A stretch of 64,000 nt of DNA, from IMG/VR virus record IMGVR_UViG_3300002835_000013; one strand, 5' to 3'. The notes below the pieces were generated by a model, which saw only the letters and a program-made list of their open reading frames with translations, had not been told where the DNA came from and did not search any database. How positions within the stretch are numbered: position 1 is the first letter of the stretch; every line of letters begins with the position of its first letter. This stretch comes from a virus. Below are positions 1-64,000 of this stretch, one piece after another. The position numbers and the translations under genes were made by a program.

Positions 1-101
1 TTTGATGCCACGCCAATTCTGGTTAGCGTCTCCTTCACCTTCAAAAAGGCTTGTGGGTCAGGAAGCCTTACTTCCACGAAGTCTTCTAGATTTGCTGTCA
101 T
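1..101 (-). CDS. regA: Translational repressor RegA, N-terminal part (runs off window; absent from ORF track)
   Basis: Manual translation MTANLEDFVEVRLPDPQAFLKVKETLTRIGVAS matches the T4 RegA motif FLKVKETLTR.G.A; canonical position after gene 62. Confidence 0.9.
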   Translation of the reverse strand, partial: MTANLEDFVEVRLPDPQAFLKVKETLTRIGVAS

Positions 102-474
102 TTAAGCCACCTTTATTGAGTTTCTTCTTTATAGTTTCAATCTGGGTAGCGTCTAGCAGAACCAAAGCCTCTTTTGCCTTTTCGTTGGAGTAGTTATAAT
201 ACTCCTTCACAGCTTCCAGGTTTTCAATGGTTTCACGCTTCTCCCATTTACGAAAAGGGCGCTTATACCCTCTAATGCTATTTAGCAAAAACTGATATTG
301 CATGTTAGCAGGAAGACTTGGATACTGGTTCATTTCGTTGGCTTGTAAAACGCAATCGTAGTGAAACGAGATTGCCCGGTTCACTACGAAAGCAGAATAG
401 TCCTTGTCATTCTCAAGGACATGATTTTTGGTATAGAGAATAGATGGTATAATGTCCTTGAATAGATCGCTCAT
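58..474 (-). CDS. 62: Clamp loader small subunit gp62
   Basis: NRAISFHYD...ANEMN, KEYYNYSNEKAKEAL motifs; follows gene 44. Confidence 0.9.
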   Translation of the reverse strand: MSDLFKDIIPSILYTKNHVLENDKDYSAFVVNRAISFHYDCVLQANEMNQYPSLPANMQYQFLLNSIRGYKRPFRKWEKRETIENLEAVKEYYNYSNEKAKEALVLLDATQIETIKKKLNKGGLNDSKSRRLRGSKAS

Positions 475-1409
475 TTTACCTCACACTCAATCATGATTTC
501 AGTTAGACAAGCAACCAGATTTAGTTCTTGGTCAGCAACAAACGCTGCCTGATACTGATACTTTGCCAGTGTAACAACAGCGGCAGGTATTGTTTCTGGC
601 TTTAGATACTCATACAGGTTATCATACACGGAACGATAAATGCGTGATGGATCAATGTCAGAGTTTAGCACAACCCACTTACGCATAGCGGTAAAGTCTT
701 TACCCTTTAGTGCTTTGATTAGATCGTCAAGGCTGCGAACGCTGTCAAGTTGAGCAGCAAGACCAGCATCAATGCTTCCAGAAACAGAATACCGTTGTAG
801 TTCATTGAGAGTCCTACGATAGTCTGGAAAATACTTTTCAACAACCTTGACAAGGACTTGCTTATCATATTCAACACCTTCATCATTTAGGATTTGCTGT
901 AGCCGCTTGAACATCTTCGAGGCCATGGAAGGTCTCTCGGTATTCTTCAAGGTAAAGTCAACGACGGAACATCTAGAATGAATAGCGTCTTTGATCTTTG
1001 CCTTGAAGTTACATGTGAAAATGAAAGAACAGTTGGACGAAAACTTTTCAATAACGCCTCTAAGAGCATCTTGCGTATCTGGTGTAAGACCGTCGGCTTC
1101 GTCTAGAATGATAACCTTACGACCACCAGTTAGCGATACGGTTGACGCATAACCCACAACCTTAGTTCTTAGAACATCGATACCTCTTTCTTCTGAGGAG
1201 TTGATGAAAAGATAGTTACAACCGATTTCATCACACATTGCCATAGCGGCTGTAGTTTTACCACAGCCAGCAGGACCTGATAGGAGAAGATTTGGAATCT
1301 CTCCGTCTTTTACATACTGTAGAAACGTTTTCTTGATGCGGTCAGGAAGAACGCAATCCTCAACTTTGTGAGGACGATACTTCTCAACCCATAGAAATTC
1401 TTCACTCAT
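471..1409 (-). CDS. 44: Clamp loader AAA+ subunit gp44
   Basis: LWVEKYRP, Walker A GPAGCGKT, ILDEAD, SRC motif. Confidence 0.97.
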   Translation of the reverse strand: MSEEFLWVEKYRPHKVEDCVLPDRIKKTFLQYVKDGEIPNLLLSGPAGCGKTTAAMAMCDEIGCNYLFINSSEERGIDVLRTKVVGYASTVSLTGGRKVIILDEADGLTPDTQDALRGVIEKFSSNCSFIFTCNFKAKIKDAIHSRCSVVDFTLKNTERPSMASKMFKRLQQILNDEGVEYDKQVLVKVVEKYFPDYRRTLNELQRYSVSGSIDAGLAAQLDSVRSLDDLIKALKGKDFTAMRKWVVLNSDIDPSRIYRSVYDNLYEYLKPETIPAAVVTLAKYQYQAAFVADQELNLVACLTEIMIECEVK

Positions 1410-1564
1410 TCATTGTCCTCATATCGCATAGCATTCATATACATTATAATAGAGATTAGAAGGAAAGGCAACCAATGATTGATATCGTTGTGATCAACAA
1501 TCCAAAAATACATTGCCAAGATAAAGTCTATTGCTCCCATAATCTCAAAGATTAGTGCCATCAT
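1406..1564 (-). CDS. Small hydrophobic protein, 52 aa (not in ORF track)
   Basis: MMALIFEIMGAIDFILAMYFWIVDHNDINHWLPFLLISIIMYMNAMRYEDNE; ATGA overlaps with both neighbours; two hydrophobic stretches. Confidence 0.6.
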   Translation of the reverse strand: MMALIFEIMGAIDFILAMYFWIVDHNDINHWLPFLLISIIMYMNAMRYEDNE

Positions 1565-1857
1565 GGTCCTGTCTTCCTCAAAACTTCATCATAGAAGGAT
1601 TCAAACTGATTGTTCTCTTCCACTTCATCATTGAAGTTGGCCTTGAAATATACCTTGGCGAGACGACGGATCATCTTCTTATCAACACCGAGTTTATCAA
1701 ATGTCTCGTTGATAATCTCCTTCTGGAGATCACGCTCGGCACCAACACGGGTCATGGAGTCATTCATCTCCATGATTGCCTTGCGAAGCACCTTCTTGTC
1801 TTCTGGAGAAAGAGCCTCAACAGAAGTAGTCGCACTATTATGACCGATCATACCCAT
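1561..1857 (-). CDS. dsbA: DsbA/GapR-like dsDNA-binding protein
   Basis: LGVDKKMIRRLAKVYFKANF..E...F...YDEV resembles T4 DsbA; N-terminal IGHNS as in GapR/DUF2312. Confidence 0.75.
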   Translation of the reverse strand: MGMIGHNSATTSVEALSPEDKKVLRKAIMEMNDSMTRVGAERDLQKEIINETFDKLGVDKKMIRRLAKVYFKANFNDEVEENNQFESFYDEVLRKTGP

Positions 1858-2015
1858 TAGTCCACCTCAATGATTGCCGAAGGATTTACACAATTGTTGG
1901 CGACAGGAACACCGCCAGCATCAAGACATTTCTTATTCCACTTTGTATCCATGATGATTAGATAGACCATCAAAATCGTCACTAGAGCCATAGGAACAAA
2001 AAAGAAACACTTCAT
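1857..2015 (-). CDS. Small membrane-anchored protein, 52 aa (paralog B)
   Basis: Start moved to ATG 2015 (TAATG overlap, GGAG SD); TM segment followed by CxDAGGVxVxxxCxNPSAI. Confidence 0.7.
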   Translation of the reverse strand: MKCFFFVPMALVTILMVYLIIMDTKWNKKCLDAGGVPVANNCVNPSAIIEVD

Positions 2016-2173
2016 TACTTTGTCTCCACGATTGCCGAAGGATTGATACAAGTGGTTCCTACTAGAACGCCACCAGCATCTTTACATTCCTCTTCCACAA
2101 CGCCAGCTCCATAAAACAAAACGAATATGAATGTGACAACGACACCTGCCAAGAAGTATAGAAATGATTTCAT
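2015..2173 (-). CDS. Small membrane-anchored protein, 52 aa (paralog A; not in ORF track)
   Basis: MKSFLYFLAGVVVTFIFVLFYGAGVVEEECKDAGGVLVGTTCINPSAIVETK; TAATG coupling to gene 45. Confidence 0.75.
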   Translation of the reverse strand: MKSFLYFLAGVVVTFIFVLFYGAGVVEEECKDAGGVLVGTTCINPSAIVETK

Positions 2174-2826
2174 TACTTTGTCTCCAGTGCGATGAAATAC
2201 TTTAGATTACCATTAGCATTCACAAACTTAGCAAAAGCACCTGCCTGAATCTCAACATTGTAATCATCAGGAAGCAACTTTAGATTTTCGGTCTTGAATG
2301 TGGCTGTGAAGTCTGAACCAGCATAGTCGCCAATCTTCATAACACCATCGTTAGATGTGTCGTTTGCCTTCTCATGAATCTTGAGAAGCAAAGTGCCTTC
2401 CTTGCCGACAACAGAAAGATTAGGTAGATTGATCATGGTTGCTACCTTTAGAAGTTTCTGTGAAGTAGCACTTGGTAGAGAGAACTTTGTGGTGATATCC
2501 TTGAGAACAAGTTCCTTATCTGGAGGAGTGATAACAAGATTGGTAGAACAACCACGATAGAAAACTGATAGTTCACCATCATTTAGAACAACCAGATTAT
2601 CACCAAATGAGATATCAGGATTCTTTAGAGTGGTAACGATACCTAGAAACTGATTTAGATCATAGATGCCAAACTCCTGCGGAATGTTATCTTCTAGAAT
2701 CGCTTCCACAAGAATAGACTTTTCAGGTGAGATTGTTTTCTGAACTGTTCCTGCCTTTAGAACGACTCCGCTATTGATGGATGCGAAGTTCTTTAGAACG
2801 GAAAGGGTATTTTCACTTAGCTTCAT
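2173..2826 (-). CDS. 45: Sliding clamp gp45
   Basis: MKLSENTLSVLKNFASIN, FGIYDLNQFL, Y.IALE C-terminus. Confidence 0.97.
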   Translation of the reverse strand: MKLSENTLSVLKNFASINSGVVLKAGTVQKTISPEKSILVEAILEDNIPQEFGIYDLNQFLGIVTTLKNPDISFGDNLVVLNDGELSVFYRGCSTNLVITPPDKELVLKDITTKFSLPSATSQKLLKVATMINLPNLSVVGKEGTLLLKIHEKANDTSNDGVMKIGDYAGSDFTATFKTENLKLLPDDYNVEIQAGAFAKFVNANGNLKYFIALETK

Positions 2827-2838
2827 TATATGCTCCTG

Positions 2839-3432
2839 TTAGAGTGTATGCATCATTTTATATTCTTTTTCGAGACCTGTCAAGAGGTCTGAAACGCACA
2901 TTTTCAGTTCATCAATGTTCTTATCATTATGAATAGTCCTGTCCGGTTCATATGAGTTCCATGCTGTCTCTGAAATATGCATCGTGGAAAGTTGTTCAGG
3001 CGTAGGATCTTCTCCACGTTTGACACGAACAAGGACACCACCGGCACTCCGAACGAAATCAATTTCATTAGGAAAACGAACGTCGGATATAACCACGTCT
3101 TGATATCCAGCAATGCGTTTCTCTAATGCGGCAATCCAAATGTTATCCGCAATACCATGACGACATGCTTCGGTACCCATCTTCTGGAGAATGAGACGAG
3201 GAGTCACCTCATATCCAAACTTATGTGACCACCAAGGGTCAACCCTTTCACGAAATGCTCTTGATGCGTTTGAGTCTCCTTCTAGTAGACCACGAGGCCA
3301 TAGAAAGATAGATGCAACTGCATCCTTCAATGCGTCAGCAAAAGCAAACTGGTGATATCCATGGTGTCTCACAAGAATATCACCAACCGTGCCCTTGCCG
3401 GATCCAATGTACCCAACAAGACCTATGATCAT
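2839..3432 (-). CDS. Deoxynucleoside monophosphate kinase (T4 gp1-like)
   Basis: GYIGSGKGT P-loop, FADALKD, PRLILQKMGTE, ISDVRFPNE, HISE. Confidence 0.92.
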   Translation of the reverse strand: MIIGLVGYIGSGKGTVGDILVRHHGYHQFAFADALKDAVASIFLWPRGLLEGDSNASRAFRERVDPWWSHKFGYEVTPRLILQKMGTEACRHGIADNIWIAALEKRIAGYQDVVISDVRFPNEIDFVRSAGGVLVRVKRGEDPTPEQLSTMHISETAWNSYEPDRTIHNDKNIDELKMCVSDLLTGLEKEYKMMHTL

Positions 3433-4235
3433 CGTAGATTACCACTCAATGCTGCGACCGCTGGTAGATCACCTTGGAAGCCATATGTACCGACGTGGGT
3501 TGTCTTCATCCATGGACATAGCCAAACATGAAAGCCAATCTCACGGGCATACTGACAGAACATATAATCTTCCGAAAGATAACGATGTGACTTTGGATCA
3601 ATAACAGTATCAAAGAAAGCATGAATGTATCTTGAACCATCAAAGTTAGCCTGACCAACGTGATCTGGCTTATAATGAAGGTGTGGATATTCTTCCTGAA
3701 ACTTATCAAAAACTTCACGCTTGACCATCATGAAGCCTGTTCCAATCTCCATAACCTCAACAGGTTCCGTTACTCTAAAAGATGTTGTACCAGGAACCGG
3801 ATTGAAAACGAAATCGCCAGTAATCTGATCTAGATCACCTGGATTGAACTTCTCGTTATCAACATTACGCTTTACAGCATTCACAATGTTTGACCAGTTG
3901 ATTGACTTCTTTGGATATGGACCACCGATAATGTCACGGTCTAATGCCAATAGAGCAAGAATGTCCTGTGGATTATACTGAATATCGGAGTCGATGAATA
4001 GTAGGTGAGTGCAGCCTGATCTTAGAAACTCGTCAACCAGATAGTTTCTAGCACGGGTGATTAGCGACTCATTAAAGATAAAAGAAAAGCGGCACTCGAT
4101 GCCATACTGAATACATGTGGCTTGAAGGTCTAAACAAGCCTTAGCATAAAGTCCAAAACACTGACCGCCGTAACATGGGGTGGCAACGAATATTCTTTTC
4201 TTTCTTAGGTCTTCACTTGAAATTTTGATTTCCAT
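3429..4235 (-). CDS. GT-A fold glycosyltransferase-like protein
   Basis: ATPCYGG, ESLITRARN, LFIDSDI (DxD), GTGFM, LSEDY motifs; start set at 4235 after GGAG SD. Confidence 0.75.
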   Translation of the reverse strand: MEIKISSEDLRKKRIFVATPCYGGQCFGLYAKACLDLQATCIQYGIECRFSFIFNESLITRARNYLVDEFLRSGCTHLLFIDSDIQYNPQDILALLALDRDIIGGPYPKKSINWSNIVNAVKRNVDNEKFNPGDLDQITGDFVFNPVPGTTSFRVTEPVEVMEIGTGFMMVKREVFDKFQEEYPHLHYKPDHVGQANFDGSRYIHAFFDTVIDPKSHRYLSEDYMFCQYAREIGFHVWLCPWMKTTHVGTYGFQGDLPAVAALSGNLR

Positions 4236-4306
4236 ATTGTTCTCCATACACGAATAGCGCAGGAGCAACTAAGCCCCTACGCTATTATATAGTTTAGTTT
4301 TTCGTA

Positions 4307-4528
4307 TTAGCCAGCAAAGCGATAGAAAGCAGTGCGGCGACCGTCTACGTCACGATAGTTTGTATAGATTGTGTAATACTCACGAAGATCATAAACACGC
4401 TTGGAAACATTCTCACGAGGAACACGGGCTAGTGAAGCAACCTTATCGGCAGTAACACCAGCACCAGTGTTATACTTGCGAAGAACGTTCTCAATCTTCT
4501 CAATCTGAGACTTACGATTAGTAGCCAT
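4307..4528 (-). CDS. Small winged-helix DNA-binding protein
   Basis: GVTADKVASLARVPRENVSKRVYDLR is HTH-like, followed by a beta-wing; SD GGAGA before ATG 4528. Confidence 0.65.
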   Translation of the reverse strand: MATNRKSQIEKIENVLRKYNTGAGVTADKVASLARVPRENVSKRVYDLREYYTIYTNYRDVDGRRTAFYRFAG

Positions 4529-4553
4529 TATATATTTCTCCATTCAAAGTTTT

Positions 4554-4620
4554 TGATGCTGGTGGTCGTGAAAGGAAAGGACCCGTGTATAACCACCAGC
4601 ATCATTTTATTATACACGGG
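4554..4620 (-). ncRNA. Putative H-type pseudoknot RNA (leader or sRNA) with anti-RBS loop
   Basis: Interleaved perfect inverted repeats 4554-4566/4592-4604 (13 bp) and 4582-4592/4610-4620 (11 bp); TATAAT at 4626-4631 (-) just upstream. Confidence 0.6.
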
Positions 4621-4685
4621 CATTCATTATAGAGTCACAGCCATGCGACTCCGTTTTTGTCTATCTGTAAACCGTATTCATCTAT

Positions 4686-5909
4686 TCAGAAAGCAACTTC
4701 CTCACCAGTGATGGTTGCTTCCGGTTGCGGAACAGGTTGCGGATCAACGGTTTCATCGACTTTCTTATAGAGTTCCATAAACGCATTCTTAGTATCCACA
4801 TCAAAGCGGTTGAGACAAAGTTCTATAGCCTTCATACGGTTCTGATTAAAGATGGCAAATGCCTCGCAGATATGAACCAGACGGCGAGTGGAGATGATTT
4901 CAGACAAGGCACCTTCATAGAAGGACTTGCGAATAACATCTGCCCAAGTCACCAACTTCTCAACAAATTCGGCACTCTCGATACCAGAAGCACCAAGAAC
5001 ATTGTTGAGGATTTTGGTTTCAATCTTAGTCGAAGGATATTCCTGTTCCATCGTGATAGAGAAACGCTCAAGGAACGCTTCGTTCATAACGTTGGTGCCG
5101 ATAAAGCGACCATCGTCGGAACCCTTACCCTTGGTATTCGCCGTAGCAATAACGTTGAAACCATTTTCAGGATGGACAAGACGGTTAATCTTTTTGAGAT
5201 AAACAGACTTGCCTTCGAGAACAGGCTGGAGACACATTAGCTTATTGGAGCCAAGGTCAACTTCGTCCAGAAGAAGAATAGCACCACGCTGCATGGCAAC
5301 AATAACAGGACCATCCTGCCAGACAGTAGCACCATCGACAAGGCGGAAACCACCAATAAGATCATCTTCGTCGGTTTCAATAGTAATATTGACACGGACG
5401 CACTCACGCTTTTCAACGGCACAAACCTGTTCGACCATCATCGTCTTACCGTTACCAGAAAGACCAGTAACGTAAGCAGGATAAAACTTCTTAGACTTGA
5501 TGATAGAACGAACATCGCTAAAGTTACCGAACGGCACATAGCCATTCGCCTTTTCAGGCACTAGCGAAACCTCGGCAGAAGCAGAAGTGGAAGCCGCAGC
5601 CATAGCAATCGTAGAGGAAGGAGCCATAGCAACAACGGACTCAACAACAGGAATATCAGACTGGATCTTAGCAGTCTTACGAGGAGCAACCGTCTTTTCA
5701 GCAACGGGAGCAAGATTTACACCGTGATCGGTCAAAGCATAAACACCACGACCAACACGGAGAGAGGGATCTTTCACAAGCCAAGCAGGATAAATACCAT
5801 ACTTTTCGTGAATGGTCAAAATTTGCTGACGGGTGATTTCACGAATGGCACCAAACTCAAAGCGGACCTTGTCCAGAAACACAGAACGGTTATCGGTAGA
5901 TTTAGCCAT
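4686..5909 (-). CDS. CobS-like / MoxR-type AAA+ ATPase
   Basis: GLSGNGKT, LLLDEVD, TANTKGKGSDDGRFIGTNV.NEAFLERF, ISTRRL; typical T4-like phage family. Confidence 0.9.
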   Translation of the reverse strand: MAKSTDNRSVFLDKVRFEFGAIREITRQQILTIHEKYGIYPAWLVKDPSLRVGRGVYALTDHGVNLAPVAEKTVAPRKTAKIQSDIPVVESVVAMAPSSTIAMAAASTSASAEVSLVPEKANGYVPFGNFSDVRSIIKSKKFYPAYVTGLSGNGKTMMVEQVCAVEKRECVRVNITIETDEDDLIGGFRLVDGATVWQDGPVIVAMQRGAILLLDEVDLGSNKLMCLQPVLEGKSVYLKKINRLVHPENGFNVIATANTKGKGSDDGRFIGTNVMNEAFLERFSITMEQEYPSTKIETKILNNVLGASGIESAEFVEKLVTWADVIRKSFYEGALSEIISTRRLVHICEAFAIFNQNRMKAIELCLNRFDVDTKNAFMELYKKVDETVDPQPVPQPEATITGEEVAF

Positions 5910-5946
5910 ATCGAAACTTTCCTTTCACGATTTTCGATTATGATGT

Positions 5947-5975
5947 ATTATACCACAAGGAAGGGATCTTGTCAA
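5947..5975 (-). promoter_or_regulatory. Sigma70-type early promoter for the cobS-like gene
   Basis: TTGACA-N17-TATAAT perfect consensus. Confidence 0.85.
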
Positions 5976-5996
5976 CCCCTTCCTAAGTCTTTGATT

Positions 5997-8216
5997 TTAC
6001 GCAATCTTCTTGGACTGTTGCGTAACGTTATTGATGAACTGACGCAGAAGGACACGATTGATGGACTTTTTAGCGGCAAACTTGGAGAATGCCTTGGCCA
6101 TGGATTTCGTGGACTTTGTATTGTCGATTTCCAATTCGTTCTCCGTTTCACGAAGAACATTGGAATTGATCACATAATATTCATCATAACCTTCATTCTT
6201 GACTGGATAGAACTTGTTTTCTTTCCAGAACTTGACAACCTTTTCGACGTAGTGATAGTTGGTACCATCATTCATACCAAAGCGAGACAAGAACCGTTTG
6301 ATGTTGGAATCAGACAGAAAGAAACCAATCAGATTACAATCAGTCTGATCCTTTAGCATCTTTAGAAACTTGTTAGTGGTGTTTGCACCATCACCCCAAC
6401 CGTAAAGGCTGATATCGTAAGTCTTACCAGAAGACTTATCAACATACTTATACATAACCTTACGACCAGGTTGAACACCGGTACAATTTTTGATACCACC
6501 AAGACCGTTTGACTCACCATCGGTAAGGAAAATAGTGTTGACGATTTCCAACTTATGTTTGGCACGGAAGTCGTTGATAATCTTAGGAGCAAGAATAACT
6601 GCCTCATTGAGAGGCGTGCCACCGAGACCATCAGTATAAAGACGACTATGACCACCAACCATAGAAAGAAACGTCATAGCCTCGTTTAGTTCCGCAAGAG
6701 TCATCTTGGAAGATAGAAACTGGCGAAGCACCACGTTACCAAGACCAATAACATTCTCTTTACCAAGATAAGAGAATGGATTTTCAGCACCAGAATCCTT
6801 GAAGGCATACACCTCGAACGGCACTTGGATCTGCTTACAAAACAGAACCAGAGTAAACAACTGCCGAAGAGTATACTTCAGGTTTCTATCCATAGAACCA
6901 GACCAATCAAGAAACATGATAAAGCCATGGTTCTTGCCTTCCGGCACTGTAGTCAACCGACGGAAGATATCATCATTGAACTTGTAAGAGTGGAGTTTAT
7001 TAGTGTCAATAACACCAGTCTTAGCCACAGAAATGCGAGAATACATTTCCGCAGCCTTGCGCTGCTCAAACTCTTTTACAAGAAACGAAATGCTATCTTT
7101 TTCTTTTTGACGCCACTGGTTGAAAGCGGCACGACCTTCTTCAAAGGTCTTCTTAGAAAAGTGTCCGTAGTAACCAGCGCCAACCAGACGACGCCAATCA
7201 CTAAGAACTCGCTTATAATCGTGAATAGCCTTGTCCCAGTTTACATCAGGAAGGGTGACATAGACATAATCGGTATTATCGTCTTTGACTAGTTCCTGAA
7301 CTTTTTCTTCCCAAACACGGTCAGTATAAGACTCGGGAGCCTTGATTTCATCGGAACTGGCACCAGCACCATCAGAGGTATTACCAGAACCATTATCACC
7401 GATATCACCTTCGCCCTTTACAGCGTCGGATTTACCTTCACCTTCGTCACCTTCACCGTCTTCGGCATCTTCTTCGGAATCATCACCATCAAGGTCACCA
7501 TCCCAATCGTCAGCATCATCGGAAAAATCGTCAATGTCATAGGAGTCTCCTTTGTCTCCATCTTCGCTTTCGCCAAGACCGAGGTCGTTATGAATATCGT
7601 TTTCAATCTTATCTTTACAAAAACGATACACCTTCTCGGCAACTTCCACAACCTCTGCGAAAGTTTCAATATTTTCAATCTGCTTTAGAAGCACTCGCTC
7701 TTCGGGAGTAAACTCAATATTGAGATTGATGTTACCACCCTTGAAGTAGACATTGACACGGTCGATAAAGTTCATAGAATTGATATCACGACCCTTCGTG
7801 CCGAAGAAGTCACGGTCAATAAGTTCTTTATAACCAGCGAGATAGTTACGACGAAGACCAGGATAACGGCGCTTCTGGCGCTTGTCAATACGGACATCTT
7901 CGATAACATTAACGAAGCCCTGGACGGTGCGCTTTAGCTGATCGCTAACTTCGGAACCGAATACACGATTAGCAATATCCTCATATGCCTTTTTATACTC
8001 TTCGCCTGAAGGCGTATCAATAGCATGAGCCGTTTCGTGACCGATAAGCAAATGCTCAAGATCCTGCGAAATATCATGCCACATAGGCAGCATAAGAACA
8101 CGGTTCTTGAGGTCGAACATAGCGGTTTTGATACCGCTCTTATGCTGAACAGTAATGTTCTCGGTCGCCAACAGCTTGGCAAGAAGCGAGTTGGAATTTA
8201 CGGTCATTGCGGTCAT
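5997..8216 (-). CDS. CobT-like protein: N-terminal HExxH metallopeptidase-like domain, acidic linker, VWA domain
   Basis: HETAH, NVIEDVRI, D/E-rich linker, MIDAS DWSGS, GGTPL, LTDGE. Confidence 0.85.
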   Translation of the reverse strand: MTAMTVNSNSLLAKLLATENITVQHKSGIKTAMFDLKNRVLMLPMWHDISQDLEHLLIGHETAHAIDTPSGEEYKKAYEDIANRVFGSEVSDQLKRTVQGFVNVIEDVRIDKRQKRRYPGLRRNYLAGYKELIDRDFFGTKGRDINSMNFIDRVNVYFKGGNINLNIEFTPEERVLLKQIENIETFAEVVEVAEKVYRFCKDKIENDIHNDLGLGESEDGDKGDSYDIDDFSDDADDWDGDLDGDDSEEDAEDGEGDEGEGKSDAVKGEGDIGDNGSGNTSDGAGASSDEIKAPESYTDRVWEEKVQELVKDDNTDYVYVTLPDVNWDKAIHDYKRVLSDWRRLVGAGYYGHFSKKTFEEGRAAFNQWRQKEKDSISFLVKEFEQRKAAEMYSRISVAKTGVIDTNKLHSYKFNDDIFRRLTTVPEGKNHGFIMFLDWSGSMDRNLKYTLRQLFTLVLFCKQIQVPFEVYAFKDSGAENPFSYLGKENVIGLGNVVLRQFLSSKMTLAELNEAMTFLSMVGGHSRLYTDGLGGTPLNEAVILAPKIINDFRAKHKLEIVNTIFLTDGESNGLGGIKNCTGVQPGRKVMYKYVDKSSGKTYDISLYGWGDGANTTNKFLKMLKDQTDCNLIGFFLSDSNIKRFLSRFGMNDGTNYHYVEKVVKFWKENKFYPVKNEGYDEYYVINSNVLRETENELEIDNTKSTKSMAKAFSKFAAKKSINRVLLRQFINNVTQQSKKIA

Positions 8217-8240
8217 AGTGTTCCTTTCACGATTTTCACA

Positions 8241-8269
8241 AGTATAGCAAAACCGGTCGCATTTGTCAA
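8241..8269 (-). promoter_or_regulatory. Sigma70-type early promoter for the cobT-like gene
   Basis: TTGACA-N17-TATACT. Confidence 0.8.
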
Positions 8270-8428
8270 GTCATAACAAAAACAACGACTTATGAGGTCA
8301 TTGTCTTGATGAGTTTGTAAACAACGTATGCCAGAAATGGAAATAATGCCAAGTGGATGATATGTTCCCATTGTGATTGTAAACTGTAGAAATCAAAATA
8401 ATGTGCGGTAGGCGTAAATGTCACGATG

Positions 8429-9331
8429 TTATCCTCTAAAGTTAGTTTCCAGTCTCATACCGTAGTTATTGATTCCTTTCGGTATCACAACATCTTTCTT
8501 GTAAATGAGTTGGTTCTTTTTGAACGGTGAATAATCCACATAATGATGCCAGCGTCCATACTTGAACACCATTCTAGCAACATCTGGGTGTAAGTCAACC
8601 AACATTTTTGATTTGTTCCAAGTGCCTTCTGGATTCAGTTGTCCGTCACGCCACTTTTCCTTATCAAGATCGCCTTCGACATGATAAAACTCTTGTGTAT
8701 TACCACCTTTGACAGTTTGTGTGGCACATTTACCTTGCATGAAGGCATTGAACTGAATGGTGCAATCACCATCTTTCAATACACGAAGGCAAATATCTGT
8801 ATCTTCGTTATAACGACCACGCCAACGATGCTCACAATCGTTGCGGATCAATAGAGTTGAATAGATACGGGTGTTAGCAACGAAAGGAGGATACTTGCTA
8901 TTAGGCGCAATAAAGAACCGATATTGAAAGCCAGAGATAGGAACATTCTCATAACGATCAACAAACTCTTCCGCAGCACGAAAGATGGCACCAGACTCCA
9001 CACGAATACGCTTGTTTCTATGAAGACGATAAAAGTCTGAAATGTTATCGTCTAGAACCCAATGTGCCTTGGCACCAATAGAGATAGAATGATCCCATGC
9101 CCAGTTTCTGGCACGACCAGGACCATCACCATGATTAGAGAAAGGAGCCACAAGGAGAGTAACGTAAGGACGAATGCCAAAATGATCTAAGGCATATTCG
9201 TAGTTTTCTTCGTCTTGTGGCTCAATCACAATAGAATGTGGCACCTTCATTCTCGCCAGAGACTTGGAGGTGATCATACTTTCATGTCTGCCTTTAGAAA
9301 CAATATAAACAGGATAAATTGGATTAGTCAT
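8429..9331 (-). CDS. TAGT-family (TET/JBP-associated) glycosyltransferase
   Basis: YIVSKGR, VIEPQD...Y, ARNWAWDHS, WVLDDNI, RYNEDTD, KGGNT motifs recognised as this family. Confidence 0.7.
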   Translation of the reverse strand: MTNPIYPVYIVSKGRHESMITSKSLARMKVPHSIVIEPQDEENYEYALDHFGIRPYVTLLVAPFSNHGDGPGRARNWAWDHSISIGAKAHWVLDDNISDFYRLHRNKRIRVESGAIFRAAEEFVDRYENVPISGFQYRFFIAPNSKYPPFVANTRIYSTLLIRNDCEHRWRGRYNEDTDICLRVLKDGDCTIQFNAFMQGKCATQTVKGGNTQEFYHVEGDLDKEKWRDGQLNPEGTWNKSKMLVDLHPDVARMVFKYGRWHHYVDYSPFKKNQLIYKKDVVIPKGINNYGMRLETNFRG

Positions 9332-9332
9332 T

Positions 9333-10022
9333 TTACTTCACACAATAAACAATGTTCACCCAGGCAGCCTTAGTGTCGGCTCTAGCAGTCACAGAACTAA
9401 AGTGTCCTCGGAGCAAATCTAAAATCTCATTATACTTTTCATGTGTATCAATATCATTCAAATGAGCATGATGAAATTCCATAATGAACTCTCTTACACC
9501 ATCAAAGGTCTTTAGTGCCTTCAAGCATTCATACTCACCACCTTCAATATCCATCTTGATAATGGTTGGACGGTAATCTTCTATCACTTTGTTGATGTTG
9601 ATACAAGGTACCTGTGTCACATCTCTACCTCGCTTATGAATTAGAGAATGAGCGCCCTTGTTCTTTTTGACATTGATAGAAAACTCTCTTGTAGGATCAT
9701 CATTACCAATAACAGCTAGATTATACAACTCATAACGAGATTTGTCAAATTCATTCAGTTCCATGTTGCGACAAGCTAGTTCATAGTTCTCCGCATCGGC
9801 TTCATATGAATAAACTTTCTTAGCACCTTTCTTGAGAGCAAAGGCAGTGAACATACCAATATTCAAACCAAAATCTAGAATAACATCGTCACTGGTAATC
9901 TTCAATTTGTTGTATTCGCCAGAGAAAACTTCCTTGACAACAAAAGCATCGGACGTGCCTTTTCTAACAAATGCTTTTACATCTTTAAAGGTAACTTCTT
10001 CAATAATATCTTCACTACTCAT
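9333..10022 (-). CDS. FkbM-family SAM methyltransferase
   Basis: ILDFGLNIGMF, YSYEAD..NY, IKMDIEGGE, MEFH. Confidence 0.85.
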   Translation of the reverse strand: MSSEDIIEEVTFKDVKAFVRKGTSDAFVVKEVFSGEYNKLKITSDDVILDFGLNIGMFTAFALKKGAKKVYSYEADAENYELACRNMELNEFDKSRYELYNLAVIGNDDPTREFSINVKKNKGAHSLIHKRGRDVTQVPCININKVIEDYRPTIIKMDIEGGEYECLKALKTFDGVREFIMEFHHAHLNDIDTHEKYNEILDLLRGHFSSVTARADTKAAWVNIVYCVK

Positions 10023-10360
10023 TACTCGTCCTCCACCCATCTCAATAGACTGTTAGCTTCTCTATCTAGCTTAGGATGCCAAATGCTCTTTGTCTTCTCA
10101 GATAGGTTCTGACCGATTAGAGTGGCAAACTCCTCATAATCTTCTTTGGTGCGAAAAGATACAATAATTCTTTTGTATGGAGGATTATCTTCCTGAACAA
10201 ACTCAGGCATGCCTACCCAATGTTTCTTCCATAACTTTTCTTCAATATCTCTAACAGCTTCTTCACCAAGAAAGGCGCTTAGAGTGCCGTCTTCAAACTC
10301 TTTTACATCCAAACAGTTTTCATATTGTGTAGTTTCATCAATCTTTGGTTTCTTCGCCAT
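10022..10360 (-). CDS. Hypothetical protein, probably a partner of the TAGT gene
   Basis: W.GMPEF.QED...IVSF...EDY..F..LIGQ...KTKSIW.P; translationally coupled to the FkbM gene. Confidence 0.6.
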   Translation of the reverse strand: MAKKPKIDETTQYENCLDVKEFEDGTLSAFLGEEAVRDIEEKLWKKHWVGMPEFVQEDNPPYKRIIVSFRTKEDYEEFATLIGQNLSEKTKSIWHPKLDREANSLLRWVEDE

Positions 10361-10571
10361 TCTCTACTCCATAAAGCAATTCAAATGCTCCTTCCGGAAA
10401 TGTCTTACCAGGTTCCTGACCAACCAATGTTACAACTCCTGCCACACTTAGCATCTTATCTATAACATATGTCTCACCAAAAAGCAAGTCACGATTTACA
10501 TATAGAAAATCCTTTTTCACTCTTACAACATCGCCAGACTTGAACGGCGAAAAGTTCTCTCTCACTTCCAT
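10338..10571 (-). CDS. Hypothetical protein (SH3/KOW-like FKSGDVVRV)
   Basis: ORF in operon, overlaps its neighbours. Confidence 0.55.
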   Translation of the reverse strand: MEVRENFSPFKSGDVVRVKKDFLYVNRDLLFGETYVIDKMLSVAGVVTLVGQEPGKTFPEGAFELLYGVENGEETKD

Positions 10572-10741
10572 CTTTCCTTAATCTCTTTTACTCTTTCTTC
10601 CAGATATCCACGGATGATCGTCATTTCATTTGTTTGTTCGCAATTCACTTTAATGTGATTGCGTAATTCAAAATCAAAGGCAGTCATCAACATCCAATCG
10701 TGTGAATATGAATGTGTTTTGTGTGGATCAGTTTTTTCCAT
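10562..10741 (-). CDS. Hypothetical protein, 59 aa (not in ORF track)
   Basis: MEKTDPHKTHSYSHDWMLM...KERWK; GGAG SD; fills the gap between genes. Confidence 0.5.
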   Translation of the reverse strand: MEKTDPHKTHSYSHDWMLMTAFDFELRNHIKVNCEQTNEMTIIRGYLEERVKEIKERWK

Positions 10742-10831
10742 ACTGTTTACTCCAGAGATAGTTGTTTAGATATACAACGAATGTTGCCACTCGATCCATA
10801 AACCAACTATTCCAGAACCAATGATTGTATC

Positions 10832-11065
10832 TCATAGAATGATTCCTTTTGATACCAGGCCAGTAACATAAATGACACTAATGACTGCCTGAATAACCAT
10901 TAGTGACTTTTTCTTCCACATATATCCTACAGCAAACCATCCGATGTTACCTACAAACTGAACAGCAAGGTTTAGAGGATACACATTCCAAGCAGTTAAA
11001 ACGGCGCCAATGATAACCAGTGCCGTTGAAGTCCATTCTAGAAAGAACTCATAGTCAAATTTCAT
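10832..11065 (-). CDS. Small three-TM membrane protein
   Basis: EW..T...IIGA.LTA.NVYPLN; hydrophobic segments. Confidence 0.6.
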   Translation of the reverse strand: MKFDYEFFLEWTSTALVIIGAVLTAWNVYPLNLAVQFVGNIGWFAVGYMWKKKSLMVIQAVISVIYVTGLVSKGIIL

Positions 11066-11645
11066 CTAATCTTTTTCCTTCCACAGCGTCAACAAGTTCC
11101 AATCCAATAACATACTTATCACTAGCACTCTTGTTTGATGTGGTCCAATGATCTAAAGTTGATTGGAAAATAATAACGTCGCCTTGCTGCATGAATACAT
11201 TATACTCACCATATTCAGGAATGTCAATGACTAGATCACCTGCGTTGTCTTCCCTCTTGATATAGTAAAGCATATCGATTATTATCTTTTTATCATCATT
11301 TAGATATCTGTGATTATGTATGCCAACAAACGTATCAGGAGGATATCTATTAGCCCACATTCCAGCAATACGAACATCCGATTCCATCACAGACACGCTT
11401 GTAAGATACTCTCTCATATTTTGTTTGATGAATGAAAGGAAATCTATAAACTCTGTCCATTCATACAATCTTTTACCACTATCATCTTTGTTATGGAACG
11501 AACAGCAACCATTCTCGATGAACTGTGGAAGATTGTTAGGTTGTCTTGTTATATATTCAAGTCTATTAGAAACATCTGCAAAGAGTTTATCTGTATTCGG
11601 ATAAACAGTTCTCAATATTTTTGTTGTTCCTATTTCATGTATCAT
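11055..11645 (-). CDS. 2OG-Fe(II) oxygenase-like (cupin) protein
   Basis: MWAN.Y...F...HNH, YYIK, GD..IF.S.L.H; start at 11645 (ATGA overlap). Confidence 0.7.
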   Translation of the reverse strand: MIHEIGTTKILRTVYPNTDKLFADVSNRLEYITRQPNNLPQFIENGCCSFHNKDDSGKRLYEWTEFIDFLSFIKQNMREYLTSVSVMESDVRIAGMWANRYPPDTFVGIHNHRYLNDDKKIIIDMLYYIKREDNAGDLVIDIPEYGEYNVFMQQGDVIIFQSTLDHWTTSNKSASDKYVIGLELVDAVEGKRLDEI

Positions 11646-12295
11646 CGTAAAACTAGCCAATATCGTCTATAATGATTGACTTCACCATAATGCTGTGAGT
11701 TGTTCACGTTGTTTTGATTCCAACTGTAATGATGATTATCTCTAACATCGGTTGTTAGCCAATGTCCTATAGAATCTAACTCAAGAATATCAAAACGAAG
11801 AAACTTGCATCCTAGATTAGTTAAATGTTCTTCTATACCTTCTTCCGTCAGTGAAGGATTATCACATTCATAAGGTCCATATATCGGATGTTTCAAACTA
11901 GGCGAAGGATGAACAGCGGATTCTAATATCATTGTATTAGAATGTTTTAAAGCGCATTCTAAGTCTTGCTGCCAATTTTCTACATGATACAGAACACCGA
12001 TATGTAGAATCAAATCAAATGTTGCTAGTAAATCATAAGATTCATTTTGATTGATTCTACAAACTTTGGGAGAAAAGTTCATATCTCTTAATCTATTAAC
12101 TATGCTTTCGAGGTGTTCGTTTCTAACATCTGTGAACGTAACATCAGCACCAAGTTTCAATAGCTCAATACCGATGTCACCGTGTGCTGAACCAAGTTCT
12201 AATACTGTCTTGCCTTTGAACCAACTTTTACCAAAAATGTCAATGAGTCTTTTGACTCTCTTGTTAGTCCAATCTTCATAGAACAGATGTTTCAT
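11642..12295 (-). CDS. Class I SAM-dependent methyltransferase
   Basis: VLELGSAHG motif I, FDLILHIGVLYH. Confidence 0.8.
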   Translation of the reverse strand: MKHLFYEDWTNKRVKRLIDIFGKSWFKGKTVLELGSAHGDIGIELLKLGADVTFTDVRNEHLESIVNRLRDMNFSPKVCRINQNESYDLLATFDLILHIGVLYHVENWQQDLECALKHSNTMILESAVHPSPSLKHPIYGPYECDNPSLTEEGIEEHLTNLGCKFLRFDILELDSIGHWLTTDVRDNHHYSWNQNNVNNSQHYGEVNHYRRYWLVLR

Positions 12296-12366
12296 CAACC
12301 CATCCCATTTGAGAGAGACCTGTCCATAGGTTATCTAGATTGTAAGTCTGATAACCGTATTTGATA

Positions 12367-12687
12367 TCATTCAGGATCATTAGCATTGTCGTCTCCCATC
12401 ATGCCACGGAAATCAAAGTTTTCGTTCAACTGTGAGTCTTCCATCTTTTGTGCTAACTTTTGTAATCTTTCACCTAGCTTTTCTAGATTGATAATCATAA
12501 TAGCATCACGGATCATGCTATTCACATTCTGTCCTGTCTCAAGATCAAGGTCTTTCATAACTTCTTCCGAAACAGCAAGGCGCTCAGGTGTACCTTCAGG
12601 ACCTGGAGCCCACACCCATGGAATTTCTCCGCTATCCATCATTCGTTCGGCTTTCGCCATGGCACGGAGGATTTCTTTGTCTAACAT
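12367..12687 (-). CDS. Hypothetical protein
   Basis: ORF with GAAAGGA SD and its own promoter. Confidence 0.65.
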   Translation of the reverse strand: MLDKEILRAMAKAERMMDSGEIPWVWAPGPEGTPERLAVSEEVMKDLDLETGQNVNSMIRDAIMIINLEKLGERLQKLAQKMEDSQLNENFDFRGMMGDDNANDPE

Positions 12688-12712
12688 ATCTATTCCTTTC
12701 AGCTAGACATAC

Positions 12713-12741
12713 ATCATATAACATTATGGTTCTTTTGTCAA
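12713..12741 (-). promoter_or_regulatory. Sigma70-type early promoter
   Basis: TTGACA-N17-TATGAT overlapping the end of gene 46. Confidence 0.7.
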
Positions 12742-14445
12742 GACCGAAAAATTCTTTATCTTTTCAAACCTGATAGTTCTCTGGAATCTATCGGTCATTG
12801 TATCCTTATGTGAGATAACAAAGATGTTGGTACCTTTGTCACCCATCTCCCACATGATTTTGATAAACTCGTCAATGCCTGTGGCGTCCATAGCACGATC
12901 AAGGATTTCATCAAACACCAGAATGTTCACGTTCACAGAGTTTTTGAGTTTTGCTATTTGACGCCATGTTAGCAGAATAGCAAGATCGATTCTTAGTTTC
13001 TCTCCTTCGGAGAAGTTTTGATAGGAGAACTCGTCTCGGTATCTTGACTTGATAGACTCCTCAAAAGATTCGTTGATGTGAAAGTTGACAAAGAAACCCA
13101 GTTTTGCCAAGTATTTGTTGATATGCTTATTGATGATTGGTAGATACTGTTTAATGATCTTAGTCTTGATTCCACCATCCTTAAGTAGAGTTGTTGCCAA
13201 GTCAATATATTGTCTATCATCTAAAAGGGCCTTCTTTTCTTCTTCGAGGGTGGAAATATCATGTTGGACTGCGGTGAGTTGTCGTTCCGACTCTTGGGTA
13301 GTCTTGTCAGATATGGCAAACTCCTCAATCTGTTTAGTGACTTGACTAAGATTATTAGCCATATGGTTATAGGAAGTTTTAGCAGATGAAAGATCCATTT
13401 TAATCTGATTGATGTTACGGAGAACTTCATCTATCTTCTCGATTTCTGCCAATACGCCATCGATTTGGTCAGCAATCTTATTTAGTCCTCTTGATAGTTC
13501 ACTTGCTTTGGAATCCATCTCCTCAAGTCTATTTTCTTTGAATGAAGCATCAATGGATTGATGACAAGTCGGACAAGTATCATTCTCGTTTAGAAACTCT
13601 ACCTCCTTCGTCAGTCTCTCCATGTTACCTTCCATCTTGGCCTTGAGACCAATCATTTTAGAATGCTTAGACTTTAGTGGTGTTAGGTCTAGATCATTTT
13701 CGGTGGCCTTTTCATAATCGATTTTTAGATTTTCGACCACACATTCTTGCTTGATGTATTCTTGTTCAAGATCATTCTTCTTTGATTCTAGTTCTCTTAA
13801 CTTTTCTTCATTATTAGCCTTCAATGAAGCCAAAGTCTGTTCAATATAAGACTTGTTCTCTTCCTTGCTTGTTAGAAGCAAACGATTCTTCTCCAAGCCT
13901 TCTTTGTTCACCTGTAGTCTATTCTTGATGACAGTGGACATAGCAGAGAAGATTTGAATATCCAGTAGGTCCTCAATAACCGAGCGGCGATCATTGGCAG
14001 ACAACTGCATAAACGGAACGAACGATGCCGAGCCAAGAATAACAACCTGTGTAAAGGACTTATAGTTCATCCGTAGAATGTTCTTCTCAAGATGCTCCTG
14101 ATAATCTTTAGCAGCGGCATCTTGATTGACCATCTTATCTTCGCAATAAATCTGAAAGACATTCGGCTTGGCGCCACGAATGACCTTATAAAGTTTATTG
14201 TTGATGGTAAATTCAATTTCCACAACGCAGTTTTTGTTATTGATGGAGTTTACGACATTACCTTTGTTCACCTTACGGAATGGCTTACCGAAAAGAACAA
14301 AGCACAGGGCATCAAGCAATGTTGATTTCCCTGCGCCGTTGTGACCCATGATAAGGGTGTTCTTATGAGAGTCTAACTCAATCTCGGTAAACACATTTCC
14401 AGATGATAGAAAGTTCTTATATCTAATCACATGGAATGTTATCAT
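12724..14445 (-). CDS. 46: Recombination nuclease ATPase subunit gp46 (Rad50/SbcC-like)
   Basis: YKNFLSSGN, GHNGAGKST, CPTC zinc hook, FSEGEK, DEILD, ISH; start MITF at 14445. Confidence 0.96.
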   Translation of the reverse strand: MITFHVIRYKNFLSSGNVFTEIELDSHKNTLIMGHNGAGKSTLLDALCFVLFGKPFRKVNKGNVVNSINNKNCVVEIEFTINNKLYKVIRGAKPNVFQIYCEDKMVNQDAAAKDYQEHLEKNILRMNYKSFTQVVILGSASFVPFMQLSANDRRSVIEDLLDIQIFSAMSTVIKNRLQVNKEGLEKNRLLLTSKEENKSYIEQTLASLKANNEEKLRELESKKNDLEQEYIKQECVVENLKIDYEKATENDLDLTPLKSKHSKMIGLKAKMEGNMERLTKEVEFLNENDTCPTCHQSIDASFKENRLEEMDSKASELSRGLNKIADQIDGVLAEIEKIDEVLRNINQIKMDLSSAKTSYNHMANNLSQVTKQIEEFAISDKTTQESERQLTAVQHDISTLEEEKKALLDDRQYIDLATTLLKDGGIKTKIIKQYLPIINKHINKYLAKLGFFVNFHINESFEESIKSRYRDEFSYQNFSEGEKLRIDLAILLTWRQIAKLKNSVNVNILVFDEILDRAMDATGIDEFIKIMWEMGDKGTNIFVISHKDTMTDRFQRTIRFEKIKNFSVLTKEP

Positions 14446-14461
14446 ACTAAAATTCCTATTC

Positions 14462-14950
14462 TCAATACCACAAATATGTTTTTTCCGCAAACTTTCTTGC
14501 TTCTATAGCATCTTCAAGAAAGATAAACTTTCCTAAGTATATTCTTACACCATCAACACATATATCTGCTTTCCATCTATTAGATTGTGTATTGAAGGAA
14601 ACACCAGGATAACCTGAAGTATTATCGTTTCTTATACCTCTATTCTGGCAGTTTTTCGTATGGGTTGTTATGCGAAGATTAGACCATTTATCATTGCTTC
14701 TATTTCTGTCGATGTGATCTACTTCACCATTTGGAAACTCTCCTGTCATATATAAGAAAACCAAATGTGATGAATAGTAACTTTTACCATCTACACAGAT
14801 TCTACGATACCCTGCGGAACGACCTTGATTTGATATATTTCCTGCTTGCGGTCTTTTGGTTCCGTTTCTTCGTAACCAGGTCCATTCTCCAGTATCAGAG
14901 TCGTAATGAAGCAGTTTCTTGAGATGTTCTTGGGTTAGATAAATAGACAT
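14462..14950 (-). mobile_element. Free-standing HNH homing endonuclease with C-terminal AP2 domain
   Basis: VDHIDRNRSNDKWSNLR, NTSGYPGVS...W.A.I...YLG.F...A..AR. Confidence 0.85.
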
Positions 14951-15011
14951 AGGCTGGCGCTCCTGTTTAGCGTTAGAGTAGGCAGGTGCTGGTAACACCG
15001 TGGCCTACATC

Positions 15012-15018
15012 TATTTAG
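15012..15018 (-). promoter_or_regulatory. T4-type late promoter (CTAAATA) upstream of the HNH gene
   Basis: Same motif as found upstream of the structural genes. Confidence 0.55.
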
Positions 15019-15022
15019 CATT

Positions 15023-16813
15023 TTAGAACTCTCTAGTAGGTTGTTTTCCTTTTAGTAAGTCCTTGATTTCGTCTCCGGTCAATGTCTCGTATGTTAGCAG
15101 ACCCTGTGCTAATGTGTCAAGTTCTTTTTTCTTTTCTTCTAGAATACGGCGAGCAGTATGATATCCATCTTCAACAAAACGCTTGATTTCCTCATCGACC
15201 ACTCGCTGTGTTTTTTCAGCAATCTTAGGAGTATGGAACATATCCGCATTAGGTGTTGTGTATGCCATTCTACCTAATGACGGAGAAAAACCATACTCGG
15301 TAACCATAGCACGGGCGAGTTGCGTTGCTTGCTGAATATCACCAGAGGCTCCAGAAGAAACCCTATCCTGACCAAAGATCATTTCTTCTGCTACACGACC
15401 ACCCATTGCCATTGCTAGTTGGGCAATCATTTCATCATAGTGTAGTGAGATGCGGTCACGATCTGGAAGAGACTGAACCATGCCTAGCGCACGACCACGT
15501 GGAATGATTGTTGCCTTGTGAATAGGAGTTGAACCTGGCATATTGAGAGAAACAAGAGCATGACCAGCCTCATGATAGGCAGTCATCTTCTTTTCTTCGT
15601 CAGATAGCAATAGCGTTCTATGCTCGGCGCCCATTAAAATCTTATCACGGGCATCCTCGAACTCTTGTCCAGTAACAATACGCTTTGACCGACGAGCAGC
15701 CAGAAGTGCCGCTTCATTGACAAGATTAGCTAGGTCAGCACCAGAGAAACCTGGTGTTCCCTTGGCAACTGTCTTTAGATCAACGTCAGGACCGATTGGA
15801 ACTTTGCGAGTGTGAACTTTCAAAATCTTTTCACGACCAACAAAGTCTGGATTAGGTACCTGAACCTGTCTATCAAAACGACCAGGACGAGTTAGTGCCT
15901 TGTCTAGAACGTCTACACGATTGGTAGCAGCAATGACGATAACACCAGCATTATCATTGAAGCCATCCATCTCAACTAACATGGCGTTTAGTGTCTGGTC
16001 TCTTTCATCGTTACCAGAGATGCCGTTTGCTCTTGAACGACCGACGGCATCGATTTCGTCAATGAAGATAATACAAGGAGCATTCTTCTTGGCTTGCTCA
16101 AACATGTCTCGGACACGACTAGCACCAACACCAACGAACATTTCAACGAAGTCAGAACCAGAAATGCTAAAGAAAGGCACGCCTGCCTCACCAGCGACCG
16201 CTCTTGCTAGTAGAGTTTTACCAGTGCCTGGAGGACCAACAAGCAAAACGCCTCTTGGAATCTTACCACCAAGACGCTCGAACTTTTGCGGATCCTGTAG
16301 AAACTCTACAACTTCCTGTAAGTCTTCTTTTGCCTGATCAACACCAGCAACATCTTCGAAGGTCTTGGTACCTGATGTTTCTGTTAGCAACTTGGCCTTA
16401 GACTTACCAAAACTCATAGGACCACCCATACCACCACCTTGACGGCGTGATAGGAAAATCCATAGACCGAAGAAGAATACAACAGGCAATAGATTTAGAA
16501 ATAGCGTGGTCCAGAAAGAAGCCTCAGGGCTATCCGACTTGACCGTAATGACTACGTTATGTTCTTCTAACTTAGGCATTAGATTAGATAGAGAGGCGAC
16601 ATAGGTAGTAAATGCTCTATTGTCAATCTTGTAATGTCCTGTGATTTCATTACTATTGATCGTAACGTCATGGACATTGTTGCGAGTAACTTGACTCATA
16701 AAATCTGAATATGTGATTTCGTTCGCAGCGTTGCGGCCTCTTGATTCCATAGAGAAAGCAAAAAGCACCAGACCAACGATTATGAACGCAATCCATGGAA
16801 TGTGTTTCTTCAT
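15023..16813 (-). CDS. ftsH: ATP-dependent zinc metalloprotease FtsH
   Basis: Two N-terminal TM helices, [50 protein letters not shown]. Confidence 0.97.
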
Positions 16814-16824
16814 ATCATAGTTTC

Positions 16825-17901
16825 CTATACTGTTTCAACCTGTAAGGCTTCGTTATATACATCAATCATAAAGTTTTTCATCTTACCACTATCCAGAGGC
16901 AATGTCAACCCATCAATATATTTTCTGAGGATCGTTACTGTATCTTCTGCCTCATCGATTTCTTCCGCATCTTCACTATCTAGTAAAACGCTAGGATCTT
17001 CCACAATCTGAATATCCAGCGGGCCTGCTTTATAGATAGAATCAAAAAGCAAGTCAAAAGCATATGGATTGCTTTTGTTTACGACAACCAACTTTACATA
17101 GGTGTCTTTATACTTGCTAAAGTCTGTGTTCTGAATCTTCTCAATGATTTCGGGATTAGCCACATCATCATATTTGGCAATGCGGAACATCTTATGTGGA
17201 TTCTGAATGAACTCTAGTTTCTTGTTCCTACTATCCAGCGTAGAAAATCCTCTAGGGTCTCCGTAATCGTGCCAAGTATACTCACCAAAGGCCCCAATAT
17301 AAGTAATATTACCAACAGTGCTACGGTGGTGATAGTGACCTGAGTATACAGCGTCAAAGTTCTCAAATAGTTTGCGATCCAGTCCATGGTCCGATATAAG
17401 TCCTCTATGCATAGTAAAGCCGTTCAACTCAAGGTGACCCATGAGAATAGATGCTTTGGGATGTTTGATTGCTTCTAATGCTTCCTCACGGTTAGAGTCC
17501 GTGATCCATGGCATTATTTGAATATCAAGGCCGTCAATGTTAATAACCCGAGGTACAGAATGAGTATGAATATACCTATACTTTCCTGCGACCAGTTCAT
17601 CTAACGCATTAACCTCGTGCGTATCCTTGTAATAAGAGTCATGATTGCCTTGTATAATGTGAGTTTCAATTCCTCTCTCCTCTAGTGGCTCAAAGAAATC
17701 TTCCCGCAATCTCTTGGCGGACATAAAGTTCACATACTTGCGACGATCATAGATATCACCAAGATGGATGACATGCTTGATGTTATTAGCATCGATGTAA
17801 TCAAAGAACCACTTCCAACACTTCTTTTGATAAGCCTGAAAGGCAGGATTATCGTTTCTGATACCAGCGTGAGTATCAGTAGGCATCGCAATCTTTACCA
17901 T
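16825..17901 (-). CDS. 47: Recombination nuclease gp47 (Mre11/SbcD-like)
   Basis: DTH, HLGD..D, GNHD, GHLE, SGHYH phosphoesterase motifs. Confidence 0.96.
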   Translation of the reverse strand: MVKIAMPTDTHAGIRNDNPAFQAYQKKCWKWFFDYIDANNIKHVIHLGDIYDRRKYVNFMSAKRLREDFFEPLEERGIETHIIQGNHDSYYKDTHEVNALDELVAGKYRYIHTHSVPRVINIDGLDIQIMPWITDSNREEALEAIKHPKASILMGHLELNGFTMHRGLISDHGLDRKLFENFDAVYSGHYHHRSTVGNITYIGAFGEYTWHDYGDPRGFSTLDSRNKKLEFIQNPHKMFRIAKYDDVANPEIIEKIQNTDFSKYKDTYVKLVVVNKSNPYAFDLLFDSIYKAGPLDIQIVEDPSVLLDSEDAEEIDEAEDTVTILRKYIDGLTLPLDSGKMKNFMIDVYNEALQVETV

Positions 17902-17970
17902 CGTCTAAACCATTCCCAAAAGTCTAAAAGTATATTCTTGGATACAGTATACACCAGAAAAATGATTTCG

Positions 17971-18153
17971 TCAATCCTCTCGGGTAGCCATTTTATACGT
18001 TTCAATCTCTGATTCCCTTAGCCATCCCAAAGTTGCCATCCGCTTCATGATCTTTTCTTTGTCTTGTGGATTGATAGGAACAGGTTCTACTATCTTATCG
18101 CAAAACCATTCTATGTTCTGGTCAATCTCCTTGACGAAATCATCTATATCCAT
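17971..18153 (-). CDS. Hypothetical protein
   Basis: Translationally coupled ORF. Confidence 0.55.
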   Translation of the reverse strand: MDIDDFVKEIDQNIEWFCDKIVEPVPINPQDKEKIMKRMATLGWLRESEIETYKMATRED

Positions 18154-18365
18154 TACCGCTGCCCCTTCTTATATCGAGGTGGTCGAACGGTACCCATCTC
18201 AACATCATATTCCATGATAGCTTTCTCACAGGCACGTTTGATGGATTCTAATCTCATACGATAGTTACCACGAACATGCACCCGTTCTTTCTTGTCATTT
18301 AGATTCGTTATTAGTGTCTGCACCTGGAACGGCACATCGAACTTCGTCTCTTCCTTCATCTTCAT
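18153..18365 (-). CDS. Hypothetical protein
   Basis: ORF downstream of gene 55. Confidence 0.6.
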   Translation of the reverse strand: MKMKEETKFDVPFQVQTLITNLNDKKERVHVRGNYRMRLESIKRACEKAIMEYDVEMGTVRPPRYKKGQR

Positions 18366-18912
18366 CTCCTACGAACTTCTCTAGTCCTTCTTTAGTCAGT
18401 TTTCTCTTTTCCTTCTTGGCAAGTTCTCTTGCCTCAAAGTTTTTGATGAACTCGTTTAGATTATCATACATCGTTGTGGAAATCAAGTGGTTGTCATCGC
18501 CGTCAACCATCAAATCCGCATCGTTGGTATATAACACGCTTTCTTGGAACTTCTTATACATTATATATCTATTCTTTTCCTCTTTAGAGATGCGTCTATG
18601 GAAAGCATAGTAAATAATTTGTGTGAAGTATGCGAAAGGATTTTGACTGATATCAGGATTGAAGTTGTCGAAGTATAGGAAGCAGTTCTCTAATGCGTCC
18701 GACTTCATTTCATCAATAAAGGAATAGTTCATGAACCTTGGCTTGCGTGCTAGATTCTCGGTAATCAACCATATACATTTGCCGCAGTATTCAGTGACAC
18801 GTGGCTTTTCGAGCCCTGCCTCCTTAGCATCGGCGCATCTCTTTTTATAATCCAGAATGTCTTCCAGAAACTTTTGGTTATCTACATAATGATTTGTTTT
18901 CTTTTTTGTCAA
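18295..18912 (-). CDS. 55: Late transcription sigma factor gp55
   Basis: HYVDNQKF, F.NYSF.DEM.SD..ENC, NPFAYFTQI.YYAF.RRI.KE; TTG start with GGAG SD. Confidence 0.95.
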   Translation of the reverse strand: MTKKKTNHYVDNQKFLEDILDYKKRCADAKEAGLEKPRVTEYCGKCIWLITENLARKPRFMNYSFIDEMKSDALENCFLYFDNFNPDISQNPFAYFTQIIYYAFHRRISKEEKNRYIMYKKFQESVLYTNDADLMVDGDDNHLISTTMYDNLNEFIKNFEARELAKKEKRKLTKEGLEKFVGDEDEGRDEVRCAVPGADTNNESK

Positions 18913-19673
18913 TTTTGATCTCCAAATCCGAAAGGACATCCAGACTTTCTTTTATCATTTCTGTGTAATAGCTTGTTTACTGCTTTCCAACCAGAATAGT
19001 AAGATGTCGAATGTCTAAACATATTATCATACTCAAATCTAGAAATCAAGTGATTTTTTACTTTCAGCCTTTTATCCGATAGAGGAATGATATGAACTAG
19101 AGGCTGACCAACAGGAACAGTGTATTCTGCGACCTCATTTGGAATCATTATATTGACATTAGTATATCCATTGAGTCTATAGTCCACGACTCCAGGAACA
19201 ACTCTAAAGTTATAGTCTTCCATGGACCACATAGCACCATTGAAATGGAACTTGATGCCTTGTTTCTCACGGAAGATCCAAGGACTTGTTAGTTTTAGAT
19301 GATAGAAGTTTCTGAAACCTTCGCCTAACTGAAAACGAGGATGCTCGGAAGGTTTATCTCCACTGGAATGCATATACTTGAAACCATTATCGACAGATAT
19401 CTGAAGTCTTAGATCGCACCAGTTTTCGAGAATGGCGCCTCGCTTATATAACTCAATAAAGCCATAGCAGCTTTTCATTGTTAGTGATTTGCGAGGAGGT
19501 GAGAAGTATTTCCAATCGTATGACAATCGACCTGAATCTAGATTTTTCCACCAATCGGGCGCTGCCTTTGCCGCTGAAACAATAGGAGTCAACTCATAGA
19601 TATGACCCATATAGGTAAAGCAGTCAAGATGTATCACCGGTGTTCGATGAAAAAAACTAAACATTTTTATCAC
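18909..19673 (-). CDS. Hypothetical protein (possible beta-clip/dUTPase-like fold)
   Basis: PDWWK, T.K.C.G, KL.SPW, PGVVDY, GQPLVHIIP. Confidence 0.6.
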   Translation of the reverse strand: MIKMFSFFHRTPVIHLDCFTYMGHIYELTPIVSAAKAAPDWWKNLDSGRLSYDWKYFSPPRKSLTMKSCYGFIELYKRGAILENWCDLRLQISVDNGFKYMHSSGDKPSEHPRFQLGEGFRNFYHLKLTSPWIFREKQGIKFHFNGAMWSMEDYNFRVVPGVVDYRLNGYTNVNIMIPNEVAEYTVPVGQPLVHIIPLSDKRLKVKNHLISRFEYDNMFRHSTSYYSGWKAVNKLLHRNDKRKSGCPFGFGDQN

Positions 19674-19691
19674 TTTCTGTCATTTTAGGGG

Positions 19692-19720
19692 TTGACAAGG
19701 TTTTGAAACATGGGTATAAT
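19692..19720 (+). promoter_or_regulatory. Perfect sigma70 promoter, antisense to the gene flow
   Basis: TTGACA(19692-19697)-N17-TATAAT(19715-19720), with TG upstream; no + strand gene follows. Confidence 0.8.
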
Positions 19721-19799
19721 ATGCTTTGCATTAACACCACTGCTATAGAAATTCAAACAAAATGCAGTAGTCGAGCGAAGCGAGACAGTTGCGAAGCAA

Positions 19800-20099
19800 C
19801 TACTTAGCAGTAACACCTGGTTCCGTTAGCATTAGCAATTTGTCTATCTGCTTTTTAAGCACAGGTCCGCGGTCAGGCCACTTGATGATAGGCTGATCGG
19901 AATTCTTAGCAAGGTTCTGTAGAAGTGGAAGATAAATCTTGCGGACCGCTTCCAGTCTTTTCTTGAGGTCTGCTATTTCATCCGAAACAGGTGCTATCGC
20001 TTCCGCTACTATATCATCTTCATTTCCAAATGTAAAGCCGAAATCATCCACTAGGTCTGCGTCATCTAGTGTAAGATACTCGTTTGTATTAGCAGGCAT
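19800..20099 (-). CDS. Hypothetical protein
   Basis: DDFGFT, PLL.NL.KN....I.WP.R pattern. Confidence 0.65.
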   Translation of the reverse strand: MPANTNEYLTLDDADLVDDFGFTFGNEDDIVAEAIAPVSDEIADLKKRLEAVRKIYLPLLQNLAKNSDQPIIKWPDRGPVLKKQIDKLLMLTEPGVTAK

Positions 20100-20491
20100 T
20101 AGTGAAGTGTCCTCTTAGTTAAAATGTCTTGCAGATTTTCCACAAAAGATTCCTCTTCTGGTTCAGGAGCAGGTTCTTTCTTTACTGAAACTAAATCTGT
20201 TACATTCTCCCAATAGTATTTATTCATCGTCTCAGAGACGTTGCTAACGAGCAATACGTCCTCGGCATGAATGGTGAACTCTTGATGTTCACATATTCTA
20301 GGAAAGACCCATGGTAGAAACGATACCGAAAGATATCCTACATGGGTTGTATGTGAGTAATAGACTTTCAGAGGATTGTATAGCATATAAAGAATACCAT
20401 CTTCATCCTCCATTTCTATCACATCGGCTATAATATCATCACCGTTGGTTAGTCTAACTAACTTAGCAATAGGGTAATCATCTTCCATCAT
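20099..20491 (-). CDS. Hypothetical protein (Sm-like fold, follows uvsW)
   Basis: KLVRLTNGDDIIA...NPL...PW pattern. Confidence 0.65.
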   Translation of the reverse strand: MMEDDYPIAKLVRLTNGDDIIADVIEMEDEDGILYMLYNPLKVYYSHTTHVGYLSVSFLPWVFPRICEHQEFTIHAEDVLLVSNVSETMNKYYWENVTDLVSVKKEPAPEPEEESFVENLQDILTKRTLH

Positions 20492-21960
20492 CTCACCATG
20501 CTTATTTTATATATTTTGAATTTGAATTGTTCTTCGTTGTATGTCTTGATTCTTTCGAAGAAGTGTTTGAGAGTAAAGTTCTCTCTGGACTTCCAGCTAA
20601 AGTCGTCGGCAATATCATAGAGGGTGGCGGATTTCTTTGTGTCACTAACCCGAAGGCCTCTACCGATTGATTGTAGGTTACGAATCTTGGACTTGGAAGG
20701 AGATGCAAATATGACGTTATCGAGGGCCACGATATTAGTGCCAGTGCTAAGAACACCAACGGAGCCAACAATAATGGCAGATTGCTCGCTTTCAACGATT
20801 CTACGAATTTGTTCTCTGTCTTCGACATCTGTTCCTCCATGTATAAAGAAGACCTTTCGTCCTTCTTTGGCTTTTTCTTTTAGCATGTCATACAAAACCT
20901 TACCATGCTTATCAACATAGTTGAATAGCAAAAGCGTATTGCCTTCCAATGACAATGCTAGATTACAAACAAACTTGTTCCTATCCTTATTAGATACAAT
21001 ATAATCAATCTCGGATTTGTAGTCCGCAGATTTCATATACTTACATTCTTCCTCACTATACTTTAGCAACAGGCATTTGATTGTCAGTTCCGCCAGTTGC
21101 TTCTTCTTCATTAGTTCGGCAGAGGTTGTTGCTTTGTAAATCTGACCGAACAAACCAATCAACTGCCATTCATGCGTCTTGGAACCTGATAGTGTTCCTG
21201 TAACACCAACTCTGTATTGTGCTTTAGTGCATTTGCTAACAATCTCTGTTAGAGACTTTGCTTGCGCCTGATGAACTTCGTCACAGATAACATAATCAAA
21301 CTGTTCGAAATATTCTTTAGGCATTCTTTGAAGTGATTGCCATGTGGATATGACAATAGGCTTTTTAGAAACTTTGTCCTTGCCTGAATAGACACGATGA
21401 CAATACTTCTCCATGTCTTTACCATTCTTTACAGAATAGTCGTCAAAGTCAGAATACATCTGTTCTACAAGAGCCGATCTAGGAACGATTAGTAGTCCTC
21501 GCTTACCTTGCTTAAGGAGATAATTACATAGAAGATATAGCAAGAGAGACTTGCCGCTACCAGTAGGAGAAAGAACAATTCTACGTTTGGATCGTATGAC
21601 ATGAACGAATGATAAAATTTGATAATCTCTGGGATAATGCTTAGGATTGAGTCCATCAATATATTCCTTTGCCTCTTCTACTGAAAAGGAGTTGTCTAGG
21701 TCTTCGTCTTTATACTCATAGGTATAACCACGGTCTGTTGCCCACTTGATTACCTGTGGTGCTAGACCACGATAGATTTGTCTGGATTGTGGATTGAACA
21801 TTCTTAGATATCCATCCCATAGTCTTTGTCTATAAGATGGAATAAACTGAAAGCCAGGTGGACGAAACGAAAAAGCGTCTCTAAGTTCCCATGCGACCGA
21901 TTCGTCACATTGGATCTTGATATAAGATTCGTCGTGGTTGTAGATTATCAAATGAGTCAT
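20488..21960 (-). CDS. uvsW: RNA-DNA/DNA helicase UvsW
   Basis: WDG, PRDYQ, PTGSGKS, DEVH, TGT, LQSIGRGLR. Confidence 0.96.
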   Translation of the reverse strand: MTHLIIYNHDESYIKIQCDESVAWELRDAFSFRPPGFQFIPSYRQRLWDGYLRMFNPQSRQIYRGLAPQVIKWATDRGYTYEYKDEDLDNSFSVEEAKEYIDGLNPKHYPRDYQILSFVHVIRSKRRIVLSPTGSGKSLLLYLLCNYLLKQGKRGLLIVPRSALVEQMYSDFDDYSVKNGKDMEKYCHRVYSGKDKVSKKPIVISTWQSLQRMPKEYFEQFDYVICDEVHQAQAKSLTEIVSKCTKAQYRVGVTGTLSGSKTHEWQLIGLFGQIYKATTSAELMKKKQLAELTIKCLLLKYSEEECKYMKSADYKSEIDYIVSNKDRNKFVCNLALSLEGNTLLLFNYVDKHGKVLYDMLKEKAKEGRKVFFIHGGTDVEDREQIRRIVESEQSAIIVGSVGVLSTGTNIVALDNVIFASPSKSKIRNLQSIGRGLRVSDTKKSATLYDIADDFSWKSRENFTLKHFFERIKTYNEEQFKFKIYKISMVR

Positions 21961-22406
21961 TATTTACCGGATGTGAGTTGTAGATACTTTACATAGTTTC
22001 CGAGATCCCACGTTCTGGAGTGTAGCGACTTTAGAACATTCTCGCAGTATGCCACAATTTCTTCGTGTGCGATCTTCTTGAGCAACAGTTTATTTAGTTC
22101 TCTGTCAGTCTCAAGTTTTCTGGCAACCTGTGGGTTAGTGAGAACATGCTGACACGGCTCCCAACCATATTCATCAAGGTCTTCTTTAGCCATATGGCCC
22201 TGATAGTATTCCTCACGAAGGCCTTTCATGATCTTGTAGTCGGCTTCCATCTTTCTTGCCAAATGTCTATGGTGAGACATAACATTTAGATATTTACCGT
22301 GTAGGTGAGAAATCTTTAGAAGTTCTTTTTCCATAGATGTGGAATCGATGACGGAATCATTCGACCATTCCTTCATCAGGATATCAATAGTTACCGGTGC
22401 TTTCAT
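21960..22406 (-). CDS. uvsY: Recombination mediator UvsY
   Basis: W..DS.ID, LH.KYL, YY.G; position between gp3 and uvsW. Confidence 0.85.
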   Translation of the reverse strand: MKAPVTIDILMKEWSNDSVIDSTSMEKELLKISHLHGKYLNVMSHHRHLARKMEADYKIMKGLREEYYQGHMAKEDLDEYGWEPCQHVLTNPQVARKLETDRELNKLLLKKIAHEEIVAYCENVLKSLHSRTWDLGNYVKYLQLTSGK

Positions 22407-22429
22407 AATAAACTCCTATTCACAATCAC

Positions 22430-22458
22430 ATTATAACACATCATCTATGGAAAGTCAA
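22430..22458 (-). promoter_or_regulatory. Sigma70-type promoter for uvsY
   Basis: TTGACT-N17-TATAAT. Confidence 0.7.
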
Positions 22459-22979
22459 AGTCTTTCTATTTCAAATCTATCGTAACGGAATGTGATATCA
22501 CAGGTAGGAATGGTATCAGCGTCCACTTTGGTGTCGAAGTTGATTCCACTTAGAGCGGTAGGATGACAATTGAGAAACTTGATACGCATATTAGGATTAT
22601 TTGCGTTCGTATTGATAGTTAGATAGCCGTCAAAGTATAGATTTGTAGCAGGTCTTTTAATGGTTTGACGAAGATACTCCTCATACTCTTTTGGACGAGT
22701 TAGTCCTTTGAGCCACTTATATGTTTCTTCCCAAAGACGTAAGTCCTCGTCAATTAATGCTGTAAGAGTTAGACCTTCATATACGAGTTTATCACCATGT
22801 CTATATGTAGCGGCAAAAGGAGTTGGAACCATAACTTCTGTAGTGCTAATGCCAGGTAGAGTTACTGTCTGGCAGAAATACTTTAGAAATGGCATATCTG
22901 GAATAATGAAAGTATACTTCGTCGTTTGCAGCAACGATGTATTTTCAGGTGTGTTCTTTGTATATTCTTCGAATGCCAT
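22455..22979 (-). CDS. 3: Tail completion / tube terminator gp3
   Basis: FCQTVTLPGIS, GDKL.Y..L....IDED, W+, P..LSGI.F, TFRY. Confidence 0.88.
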   Translation of the reverse strand: MAFEEYTKNTPENTSLLQTTKYTFIIPDMPFLKYFCQTVTLPGISTTEVMVPTPFAATYRHGDKLVYEGLTLTALIDEDLRLWEETYKWLKGLTRPKEYEEYLRQTIKRPATNLYFDGYLTINTNANNPNMRIKFLNCHPTALSGINFDTKVDADTIPTCDITFRYDRFEIERL

Positions 22980-22995
22980 GGCAGTCCTCCACTAT

Positions 22996-23004
22996 TATTT
23001 AGTA
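22996..23004 (-). promoter_or_regulatory. Late promoter (TACTAAATA)
   Basis: Variant of T4 late consensus TATAAATA, upstream of gene 3. Confidence 0.6.
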
Positions 23005-23009
23005 GACAT

Positions 23010-23035
23010 AAAAAAAGCGGGGCCGAAGCCCCGCT
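23010..23035 (-). terminator. Rho-independent terminator after gene 23
   Basis: AGCGGGGC-TTCG-GCCCCGCT followed by a T-run; UUCG tetraloop. Confidence 0.92.
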
Positions 23036-23058
23036 CTTAGTTTAATCGCATCTAACTC

Positions 23059-24423
23059 TTAGGAAAGATTGCGAACACGGAAGATGCGGTAATAGATGTT
23101 AGCCTGGTTAGCTGTGTTTCTATCGCCGACAACACCGTCACCAGCTGCGGTAGCAAATGGGTTTGCAACCATGCCGTAACGGGTCTTGAAGCCAATCTTT
23201 GGCTGGAAGCTATCCTGACCGACAGCACGAACCATCTGTAGTGGAACGTATGGGCAGTAGAATAGACCAGCGTCATAAGGAGATGTTCCCTTATAACCAA
23301 CGGTTACAAGTTCGTCACCGTTAGCAGAACCACCGAAGTAAGGATCGATGTAAACCTTGATGCGGCCGCCGTGTAGAGTACCAGCAAAGGTATTGCCAGT
23401 ATCGTCAACGGTTAGGTCGGCAGATAGAGCAGGTGTATAAGAAAGAACACCAGCCATAGCCATAGCAGAAGCAATGTCAGAAGAAACGATTAGGACGTTA
23501 CCCTTACCACGACGGGTTGCCTTAGCAAGAGCATTACACTCACGCTCGATGTGGAAAATTAGACCCTTGAACTTCTCAACTGACCAACGGCCGTTTGAGT
23601 CTGTGTCAAGATCGAATGTACCAGCGGTTGTAACACCATACTGGGCACCGATTGTAGCAGAACGATAAATTGTGCGGATAACCTCACGATTGATTTCAGC
23701 AAGAATCTCTGTGGAGAGAATGTTTGCTAGTTCTGTTTCAGCATCAAGGCCGTGAACTGCCTTAAGATCCTGAGCAAGCTCGGTGGTGTATTCTGCCTTT
23801 AGCGCACGGCTGCGAGCAGTAACAGTGACCTTATCAATGTTGAATGCCATTTCAGCAAATGCGTTACCAGCTGTACCGTCACCGAGTGCTTCTGCCTGTG
23901 ATGTGGACATACCACGACCAACGCCGAATACGTCTGAATCAAGTAGATCCAATACTGGATTGGTGTTACCTGTTGCACCACTTGTTGTGTTGGCAAGACC
24001 ACCAGCGGCATTCTGACCAGAGAACGCTGTGTTTGCCTCGAAGAATAGTGCTTCACCAGTTGAACCTGCACCCTGTGCCTGCTGCTGCTTATAACGTGAA
24101 CGCATAGCAAAGATAAGGCCTGTTGGACCAGACATTGGCTGAACGCCGCAGATGTCATAAGCGATTAGGTTAGGAAGCGCACGACGAACTAGGGAGATAA
24201 GAATTGGGTCGTATGAACCAATTGCAGTACCAGAACCTAGGCCACCACCAGAGTTGGTAGGAGCAGCTTCGTTTAGAGTGCGAGCCTCTTCTGCCATTGC
24301 CTTTTCCTGGTTCTCAAGAATAATGGCAGTAACAGCACGACGATAAGAATCCTTAATTGGATTGAGACCATTGTGGTCTAGAACTGGGGACCACTTGTTC
24401 TCAAGATTTTCTGATAGATACAT
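23059..24423 (-). CDS. 23: Major capsid protein gp23
   Basis: LVRRALPNLIAYDICGVQPMSGPTG, ALKAEYTTELAQDLKAVHG, PKIGFKTRYG. Confidence 0.99.
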   Translation of the reverse strand: MYLSENLENKWSPVLDHNGLNPIKDSYRRAVTAIILENQEKAMAEEARTLNEAAPTNSGGGLGSGTAIGSYDPILISLVRRALPNLIAYDICGVQPMSGPTGLIFAMRSRYKQQQAQGAGSTGEALFFEANTAFSGQNAAGGLANTTSGATGNTNPVLDLLDSDVFGVGRGMSTSQAEALGDGTAGNAFAEMAFNIDKVTVTARSRALKAEYTTELAQDLKAVHGLDAETELANILSTEILAEINREVIRTIYRSATIGAQYGVTTAGTFDLDTDSNGRWSVEKFKGLIFHIERECNALAKATRRGKGNVLIVSSDIASAMAMAGVLSYTPALSADLTVDDTGNTFAGTLHGGRIKVYIDPYFGGSANGDELVTVGYKGTSPYDAGLFYCPYVPLQMVRAVGQDSFQPKIGFKTRYGMVANPFATAAGDGVVGDRNTANQANIYYRIFRVRNLS

Positions 24424-24457
24424 TTTAGTTTCCTTCTTTCTATTTTAACTAGTTAAA

Positions 24458-26014
24458 TTATCTTGGAAGAGTTCTTCCGAGTGCTTTTACATAGTTGGCC
24501 ATTGGACCATTTAGGGTGCCTTCAGTTAGGGCCTGTGGGTCGTTTGATGACTCAACCTTGTCTAGAACGTTGTCGCTCTTGACTGCAACTGGGAAGTAAT
24601 TCTCCCTAAGTGTCTCGATTTTATCGATAAACTCTTCATCGGAAGTATAAGCAACGTTTTCTAGTAGAGAAGATAGCTTCTCTGCCTGAACGTCTGTTAG
24701 ACCTTCACAAACAGAACCGATTAGCTCTGCCTTGCGGGCCTCAGCTAGAACGCCGGTTAGTTCGACATTGCGCTGAATTTCTTCATTTAGTTTAGCTTCT
24801 AGTTCCTCAACTGTTGCTGATAGTTCTTCAACTACATCAACTGAATCTTCTGGAACGTCGATATAATGTTCTGCGAATAGGGCACGAAGACCAGAAATGA
24901 AATCTTCTGTTAGCTCGCTACGGAGAGCGGACTCAACAGCAACTTCATTTTCTTCAATCCACTGTTCAACAACATAGTTTAGATAGTCGTCAACATTGGA
25001 AGCAAGTTCTTCCATGATTTCGTTGACTCTCTCCTCTAGAGTTTCGGTATAAGCCTGTTCTAGTAGAGCAACTTCTTCTTCTAGCTTTGCTTTTACAGCG
25101 GCTTCGAAAATTGTTGTAGCCTTAGCATGGAACTCCTCGGATAGGTTCTCACCTTCTAGAAGTGCATTGACATGCTCCTGCATATCAACTTCATAAGACT
25201 CCATAGCCTCGTCTAGTTCGATATCTTCTTTGGCCATGACCTTGGCACCACCTCTGAGTTTCTTTCCAGAAACCTGCATACCCTTGCCTCTTTTGGCCAT
25301 AGTTTTATCTTCATAATCGGAATCACCGCCGTAGTAACCTATTTCGCCGGCCATTTGTCTTGCTTTGTTTCTATATCTGTTTGCAAGTCCCTTGGAGATT
25401 TCGTCAATCTGTTCCTCTTCCTCGGAAATGAACTCAAAGTTTTCGTCGATAGCAGCAAGAATTTCTTCTTCTGATAGACCAGCCTCGATGCCTTCGTTGA
25501 TGAAGTCTTCTAGCTCTTCGGAAAGCTCTAGCTCCTCTTCTTCCTCAAGCTCCTCTTCTTCCATACAAGAAGAAGCCTTGCGTGCCTCCTTAAGGGCCTT
25601 TAGACGCTCGGCTAGAGAAACTTTATCCTCTTCGGAGAATACTTCTCCGTCAACTTCTTCGTCCTCTGCTAGTTTCTTTGTTGGCTCTGCGTTTGTGCCA
25701 GAACCCTTTACAGAGGTGTCTCTTTTCTTACCACCAGCTGCCTTAGCACCTAGATTATCTGTTGCAACGGATGTTGGTGTAGCTCCACCTAGATCCTCTG
25801 CGCTGCCTGTTGGATCAGGTGCGCCTGGATTTGGGTGACGGCCTTCAACGGCCTTAGAGCCTGGACGTAGTGTCTTAGCGTTTGCTGTGGATGCTGTAGA
25901 AGGGTCAACTGGATTTGGGTTAGAAATCTTACCTGGGGAAACCTCAGGATAAAGACCCTCATTCAGTGTCTTACCTTCTAGAACAGCCTTAGCTGCTTCT
26001 GTTAGTGATGCCAT
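24458..26014 (-). CDS. 22: Prohead core scaffold protein gp22 (extended)
   Basis: LSEEF..KA.TIFEAAV, VD.YL.YVVE.W..EN, F..GL..LF.EHYIDVPE, M..Y+.A. Confidence 0.9.
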   Translation of the reverse strand: MASLTEAAKAVLEGKTLNEGLYPEVSPGKISNPNPVDPSTASTANAKTLRPGSKAVEGRHPNPGAPDPTGSAEDLGGATPTSVATDNLGAKAAGGKKRDTSVKGSGTNAEPTKKLAEDEEVDGEVFSEEDKVSLAERLKALKEARKASSCMEEEELEEEEELELSEELEDFINEGIEAGLSEEEILAAIDENFEFISEEEEQIDEISKGLANRYRNKARQMAGEIGYYGGDSDYEDKTMAKRGKGMQVSGKKLRGGAKVMAKEDIELDEAMESYEVDMQEHVNALLEGENLSEEFHAKATTIFEAAVKAKLEEEVALLEQAYTETLEERVNEIMEELASNVDDYLNYVVEQWIEENEVAVESALRSELTEDFISGLRALFAEHYIDVPEDSVDVVEELSATVEELEAKLNEEIQRNVELTGVLAEARKAELIGSVCEGLTDVQAEKLSSLLENVAYTSDEEFIDKIETLRENYFPVAVKSDNVLDKVESSNDPQALTEGTLNGPMANYVKALGRTLPR

Positions 26015-26035
26015 AATTAGATTACTCCTTTTCCT

Positions 26036-26044
26036 TATTTAGTA
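26036..26044 (-). promoter_or_regulatory. Late promoter (TACTAAATA) for gene 22
   Basis: Motif match upstream of GGAG SD. Confidence 0.6.
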
Positions 26045-26047
26045 ATT

Positions 26048-26695
26048 TCAAAGTTTTGAAATATAGTTTTCAAAAATCTTCAAGGCAACTTCTTCAACAT
26101 CATGTCTAGATGCTTCACGAATTAGTTTCTTTGCTCTTTCGTTATGCACTTCTTTCCACTGATCATTCTCAAATACCCACTCTTTACCTTCCATGATGCC
26201 TTGCACAAAAGCGTCTGGTGCGCTAGGGTCTGCCACAATGTCTGCCGCTGTAGCTAACTTAAAGTCGTCTTGAACTTGCTGAAAACCGTTCATTGCCCTT
26301 AGAGACCCTACGCCTCGTGTGGACACGCCAAGACTTGCACCGCCGTCTAGTAGACTCTTAACTATCTTTCCGTTAGGAGTATCTAATATCTTTGCTTTAC
26401 CAATAAAGTTGGTTCCATCTGGATACAACTTCGTAATCATATGTGAAACTCTATCTAGGTTGATTTGAGGATTCTCTGGATGACCTAGCTCACCAAATGC
26501 TCTGTTCTTTGAAACATATTCACGGTTATATCTATCCGCTTCCTTTGAAAGGATGTTCATAGGATAGACACGACCATTTCTGTTCTGCTTTTCAGCCTGC
26601 ATAAAGATACCAGTGATAAAGTGGTTCTTGCCGCCTTTACCATCTGATTCTACCAGATACCGAATGTCTTGAACTTCTTCTCTAATAAGTTTCAT
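26048..26695 (-). CDS. 21: Prohead protease gp21
   Basis: GIFMQAE..NRNGRVY, GELGHP, VSH, GVSTRG.GS, DIVADPSAPDA. Confidence 0.97.
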   Translation of the reverse strand: MKLIREEVQDIRYLVESDGKGGKNHFITGIFMQAEKQNRNGRVYPMNILSKEADRYNREYVSKNRAFGELGHPENPQINLDRVSHMITKLYPDGTNFIGKAKILDTPNGKIVKSLLDGGASLGVSTRGVGSLRAMNGFQQVQDDFKLATAADIVADPSAPDAFVQGIMEGKEWVFENDQWKEVHNERAKKLIREASRHDVEEVALKIFENYISKL

Positions 26696-26714
26696 TTATA
26701 TTACCTTTTGTATA

Positions 26715-26722
26715 TATTTATA
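26715..26722 (-). promoter_or_regulatory. Late promoter TATAAATA for gene 21
   Basis: Exact T4 late consensus. Confidence 0.75.
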
Positions 26723-27412
26723 TTATTTTGTTTCTTCACCAATTGATTGAGCAATAGCACCGCCTATAGTTCGACCTAACCATTTAGTCGCTTTTAGTGT
26801 GCCTGAACCAGGTGCAGATGGACTTTTACTCATTACATGTTGTGCTAATCTACCTGCCATCGCTGTAGGTGTATTACCTGCTCCTGTATAATCTTTCTTT
26901 AGAAATGAATCTGTATTTTCTTTCTTCTTCACTTCTTTTGGTTGACTAGGCTCGGCACCAGCAGACTTTTTCCAAATACTATCATCGCTCTGTTGAGGTG
27001 TATATGCTTTTTTCTTTTTTTCAATTGCTCTAATTGCACTTAGACCTATTCTAGCCACACGGCGCTGCGCCCTAGAAAGTCCTGATCTAATTTTACCACC
27101 TCTTACTTTACCCTCAGGATCAGGTTGAACTTCAACTGCTTCACTTACTTTTTTTTTAATCTTGACGAGCGGCTTTATTTTAATGTCTCTTGGATCTGGA
27201 AGAACGTCCGCCGCTTTTTTAAATCCTCTTTTTTTACGGTCTTCAATTTCTTGTCTTGTCAAACCACCAAGTGCTTCGTTCATATCGGCAGCAACCATAC
27301 GCTTCTTTTCGTATAGTTTCTTTTCCATAATGGAGTTTAGTTTTTCTTGGAGAAGGCTTTCTGCTAGAACAAAGTTTTTGTCTAGAATGGATTCTACTAG
27401 ATTCTCTGACAT
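26723..27412 (-). CDS. Putative internal head / prohead core protein
   Basis: Basic protein with a helical N-terminus (L+..I...NF..A...L.E.L); lies between genes 20 and 21. Confidence 0.6.
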   Translation of the reverse strand: MSENLVESILDKNFVLAESLLQEKLNSIMEKKLYEKKRMVAADMNEALGGLTRQEIEDRKKRGFKKAADVLPDPRDIKIKPLVKIKKKVSEAVEVQPDPEGKVRGGKIRSGLSRAQRRVARIGLSAIRAIEKKKKAYTPQQSDDSIWKKSAGAEPSQPKEVKKKENTDSFLKKDYTGAGNTPTAMAGRLAQHVMSKSPSAPGSGTLKATKWLGRTIGGAIAQSIGEETK

Positions 27413-27927
27413 TAGATAATTCCTGGAATGTTGAAGTCGGATGGTCTTGCTGTCTGACCTGCGTCGAAATCTCTATTATCTTTCTTGAGGTCGATATATA
27501 AAGTAACACGATCATTTGTTGCAAAAAGTGAATCGATGATTATATCACCATTAACATTTGCTGATGGTGTAGTAATAGCATCTCCATGACCTAGTCCTGT
27601 GAAATTATAATCAAAGAAACCTTCACCAAATGAAGCAAACGTAGACACTCCATTTGAACCATTTGTTGTTTCCCATTTTAATTCTACATGTCCCGGACTC
27701 TTAGCTGCATAAGAACCAAAAACTCTAACGATGGATGTTCTATAAACACCTTTGGCATTGGTATTACCAGACATAATCTTGCCGCTTGTGTTTAGTGAAA
27801 AGGCAAGGCCAGACACATCCAGAATTTTGGTGTTTGCTTCATCTGTACCATCCGATACAATATGGTATCTAATCAACGCTCTTTTAGTGCTATCAATTAG
27901 CTTTGTTTCTGTTATTATATTTGCCAT
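27412..27927 (-). CDS. Hypothetical virion protein
   Basis: Beta-rich ORF in the head operon. Confidence 0.6.
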   Translation of the reverse strand: MANIITETKLIDSTKRALIRYHIVSDGTDEANTKILDVSGLAFSLNTSGKIMSGNTNAKGVYRTSIVRVFGSYAAKSPGHVELKWETTNGSNGVSTFASFGEGFFDYNFTGLGHGDAITTPSANVNGDIIIDSLFATNDRVTLYIDLKKDNRDFDAGQTARPSDFNIPGII

Positions 27928-27929
27928 CG

Positions 27930-29405
27930 TTAGTTCCTAATTGAAAATGTTAATAGTCTTTTGAAGGACTCTAAGTCTTCATTTAGCATGTTCTCAACAA
28001 TCTTCTTGTTTTTGCTATTGACCGAGTCATATACTTCAAGTATTCTTTTAGCCATACCAGTATTTAGTGTAACCGATCTTCCATTAATACCGATATTCAT
28101 TGTGTCTCTGCCTTCTTCAATCATTTGTCTAAGGTCAGACATTTTGTTTTCCTGAACTGTCTTTTTCATAGCACGGACTTCAGGAGTGTGTGTTCTTACA
28201 TTTGATTTTGATACAGTGTCGAATGTATGTGTTTTAGTTTCCACATCATCGGATGATCCCGTTGCAACGTCTTTCGCCATATCGGCAGCAGCACCCAATG
28301 CGCCTAATTTAGATGGCTTGGCAGATGGTTTTGGTGTTGGTTTAACTTTTGGTGCAGGCTTTGCTTTTGATGCGCCTCTACCAAATCTGCTTGCTAGTCT
28401 ACCAAGACCTTTACTTGCTAGTTTTGCTCCACCAACCAATGCTTTGCCAGCTACTGCGCCTGTTGCTAACAAAGCTGTATCAACAGCGGCATCGGTTGCT
28501 GCGCCTTTATAATCGCCTTTGTATAGCTTTTTACCTGCGCTGTAGTATGGAACAATTGCTTCTGCACCAGCATCTAGAACGTCAGCGACGCCTTCGTTCT
28601 GTTGCATACGAAGTTCATACAACTTCATCTTGAAATCTTCTTCGCAATTCCAACGACGAAGTGCCTTATTGATGCGTGAGTCTGGATCTCTCGCTGTCTT
28701 AGCAGAGGTCAATCTCTTTTTCATTCCACCCATGCGTGAACAAAACGACTTACGGCGTGCCGCTCTCTTACCCTTTGGATTCTTTTCTGTTACGGCTGTC
28801 TGTAATTTAGAGCCTGGATTTTCACGACGATAAGCATTGACGGCAGCCTGTGATAGACCGTCTGTTTTATCTTTACGATTTACATCTTGCCAATCTTCTT
28901 TCATACTCTCTTTTGTCTTTGCTCTATTGTATGCTTTCTTAGCGCCCTTATAAGCACCAATGGCAGCGCCGACTGGTGTTCCGATCATAGAACCAGGAAT
29001 ATGTCCTACGGATCCAGCTATGAATCCTGCGGCTCCGCCACCAATAGCGCCTCTAACACCACCTTTTACAGCGTCCCACTTTGCGCCTTCTGCTAAGTCG
29101 AGTTCCTCTAAAGTATCATAAACAGTTGCTTCGCTTAGATTTAGATTGCCAGTAGGACCAAATGGTATAGAAAGATACTTGTCTACTGTCTTAGAGTAAT
29201 ACAAAGCAACAACCTGTTTGTCAGGATATAGTCTGTAAGTAACCCTTCTAAACATTAGAAGATTTGGCATTGTGGAAGGAGATGGGACATCATATGCTTT
29301 TTTGATGCCAGCAACTTTCTTTTCCTCAAGCACTAATTCCTCAGGTGATGCCTGAGTTAGAAATTCATTATCGTATTCTTCTCTTAGTTGCTTGAGTGTT
29401 TTCAT
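27930..29405 (-). CDS. Putative internal head protein with DUF6321-like segment
   Basis: MKTLKQLREE start; YRRENPGSKL...RRKSFC.RM...DPDSRINKALRRWNC; Gly/Ala-rich hydrophobic stretches. Confidence 0.65.
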   Translation of the reverse strand: MKTLKQLREEYDNEFLTQASPEELVLEEKKVAGIKKAYDVPSPSTMPNLLMFRRVTYRLYPDKQVVALYYSKTVDKYLSIPFGPTGNLNLSEATVYDTLEELDLAEGAKWDAVKGGVRGAIGGGAAGFIAGSVGHIPGSMIGTPVGAAIGAYKGAKKAYNRAKTKESMKEDWQDVNRKDKTDGLSQAAVNAYRRENPGSKLQTAVTEKNPKGKRAARRKSFCSRMGGMKKRLTSAKTARDPDSRINKALRRWNCEEDFKMKLYELRMQQNEGVADVLDAGAEAIVPYYSAGKKLYKGDYKGAATDAAVDTALLATGAVAGKALVGGAKLASKGLGRLASRFGRGASKAKPAPKVKPTPKPSAKPSKLGALGAAADMAKDVATGSSDDVETKTHTFDTVSKSNVRTHTPEVRAMKKTVQENKMSDLRQMIEEGRDTMNIGINGRSVTLNTGMAKRILEVYDSVNSKNKKIVENMLNEDLESFKRLLTFSIRN

Positions 29406-29415
29406 AATCTAATCC

Positions 29416-31182
29416 TTACTGGGCAAAGTAGTTAGAAGCGATTTCTTTCTTCTTTTCTTCAAGGCGTTCCATTGCCTTTTCTTGAAGAGCAGCAAGAAAG
29501 TTCTCTTTCATATTTACTAGATTGTTGTCTAGAATGTCATCAAGTGCTTCGTTGATAAGTTCTTTGGTATCCATTTTAGTTTCCTCTTTCATGTCTGTGA
29601 CGCTTGTTTGTTTTGGTTTAGCTGCATAAGGCTCACCCTTGACATTTGTTTGATACTCGCTACCACCATAAGAGAACTTACCACCAGCTCCGCCTGTTTC
29701 AGAACGGGCTGCCTGGAATGCTTGTCCTCTTGTAAAGTAATCTGGACGACTTGGTGGAGTCGGTGCGTCAACCTTAGGAGAACGATCAGGATTGATAGAT
29801 GCTCCCTTTACAGGTTCAACATTCTTTGTGCTTCCTTGTGCAGATGTTGTATTTGTCTTTTCTTTTGATGGAGAAAGAACCTGCTTTTCATAATCAGCAA
29901 TAGAACGACCTTGAGCCTTGTAAGGATTATAACTCTTTAGTGTATCTTGTCTTTTCTTTTCGTCCTCACCTGCGCCTGCTGGTGTTGGTGACATAACTGC
30001 GGCAGCGGCTGTAGCTGCTGGACCACCAGCTACTCTTAGTGCGGTTCCTGCGATGCGAGATGCGGCTGGTGCTGCCTTAGCAACCATAGAAGCTGCGTCT
30101 CTACCAGCGGTTGTCATGCCTTTTACAACTGGACTTGTCTGTCTTGAGGCGCCCATTGCCTTACCGACATTGACACCACCTTGTGAAAAAGATGTTCCTA
30201 CTTTTGTTGGTGAAGCTGACATGCTACCACCACCTGTGCCCATTCTACTTGTTCCTGATCTTGACCAGGATCTCTCAATAGAAGGCTGAACACCAGAACT
30301 TACCTTGACATTAGGTCTAGCAGACATTGAACCACTTTGACCTGCCATTCTTCCACCTGTTCTACCAGATGTTTCTGTTGGTCTAGGTGCCTGTCTTTTT
30401 ACACCAGGAACTTGCTGACCAACAACGGCAGGTGGCTGAACTGCTGGTGGCATTGCCATAGCAACTTCTTTGATTTCTTTTTTATCTTCTTTTTTCTTGC
30501 CGCTTTCAATAAACTTCTTATTGATAGCATGGGATAGTGTCTTGCTTGGCGCTTTGCCTTGTCTGAACCGAGCGTTAGAAACCTTGCCGACTAGTTCTGC
30601 GGAGATTTCGTCAATCTGTTCTTCCTTCATCTGCTTTACCTTTGCCCTTAGATGCTCTCTAGCCTTATCATAACCTTTGATAGTATAGTTTAGACCTGTA
30701 GCACCCCAACCAACTGGGCCAGGTAATGTAGATGTTGCTGCTACTAATCCTCTCTTTGGATCGGATCCCTTACGTCCTTCGGCAGCATCACCAGCAACTT
30801 GACCTAATGTTGCTAAGTTGGCAAAAGTCATTCCTGTAGCGACTGCTTTTTTAACTTTAGGCGGAATCTTTACTTCATCCACCTTCATAACTTTTCTGGA
30901 TGAACCTGTATAATCTCCGATAGTCTCACTATCTCTTTCAGGTTCGGTAGACATACCTTCTTTTGTAATCTTTGTCTTTTCTAGCTTTGCTAGTTTCTTA
31001 TAATAATCTGGTCTCTCTGAAAGATGGTCTCTAGCAATCTCTAAGGCATCTTTACGACTATCTGTATGCTCTTTCTCAACGGCAGCACCTTGAGCAATAA
31101 GTCTCTTTACTTCATCAAGAGACATATTCCACTTCTTTGCCAGTTGAGCCGCAGTTAGTGTTTTGACGCTTTTGAGAGACAA
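29416..31182 (-). CDS. Putative internal head protein (DUF5661-like N-terminus, core-protein-like C-terminus)
   Basis: G..VE.EHT.....A.EIA.DHL.E.PDYY.KL; C-terminal F...L..KA...LE..K.EIA...F. Confidence 0.65.
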   Translation of the reverse strand: MSLKSVKTLTAAQLAKKWNMSLDEVKRLIAQGAAVEKEHTDSRKDALEIARDHLSERPDYYKKLAKLEKTKITKEGMSTEPERDSETIGDYTGSSRKVMKVDEVKIPPKVKKAVATGMTFANLATLGQVAGDAAEGRKGSDPKRGLVAATSTLPGPVGWGATGLNYTIKGYDKAREHLRAKVKQMKEEQIDEISAELVGKVSNARFRQGKAPSKTLSHAINKKFIESGKKKEDKKEIKEVAMAMPPAVQPPAVVGQQVPGVKRQAPRPTETSGRTGGRMAGQSGSMSARPNVKVSSGVQPSIERSWSRSGTSRMGTGGGSMSASPTKVGTSFSQGGVNVGKAMGASRQTSPVVKGMTTAGRDAASMVAKAAPAASRIAGTALRVAGGPAATAAAAVMSPTPAGAGEDEKKRQDTLKSYNPYKAQGRSIADYEKQVLSPSKEKTNTTSAQGSTKNVEPVKGASINPDRSPKVDAPTPPSRPDYFTRGQAFQAARSETGGAGGKFSYGGSEYQTNVKGEPYAAKPKQTSVTDMKEETKMDTKELINEALDDILDNNLVNMKENFLAALQEKAMERLEEKKKEIASNYFAQ

Positions 31183-31203
31183 ATGGAAATCCTTTTTTAT
31201 TAT

Positions 31204-33060
31204 TTAGTTGATAGGAACAAGTTCGCCATTTTCATTGAGATGTGTTACTTCACCATCGGTATTGGCATATCTGTTAGAACCAACATATGTTAGTCCCATT
31301 TCTCTTGCTTCCTTGACAACAGACTTTTTAGCTGGTGCTGATTTCTTTGACTGAATCTGTGCCAACTTGATCTTCTTATCCATCATCTTGGACTCATGAT
31401 CACGACCCGAAACTTCTGCTTTACCTGGACCTTCATCTGGTCCAGTAATCTTCTCGACTTCCTTATCAACTTGTGCTTGTGCAATTTGTTGTTGTGCGCC
31501 AAATGCAATTTGATTCTGCATATCTTGTTGTTGTTGTGCTTGCTGCGCCTCCTGATCCGCAATAGCCTGTTGCTGTTGCTGTTGCGCCAGAATAGCATTC
31601 TCTTGTTCCATCTGTGCGTTGATTTCTTCAATATCATCTTCGGACTGTTGAAGAATGTTCTTACGAACCCACATCATAGAATAATATCTACCAACAAATG
31701 GATCAACTTTGATTAGTGTGTCCAGACGAAGATTTAGGAGTTCTGCTTCCTTTAGTTCGTCAAAGTTATTGTCTTTCTTATAGTCGTACCAGATATCTTC
31801 TTTGATTTCTTTCCATTCTTCGTCGGTACAAACCTTTTTCAATACCAACTGAATACGAAGGAGTTCATCGAATAGTGTGGAGAATTTATTACGAAGTCTG
31901 GTAACGAACTTATTGAACTTTAGTTCGTCTCTTGTAATCTCTGTGGTGCGGCCTAGTGTAAAGCCTGGACTCTGTTCCATACGTGATACAGGAACACCAA
32001 GAGCCTTGTATAGTTTTGTCTGGAAATACTTAACATCTTCCATTTCACCTAGATTGCGTGCGCCCTCTAGTGTGGAGATTTCTGTTCCTTTAGAACCTTC
32101 ACGGCGTGGTAGCCAGAAATCTTCTAGCATTGATAGATGCTTACGGTCATCTTTGATTTCACCAGTATTGGAATCGTAAACTAGTTTATTACGATACTTG
32201 ACCATAATATCACGAACATACTGTTCCGCTTTGACTGTTGGCATGTTACCAACGTCAATATAGAATACACGGCGCTCTGGCGCTCTTGATAGACGATAGA
32301 TAACGGTAGCATCTTCAACCATTCTTAGATTGTTGAATGGCTTGATTGCTTTGTGTAGGTAAGAAAGCACCATGGTCTGCTTTGGATCCATGATACCTGA
32401 ATTGACATTGACGACAGAATCGGCGGCAATCTTGGCACCTAGATTTGTACCAGAGCCAATCATTCCTCTTTCGTTATAGAGGTAATACTCAATTTGTCTT
32501 TTGATTAGTTCAACGCCTGTATTTGGATCACGCATCTTTTGAATTTCACGGATCTTACGAATACGGCGTGGGTCGATATATCTTATCTCTTGAATACCAG
32601 CGGCAGGTAATGCTTCGTCAATAACTACATGATAAAAAAGTCTTCCGTCAATATACCAACGACGAAACACATCATGTCCCATATTACCAAAGTTCATCAA
32701 CTTGAGGATATAGTTGAACTCATCCTCAATGCGCTTCTTTAGTTGTGGGGTAAGTTTGACATCATCTAGATTGATTTCTACGGAGGTACCAGAATCTTCT
32801 ACTACAATTGCCTCGTTTACGATTTCATCAATAGCAGATTCCATTTCAGGTTGAATGGATAATTCTCTATACTTTGTGATTAGTTGGGCTTCATTTCTAA
32901 ATGTACCATCAAGATCAACATATGTTCCATAGTAACCAGCGCCAGCAACCGTTACCGCACCGTCGTTGTTTTCGGGCAGAGTAAATGTTTTCTGTCTTTG
33001 TTGATCTTCTAAACGAGGATCAATCTTATCAGCACCGATCTGAAAACCAAATAATTTCAC
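31204..33060 (-). CDS. 20: Portal protein gp20
   Basis: MKLFGF, RWYIDGR, IYRLSRAPERRVFYIDVGN, EDFWLPRREG, ITRDE.KF. Confidence 0.98.
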   Translation of the reverse strand: MKLFGFQIGADKIDPRLEDQQRQKTFTLPENNDGAVTVAGAGYYGTYVDLDGTFRNEAQLITKYRELSIQPEMESAIDEIVNEAIVVEDSGTSVEINLDDVKLTPQLKKRIEDEFNYILKLMNFGNMGHDVFRRWYIDGRLFYHVVIDEALPAAGIQEIRYIDPRRIRKIREIQKMRDPNTGVELIKRQIEYYLYNERGMIGSGTNLGAKIAADSVVNVNSGIMDPKQTMVLSYLHKAIKPFNNLRMVEDATVIYRLSRAPERRVFYIDVGNMPTVKAEQYVRDIMVKYRNKLVYDSNTGEIKDDRKHLSMLEDFWLPRREGSKGTEISTLEGARNLGEMEDVKYFQTKLYKALGVPVSRMEQSPGFTLGRTTEITRDELKFNKFVTRLRNKFSTLFDELLRIQLVLKKVCTDEEWKEIKEDIWYDYKKDNNFDELKEAELLNLRLDTLIKVDPFVGRYYSMMWVRKNILQQSEDDIEEINAQMEQENAILAQQQQQQAIADQEAQQAQQQQDMQNQIAFGAQQQIAQAQVDKEVEKITGPDEGPGKAEVSGRDHESKMMDKKIKLAQIQSKKSAPAKKSVVKEAREMGLTYVGSNRYANTDGEVTHLNENGELVPIN

Positions 33061-33080
33061 TAGATTATCCTTTTATGAAG

Positions 33081-33107
33081 GCCTACGGGAACTGAATCCC
33101 CGTAGGC
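33081..33107. other. Intergenic 9-bp stem-loop between genes 19 and 20
   Basis: GCCTACGGG...CCCGTAGGC inverted repeat. Confidence 0.6.
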
Positions 33108-33123
33108 TATAAATTATATAGTA

Positions 33124-33681
33124 TTATACACCGTCAGTTGTTGGAATTGGGAATAGAGATTCCCACCACTGATAAGCGAATGTAACACCATATTCCTCAA
33201 TCTGATCACCTGATGCCCAATCTAGATCGATTGCGGCAACATCAACAGGGAATGCTCCATAAATCTTATACTGCTTGATAATCTCGCCAGTCTTGGCAAA
33301 CTGTGTTACCATAGCTTGTGACTGATAGGCGACACCAGCTCTTGCAGCAGGATTACGAAGATTACCTACGTGTGAGTTGATATTACTTAGCCAGATTTCT
33401 AGATTGTTACGAATGGTGAAGTTTTCATCATTGATAACCTGAAATGACCAGTCTGGGAATGTTCTGGTACCAGCAACCTTAATTGTGCGTCCAAAATATG
33501 GAACTTCGATGGAAGACATCGAATCTCCTGGTAGCGATGTTGCTCTAGCCTTAAAGATAATATCTGGGCTTAGAGGTGCTGCTCCCAAAATTGGGGGCAG
33601 CGTCATCATTACTTCAAAGAGACTGGCTCTTGCACCGTCATCAACTAGACTTGCTCTAAATGTGTCAACGTTGAATGGCAT
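33124..33681 (-). CDS. 19: Tail tube protein gp19
   Basis: GAR..LF.V, LPG, GR..K.AG.RTF.DW, IEEY.VTF.Y.WW. Confidence 0.97.
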   Translation of the reverse strand: MPFNVDTFRASLVDDGARASLFEVMMTLPPILGAAPLSPDIIFKARATSLPGDSMSSIEVPYFGRTIKVAGTRTFPDWSFQVINDENFTIRNNLEIWLSNINSHVGNLRNPAARAGVAYQSQAMVTQFAKTGEIIKQYKIYGAFPVDVAAIDLDWASGDQIEEYGVTFAYQWWESLFPIPTTDGV

Positions 33682-33708
33682 TTGTTTAAACTCCTTTTCC
33701 TTTATTTA

Positions 33709-35460
33709 TTAGAACTGGCCAACAATTTCGGAGAAGGCAACACCGGTGCGAACAGCAACAAAGTTAAGTTGGATAAAATTGATAGCTCTCGCTGGCTTGA
33801 TATAGATATCTCCTCTAAATTCGTTGCGGTCGATAACTTCTGGTGTATTGTTTGTTGTGTCACAAACGACCTTGAAATCAAAGATACCACGACGACCTTT
33901 TACGTCTCTTAGATATGGTTCTACTAGAGCAACGAACTGGGCTCTGGTGAACTCATCGTTGAACTCGAATAGAGAATACTTGGCTGCTCTTGTAATTGTC
34001 TTTTCTAGAACAATGAACAAGCGACGAACATTGATACGATCAAATGCGGAAGGCTTGCGCTGCATGGTCTTATCACCATATAGAACAGTTCCCTCGCCTC
34101 TGAAAGAAACAACAGGATTGATGTTTGCCTTATATAGATCGTCTCTCTGTGCCTTGTTTGGGTTCCAAGCAAGTTTTGTAACATTTTTGATCTGACCACG
34201 ATTGAAACCTGCTGGTGAGAACCATGGGTCACGATCAAAGTCAGTGCGGGCGCACAGACCAGCAACGTCGGCGTTTAGTGGTACCCAACGATAGGTGTTG
34301 TTATACTTGTCGAACTGCTTCTTCCAGTTACCATCGAAGATACCATAAGAAGAAGAATTAAATAGATTGATCTTCTGAGTGATATCGGAAACTTCGGAAC
34401 CAGCATTGTCTACGACATCCATCATATCTGGAGAAATGAAGGCTACGCAATCTCGTCTAACACCAACAACATCTTCTAGAACATGCTCTGCAACTGTCTG
34501 AGAATGTGCGCCAGTCATAACTAGAGAAATATCCGTCTCTTCTGGATCAACAAATAGATCATACGAACTTTCTAGCTGTCCATTGTTTGGAGAACCGACA
34601 ACACCACCAAATAGATTCATGGTATATGAAGAATTGGACTGTCCGAAACCTGTTCCGACAAAATGTCCTGTGTTATTCTGTGTAGCAGAAGCAAGACCCC
34701 AAGATGATGTTTCAGAAACCTGTGTAACCTCGTCCTGTGCGTGACGTAGCGCCCAAAGATACTGTGATCTCTGATTGATAACGTCAACATAGAAGTTAGA
34801 AGAACCATCGTCGTTCTTGGCATCGGCTGCCTTAGAGACGAATGGGAATCTTTCAAGAATTGTATTAGCAACGCCATCAGAGAACTTGCCTAGACGATCT
34901 TGAACAACAATGTGCATTTCGTCATTAGCGCCACCTTGTGATGCGACAAATGCTGATGTTCCTGGCACACCCTCAAATACTGATTTATAAGGCCAAGTAT
35001 CAAATGCTACTGAATCCTGATCGGCCCAGATAGAAACTCTTAGTGAGTTACCTAGATCGCCTGGATACTTGGCGGCAAACATGCCCATGGTGTTAGCAAC
35101 AGTGGCAGATTCGCCATTTAGAACATAGTTGTTTTCGTAATCATCTTCATTCTTGATGATCAAAACTGTTGAACCTGTAGTAGCGTTTCTTGCAACGTCG
35201 GTATTAGCAGAACGAACCAATCTAAGGTTATTTCCGTATGATAGGAAGTTTGCGGCAGTGAAAAATGATGTGAAGTTGTTCTGTGTTGGCTTACCGAACC
35301 AACGAACTAGCTCTAGCTCATTACCAATAGTTCTAATTTCATTTACTGGACCCCAATCAAAATCACCGGCAAACGCTCCTTCAGTGGTGGATGCGGCAGG
35401 AACGATAGTCGTTAGATCGATTTCGCTAAATGCCACTCCAGGGGAAAGTTGATATGCCAT
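33709..35460 (-). CDS. 18: Tail sheath protein gp18
   Basis: LSPGV...E.DLT, WFSPAGFNRG, FDRINVRRLF, FEFNDEFTR, INFIQLNF. Confidence 0.98.
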   Translation of the reverse strand: MAYQLSPGVAFSEIDLTTIVPAASTTEGAFAGDFDWGPVNEIRTIGNELELVRWFGKPTQNNFTSFFTAANFLSYGNNLRLVRSANTDVARNATTGSTVLIIKNEDDYENNYVLNGESATVANTMGMFAAKYPGDLGNSLRVSIWADQDSVAFDTWPYKSVFEGVPGTSAFVASQGGANDEMHIVVQDRLGKFSDGVANTILERFPFVSKAADAKNDDGSSNFYVDVINQRSQYLWALRHAQDEVTQVSETSSWGLASATQNNTGHFVGTGFGQSNSSYTMNLFGGVVGSPNNGQLESSYDLFVDPEETDISLVMTGAHSQTVAEHVLEDVVGVRRDCVAFISPDMMDVVDNAGSEVSDITQKINLFNSSSYGIFDGNWKKQFDKYNNTYRWVPLNADVAGLCARTDFDRDPWFSPAGFNRGQIKNVTKLAWNPNKAQRDDLYKANINPVVSFRGEGTVLYGDKTMQRKPSAFDRINVRRLFIVLEKTITRAAKYSLFEFNDEFTRAQFVALVEPYLRDVKGRRGIFDFKVVCDTTNNTPEVIDRNEFRGDIYIKPARAINFIQLNFVAVRTGVAFSEIVGQF

Positions 35461-35535
35461 CTTTTACTCCTTTTTATAGGTTAGAATGGTTGTTTATTCC
35501 ATCTCAACCTATTTATTGTTTTGAGTGTTTTCAGA

Positions 35536-37212
35536 TTATAGTTTGCTATCCCAGTCATAGTTTAGACTATCAAAAGGATACATACTTTCTCTTCCACTTA
35601 CCCATAGGTCACCATTATCATCTTTCTCCGCATAATCATCTAAACCGTTATCAATGAATCCAAAAGGCACATTTTCAACATCTTGTAAATATGCTTGTTC
35701 TTTCTGGAGAACATATCGGATATCATTAGAAACTGTTTCTTTAAATAGTTTCTGTGCTGTCAGCCAGCCAAAATGAACGAGTGTCATCGCCAAATCGTCA
35801 TTTGAGCCCTCTTCCGCCATAAATGTCTTCTTGTTGGCAGAAAATGAGAATAGCTCGGTAATCGTATCCTCGTCATGTAGTATTAGCTTGTCGCTTTCAA
35901 TCAGCGTCTTGAGATTAGCACAACCAATCATTTTTGACTGTGCGGTAATTCTTAGACCAAATGCCAGCTTGTTCTTACCGGCAGCAAAGCCACCAGATGC
36001 CTGCATACCCTGTTTACCTTTGATCTGGAACTTTAGTAGATTTTCATAGTTTAGTTCATAATGTAGAATGTCGGCGACTTGAAGTCCGATTGAATTGATT
36101 TCAATAAGAACGAAAGCCTCATTATATCTGGTAGCGGCAGAGTAGATTATTGCCGGTAGCAGCATTGGACTTATTTCGTTGTTTCTATATTTAGCTACTT
36201 GTCTGTAAGGTATTTCCGTCACATCAAAGATGGAGAATGTAGAATAATCCAGTCCTTGACCTTCTGCTACGTCGGCGCATAGAACATATGTATGATTTCG
36301 AATAGGATCTTCAAAAACATCCATACACTCGTTTTTATAGATTGGCTCTTTCCAGTGTAGGGCAGCAAGTTTAGCGCCGTTGATAAGAGTGTTAGACGAA
36401 CCCAAGAACTCACAGCCAAACTCTTGATCGAATTGTCTTTGAGATGTGTTTCGAATAGTCTCTGCGGCCCACGCTTCGTCTCTGCCTGGTACCATGGACC
36501 AGTGAATCTCAATTGGCACATAGGTGCTAGACTTTTCGACTGCCTTTGTCCACATCTTATAGAATAAATTCATACCGTTTGGCGTAGAAACGATAACGAC
36601 CTTAGAGGTCTTACCAGACGAAATAGTAGGATAAGTTGAATTGAAAAAGTCTTCGGCAATGTTATTAGGTACGAACGCAAACTCGTCCAGAAAGATTAGG
36701 TTGAACGAGAAACCACGAACAGAGGAGCCCGATGTGGAGTCTGCCAGAACTCTTGAACCGTTGGCGAGATAGATAGAACCTTTGTTCCACTCTTTGATGC
36801 CTTGCTTGAGAAACATAGGCAGATACTCAAAAGCCAGCTTTAGCTTCTGGAGTAGTTCTCTGGCTGTAGGAGCACGGTTAGCTAGAATAGCAACTACAAA
36901 GTTTTCGTTGAATAGAACCTGATGAAGAATATAAGCGACCGATGTAGTTGACTTACCGACCTGACGTGGTAACTTACAAATAGAGAAACGATTTTCATGG
37001 AACGTATTCAGCATACGCTCCTGAAAGTCCCACATCTCAAACGGAATCAAACCACGGTCAACGTTGATGATCTTGATATACTTTTTGGAAAAATAAACAG
37101 GGTCATCGGCACATTTTAGATACTCGTCCAGCTCATGCTGTGTGAAAGCATGACGATATTGCTCGTTAGGAAGATTAGGATTATTCTGGTAACTGAACGG
37201 TGTTCGGGCCAT
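35536..37212 (-). CDS. 17: Terminase large subunit gp17
   Basis: PRQVGKST, LDEFAF, STPNG, DVAEG.G.DYS, DDLAM. Confidence 0.98.
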   Translation of the reverse strand: MARTPFSYQNNPNLPNEQYRHAFTQHELDEYLKCADDPVYFSKKYIKIINVDRGLIPFEMWDFQERMLNTFHENRFSICKLPRQVGKSTTSVAYILHQVLFNENFVVAILANRAPTARELLQKLKLAFEYLPMFLKQGIKEWNKGSIYLANGSRVLADSTSGSSVRGFSFNLIFLDEFAFVPNNIAEDFFNSTYPTISSGKTSKVVIVSTPNGMNLFYKMWTKAVEKSSTYVPIEIHWSMVPGRDEAWAAETIRNTSQRQFDQEFGCEFLGSSNTLINGAKLAALHWKEPIYKNECMDVFEDPIRNHTYVLCADVAEGQGLDYSTFSIFDVTEIPYRQVAKYRNNEISPMLLPAIIYSAATRYNEAFVLIEINSIGLQVADILHYELNYENLLKFQIKGKQGMQASGGFAAGKNKLAFGLRITAQSKMIGCANLKTLIESDKLILHDEDTITELFSFSANKKTFMAEEGSNDDLAMTLVHFGWLTAQKLFKETVSNDIRYVLQKEQAYLQDVENVPFGFIDNGLDDYAEKDDNGDLWVSGRESMYPFDSLNYDWDSKL

Positions 37213-37639
37213 CTTCTCTTTGCTTCTTTATAGCTGACAACAATTCCGCCGCCGATCCTACAAAGACTGCTTGCTCCACGTTGATAGACTCCGCATTCTT
37301 CTTTCGAGGATCAGAATCTGGATTAGGTTCTCTCAATTCTTTCTTTTGTTTTTGTAGGGCGTATAGGTCTTTGGACGTTTCGCCAACAGTTTTGATGAGA
37401 TTAGAAACAACCTCAAAACCTCTCGCACTTTCGTTGTTCCTAGCGATTGCTGTGATTTCATCGATGGCGTCGTTTCCCTTTACGATTAGATTACGAAGTG
37501 TCTTTCGCACCAATACATAATCTTCATCTTCATCTGGCAAGTCAGATGGAGGCAAATACTCCACGACTTCCTGTTTCTTGACTTCAACAGGTTCGTGTGG
37601 TATGCCTAAAGCATCTGATAGATTTTTATCAACACCCAT
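37181..37639 (-). CDS. 16: Terminase small subunit gp16
   Basis: DY...R..L..L...G, R..EV, VFVGS.AEL. Confidence 0.92.
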   Translation of the reverse strand: MGVDKNLSDALGIPHEPVEVKKQEVVEYLPPSDLPDEDEDYVLVRKTLRNLIVKGNDAIDEITAIARNNESARGFEVVSNLIKTVGETSKDLYALQKQKKELREPNPDSDPRKKNAESINVEQAVFVGSAAELLSAIKKQREDGPNTVQLPE

Positions 37640-37648
37640 AATACTATC

Positions 37649-38041
37649 TCACAAATTTCTTAAATACGTTAGCATCGCTTCTGGAGTAGGTTCGATTTCT
37701 CCTGCTTCAAGCAAAGTATTTAATGCTTCTAGTTTCTCTCTAGGATATGAACGTAATTCTTCGATGGATTCTACTTGAGCATCAAAGACTAGTTTTTCTT
37801 CGTCGGTCATATCTCTTATTATGTATCTATCATGCCAACCATAATTTGATTTTTCATATACTACACCCTCCAGAATTTGATATCTATCTAGAGATGGTAT
37901 AGGCATGCGAGTAAATCTCTCAAATCCTTTTGGTATATTATCTTCACTGGCATTAGGATAAATCATGCGAAGATTCCAACCAGTAATTGGATGATCTACT
38001 GCCTGACCGTTTTCAACACGGATATAAAGTTCTTCTTCCAT
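37649..38041 (-). CDS. Putative tail-fibre-associated / assembly protein
   Basis: LYIRVENGQAVDHP...P.GF.RF; paralogous to 51842-52438. Confidence 0.55.
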   Translation of the reverse strand: MEEELYIRVENGQAVDHPITGWNLRMIYPNASEDNIPKGFERFTRMPIPSLDRYQILEGVVYEKSNYGWHDRYIIRDMTDEEKLVFDAQVESIEELRSYPREKLEALNTLLEAGEIEPTPEAMLTYLRNL

Positions 38042-38049
38042 GTATTCTC

Positions 38050-38766
38050 CTATGACCAAGTTACTGTTACTTGGCCGTGTGCTCCAGGATTACCAGCAGG
38101 TGTAATTGCAGGAATTGTAGGACCACCAAAACCACCAGTGCCAACTACAATAGTCACTGAGTCTTTCCAAGCTAGACTACCGATCGCTAGAAATGTATAA
38201 GTCTTAGTTGTTCTTCCGCCGCCGCCACCATTACCGCCAAAGCCTTGATCGCCGACGCCTTGATTTCTATTTGCAACACCACCGGCACCACCAGCAGAAC
38301 CTCCACCAGTAGTAACTGAACCTCCTGAACCGCCGCCATCTTCGCCATCGGCGCCTCTTGTTAGTCCGCAACCATTAGAACCAGCATCACCACCGTTAGC
38401 GATAACATTACCAAACGATGATGAAGAACCTGGGCCGCCAGGATTACCACATGCGGCGACGATTGGTCCGCCAGCTAGAATAGCATTAAACCAATAACCT
38501 CCTCCACCACCTCCTCCACCTGCGCCTCTGACATCAACGGAAAGAGATTCATGTGCGGGTACTAGAAAGGTGTATGTGCCAGGAGTTGAATATGTTCTAC
38601 TTCCTGGCACAGGCTTACTATAAAAATCGGAGAACTTGATAACACCACGTTCTTTGCCAGCCAGCCAGCGAGCGTCCTCGTTTGTGATACCAAATGCTGT
38701 GTTACTTCCACGGCATAAGGTAGAAATCAAACTTATAGACATTACACCATTAGCGGGTAGCGTCAT
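38050..38766 (-). CDS. Glycine-rich putative adhesin (gp38-like)
   Basis: Many poly-Gly runs, TPGTYTF, V.GAGGGGG, terminal V.V.WS; follows an S74 fibre. Confidence 0.6.
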   Translation of the reverse strand: MTLPANGVMSISLISTLCRGSNTAFGITNEDARWLAGKERGVIKFSDFYSKPVPGSRTYSTPGTYTFLVPAHESLSVDVRGAGGGGGGGGYWFNAILAGGPIVAACGNPGGPGSSSSFGNVIANGGDAGSNGCGLTRGADGEDGGGSGGSVTTGGGSAGGAGGVANRNQGVGDQGFGGNGGGGGRTTKTYTFLAIGSLAWKDSVTIVVGTGGFGGPTIPAITPAGNPGAHGQVTVTWS

Positions 38767-40208
38767 TTCTTACCTTCTAATTCTTTTACTCTAGCTGACA
38801 ACTCTTTGATGGCTTCTACTAGTAATGGAACAATTTTTTCGTATTGAACCGTCTTATAGTTTTCACCGGATATAGAGTATTGTTTTCCTTTTTCATCTAC
38901 GGCTAGATCAAAAGGAGCGTGCTTGATTACCTGAGGCAACACCTTTTCTACATCTTGCGATAATAGACCAACTTGCTCATTTGTGTCAGTGAAACCGAAC
39001 TTGGCAGCAAGTTCATTACCTGTATACGTTACGCCTTTGAGTTTTTCAACTTTTTCCAGAGCATTCTGAATTGGCGAAATATTTGTCTTTAGTCTTTCAT
39101 CGGAATAAAATCCAGCAACTTCACCACTGACATATAGACCCGTGTTATCAAATCTGCCCATCTGTGAACCGTTATATCTAACGATAACAGGAATTGCCGT
39201 GTTTGATCCAATCGTTACTTCGGTATTGTTTGCTGTGAATATACCTAGTGTGGCAAAAGAGGAATCAGTTAGTCTTAGCGTTGATTCTGTGGGATCTGAT
39301 CCACCACCAGGATAAATTCTAACACCAAAGTTGGCTACACCAGTTCTAAATGTTGCACCAGAACCCACAATGTTGTGATGGGTATCGATTGTTACAGTAT
39401 CTTGAATGGTAAATGAACCAGTAACGGTACCATTAGCAATGTTTACTTTATTATTTGAGTTATCAAAAGCGGCATTAGCATGTCTGTAGGCAGAGTTTGT
39501 TGTCAAATAAGCTGTATTGAGAACCGCATAAACTGTATTAGTTAGAACATAGCTGGAGTTTGTTACGGTGAAGTTTGAGTTTGTTTTAAAAGATGCTGTA
39601 TTGAGATATCCATAAACCGTATTGGTTCTAGTAAAACCAGCTGCGGCATTGGTTGCTGTACCTATCGAAAATAGATATGTTCCTGAAGCAAGATCATAAG
39701 CATCATTAGCCTTTGTATAGGCTCTATTAAGTTTTTCTGCTTGTTCTACTGCGGTAGCATTAGTTAATGAAATAGTATTTGCCAGAGTGAATGCGGCATT
39801 GGCTACTGTGAAAGCAGCGTTAGCTTTTGTGTGAGCATTAGCACTATTAAAGAAACTTCCATAAGCAAAAATATTAGCTGCATTGGCAATCGATCCAGCT
39901 TCATTTGCTCTATCGGAAGCGTTATTGGCAATGATGATCGATGTCTGTGAAACTAGAATTAAATTATTAGAGGAATCATAAGCCAAATTTGCTTGATCGA
40001 ACGCAGCCCCACCAAGAAGCAATAAATCACCAGATGACTGATTTAGATCAGATTGCAATGTTTCAACGTTGGCACTTAGATTAGCCGCATGTTGATATAG
40101 TTCCGTAAAGTTATTATTGGTCTTAAGGAACGAGACACGCATGGTGTCACCCGTACCATCATTAGAACTGGAACCAATATTGATTGTTTCTTTTGAAAAG
40201 TCTGCCAT
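38763..40208 (-). CDS. Tail fibre with C-terminal intramolecular chaperone (peptidase S74-like)
   Basis: INIGSSSNDGTGD.+R..F.K.N.NF.ELY attachment motif; SDERLKTNI ... LVEAIKEL. Confidence 0.8.
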   Translation of the reverse strand: MADFSKETINIGSSSNDGTGDTMRVSFLKTNNNFTELYQHAANLSANVETLQSDLNQSSGDLLLLGGAAFDQANLAYDSSNNLILVSQTSIIIANNASDRANEAGSIANAANIFAYGSFFNSANAHTKANAAFTVANAAFTLANTISLTNATAVEQAEKLNRAYTKANDAYDLASGTYLFSIGTATNAAAGFTRTNTVYGYLNTASFKTNSNFTVTNSSYVLTNTVYAVLNTAYLTTNSAYRHANAAFDNSNNKVNIANGTVTGSFTIQDTVTIDTHHNIVGSGATFRTGVANFGVRIYPGGGSDPTESTLRLTDSSFATLGIFTANNTEVTIGSNTAIPVIVRYNGSQMGRFDNTGLYVSGEVAGFYSDERLKTNISPIQNALEKVEKLKGVTYTGNELAAKFGFTDTNEQVGLLSQDVEKVLPQVIKHAPFDLAVDEKGKQYSISGENYKTVQYEKIVPLLVEAIKELSARVKELEGKK

Positions 40209-40246
40209 TATACTCTACTCTATGAATGTTTGTATTTATTTAGTTA

Positions 40247-41867
<1,621 letters not shown>

Positions 41868-41868
<1 letters not shown>

Positions 41869-42767
41869 TATGGCGTTCCAAACGGATTGATTTCGGATAG
41901 ATCAAGAATAGTCGTTGTCTCCTGAACAAATTCTTCGTTATCATAATCATCATATAGATTGAAATCTGTTCGATTATCGTATGCAGTTGAGCGATATATT
42001 GTCTGTGAAGTATTACCGTATACATTAGCGTTTGCTCTAAACTGACCTTCGATATTATATAAGAACATTGTACCATTTGCCTTATACCATTCTTTGACAG
42101 TAGCAGAGGCATAATTATTGGCCCACGTTCCATCGTCAGATTGATAAACAACTTCACCATCAAAGTAGCTGGTATTAAAAATATTTACCGGTGTTGTTTG
42201 TAGTGTTAGTTTGGTTGTATATGAAACTTCTTCGGCTACTTCATCAATCTCATCAATACCTGTATTGATTTCTTCTTGACTATAACGGAATGCCTCGCAG
42301 CGAAGTTCATAGACGAATGGAAGTCTATTACCTAGAGAATGAAACATAAGTTCTTGTTCAACAAACTTAATCTCAATCAAACTCTGTAGAAGTGGAATAA
42401 AAAGCAGATCACCTTCTTGTGGACGTTGTCTTATTGTAGAAGGCAAAATCTTTTTAAATGACCGCATAGAGATGATTAGATTGGATGTTTCTCTAATCTC
42501 CAGTCCAAACTTTGAGAAGAAGTCATTATCCCCTTCGAAACCTGCTACATTGGTAAGGTATGCTTCTATCAGATATGCCTTTTCGAACTTAGATTTTGAA
42601 TACTCACCAAAGATCATATCACCGGCGTCAAAAGACTCACGAGGAATGTAATAGATGTTTTGTCCCATAATCTGAATCGATTCGACAATAACATCTTCCA
42701 TGAGTCTATACTCATTATTCATTCGATTCTGTGTTGGGAAGTTATTGAAGTATCCGTTTACAGGCAT
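41868..42767 (-). CDS. 14: Neck protein gp14
   Basis: ESIQI.G..+YYIPR, FSKFGL, RP.EGDL, E.NPFG. Confidence 0.93.
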
Positions 42768-42768
42768 A

Positions 42769-43518
42769 CTAACCTACCAAAAAGCCAGGAGGAGCTTCGT
42801 AAGTATTTCTAATCTGTTCTTCAATTTCTCTAATCTCTGTCATCGCCTCCGCATAGATATCAGCGCCACGCATTGTTACACCGCCTGGTAGCTGCATCTT
42901 GTCAAACTTGGACATGTTCTGACCCCACTGACGCTTGACATAAGCTGTGGTTAGCTTTTTTAGCATACGATCATTCCATACCTGTGTGTATACGGTAGGA
43001 TCGGTGATGACAAAGCCTTCAATGATGATAAACTCGCCATCGTTGATATCGGAATCCCAGTCCCAATCGATGTATAGCTTGTCGGTAAGTCTATTGAAAC
43101 GAATCGGAGTCTCGCCTGTAAAGATTAGATCAAGCGTGGCGAGATGCTGCATTGTAAGAGAGTAGTTGACATAGGACGTGGAAGACAAGTCCCATAGATC
43201 ATTTAGACGAAGCTGATATCTAAGGTCGAACATATTCATGGCCATCTTGTTCTGGCCAACCTTGAATACTCTGGTAGCACCAATGAGAGAATCTGAAACA
43301 GTAACGTAACGATTGACCTTGTCTGTATTGGTAACCTGATGCTTTACATATGTTCGTTCGGTGCCGTTGAAGTGAAACTCGTTCCAAAACTCAAATGCGA
43401 GTTCCACTGCATCGTTTACCTGCTCGTCATCCACGTTGATTTGCATGACAGGATAACCTAACTGTCTCAAACAAAATTCTTTCAGTTCTTCTTTATTAGC
43501 TGGTTTGTTTAGTGACAT
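42769..43518 (-). CDS. 13: Neck protein gp13
   Basis: CLR.LG.PV..INV..EQ, K.QWG.N..KF...LPGGV. Confidence 0.94.
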   Translation of the reverse strand: MSLNKPANKEELKEFCLRQLGYPVMQINVDDEQVNDAVELAFEFWNEFHFNGTERTYVKHQVTNTDKVNRYVTVSDSLIGATRVFKVGQNKMAMNMFDLRYQLRLNDLWDLSSTSYVNYSLTMQHLATLDLIFTGETPIRFNRLTDKLYIDWDWDSDINDGEFIIIEGFVITDPTVYTQVWNDRMLKKLTTAYVKRQWGQNMSKFDKMQLPGGVTMRGADIYAEAMTEIREIEEQIRNTYEAPPGFLVG

Positions 43519-43535
43519 AGATTATCCTTGTCGAA

Positions 43536-43715
43536 TTAGTTTATTACTTTATCAGCAAGAGGACCTTCTGGACGATTTTGCTGAATCTGAGCATCTGCTT
43601 GCTGACGGACAATAGTAAAAGTCTCTAGACTTGCTTCCAGTGGTAGCTTGGCAAGACCTGCTAGAATAATATTCATCTGATTTAGATTCACTTCAATCTT
43701 GATAGTATTTTCCAT
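43536..43715 (-). CDS. Small protein, 59 aa (not in ORF track)
   Basis: MENTIKIEVNLNQMNIILAGLAKLPLEAS...; GGAG SD. Confidence 0.6.
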   Translation of the reverse strand: MENTIKIEVNLNQMNIILAGLAKLPLEASLETFTIVRQQADAQIQQNRPEGPLADKVIN

Positions 43716-43729
43716 GATGTTTTCACTCC

Positions 43730-44077
43730 TTAGTTAGTATTTGCGGCTGATGCCCATGGTAGAGTAGCTTCTATTGCTGGATTCTTTTTTTCATCAATTT
43801 GTTTCTGAATTTGCGAATTAACATGATCTCCATATGAACCAACAACAACGGCTTTGATCCACGTTAGAACATCTTCCTCCGTCAATTCGGAGAACGGTAT
43901 GAATGTTGTTCCTGCTGGCATAGAATTGATAGAAAATGGAGTAGCACCTAAAAACTTACCTTCAAACTCTCCATCTTTACCAATCTTCTCCCAGTATGTC
44001 TGAACAATAACATCGGAGGCATCATTTATCGTAGCTGTTTTAAGTCCTGTCACTTTCCAAGTGTATGTGATAGCCAT
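43730..44077 (-). CDS. Fibre-associated hypothetical protein
   Basis: MAITYTWK...FIPFSELTEEDVLTW...LPW pattern. Confidence 0.65.
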   Translation of the reverse strand: MAITYTWKVTGLKTATINDASDVIVQTYWEKIGKDGEFEGKFLGATPFSINSMPAGTTFIPFSELTEEDVLTWIKAVVVGSYGDHVNSQIQKQIDEKKNPAIEATLPWASAANTN

Positions 44078-44119
44078 AACCTTATCCCCTTACCTTATGA
44101 ACATGTCTATTTAGTTGTT

Positions 44120-47100
44120 TCATACTCGACGCTTTAGTTCGTCAATTTGTGCTTGTTGCTCTTTGATTGCTTCTATTAGTAGACCTACCATATTACCGTA
44201 AGCCACATTCTTGAAACCATCTTTATCTTCAAATACGACTTCTGGTAATACCTTTTCGACTTCTTGTGCGATAATACCTGAATAACGTCTTTCTTTATCC
44301 TCTAGATCGTTTCTAGTAAAAGTGACACCACGAATTTGCTTAATTTTATCAATCGCATTATCGATTATCTGAATATCATTTTTAAGTTTTAAATCGGAGT
44401 AAGCTGTAATATTACCACTCATCGTCAAAGAACCGCTGAAGGTTGCTCCAGTGGTGCTTAAATATTCATGCCAAGTGCCAAAAGAGCCACCAGATACGTT
44501 TCTAGTAAACAGTCTGTTAGATCTGTCTTCCCAACCCCAAGCGACCTGCACGCCCCAAAAATTAGAAGAATTAGAGTGACGATAGTTTTGTAGAAACCAC
44601 CAGCCGCCACCGGTAGGACAGTTTGTTCCGCTATTCAAGTCACCAGTATATCTAAGTCCATTAGCAGGAGTATTTGTAAAATCTGTATTCCAGTTACCGC
44701 TGGTACCAATAGATTGCAGAGCAGAAATTCTTAAAAATCCTGTTGGATCCACATACCATCCGGTGTCATTTGAATCATACATGATAGGTGTAAATATATG
44801 ACCTGATTGATTGATATAAAATACGTCAGCGCCAGCAGAACTTCTGAAACGCCAGTCGGCAGCAGCCTGAAAATACCAGTGATTGCTATGATATTGGATT
44901 TTACCTGCAAATTCACCCGTCCAAGCTGATGCATCTGCTCTCCAATCACCAACAGTTCTTATTGATGTTGACGCATTAGGATCAAGATAATAACCTGTAT
45001 TAACAGAATCATAGAATACTGGCGCACGAACATCCGCTGATGCGGAAACTGTACCAGTAAAAGTATGAGTTCCACCAGGTGCTGCTAGTTGTAATCTAAA
45101 AGTGTTAGCGCCGTCACTCCAACCACCGATTCTGAATACGTTATCGGTATCAAGACCCATATTAATAGCATATGCGCCTGATCTATGAAACGAAACGTGA
45201 GCAGATAGTGAAGTGCTACCTCTAATAGAAAATGATCCTGTATCGTTACCTGCCGAGACACCGCTAGTAGTAGGAACTCTTCCTACAAGTAATCCTGATA
45301 ATGTTTTTGTTCCACCAATAGTTTGATCACCCGTGGTATATACACCATTGGTTACGGTGCCCGCATTACCTGTGACACTAATGCCCCATGTTCCAGAAGC
45401 ACCAGAACCTGTTAGTGTAGGAGCATATGAAGTATAGTTAGAAGAATCTAGTTGCACTCTCCATGCTTGCCAAGTGCCATTATTCTTACCACGAGTTGCA
45501 ACTTGACCTGTTCTGAAGTCACCATATATCTGATGAATCCAAGCAGAACTAAATGCTGATGAATACAAACCCCCGTCAGTTTGTCCAAATAAACTTACGC
45601 TATTATTATAGCCTAACTGATTTTGCGTTACGTTATCTGGATTAATAGCAGATGCAGAACTATTTAACGTTAGACCTGTAACAGATCCTGCACTACCAGT
45701 AATAGATCCTGAGGATGTGATATAACCCGCTGAACCTGTAACCGCAGTAATACGACCCTGAGCGTCGATTGTTAGAGCAGAAATACCACTAGAATATGAA
45801 CCTGCACCAGGACCAACATTAGGCATAGAAATAGTGCCAGTGGAAGTAATGGTGCCTCCCGACAATCCGGTACCAGCGGCCACGGAGGTAACACCGGAAG
45901 AAGTAACATATCCTGCTGAACCAGTAACGGATGTAACACGTCCATAAGCATCAACAGTTAATGCAGAAATACCAGAAGAATAAGTTGCTGCACCAGCACC
46001 AGCAGTTGCTAGATCAATCGTTGGTGCGGTTCCACCAGAACTTGTAATACGACCTGAGGTTCCAGATACAGAAGCAACTTTAGCGTTGGCCGCAGCAAAA
46101 GCAGCGGTAGCATAAGTGATTGTTGCAAAGGTTGCGGTAGCATAGTTATTAGCCGCTGTTGTGGATGTATTAGTATATGCTCTGGCAACAATTAGGTTAG
46201 CGTCAACAATTGTTCTAGCAAATGTATTGGAAGCATTTGCCATAGCACCAGCATAATTGTTGGCAGAAGTGGCAACAGAATTAACACTACCAAATGCTGC
46301 GTTGGCTACAGTATAAGATGCAGCAATAGTTGGAGTAATATTCATACCATTGATAGTTGCTGTGCCATCAACTGTCATGTTGACAGCATTGGCTCCACCA
46401 AAAGGATTGAAAAATGATACAGTTTGAACACCAGTCAGATCGGAAAAATGTCTCAGAGATGTGCCAACAGAGTCGATAATCCAACTAGGATTTGAACCGG
46501 AACCTACAAGTCGAAGTTCTCCGCCCTCTCCTGCGCCATTTTGTGCTAGTGCAATTAAATTGTTTGCACTAAGAGATCCTGTAGTCGTCAAACTTCCAGC
46601 AAAGGTACCAGTAGTGTTCTGTAATGCGGTATTAGCACGACCAAAGGCAGCATTAGCGACGGTATATCCTGCATTAATGGAAGTATATGCTGCATTCGTC
46701 AATACATAGTCAGCATTAGAAGATGTATAAGCCGCATTGATTACCGCAAAGGCAGAATTGACGGCAGCATAAATGGTATTACTAAAAGTGAACTCGGCAT
46801 TGGCTGCGGCAAATGCAGCAGTCACATTAGTAGCGACACCGTTGGCAAAAGCAAAAGCAGCGGCCGCATTAGTAATTGTGGCAAATGTTGCTACAGAATA
46901 AGCATTAGTTGATGTTCCCACTGTGGCCGCATAAGCATTGCCACTATTTGCCATAGCACCAGCATAATTATTGGCAGATGTAGCATTCGTAGCAACTGTG
47001 GATATGGTAGCAAAAGTGGCAGTAGCCCAAGCATTACCAGAGTTGGCCATTGCTCCAGCATAGTTATTAGCTGATGTGACAGAAGTATTAGTATATGCTC

Positions 47101-49312
47101 TGGCAGTAACTAGATTTGCATCAACGATAGATTGAGTCCAGGCATTGCCAGAGTTGGCCATTGCTCCAGCATAGTTATTAGCTGATGTGACAGAAGTATT
47201 AGTATATGCTCTGGCAGTAACTAGATTTGCATCAACGATAGATTGAGTCCAGGCATTGCCAGAGTTGGCCATTGCTCCAGCATAATTATTAGCTGCCGTA
47301 GTAGATGTATTAGTATATGCTCTGGCAACAATTAGATTAGCATCTACAATAGTTCTGGCAAATGTATTTGAAGCATTTGCCATTGCTCCAGCATAATTGT
47401 TGGCAGCAATGGCCACCGAATTAACACTATTAAAGGCCGCATTCGTCAATACATAGTCGGCATTGGAACTTGTATAAGCTGCATTTACAGTATCAAAAGC
47501 GGTCTTGATCCATACAATAGCATTAGCACCACCAAGGTTCAAATTGCTAGTTCTAAGACTGGCATTTAGAACGTCCACTGTAAAGTTATTACCAGTGGTG
47601 CCGATATGACCATCATAATCCAATGCATGAACATTATATTCTTTAAATATGAACCATTCTTTTGATTCATGATCCCTAAAGAAACCTGTATGAACAATGT
47701 CGTTAGTAGCATTAGCATAGTGAGCAATAAAACCGATATCAACAACGTCCGCAGTATTGTTGCTCGCCAATAGAACAAGAGGATCACTAACGACAAAACT
47801 ATCTGTATTATGTGTTACAGTTGATCCAAGAATGTTTAGGTTACCTGTAATGCTAAGATCGCCAGAAATTGTTTGACTGGAACTGGATAGCTTTACATAG
47901 GTAGAATTGGCGTATGCATTTGCAGCATTGACCATTGCTCCAGCATAATTATTGGCAGCCGTAACAGATGTATTGGTGTATGCTCTAGCAACAATTAGAT
48001 TAGCATCAACGATTGTTCTGGCAAATGTATTAGAAGCATTTGCCATAAATCCTGCATAGGCATTTGCAGATATGGCAATAGAGTTAGCATTTCCGTATGC
48101 TGCATTAGCTACAGCAAATGCAGCGTTGGTTACGACATAGTTGGCATTAGCAGAAGTATACGCCGCATTAGTTAATGTATAATCAGCATTAGAACTTGTA
48201 AAGGCTGCATTGATTACCGCAAATGCAGAGTTGACCGCTGTATAGACTAATCCAGTGAACACATTGCCAGAGTTTGCCATAAATCCTGCATAGGCATTTG
48301 CGGATATAAACGACGGTGCAACATTTGTGGTGCCAACAATAAGTGAGTTGGCGATGTTCATACTACCAGTATGATTTATTTGTCTGGTTAAAGAGTTTAG
48401 AGTAAATACTGTAGAATACTGACCTAAATTATAGTTACCCCAAACAAAGAAATCGGAATAATCTCTAATTTCTCCATTATTTGCATCTAATCTTGTTTCT
48501 AAAGTTCCACTAGGATAATATGTAATATAAGCGGGATTTCCGGTGTTGTTTTTATCGTTAAATCTAATTTCCGAATACGAATCACTAGCTAGTAATGTTC
48601 TTACAACAGATGAAGATTTGATTTCAAGCTGACCTAAAGGCGCATCACTTGAAGAACTACCCATTCTAAGTTTAGAATCTTCAGGAAAATACAACCAACC
48701 ACCAAATGTAACATTAGATGTATTAGCTAGTCTAGAGTTTGCGCTACCAAAAGCAGCATTAGTAACTGTCCAATTGTCGCCCAGTTGTGTTAGTGTGGAA
48801 TAAGTGGCAGAAGCATAAGAGTTGGCAGCATTTGCCATTGCTCCAGCATAGTTATTAGCACCAATACCTGTATTATATGCTAGAACATTTGCTGAATTAG
48901 CTTTATCGTATGCTCCATTAGCTGTATTATATGCAGGAGCAATTTGTGGACCGACATTGTTAGCAGCATCAAAAGCAGAGTTGGCGACATCAAATGCTGG
49001 TTTAAGATTTGCTGTAATTGTGAATGAATCGTTAAAGATATTGGCAGACAACTCAATATTGTCACCATTATTGATTGTTAGAAAGTCTCCGGACGTATCT
49101 GCAATGAGCAATTGTCCCGCAACGTTAACGACACCAAAGTTATCACCTCCAGCACCACCGCCAGAAACAGATGCAATTAATCCTGAAGTATTCTTATAGA
49201 ATAATTTGCCGTCGGCATAATTGATGGCAATTTCGCCATAGTCTAGATCACTTGGTGAAGGCGCTTTGTTAACTTCTGATGATTTTTTAAGTTTGATTAC
49301 TGTGTTTGCCAT
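44120..49312 (-). CDS. Long tail fibre with Asn/Ala heptad repeats and C-terminal S74-like chaperone
   Basis: IKLKKS...P...L.YGE.AINYADGKLFYK N-terminus; repeats; SDLKLKNDI...GLLIEAIKE. Confidence 0.85.
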   Translation of the reverse strand: MANTVIKLKKSSEVNKAPSPSDLDYGEIAINYADGKLFYKNTSGLIASVSGGGAGGDNFGVVNVAGQLLIADTSGDFLTINNGDNIELSANIFNDSFTITANLKPAFDVANSAFDAANNVGPQIAPAYNTANGAYDKANSANVLAYNTGIGANNYAGAMANAANSYASATYSTLTQLGDNWTVTNAAFGSANSRLANTSNVTFGGWLYFPEDSKLRMGSSSSDAPLGQLEIKSSSVVRTLLASDSYSEIRFNDKNNTGNPAYITYYPSGTLETRLDANNGEIRDYSDFFVWGNYNLGQYSTVFTLNSLTRQINHTGSMNIANSLIVGTTNVAPSFISANAYAGFMANSGNVFTGLVYTAVNSAFAVINAAFTSSNADYTLTNAAYTSANANYVVTNAAFAVANAAYGNANSIAISANAYAGFMANASNTFARTIVDANLIVARAYTNTSVTAANNYAGAMVNAANAYANSTYVKLSSSSQTISGDLSITGNLNILGSTVTHNTDSFVVSDPLVLLASNNTADVVDIGFIAHYANATNDIVHTGFFRDHESKEWFIFKEYNVHALDYDGHIGTTGNNFTVDVLNASLRTSNLNLGGANAIVWIKTAFDTVNAAYTSSNADYVLTNAAFNSVNSVAIAANNYAGAMANASNTFARTIVDANLIVARAYTNTSTTAANNYAGAMANSGNAWTQSIVDANLVTARAYTNTSVTSANNYAGAMANSGNAWTQSIVDANLVTARAYTNTSVTSANNYAGAMANSGNAWATATFATISTVATNATSANNYAGAMANSGNAYAATVGTSTNAYSVATFATITNAAAAFAFANGVATNVTAAFAAANAEFTFSNTIYAAVNSAFAVINAAYTSSNADYVLTNAAYTSINAGYTVANAAFGRANTALQNTTGTFAGSLTTTGSLSANNLIALAQNGAGEGGELRLVGSGSNPSWIIDSVGTSLRHFSDLTGVQTVSFFNPFGGANAVNMTVDGTATINGMNITPTIAASYTVANAAFGSVNSVATSANNYAGAMANASNTFARTIVDANLIVARAYTNTSTTAANNYATATFATITYATAAFAAANAKVASVSGTSGRITSSGGTAPTIDLATAGAGAATYSSGISALTVDAYGRVTSVTGSAGYVTSSGVTSVAAGTGLSGGTITSTGTISMPNVGPGAGSYSSGISALTIDAQGRITAVTGSAGYITSSGSITGSAGSVTGLTLNSSASAINPDNVTQNQLGYNNSVSLFGQTDGGLYSSAFSSAWIHQIYGDFRTGQVATRGKNNGTWQAWRVQLDSSNYTSYAPTLTGSGASGTWGISVTGNAGTVTNGVYTTGDQTIGGTKTLSGLLVGRVPTTSGVSAGNDTGSFSIRGSTSLSAHVSFHRSGAYAINMGLDTDNVFRIGGWSDGANTFRLQLAAPGGTHTFTGTVSASADVRAPVFYDSVNTGYYLDPNASTSIRTVGDWRADASAWTGEFAGKIQYHSNHWYFQAAADWRFRSSAGADVFYINQSGHIFTPIMYDSNDTGWYVDPTGFLRISALQSIGTSGNWNTDFTNTPANGLRYTGDLNSGTNCPTGGGWWFLQNYRHSNSSNFWGVQVAWGWEDRSNRLFTRNVSGGSFGTWHEYLSTTGATFSGSLTMSGNITAYSDLKLKNDIQIIDNAIDKIKQIRGVTFTRNDLEDKERRYSGIIAQEVEKVLPEVVFEDKDGFKNVAYGNMVGLLIEAIKEQQAQIDELKRRV
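47037..47284. repeat. Perfect 111-bp (37-codon) tandem repeat, about 2.2 copies
   Basis: AGTTGGCCATTGCTCCAGCATA recurs at 47041, 47152 and 47263 with identical intervening sequence. Confidence 0.9.
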
Positions 49313-49824
49313 TAAAAGTCGTCATTCTCGTCTTTTGGTCGAGATTCTACTACAACCGCAGGTGTTTCTTCAACCATTACCTTTTTCTTATTTATGAGCT
49401 TTTTGACAGACGGGACCAGTTTGGTGAGATTATCGTTTTCAGATTTTAATGCATCATTGTCAATTTTAAGTGTTTCAATTTCTTGCTTTAAGACTTCACA
49501 TTCAGCATTTTTTGCTATCAATGCTTGCTTTGTTTCATTTGCTTGTGCTGTCACAGCATCCATATGTGAAACTTTATTTTTAATAGCTTCATAAGATGCT
49601 TTGATTGTATCTGCTTCCTCTACACTCTTAGATAAATCCGACGCCGTATTTTTACATTGCTCCAACTGTTCCTGGAGAGAAGCAATCAAAGCATCTCTCT
49701 CGGAAACAATTTCATTTGCAATTCTTACTTGAGTCTTTAACTGTAATATTGTTGACGTTTGTTCATGAATCATGCCCATGGCGTTGTCAACGTAAGCATT
49801 TATAAACTTTTGAGGATCACTCAT
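49312..49824 (-). CDS. Coiled-coil protein (possible fibre chaperone)
   Basis: Heptad-rich, acidic C-terminus. Confidence 0.6.
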   Translation of the reverse strand: MSDPQKFINAYVDNAMGMIHEQTSTILQLKTQVRIANEIVSERDALIASLQEQLEQCKNTASDLSKSVEEADTIKASYEAIKNKVSHMDAVTAQANETKQALIAKNAECEVLKQEIETLKIDNDALKSENDNLTKLVPSVKKLINKKKVMVEETPAVVVESRPKDENDDF

Positions 49825-49846
49825 ATTCTATTCTCCAATATTACTG

Positions 49847-51262
49847 TTAGAAGTTGCCTCCGTCGAGCATTCCGAACTGTGGAATACCAGAAGCAGCTAC
49901 TTGTAGAACATTACCTTCGGTACCTGCCGATGTGACAAGTATTCCACCAGTTCCATTGCCAAATAGAATACCGTTTGTGTTAAAGGTATTGCGGCCGGTA
50001 CCACCATAATTTACTAGTAGTGTTCCAGTATTGACATAAGAAGCGTTGGCTGCATGAATATCGGCTGTATTTGCTGTATCAAAAGCAGCATTAGCTACAG
50101 TATATCCAGCGTTTACTGAGGTGTATGCTGCATTTACAACTAGATATGCTGCGTTAACGGATGTATAAGCCGCATTTGTTACGACATAATTGGCGTTTGC
50201 TGATGTATACGCTGCATTGACAACATCAAAAGCAGCATTTGTTAGAGTATAATTTGCATTGGATGATGTATAAGCAGCATTTGTGACATTAAAGTTAGCA
50301 TTTGCTAGTGTATATGCAGAGTTGGTTGTATCAAAGTTTGTCTTGATCCAAACATAAGTGTTGGCACCGTTTAGTCTAAGATTGCTGGTAATAATGTCAG
50401 CATTAAGAACAGCTAACTGGAAACCATTAGCGTTTGGATCGATGTGATTTCCACTTGGTTCCTCAGAATATCCTTGGAATAGATAGTATTCCTTAGATGA
50501 ATGTTCACGATAAAGACCAGTGTGTAGATTGGCAGAACCGTTGTTATAATTTGCGATGAAACCGATGTCTACGATATCGGAAGAATAGTTGTTACCAGCA
50601 AGATATAGTAGAGGATCCGAAACTCTTAGAACTTCCGCATCTACTATGAAAGTGTTACCAGAAAGTGTGAGATTGCCTACGATGTTGACGTTACCTGTGA
50701 TTGTACCGCCAGCAGAAGCAAATTTAGTATTAGCAAGATCGAAGGCTGCATTTGCTACACCATAGCCAGCATTCGATGAAGTATAAGCTGCATTTACTAC
50801 GGCATAAGCTGCATTTACAGAGGTGTATGCTGCATTTGTTACGACATAGTTAGCGTTTGCAGATGTATATGCTGCATTAACAACATCGAAAGCGGCATTT
50901 GTCACTAAATAATTGGCATTTGCCATTGTGTATGCAGCATTTGTCACATCGAAGTTAGCATTAGCAAGAGTATATGCAGAATTTGTTGTATTAAACGTTA
51001 GATTAAGTAGCGAATAGATAGAGTTGCCGCTGGTAAAACCCGAATTTGATACGGTGAATGCTGCATTTACTAGATCAAAAATAGTATTTTGCTGATCAAT
51101 AAAGAACTTACCGCCGATGACAACTGAAGCTGTTCCATCAGATGAACCTATGAATAACTTTTCCGAAAGGTAAGAATAGGCTGGTTCTGCCGCAGCAAGA
51201 GAACCTCCTAATGGCGTAGTTGTAACGCTCGATCTCTTGATTTGGATTCTTGTGTTAGACAT
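49847..51262 (-). CDS. Tail fibre / collar fibre protein
   Basis: IQIKRS N-terminus, NAAYTSA heptads, DGGNF end. Confidence 0.75.
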   Translation of the reverse strand: MSNTRIQIKRSSVTTTPLGGSLAAAEPAYSYLSEKLFIGSSDGTASVVIGGKFFIDQQNTIFDLVNAAFTVSNSGFTSGNSIYSLLNLTFNTTNSAYTLANANFDVTNAAYTMANANYLVTNAAFDVVNAAYTSANANYVVTNAAYTSVNAAYAVVNAAYTSSNAGYGVANAAFDLANTKFASAGGTITGNVNIVGNLTLSGNTFIVDAEVLRVSDPLLYLAGNNYSSDIVDIGFIANYNNGSANLHTGLYREHSSKEYYLFQGYSEEPSGNHIDPNANGFQLAVLNADIITSNLRLNGANTYVWIKTNFDTTNSAYTLANANFNVTNAAYTSSNANYTLTNAAFDVVNAAYTSANANYVVTNAAYTSVNAAYLVVNAAYTSVNAGYTVANAAFDTANTADIHAANASYVNTGTLLVNYGGTGRNTFNTNGILFGNGTGGILVTSAGTEGNVLQVAASGIPQFGMLDGGNF

Positions 51263-51265
51263 TTC

Positions 51266-51508
51266 TTAAAATTCTCCTCCGTTTATGATGGGTATTTCTC
51301 TTACAATAAATTTACCACTTACCTCATCATAAACTAGCGTCTCATTGTTATCTACATCGGAAGCGTCTACATCTCTCAACTCTTGAATAGTGTCGATGAT
51401 GGGTCCTCCACCAACAGCTCCTCCAGTATTTATCGCAATGCGATTTTTAGCGGGAGCAGTGACATTGACATTCTGTTTTCTTGGTTTGATTGTTATTCTT
51501 GTTCCCAT
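51266..51508 (-). CDS. Small virion-associated protein
   Basis: L.DVD......TLVYD...KF, NGGEF end. Confidence 0.6.
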   Translation of the reverse strand: MGTRITIKPRKQNVNVTAPAKNRIAINTGGAVGGGPIIDTIQELRDVDASDVDNNETLVYDEVSGKFIVREIPIINGGEF

Positions 51509-51512
51509 GTCG

Positions 51513-51857
51513 TTACTTCGTTATTGCAGGAGAGACGATGATTATTCCTTCGATCAGTCTAGACGTTGCATTATTTGATTCAGTATCAACAACTCGAATA
51601 TCATAAAAGTAGCTTCCTGGTCTTAGATTTGCAGTATTAGCGGCCGCCAGTGAAATCATAATTTCTCCATTGGCAGGATCTGTAATCTGACAGTTAAATG
51701 TTTCAGCAGCATTAGCTGATACTAGAGACCGTCTTAATTTACCCGACACAACATATCCAGAAACATTTTGAGCCAAGTTTGTGTCATCATCATTTAAATT
51801 GATGTATGTGCTAAAGTCTGTTCCTTGATCTATCTGAAATTCTACGTATTCGGCCAT
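51513..51857 (-). CDS. Ig-like virion adaptor protein
   Basis: IDQG.DF, G.I.+SL....T..L..G.Y.YD, R..EG...V.P. Confidence 0.65.
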   Translation of the reverse strand: MAEYVEFQIDQGTDFSTYINLNDDDTNLAQNVSGYVVSGKLRRSLVSANAAETFNCQITDPANGEIMISLAAANTANLRPGSYFYDIRVVDTESNNATSRLIEGIIIVSPAITK

Positions 51858-52438
51858 TGGAATATACTTTCGTTGATAACTGTGGTATTGAATGCGGCGT
51901 TTAGCTGATCAATTATCTCTTGAACCGCCTGTTTTCTTTCTGGATCAAGATTCTGAATTTGTTCAGGAGTCATACCAACAATTCCTAGCTCTAACATCTT
52001 GCTTGCCATTTCTTTGACTAATTCATCAAAGTCTTCCGGTTTTTCTATCCAACTGTTAGTGACGCTAGACCACACATATAGTTTGCCATCATCCGGTGGA
52101 GGAACTGGTGCATTGACATCTGCCGCCATTTTCTCATTCATAAGTCTAGTTGTTTCTTGTGCTTCCTGAATGAGTTCTTCGTCTGTAACTTCTCTGATAT
52201 GAAAAAAGTCTGTCCACACAGGAGTGCCATATTCTTGTGATAGTTCTTCGTCCAACTCGTAAGTTACATAATCAACTCTATGCATAGGATCGAGTTCTGG
52301 TGGAAGTTTTCTAACAAATCTGGCATATCCTTCTGGCGGATTATTGACATCCAAATCAGGAAAAAAGAACTTCATATTGTCCTCATGTAGAGGATGATCT
52401 ACGGGTTTACCGTCTTCTATTTTTATTATTAGATTCAT
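51842..52438 (-). CDS. Putative tail-fibre-associated / assembly protein
   Basis: LIIKIEDGKPVDHP...PEGYARF; P.P.DGK.Y.W....W; start at ATG 52438. Confidence 0.55.
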   Translation of the reverse strand: MNLIIKIEDGKPVDHPLHEDNMKFFFPDLDVNNPPEGYARFVRKLPPELDPMHRVDYVTYELDEELSQEYGTPVWTDFFHIREVTDEELIQEAQETTRLMNEKMAADVNAPVPPPDDGKLYVWSSVTNSWIEKPEDFDELVKEMASKMLELGIVGMTPEQIQNLDPERKQAVQEIIDQLNAAFNTTVINESIFQWPNT

Positions 52439-52442
52439 CGAA

Positions 52443-53135
52443 TTAACTCCAAGCAATATAAACCCAACCAGAACCACCAGCACCGCCCGGCGCTGCTCTA
52501 CATCCATCAGCTATGCCCACGCCGCCGCCTCCGACGCTAAAGTTAAGTGTGGCACCATATGCAGGACCGTTTACCGCTTTTGTCCAGGAAATCTCGACGA
52601 AACCGCCTCTACCTCCAGCGGCACCATTACTGACAGAGCAGTTAACACCGCCAGGAATTCCGCCCGCACCAGATGATCCTCCGCCGCCTGTATTGCCATT
52701 TTGGTTATTACCACCATTAGCGCCCGCAGCACCACCGCAGTTGGCACCGCCGCCTCCACCATTCGAGACTACGCCGTTGAAACTTGTTTGGGCGCCAGCA
52801 GTTCCAGCACTACTAGCACAGAAGTTGACGCAACCATAAGTGAAAAACTGACCACCACAGCCACCTCCACCGCCACCACCGCCTCCGGCGACTTGTGCGT
52901 ATAGTGTCTTATAAGGAACAACTGCCCAGCTATAACTTCCTGGTGCGTAGTATGATCCACCCGTATTACCAGCAGTGGGCTTGCTATATGCACTATTCAT
53001 GCCAATCGTGCCAGATGAAATACCTAGCAATGCTCTAACATCGCTATCATTTAGAGACACTTGTGTAGAATAGTTGTTATAAACAATCCAAGCAATATCA
53101 GAAAATGAAATCGCACCAGAACTCGGAGTTGGCAT
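52443..53135 (-). CDS. Glycine-rich putative adhesin (gp38-like)
   Basis: P.SGAISFSDI start, poly-Gly runs, several Cys, terminal VYIAWS. Confidence 0.6.
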   Translation of the reverse strand: MPTPSSGAISFSDIAWIVYNNYSTQVSLNDSDVRALLGISSGTIGMNSAYSKPTAGNTGGSYYAPGSYSWAVVPYKTLYAQVAGGGGGGGGGCGGQFFTYGCVNFCASSAGTAGAQTSFNGVVSNGGGGGANCGGAAGANGGNNQNGNTGGGGSSGAGGIPGGVNCSVSNGAAGGRGGFVEISWTKAVNGPAYGATLNFSVGGGGVGIADGCRAAPGGAGGSGWVYIAWS

Positions 53136-53138
53136 TTA

Positions 53139-56100
53139 TTAGTTTCCTTTTGACTTTAGATAATCAACTTCTTGTTTTAAGCTATCAACTTCTTGTTTTA
53201 GCTCTCTCACGGATTCCACTAGTAGCGCAATCAACTGTTGATTCATCTTAATTGTCTTGTAATCTTTGTCAAATGGAGCGGCGGCTACTGCTTCTGGTAG
53301 TACCTTTTCGACATCTTGTGCTAATAGTCCGACATCAGTGCCACGCATTGGTTGTGTCGTGTCTTCTCTCCAATCGAATCTTACGCCTCTTAGAGACAAC
53401 AAGTCTGCCAAAGGAGTTTCCGAAACTGGACGAAGATTTGTTTTTAGTCTTTCGTCAGAAGAATATGCTACAATGTTTCCTGCAGCAGTAAATGTTCCGC
53501 CAGATATCTCGAAAATGAATGGATTAGCTTCCCAAGCTAAAGTTGATCTATTAACACGACCAAATCTTAGTTCGTTGGTACCAGACTCGCCGCCCATATG
53601 TAACCATAGATAGCTATTATATTGACCACCTAGATAGAATCCTGTCCAACCAGAAGAAACTATATGTCTTAGACTATCTGTGAAAGTCTTTATTCCAGCA
53701 ATCGACTGATCTCCAACAGTGTATACACCGTTAGTAACCGAACCAGCCGATGATGCGCTTCCCGCAGATGCAGCATATGACACGCTAAAGTTGGAAGGAT
53801 TATATACTTGATGAGATACACCATCATTAGATCCCCATAACCAGCTAGGCTGACCTGCCTGCAATGACCAATTAAAGGTCATAGCGGTTCCGTTACCACC
53901 ACCCTGAGCAAGTGTGGACGCCTTAGCCGCTAAAGTTGCTGAAGATGCTGAAGATGCAGAACCTGAAATACTTATACCCCACGTACCAGTGGCGCCAACA
54001 CCAGACTTGGTAGGATATGTAGCGGCTGCATAATTATTAGCAGAAGTTCCTACAACCTGAGCATAAGCGTTGCCTGCATTGCCCACAGAAACAGCAAAAG
54101 ATGTGGCATAGTTATTGGCAGCCGTTGTTGATGTATTGGTGTATGCTCTAGCAACAATTAGATTAGCGTCAACGATTGTTCTGGCAAATGTATTAGAAGC
54201 ATTTGCCATTGCTCCAGCATAGTTGTTTGAAGAAGCACCGATATTTGATACAATACTATTTGCCCACGTATTAGATGCTGCACCAACCAGAATAGCATAT
54301 CCATTAGCACCGGCCGAAACGCCATTGGCCTTGGCAAAAGCCGCCGTAGTGTTTTGTGTTACAGATTCAATATCTGCATTTGAAGCGATTCGTCTATAAT
54401 TTGTGCCATCATTAGTAAATGTCCAACTATCACTCGTTTCATTCCAGAGAACAGCAACATTAGCAGATGAACCACGATTGATTTCGATACCTGCATCTTG
54501 TGTTGGTGCAGTTGCGATTGGTAAATCAGCATTTAATGTAACAATATTATCGCCTACAGCTAGTGTATTTGTATTGACATATGTTGTGGTTCCCAATACA
54601 GTTAGATTACCTGTGATGGAAAGATCACTACCAATTGATTGCTGTGACGCAGAAGACAATTTAACAAATCTACTATCGGTCCAGGACTGAACAAATGTAT
54701 TGACGTTATTAGCAACTACGCCTGCCTGATTAGCTGCGCCAAATCCCGATGCAGCATTTGTGGCGACGCCTGCAAAAGTCATTCCAGCAACTGTCAATCC
54801 TGTAGAAATGCTTGCTGAACCAGAAACATCTAGTGTGGTGGATGGTGTGATGGTTCCTACACCTAGTCTTGTATTCAGTTGATCGATGAATAAAACATTT
54901 GTTGTATTACCAATGCGAATATTGTTCGCTGTGATAATTTGCCCACCAAAGTATTGAATATAATCAGAAGATGCGTTACCAAGTATAATGTTACCAGTGG
55001 TTCTCATATCGCCGTCGATGTCAAGTTTAAGTGAACCAGCAGCGGTACCTAGACCAACATTGCCTGTGATAGTCATATTGCCGGCAAAGACAGCTCCAGA
55101 TGTATTAGGAAGAGCCGCATTTGCTCTAGCGAAAGCGGCAGTGGTATTGATAGAAACGCCGTTAGCGAAACCAAAAGCTGCGGCAGAATTTGTTGCTGTT
55201 CCGTTTGCTAATGCGAAAACTGCTGCTGTATTAACCGAAACACCATTAGCAAAAGTGAAGGCAGAATTAGTTAACGCAAATACTGTGTTAGTGACACCGA
55301 AAGACGTATTTACAACACCGAAGGCACCATTTGCTTTACCAAATGCTTGATTGGCAGCAAGAAAAGCTCCGTTTGCTGTGTTAAACGATACTTGATTTTC
55401 TATAATAATATTAGCAGCATTAGCACCTAGCTGTAGTGCTAATCCTACAGCATCGTTCGCACGATCACGGGCCGTGTTTGCTTGATCATATCCAGCATTA
55501 GCTACTGCATAACCAGAAGTGAGATTAGCGTTTACACCGTTGGCAAAACCAAAGATAGTATTTGCAAAGTTATAGACCGTATTTGTTCTTCCAAAAGCAG
55601 AGTTAGTAACACCAAAAGCAGAGTTAACTACAACATATGCGGCTGACAATCTTACATTGTCTGTATTAGATTGAGTGAATGCAGCATTTACTGTATTAAA
55701 AGCTCCTGTCAGTCTAACATTATCAGTATTTGCTTGTGTGAATGCAGAATTAACAACTGCAAATGCAGAATTTGTTACGACATAGTTGGCATTAGCGGAA
55801 GTATAAGCAGCATTTAATACAGTGAATGCGCCTGTCAGTCTGACATTGTCCGTATTAGCCTGTGCGAAAACTGAATTTGTTACGACGTAGTTGGCATTGG
55901 CACTAGTATAAGCTGCATTCAATACCGTAAATGCTCTGGTAAGTCTAACGTTGTCTGTGTTTGCTTGAGTGAAAGCGGAGTTTAATACAACATAGGCAGC
56001 GGACAATCTGACATTATCAGTATTGGCCTGCTCGAATACGGAATTGGTCACTTCATAGTTAGAATTGGCAGATGTATAGGCCGCATTTAATACATTAAAC

Positions 56101-56333
56101 GCTCTGGTAAGTCTAACGTTATCTGTATTTGCTTGTGTGAAAGCAGAATTTAACACTACATATGCCGCAGATAATCTAACGTTATCTGTATTAGACTGGA
56201 CGAAAACGGCATTGGTTGTCTGAAACACCAAGTTCATCTTGGCGTGCTGCTCATTCGCATAGAGAATTATCTGATTGGTTTTTGTTCTCCACTGATCAAA
56301 TGTATCAGTAAGGTTTACGTTTGCTAATCCCAT
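53139..56333 (-). CDS. Tail fibre with QANTDNVRL repeats and C-terminal S74-like chaperone
   Basis: TDTFDQWR.KTN N-terminus; SDERLKTN...GLLAQDVE.VLPEAV. Confidence 0.85.
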   Translation of the reverse strand: MGLANVNLTDTFDQWRTKTNQIILYANEQHAKMNLVFQTTNAVFVQSNTDNVRLSAAYVVLNSAFTQANTDNVRLTRAFNVLNAAYTSANSNYEVTNSVFEQANTDNVRLSAAYVVLNSAFTQANTDNVRLTRAFTVLNAAYTSANANYVVTNSVFAQANTDNVRLTGAFTVLNAAYTSANANYVVTNSAFAVVNSAFTQANTDNVRLTGAFNTVNAAFTQSNTDNVRLSAAYVVVNSAFGVTNSAFGRTNTVYNFANTIFGFANGVNANLTSGYAVANAGYDQANTARDRANDAVGLALQLGANAANIIIENQVSFNTANGAFLAANQAFGKANGAFGVVNTSFGVTNTVFALTNSAFTFANGVSVNTAAVFALANGTATNSAAAFGFANGVSINTTAAFARANAALPNTSGAVFAGNMTITGNVGLGTAAGSLKLDIDGDMRTTGNIILGNASSDYIQYFGGQIITANNIRIGNTTNVLFIDQLNTRLGVGTITPSTTLDVSGSASISTGLTVAGMTFAGVATNAASGFGAANQAGVVANNVNTFVQSWTDSRFVKLSSASQQSIGSDLSITGNLTVLGTTTYVNTNTLAVGDNIVTLNADLPIATAPTQDAGIEINRGSSANVAVLWNETSDSWTFTNDGTNYRRIASNADIESVTQNTTAAFAKANGVSAGANGYAILVGAASNTWANSIVSNIGASSNNYAGAMANASNTFARTIVDANLIVARAYTNTSTTAANNYATSFAVSVGNAGNAYAQVVGTSANNYAAATYPTKSGVGATGTWGISISGSASSASSATLAAKASTLAQGGGNGTAMTFNWSLQAGQPSWLWGSNDGVSHQVYNPSNFSVSYAASAGSASSAGSVTNGVYTVGDQSIAGIKTFTDSLRHIVSSGWTGFYLGGQYNSYLWLHMGGESGTNELRFGRVNRSTLAWEANPFIFEISGGTFTAAGNIVAYSSDERLKTNLRPVSETPLADLLSLRGVRFDWREDTTQPMRGTDVGLLAQDVEKVLPEAVAAAPFDKDYKTIKMNQQLIALLVESVRELKQEVDSLKQEVDYLKSKGN

Positions 56334-56334
56334 G

Positions 56335-56538
56335 TTACTCTAAAACCTTCTTTAGCATTTCTTTGATTTCTTGTAAGTCGTTTTTCAGTGAAGATACTTC
56401 TTCCTTCATATTATCGATTTCTTTATCTCTATTCTTTCTTGCTTTATATGCAGCAAGAGCGTTACTATCTTTATTTATAAGAAATCCCTCGGGGCTTCTG
56501 TAAATGCCTGGAATATCTGTTTTGGCTTCTCTACTCAT
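56335..56538 (-). CDS. Small coiled-coil protein
   Basis: IN.D...Y...+....L..D+.EIK.ML; typical after the large virion gene. Confidence 0.65.
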   Translation of the reverse strand: MSREAKTDIPGIYRSPEGFLINKDSNALAAYKARKNRDKEIDNMKEEVSSLKNDLQEIKEMLKKVLE

Positions 56539-57317
56539 CTTAGTCCGACTCTGGCATTCAATAGATCGGTAATGACTTTTCTTTCGTCAAATTTCTCTAC
56601 GTCTTCTGGTCTATCTACGCAACCATGTAACTCGCAAACAAACTTGATAGCCTCTAACCACTTGGCAATAATGTCTGGATCATAGTTTAGGGTTCTCATG
56701 ACCTTCTTACCGGCGGTATCAATAAACTTAGGAGGTATAACTACGCACCCAAGACATACATGATGATCGGTGACTGTCACATTATAGTCAAAACCATAGC
56801 ACGCTTTAGGCTTTCTAGTAACCACTGTGTCGTCATAAATCTTTAGCGAGTCATAGATGTCCGCAACACCATAAACTTTGGCAGTATTGAGAACCTCGGC
56901 ATTGTTTCTTACAATGGCTCTACCAAAGACTTCGGCGTGATCATATACAAGAGCGTTATCCATAACACGGCAGTCCTCGTATATCTTGGCATGACCAGAA
57001 ACTCTGGCATTATTATAGACTTGAGCCGTGTCAAATACCTGGGCATCACCGTAAACTCTGGCATTTCCATACACCCTAGCATTTCCATAAACTTTGGCAT
57101 GGTCGTTTATGATAGCATTGCCAGTTACTTTGGCCTCGCCATAAACAATAGCATATGGACCTACGTAACAATCTTCATCAACATGTGCGGTTTCTGCTAC
57201 CCATCCACCGCCTTTTTGATGTTGATGGGCAGGTACTTTCTGCCCATCTCCAAAATCAACAATCTTTACTTCTGTAATACCGAGTTCACTAGCATCAAAA
57301 CTAAAAGTCATATTCAC
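56535..57317 (-). CDS. Left-handed beta-helix (hexapeptide repeat) protein
   Basis: GGWVA.TA.V, repeated A.VYGN/A.VYGD hexapeptides. Confidence 0.8.
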   Translation of the reverse strand: MNMTFSFDASELGITEVKIVDFGDGQKVPAHQHQKGGGWVAETAHVDEDCYVGPYAIVYGEAKVTGNAIINDHAKVYGNARVYGNARVYGDAQVFDTAQVYNNARVSGHAKIYEDCRVMDNALVYDHAEVFGRAIVRNNAEVLNTAKVYGVADIYDSLKIYDDTVVTRKPKACYGFDYNVTVTDHHVCLGCVVIPPKFIDTAGKKVMRTLNYDPDIIAKWLEAIKFVCELHGCVDRPEDVEKFDERKVITDLLNARVGLR

Positions 57318-57320
57318 TCC

Positions 57321-60300
57321 TTATTTCTGTAGGGCGATTGCTCTCAAATCTCCAACTCTTGGTACGACGGCTGTATTTTCTCCGTCGTTTAGTAGACCAA
57401 CCTTGATAGCGAAATACTTATATGACTGATAAGTTACACCATTATCTGTTGTATAAGAAATAACATTTGATGTTCCACCGATTAGAGCGGCAGGACGTCC
57501 TAGAGTTGTGATAACTGTGTTACCGACAACATTTCCTGTTGCTGTATTGACAACATTAGCGGACTCGCCAGCAGCGAAGCCAGATGCGCTCATTACATAG
57601 ATGGCGCCGTTACCGCTACCCTCTACACTATTGACAATAGAATAGAATCCAGATGTTAGTCCATCAAGTCTATTGCCAGGAATAATAGATGTCTGATTGG
57701 CGTTGGCACCAAGCTTGGTGCTATTAAGTGTCAATCTATCAACAGTTGATAATGGAACAAGATAAGTGTATTCAATAAAGTCATCAAGATTATCGATTGA
57801 TGAATATCTTACATCACCTGGTGAACGCTTATAAAGTTCGACCCATGGTCTTTCAGCAACTGGTGTATCATCTTCGGCGTTTAGAACCTTTAGCCAAACC
57901 TTTACGTCTGTTCCTGGTGGACGATATGCAGTTAGCATAACCTGCATGTCTTCTGCATCTTGTCCTTCTGCTAGTGTAACAACCTTTGAGATATACTTGT
58001 TTAGAAGTAGACCATGTGTCGGTAGTGTTTCACCGGCAGTATCGTTATTGATGATGTTATCGATAAGAACACAGTGGGTTCTGGACACATCAATTACTGG
58101 AGAAACGGAATTAGATGCTGTTCTCATGTTGACCTGAACATTCATAGAGCGTTGGTTGCTTAGTTGAGAAATCTCTAGTGATTTAGAGAATAGTCCCTGT
58201 TCGGTCTTGAAGTAATATGTCTCGGATGGATCAACATCAATGAATGATCCAAATGTTCCATCTACATTTGTTGGTCTAACCTTGAAGTTGATATCGGTTA
58301 GCTCAAAACTTAGGAATGATGGCTCAAATGACATGGTAGAATATCTAAAGTTAGAGATGGACTCTACTCTTTCGAGTCTACCACGCTTGCTCCAATCGGT
58401 CGCAGCAATAACATAATCGCCATTGACGAATCCGCCACCTGAACCAGTTAGATGAACAAGAGAGGTGTCAGGACCATCTACATAATAGCTTAGTGTTCCA
58501 TAGGCATTATACTTGTCACTAATGGTTGCTGAAACACCCTTATAGAGTGAGTTAGCGGCATGGAGAACATTGATAACTTCGCCATCGAAGTATCCAGTAT
58601 TGGAACAATGTATTAGACCACCAGCAACGCTTACGACGGTGCTATTCTGGAATGATGTGCGACCATTGATAATATCACCTACAGCAATCGAACCATTGGC
58701 TCCTGATAGTGTTAGCTTATCACCGGAGATGAATGGCTCACCGTAGTTATCAATGAAGTTGATACTCTCATTCTTGACGAATAGTTTATCCATCGATCTA
58801 TTGCCAAGATATGCAATACCATCAACATCCTTAACGAAGTCGGCACGATAGAACTTGACAGCAAGGTCAACGTCTGGAATAATATCCCAGTTTGTATTGT
58901 TGTTTGTCTGATAGAATGTGCCTGTACCACGACGATCAACAACTGGTCCAAGACCATTGATATCTGTCTGGCCGAGTCTTGAAATCCAAACATAAACATC
59001 TGGATTAGCGTTTAGCGGATGGATGATAAATGCATACTGTGTATCGTTATACAAGAATACAGGTGCAGGGAAGACAACCTTACATGGATTTGTTCTACCA
59101 TTTGGCGAAATTGGAACAGTTGCAGGATTATTGAAGAACACTTCCGAATAAGGAACAGTGTTTCTTGTAATCTGTTGACCAGCATCCATTTCACGGATTT
59201 CACACCAGAATCCCTGTCTACCAATTCTTGACACGAAGATATCAACGCTTGTCAAGAAAATACCTTCTTCTCCCTTAGGCGCTCTTGCCAAGAAAGAGTA
59301 TGCGGTACAAGAGTGAGACGCAGGTGGTGGTGGAGGTGGAGCAGCAATTGACTCCCACTCGGATGATGATGTGTCCTGTCTAATTGCCTCTGTATGATAA
59401 GAGACAGTCTTAGTTGATAGAATCGAACGCTGCTTAGATACGGCTGTACCAGATGCTGTGAATAGTGCCTGACCTCCTGTTGAGATATCAGCAGGAACTT
59501 CTGTTCTGTTTCTAACGGCGTTAGGATCAACAGGTGTTCTACTGTCAATAACTAGAACTGGACGCTGACCAACTCTAAACTGACCACGTGGAATCTGCAT
59601 CTGGAATGTTAGAACGCCATCCTTGTCGGTAACTAGTGTAGAACCTAGTGGAATCCAGTTTTCAAGATTAGAAGGAAAAGCCGGAGTTGTTATGTTATTA
59701 GCAGATGAAGTGCCTCTTGTTAGATCAATAACCGTATTTGATGGTAGACCTGGTTGATTAGCAATGATCCAACCAAACTGATTAGCAGTAACTGGTCGAG
59801 CATTGTTAGCCATTGGCACACTATCAAAGTATGGCCACATTTGGGTGAATGGCTTCATGCCGGTGCAGCGAACTGTAATCATTTGCTGACGAATGTATGG
59901 ATAAGACTGAATATCAACAATCTTATAGCCGCTCTCAACTACGTCTGCGCTATTTGTCTCCCAATACTGTGTACCAGTTCTCTGATTGTTATAAACGGTT
60001 TCAATCGTTACACCTGATCCGCCAATTGGATTGTTAGCGTTTGCTGCCGCACGGGCAGAGTCATAAGTTGAATATGTGCCTACGAGTGTTTTACCAGCAC
60101 CACTTCCTCTATAGACCTTATATCCTGTAACCCATCTCTTCCATGCGTTCCATGTGGTGTTGACTAGTGTATCAACTACACCTACGGTTGCATTAGCCTT
60201 GAAGGTGCCGAAGTTTGTATTTGCTTGTCTTACTTCATTGTTAGAAGATAGAACGACAACTTCCATACCATACTGTTCGGTAGAGTATCTAACATTAGCA

Positions 60301-63300
60301 CCCTGGGTACCATAGACAACGATTGATGTTGACTTGTTAGATAGCTGTTCGTCAGGCATAATGGTTGTGTCAATCCAAATATCCTGATCTGGATATAGAT
60401 TGACATTTCCTAGGAATAGCCAAGACTGACGCTCAACATTGATATCGGTTGTTACTCTTTCTTGTGCGTAGTGTAGAACTTCGGTGTAGTTTAGAGTAAT
60501 AACTGGATTGTTTAGCTTGACGTTGGTACCGCCCTGATAGTCATAAGCAATTGTTTCCATCTTATACAATGAACGAATTGACTTCTCTTCAGGATCGAAA
60601 GTAATTCTCTGTTCTGGATCGTATGTCGCAGATAGTGAACTGTCTCTAAAGTTATCTGTAAAGATACCATTCTTGAATCGATCTAGACCGTTTTCATCTA
60701 GAATCTTCATCTGTGTGGCTGCTCTTTCTAGAACAGATAGAGATGTGTAGTATTCTAGATTTACAATGCGCTCCTTGAGAACACCAATGTCTCTCATCGT
60801 GAAGCGAATGTTTGAAAGTCTTCTTGACGAACAAGCCAAGTCTTCTCTACCAAGAGCAATAGCGTATGCAGGTGATAGAGATGGATATGGGACAACTGTC
60901 AATGAAGCAAGAGCCATTGTTCCAGGTAGCAATTCTGGTGTCTTTGGATTTAGACCAGGAACACCCTTGATTACTTGAAACTTGTTGTCCTTGTTAACCA
61001 CGATAAGATCGGTTCTACCAAGATAGTAGTAATAGTCGAAAGTTACAACCGATGAAGGCACGGGAAACTTTAGACCACCACCAGATGCCTGATAGGTTGT
61101 CGATGCCGTTGGATTAGCAGTCGCCGCCGCTGGTGTGGTAGCGTCGGCAGAACTATTAACCTTAACAGGTCTAAAGTCAAGATGATTTCTTAAATCAAAT
61201 GTCTTACCTGTTGTTGGTGACTTATAAACAGGAACATTTTCTGTTCTAATGTTTTGTTCTGGATTGAATAGAGCATCGTTATCCTGAATTGGATAAGAGT
61301 CAATTGAGAAATAACCCGAACCAACTGTAAAGTCAGGAGAGAAGTAATCTAGTTCTACCAGTAGATATGTGTTATTAGCCAGAGTTACTTTTGGCTTGAT
61401 TGTTGCATGATCGTATAGTGTGTCCTTCTGTCCATTATTGAATACGAACGAAGAAACAACATTAGAACCAGCAGTATTTGATGCAGGATAAGATCCCGCT
61501 TGTGATCTAATCGAACGGATTCGATACACATCAGAGAAACCTAAATCGAACGGACCACGAAGTCCAGCTGTATTAGTTTCGGGTCTAATCTTGACATATC
61601 TTCTGGTTCTTAGTGTCTTCTTGATTTCTAGTGCTGTTGATCTAGCAATAGGATAAGTTGCTGTCACATAGAATGTAGCTGGAAATGACTCTCTAAGATT
61701 GAACTGGAGAGATGTTGATGTCGCAGTTACAATTCTTTGTCTTCCATCGTCGTTACCAACGCCGGCCATGTTGATCATATCACCGGATCTATAAACTTTC
61801 GAGAGAGTATTACCTGTTAGCGCCGCAGGAAGATTAGCGTCTACAGTTAGACTTGTATCGCCTGAGATGCCAGTTACATAATAGATGTTGGTATTACCAG
61901 AAATCTGAATCTTATCACCAACATTTAGACGAGTAAATCTGGTTCCAAGTCCTACTAGTGTTCTTCCGGTATTGCTTGATGTTAGACCAGTCATAGAAAT
62001 AGCGATAACATTCGCACCAGCAGTTGTCTGGTTGAATGTCAGATAGTAATTACTTGCTGACGATCCGCTATATGTTCCAGGAATAAATGTCTCAACACCA
62101 GGTGATAGTGTTAGAGTAAAGATACCATTACTTGACACCTGAACAGAAGAAGCAACGCCGTCTGTCTTGCTGTATTGATAATTGGTATCGGTCGATGAAA
62201 CATCACTAACACTTCTTACAGTCTTGGTATAATCTGAACCTGTATAGAATAGAAGTGGCGACTCTGGAATTCTTTGTAGAATGGCATTGTTAGCGACGTC
62301 CAGAACGGCGTCAGCGCCTGGTGCAGGATTTACACCGGAAGCGGCAGCATAGAAACTTCTTACGTTTGAGAATACGTTCGACCCAAGCATCTTGATATCA
62401 GACAGATAAACATTATATCTGGCGTCATATCCTGGTGTTCCTGTAACATACTCATAAGAAAGTAGTGTAGCAGAACCGATCTTGCTTCCTGTTTGTGAAG
62501 CAATAGACCACTTCTTTTCAGAAATTCGATTCTGTGCGGTATTGTAAAGGTCGATAGAATTGCCTTTGTTTAGCTCCCAACCACCAACAAACTCATCAAC
62601 TGTTACATAAGACCCTGGTGTGAAGCCAACTAGCTGTGCGTTGACGTTGGATGTTGTTAGTCCTTTTTCAACAGAAAGGTCTACAGTTGCTAGTGAACCA
62701 ACCTGATATCCCTCACAGTAACCTGTTCCTGGAGAAACACCAGCATAAAGAAGTGAGTTATTTCCGTTAGCGTAACGACCGAAGTTTGAACCGGTGTCAT
62801 CATGCTCTTTGATTTGAACTTCCATGCCATTGATAACATAATCACCAGAGTTGTCATGCGTTCTACGAGCCATGGCATCATTGATATAAGAATACTGTGT
62901 GTTAGCTAGAAACGATGTGGCGACACCATTCTCTAGTGTGAATAGTGATACAAAGTTCTGAACATCGACGGCATCGTTAGCACCTACGACAGCTAGTTCT
63001 GGATTTAGCTTTAGACGATCAGCACCTGGAGCAGAGAAGTTAGATGCTTCCTGTGCTGGATCAAGTAGCGAAGAATCTGCGGATGCATTGACAATTTCTT
63101 CTGTAATGTAAAACCCGACTCTTGCTGTTGGATTGGCATCATATCTGCTAACGATAATAGATGAATCCGGGAAAGCAATAAAGTGATTTTTCGCAAAGAG
63201 AACACCAGCAGAGATAGCAAAGCGGCAACCAAATCCAGTAGGAGCAGGATCGGTGTTGTGAACAACTAGGGTGTATGGAGTATTGCCAATGTTTGCTGTT

Positions 63301-63827
63301 AGTGTTTCGCCTGCCTGGAATACCTTTTGTGTGGCATTAGAGGTAGATGCTGAGGTATAAGCAACATAAATTGTCTTGGTATTCTGTAAAGATTGAACAC
63401 CATCTAGTGTCTGGACAAGTTGTGCGGTGATGTTGGTTGTTGAACCACGAAGCTCTACTCTGGTATTGCCTGCCTGTTTGCCCTGGTAGATAAAGTTTTC
63501 CCAAGCAGCCATGCTAACTGTATTACCAGTAGCGTCTGTGTCCAAAACTTTTACGTAACGAGCCGCACGACCAGCGGTTAGACCTGCATTAGTTTCTAGG
63601 TAGAAAGCACCAGGAATGACGATTGTGCCGTCCTTGAAAATGTTACGACCAAATCGCTGAATCTGCTCTTGGAGAGTTGTCTGGATTTGTGTTAGTTCTC
63701 TGGCCTGTACCGCATAACCAGGCTTAAATAGAATGCGATAAAAACCCTTTGTAGCATCATAATCATCGTAATATGGTGTTACATTGAAGTCTGTAGTTAG
63801 CGCCGTAACATTAGCAGTATTTGCCAT
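57321..63827 (-). CDS. Giant virion structural protein (DUF4815/VrlC-like)
   Basis: FNVTPYYDDY...FYRILFKPG.AVQARELTQ.Q, FTMRDIG.L..RI.NLEYYTSLS.LE, RFKNG.F.D.F, P.+.DLRAIAL. Confidence 0.88.
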   Translation of the reverse strand: MANTANVTALTTDFNVTPYYDDYDATKGFYRILFKPGYAVQARELTQIQTTLQEQIQRFGRNIFKDGTIVIPGAFYLETNAGLTAGRAARYVKVLDTDATGNTVSMAAWENFIYQGKQAGNTRVELRGSTTNITAQLVQTLDGVQSLQNTKTIYVAYTSASTSNATQKVFQAGETLTANIGNTPYTLVVHNTDPAPTGFGCRFAISAGVLFAKNHFIAFPDSSIIVSRYDANPTARVGFYITEEIVNASADSSLLDPAQEASNFSAPGADRLKLNPELAVVGANDAVDVQNFVSLFTLENGVATSFLANTQYSYINDAMARRTHDNSGDYVINGMEVQIKEHDDTGSNFGRYANGNNSLLYAGVSPGTGYCEGYQVGSLATVDLSVEKGLTTSNVNAQLVGFTPGSYVTVDEFVGGWELNKGNSIDLYNTAQNRISEKKWSIASQTGSKIGSATLLSYEYVTGTPGYDARYNVYLSDIKMLGSNVFSNVRSFYAAASGVNPAPGADAVLDVANNAILQRIPESPLLFYTGSDYTKTVRSVSDVSSTDTNYQYSKTDGVASSVQVSSNGIFTLTLSPGVETFIPGTYSGSSASNYYLTFNQTTAGANVIAISMTGLTSSNTGRTLVGLGTRFTRLNVGDKIQISGNTNIYYVTGISGDTSLTVDANLPAALTGNTLSKVYRSGDMINMAGVGNDDGRQRIVTATSTSLQFNLRESFPATFYVTATYPIARSTALEIKKTLRTRRYVKIRPETNTAGLRGPFDLGFSDVYRIRSIRSQAGSYPASNTAGSNVVSSFVFNNGQKDTLYDHATIKPKVTLANNTYLLVELDYFSPDFTVGSGYFSIDSYPIQDNDALFNPEQNIRTENVPVYKSPTTGKTFDLRNHLDFRPVKVNSSADATTPAAATANPTASTTYQASGGGLKFPVPSSVVTFDYYYYLGRTDLIVVNKDNKFQVIKGVPGLNPKTPELLPGTMALASLTVVPYPSLSPAYAIALGREDLACSSRRLSNIRFTMRDIGVLKERIVNLEYYTSLSVLERAATQMKILDENGLDRFKNGIFTDNFRDSSLSATYDPEQRITFDPEEKSIRSLYKMETIAYDYQGGTNVKLNNPVITLNYTEVLHYAQERVTTDINVERQSWLFLGNVNLYPDQDIWIDTTIMPDEQLSNKSTSIVVYGTQGANVRYSTEQYGMEVVVLSSNNEVRQANTNFGTFKANATVGVVDTLVNTTWNAWKRWVTGYKVYRGSGAGKTLVGTYSTYDSARAAANANNPIGGSGVTIETVYNNQRTGTQYWETNSADVVESGYKIVDIQSYPYIRQQMITVRCTGMKPFTQMWPYFDSVPMANNARPVTANQFGWIIANQPGLPSNTVIDLTRGTSSANNITTPAFPSNLENWIPLGSTLVTDKDGVLTFQMQIPRGQFRVGQRPVLVIDSRTPVDPNAVRNRTEVPADISTGGQALFTASGTAVSKQRSILSTKTVSYHTEAIRQDTSSSEWESIAAPPPPPPASHSCTAYSFLARAPKGEEGIFLTSVDIFVSRIGRQGFWCEIREMDAGQQITRNTVPYSEVFFNNPATVPISPNGRTNPCKVVFPAPVFLYNDTQYAFIIHPLNANPDVYVWISRLGQTDINGLGPVVDRRGTGTFYQTNNNTNWDIIPDVDLAVKFYRADFVKDVDGIAYLGNRSMDKLFVKNESINFIDNYGEPFISGDKLTLSGANGSIAVGDIINGRTSFQNSTVVSVAGGLIHCSNTGYFDGEVINVLHAANSLYKGVSATISDKYNAYGTLSYYVDGPDTSLVHLTGSGGGFVNGDYVIAATDWSKRGRLERVESISNFRYSTMSFEPSFLSFELTDINFKVRPTNVDGTFGSFIDVDPSETYYFKTEQGLFSKSLEISQLSNQRSMNVQVNMRTASNSVSPVIDVSRTHCVLIDNIINNDTAGETLPTHGLLLNKYISKVVTLAEGQDAEDMQVMLTAYRPPGTDVKVWLKVLNAEDDTPVAERPWVELYKRSPGDVRYSSIDNLDDFIEYTYLVPLSTVDRLTLNSTKLGANANQTSIIPGNRLDGLTSGFYSIVNSVEGSGNGAIYVMSASGFAAGESANVVNTATGNVVGNTVITTLGRPAALIGGTSNVISYTTDNGVTYQSYKYFAIKVGLLNDGENTAVVPRVGDLRAIALQK

Positions 63828-63842
63828 TTTCTATTCTTTCCC

Positions 63843-64000
63843 TTAGAAACTTAGTAGAATTTTGAAATCTTCGTTCTGGTCGATTGAACGCTCGATAGGA
63901 ACTATATGATCTATATATAAAAGTTTTCCAGTATATGCTTCCATATCAGGTAATTGAACCGAACTAACATATCTTGATGTTGTCGTGGTATTACCAGTGA
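63843..64000 (-). CDS. 8: Baseplate wedge gp8, C-terminal end (partial)
   Basis: Manual translation ...YTGKLLYIDHIVPIERSIDQNEDFKILLSF* matches the gp8 C-terminal pattern G.+LY+..R.PI.R..DQ.E...+..F. Confidence 0.75.
   Translation of the reverse strand, partial: TGNTTTTSRYVSSVQLPDMEAYTGKLLYIDHIVPIERSIDQNEDFKILLSF

Follow-up and report, generated by a model that had tools for sequence, protein, structure and literature searches.

What is the perfectly paired segment that lies immediately 5' of a small gene for a predicted winged-helix protein in an uncultured phage, and could the loop that it carries act on the mRNAs of other early genes? The DNA analysed, referred to here as the window, is a 64,000-nt stretch of the IMG/VR virus record IMGVR_UViG_3300002835_000013. 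Its genes include gp44, gp45, gp46, a dNMP kinase and cobS-like and cobT-like genes, and it is part of a T4-like phage. No close DNA relative of the window was found in INPHARED, where tblastn with the protein of the small gene also gave no match; judged by gp44, the nearest cultured phages are cyanophages at about 58% identity. The window sequence is present in DNA sequencing runs from lakes. A first-pass annotation, made from the sequence alone, had described the segment as a pseudoknotted RNA, begun just after a TATAAT, whose free loop is antisense to the ribosome binding sites (RBSs) of neighbouring early genes.

The gene that follows the segment occupies 4307–4528 on the minus strand, and the segment is its leader. 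Its true start is the ATG at 4528–4526, which is conserved in relatives, has GGAG 9 nt upstream and yields a protein of 73 aa. The start proposed by the ORF finder, the ATG at 4543 (78 aa), is almost certainly wrong: it belongs to the Shine-Dalgarno (SD) region and is missing in some relatives, for example in those of group 3 (described below). The AF2 model of the 73-aa protein (mean pLDDT 88) has the topology H-H-H-b-b of a minimal winged helix, and Foldseek aligned it at TM 0.6–0.73 with winged-helix domains of Stf76, TFE and ArsR/MarR proteins; searches of Pfam and PHROG with the protein gave no match. The earlier assignment of the gene as wHTH agrees with this predicted fold of three helices and a beta-hairpin, at the level of fold only.

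Two perfect helices, S1 and S2, are interleaved in the element (all coordinates on the minus strand, where the higher number is 5'). From 5' to 3' it consists of the S1 5' arm (4610–4620), the linker L1 of sequence UAAAA (4605–4609; 5–7 nt in relatives), the S2 5' arm (4592–4604), the S1 3' arm (4582–4592), which lies inside the loop closed by S2, the 15-nt pyrimidine-rich loop L3 (4567–4581) with an invariant core UUCCUUUCA at 4577–4569, and the S2 3' arm (4554–4566), which pairs with 4604–4592. S1 is a perfect inverted repeat of 11 bp and S2 comprises 13 bp; both are 100% paired and have base 4592 in common, exactly as the first-pass annotation had recorded. An A/U-rich linker, the SD GGAG (4541–4538) and the ATG complete the leader (4526–4553). 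The distance from the end of S2 to the SD is 12 nt, close to the 10 nt or so given earlier.

The arms follow each other in the order 5'a-5'b-3'a-3'b within 4620–4554, which is the topology of an H-type pseudoknot. In that geometry the 5-nt L1 would span a helix of 13 bp and the 15-nt L3 one of 11 bp; as hairpins, S1 would close a loop of 17 nt and S2 one of 25 nt. The minimum-energy nested fold of 4540–4640 (minus strand) is S2, at −28.8 kcal/mol and z = −4.0, and within the 67-nt element S1 alone was predicted at −13.7 kcal/mol and S2 alone at −20.9 kcal/mol. Rfam covariance models run over 3500–9500 at E <= 10, that of C4 included, gave no match on the element, in line with the earlier remark that it resembles no described one.

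A search with the 73-aa protein retrieved relatives at 52 IMG/VR loci and 34 metagenome loci. All of them have the same architecture 5' of the winged-helix gene, whatever the upstream gene may be, and the element belongs to a clade of uncultured freshwater T4-like phages that is widespread in lakes. The pyrimidine-rich loop is present in group 1, which includes the window. Group 2 has an S1 of 16 bp, an S2 of 6 bp and an unrelated loop of 14 nt. Group 3 is built like group 2 and has in addition a tRNA-like insert of ~75 nt ending in CCA, placed between the S1 3' arm and the S2 3' arm and enclosed by S2 (L034:56-230, L039:2835-3015, L019:2841-3018 and L314:2320-2500). Two of the inserts score above the Rfam tRNA threshold (33.3 and 32.5 bits vs 29), and ARAGORN calls others 'tRNA-???'. 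Because their anticodon loops are of 6 or 8 nt and rich in UCC/CCC, the inserts are not ordinary decoders.

The interleaved topology of the window is found in groups 2 and 3 as well, and in the distant relative L330 (51% protein identity) it is formed by helices of unrelated sequence, 11 and 7 bp long (L330:750-873), both of them wholly downstream of the −10 of that locus. Judged from predicted pairing, what recurs upstream of this gene family is the topology and not the sequence. Within the family, the same place in the leader can be occupied by a seed loop, by a short loop of unrelated sequence or by a module that resembles a tRNA. The most distant winged-helix homologue in the set (41% identity; L052:2765-2928) lies directly 3' of two tRNA-Arg genes, a hint that the gene family may ancestrally have been co-transcribed with tRNAs.

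Stem covariation, which the first-pass annotation had proposed as a check, proved strong for S2 and was found for S1 too. Among 24 distinct group-1 sequences, 5 of the 12 pairs of S2 show double-sided changes and 99.3% of the cells are paired; in a control with the register slid by 1–3 columns only 28–46% were. At least 7 different stem sequences occur among about 85 relatives, and in the metagenome loci L322 and L323 most of the S2 stem has been replaced once again with the loop unchanged. S1 is paired in 100% of the cells in group 1, where a CG pair has once become UA and A->G changes have twice produced G.U. Its 16 bp in groups 2 and 3 carry compensatory changes at five or more positions, together with some C.A/A.C mismatches. 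That S1 is instead an operator for the winged-helix protein is unlikely, as its half-sites differ completely between groups and the recognition helix barely changes, which argues for base pairing. Together S1 and S2 amount to about 22–24 bp in groups 1–3, what one helix loses being gained by the other (11 + 13 vs 16 + 6–8), and this is compatible with a coaxial stack that a dsRNA-binding factor might measure.

Several other ways of reading the strand were set aside. Wobble pairs do not assign it, the G.U cases of the minus strand being balanced by C.A/A.C cases. Open reading frames on the plus strand (one of 52 aa at 4553–4711, another of 15 codons starting with GTG) are broken by 1-nt indels in relatives; no plus-strand promoter is present at the element, and L005 and L023 do not keep the plus-strand terminator that S2 and a U run after it would make.

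The position of the promoter decides which of the two helices an RNA contains. A TATAAT at 4626–4631, about 5 nt before S1, is present as the first-pass annotation had stated, and its reading as the promoter was not borne out: this outer box is without a −35 and is kept only in the closest kin of the window, most relatives having CATAAC there. The conserved −10 is the inner TATAAT (4609–4614), identified by promoter scan and in relatives, which belongs to a sigma70-type promoter of the winged-helix gene itself. In the window it is accompanied by a degraded −35-like GTGACT (4638–4633) at a spacer of 18 nt, and a perfect TTGACA-17-TATAAT stands in the inner register in groups 2 and 3 and in about half of group 1. 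We infer a transcription start at about 4603–4601, on the first bases of the S2 5' arm, which would place that arm at or within 1–3 nt of the 5' end of the promoter-born RNA. Most of the conserved −10 box falls within the S1 5' arm, so RNA from the inner promoter carries S2 only, as a 5'-terminal hairpin with its 25-nt loop, and the pseudoknot needs an RNA started upstream. The proposal of an H-type pseudoknot or alternative hairpins accordingly stands as regards the order of the arms and fails for promoter-born RNA, from which the S1 5' arm is missing.

In several relatives the −35 is absent or TGTAAT replaces the −10, and therefore the winged-helix gene must be read from upstream there; S1 is nonetheless kept. 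The terminator scan called no terminator between the cobS promoter and the element, so that with read-through S1 and S2 would come to lie on one RNA. This arrangement predicts two isoforms: in the short one S2 stands alone and the loop is free, and in the long one S1 and S2 would form the pseudoknot or its alternatives. Folding gave a probability of 0.53 that the stretch from SD to AUG is unpaired in the short isoform vs 0.49 in the long one. The element was earlier taken for a free-standing RNA; it is the 5' UTR of the winged-helix gene, and since no terminator-like hairpin with a U-run follows it, a discrete sRNA would need processing. Contigs from three possible RNA runs cover only parts of the cobS of related phages, outside the element, and are uninformative on its expression. 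Just before the outer TATAAT a small hairpin (4653–4632) occurs in the closest kin of the window only; in L047 it shows the compensatory change GAGTC/GACTC -> GGGTC/GACCC.

As to its anatomy, the element is very probably a new conserved structured leader in which an internal promoter is combined with a covarying scaffold and an invariant loop. What the loop does is a separate matter, and the evidence on it comes from the early leaders. The core UUCCUUUCA is the exact complement of UGAAAGGAA, and the first-pass annotation had listed three early RBSs on the minus strand that match the loop. All three matches were found again: one of 14 nt, exact, with the cobS-like leader and RBS (5917–5930; promoter 5975–5947), for which the 15-nt loop 4581–4567 and one stem base are used, one of 12 nt with the cobT-like leader and RBS (8221–8232; promoter 8269–8241), and one of 9 nt, limited to the core, with the RBS of a gene for a 106-aa protein (12693–12701; promoter 12741–12713). 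The promoter scan also upheld the statement that the targets lie directly behind sigma70-type early promoters, which have the form TTGACA-17-TATAAT/TATACT/TATGAT. An accessible seed complementary to the translation start region of its targets, as expected of an antisense RNA, is thus found in the element.

The 14-nt match exceeds chance, as had been estimated, and a shuffle test answers the caveat on SD content that the first-pass annotation had itself raised. When the 16-nt loop was shuffled 5000 times with its composition kept, 11 shuffles reached a 14-nt complement anywhere on the minus strand and none did so within 64 crude translation start regions. Predicted duplexes of the loop with the leaders have energies of −19.6 (cobS), −15.8 (cobT) and −12.8 kcal/mol (106-aa gene), which 0–2 of 500 shuffled loops matched (shuffled mean near −7). 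Duplexes of the loop with the gp45 leader and with the start region of its own gene were not distinct in energy from those of shuffled loops.

In the window the leader motif UGAAAGGAA occurs five times: at three early SDs, in the loop (on the other strand) and once inside a gene. In five records of relatives, which include four near-complete genomes of about 165 kb, 4–8 copies were counted vs 1–2 of the reversed control word, and most coding-strand copies serve as SD for the gene that comes first after a sigma70-type promoter. The genome-wide scan suggested in the first-pass annotation thus yielded 3–6 such promoter-proximal leaders per relative genome (six in G001, four in G003). They form an early cassette in which a sigma70 promoter is followed after 11–19 nt by UGAAAGGAA and, 4–7 nt further on, by ATG (5927–5919, 8229–8221 and 12701–12693 in the window; also in G001-G005). 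The cobS and cobT leaders have 17 identical nt in common. The early leaders are short, and their folds leave UGAAAGGAA unpaired; the cobS leader presents it in the loop of a weak hairpin, the two arms of which change in concert from relative to relative.

The loop itself is nearly constant across all S2 variants, and its conserved extent is that of the leader motif. The exceptions are single-base indels or changes in the first five bases, a C->U in L014 and CAC->CAU in one lineage. Across IMG/VR the loop motif was found in a hairpin setting only upstream of the winged-helix gene, and scans with the loop 14-mer returned mostly chance matches or ordinary RBSs. The result is a conserved covarying RNA motif, absent from Rfam, with a seed complementary to a stereotyped early RBS in lake phages.

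Conservation of both partners could be followed further in related genomes, where the loop and the cobS leader are complementary over 9–15 nt in 21 of 22 distinct genomes. Complementarity averages 11.41 nt for loop and leader of the same genome vs 11.40 nt across genomes, so it gives no evidence of co-evolution, and no compensatory change links the loop with the leaders among the 22 distinct genomes. The leader motif is, moreover, equally conserved in relatives of groups 2 and 3, which are without the loop, so something else, such as SD strength or RegA, must account for its conservation. RegA (PF01818, E about 1e-45) is encoded in all four near-complete relatives (G001:C1:43873-44235, with counterparts in G002-G004). 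A search of the four relatives for RegB (PF10715) gave no match and is uninformative, as its search control was equally silent. As regards the expectation that loop and leaders are conserved together, each of them is conserved, they show no co-variation, and the motif persists where the loop is absent.

On balance we tentatively favour a candidate anti-RBS seed directed at UGAAAGGAA early leaders as the best single explanation of the loop, at somewhat less than even confidence. In this respect the first-pass interpretation retains a conserved structured RNA, a covarying S2 and a core complementary to a class of RBSs, and it lacks the co-evolution of loop and leaders. S2 holds the pyrimidine-rich loop single-stranded, and the loop would serve as an anti-RBS seed that pairs in trans with short, unstructured early leaders or, alternatively, in cis on a read-through RNA begun at the cobS promoter. 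Pairing of seed and leader would lower the translation or stability of the early leaders, an effect that would be the RNA counterpart of the class-specific shut-off of early mRNAs by T4 RegB. S1 can form only in RNA started upstream, by read-through or from the outer −10. The fuller proposal is of a leader-embedded anti-Shine-Dalgarno switch on the early mRNAs of a lytic T4-like phage, gated by promoter choice: RNA from the inner promoter would expose a free seed, and read-through RNA would fold S1 and S2 into a coaxial helix of ~23 bp that masks the seed or offers a site to a dsRNA nuclease. In this complete form we regard it as doubtful. Against any anti-RBS function stands the fact that about 7 nt of the loop core are plain SD/anti-SD sequence, since a loop that looks like the 16S tail would match any such RBS. 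The proposed targets, moreover, are transcribed from early promoters of the kind that drives the element itself, which leaves no obvious timing.

The same features can be accommodated by a leader that acts in cis only, a possibility that deserves weight even though we consider it on the unlikely side. S2 would then be a helix at the 5' end that serves stabilisation or processing, perhaps a remnant of a tRNA leader-trailer helix, and the loop would bind a protein or ribosomal protein S1 or serve as a ribosome standby site for the winged-helix gene; the match to early RBSs would follow from the likeness of the loop to the 16S tail. Such a reading fits the position of the S2 start, which in every group is near +1 of the conserved promoter, the CCA-ended tRNA-like insert enclosed by S2 in the slot of group 3, the short and unrelated loop of group 2, the position of the distant gene relative L052 after two tRNA genes and the lack of co-variation between loop and leaders. 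It leaves unexplained why 9–14 nucleotides are invariant, which neither a stabiliser nor a standby site needs, and it makes a coincidence of the fact that the invariant stretch is the exact complement of an invariant leader motif. If the loop acted in cis by pairing with the start region of its own gene (4547–4536), a hairpin-loop pseudoknot would throttle translation in the manner of rpsO or gene 32. By eye, 9 of 10 positions there can pair with the loop in the window, and in the distant relative L330 the loop of a 5' hairpin and a site immediately before the SD are complements of 7 nt. Autoregulation of this kind is nevertheless distinctly improbable: the duplex, at −8.8 kcal/mol, was reached by 83 of 500 shuffled loops, the UGAA of the site is absent in L025, L041, L048, L322 and L323 with the loop unchanged there, and the predicted accessibility of the SD is similar in the short and long isoforms.

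The conserved word might alternatively function in DNA. TGAAAGGAA would be a double-stranded box just 3' of early promoters, in either orientation, at which a phage protein, perhaps the winged-helix product, represses early promoters and, in group 1, its own promoter. In the window, each of the four cases has the box 11–31 nt downstream of a −10, the neighbouring gene codes for a fold that is typical of DNA binders, and gene and leader box co-occur in all groups. The distance to the −10 varies over that range of 11 to 31 nt, however, and in the leaders the box is inseparable from SD function; a DNA site, moreover, has no need of a strongly covarying RNA stem, and the box sits exactly in the loop of one, so this reading is improbable. 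A terminator or attenuator, in which S1 and the U/C-rich tract end cobS transcripts and S2 is the alternative fold, is highly improbable. The tract after S1 has 8 U in 12 nt and hairpins overlap other promoters in this phage, among them the −35 of the cobS promoter, yet the terminator scan makes no call at the element, the loop of S1 measures 17 nt, the tract is interrupted by C, and S1 is kept in groups 2 and 3 without the U tract. As S1 and S2 share only one base, S2 cannot displace S1, and relatives without the −35 must read through the element to express the gene.

Among known systems, the C4 antisense RNA of phages P1 and P7 comes closest; its loops occlude an RBS, and RNase P cuts it from a longer transcript (PMC5320573). 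Both are phage RNAs located upstream in the transcription unit of a protein gene, with a stem-loop scaffold and loops complementary to an RBS, and group 3 relatives of the element carry their tRNA-like CCA-ended insert at the same place. C4 serves temperate-phage immunity and acts on one downstream operon, whereas the element has a single loop, belongs to a lytic T4-like phage and would be directed at 3–6 dispersed early leaders. The trans-acting or leader-embedded phage antisense RNAs known to us all come from temperate phages (P1/P7 C4, P22 sar and lambda OOP).

Systems of T4 resemble the element in single features. RegB inactivates early mRNAs at their SD (PMC3014915); RegB and the proposed seed would both act on a class of early mRNAs through a sequence common to SD regions, and as RegB is a protein nuclease that cuts GGAG, in contrast to an RNA loop directed at UGAAAGGAA, the two would be analogous in function only. 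In T4 gene e, soc and I-TevI the DNA for the 5' strand of an RNA structure contains an internal promoter, and long and short transcripts fold differently (PMC3014915); in T4 the 3' strand hides the RBS. The −10 in the S1 5' arm of the element is a parallel to gene e, unlike the S1 3' arm (4592–4582), which is 40 nt from the SD and does not mask it. The small pseudoknot of gene 32, which the first-pass annotation had cited as a precedent, nucleates cooperative binding of an ssDNA-binding protein. It too belongs to a T4-type phage and places interleaved helices 5' of an A/U-rich start region (PMC3014915). The element differs from it in having helices of 11 and 13 bp and a conserved promoter that removes one arm, and the comparison does not carry over to the product, which is here a predicted winged helix and not an ssDNA-binding protein. 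Stabiliser hairpins at mRNA 5' ends, for example that of the ompA leader, are stable stems a few nt from the end and need no conserved loop sequence. S2 is likewise a stable stem within a few nt of the putative 5' end, and it differs from the ompA type in its conserved loop.

To our knowledge, post-transcriptional early shut-off of the T4 type occurs only by way of proteins (RegB and RegA). If the anti-RBS seed were confirmed, the element would represent an RNA-based route to early-gene shut-off in T4-type phages, and it would also be a compact, portable part, namely a hairpin-displayed anti-RBS matched to a family of leaders.

A further hairpin was noted at the cobS promoter (5984–5958 in the window), where a stem of 8 bp carries the −35 TTGACA in its loop. 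Its arms change together in relatives, for example in L006, L023, L030 and L041, and hairpins that overlap promoters appear to be a habit of this phage group.
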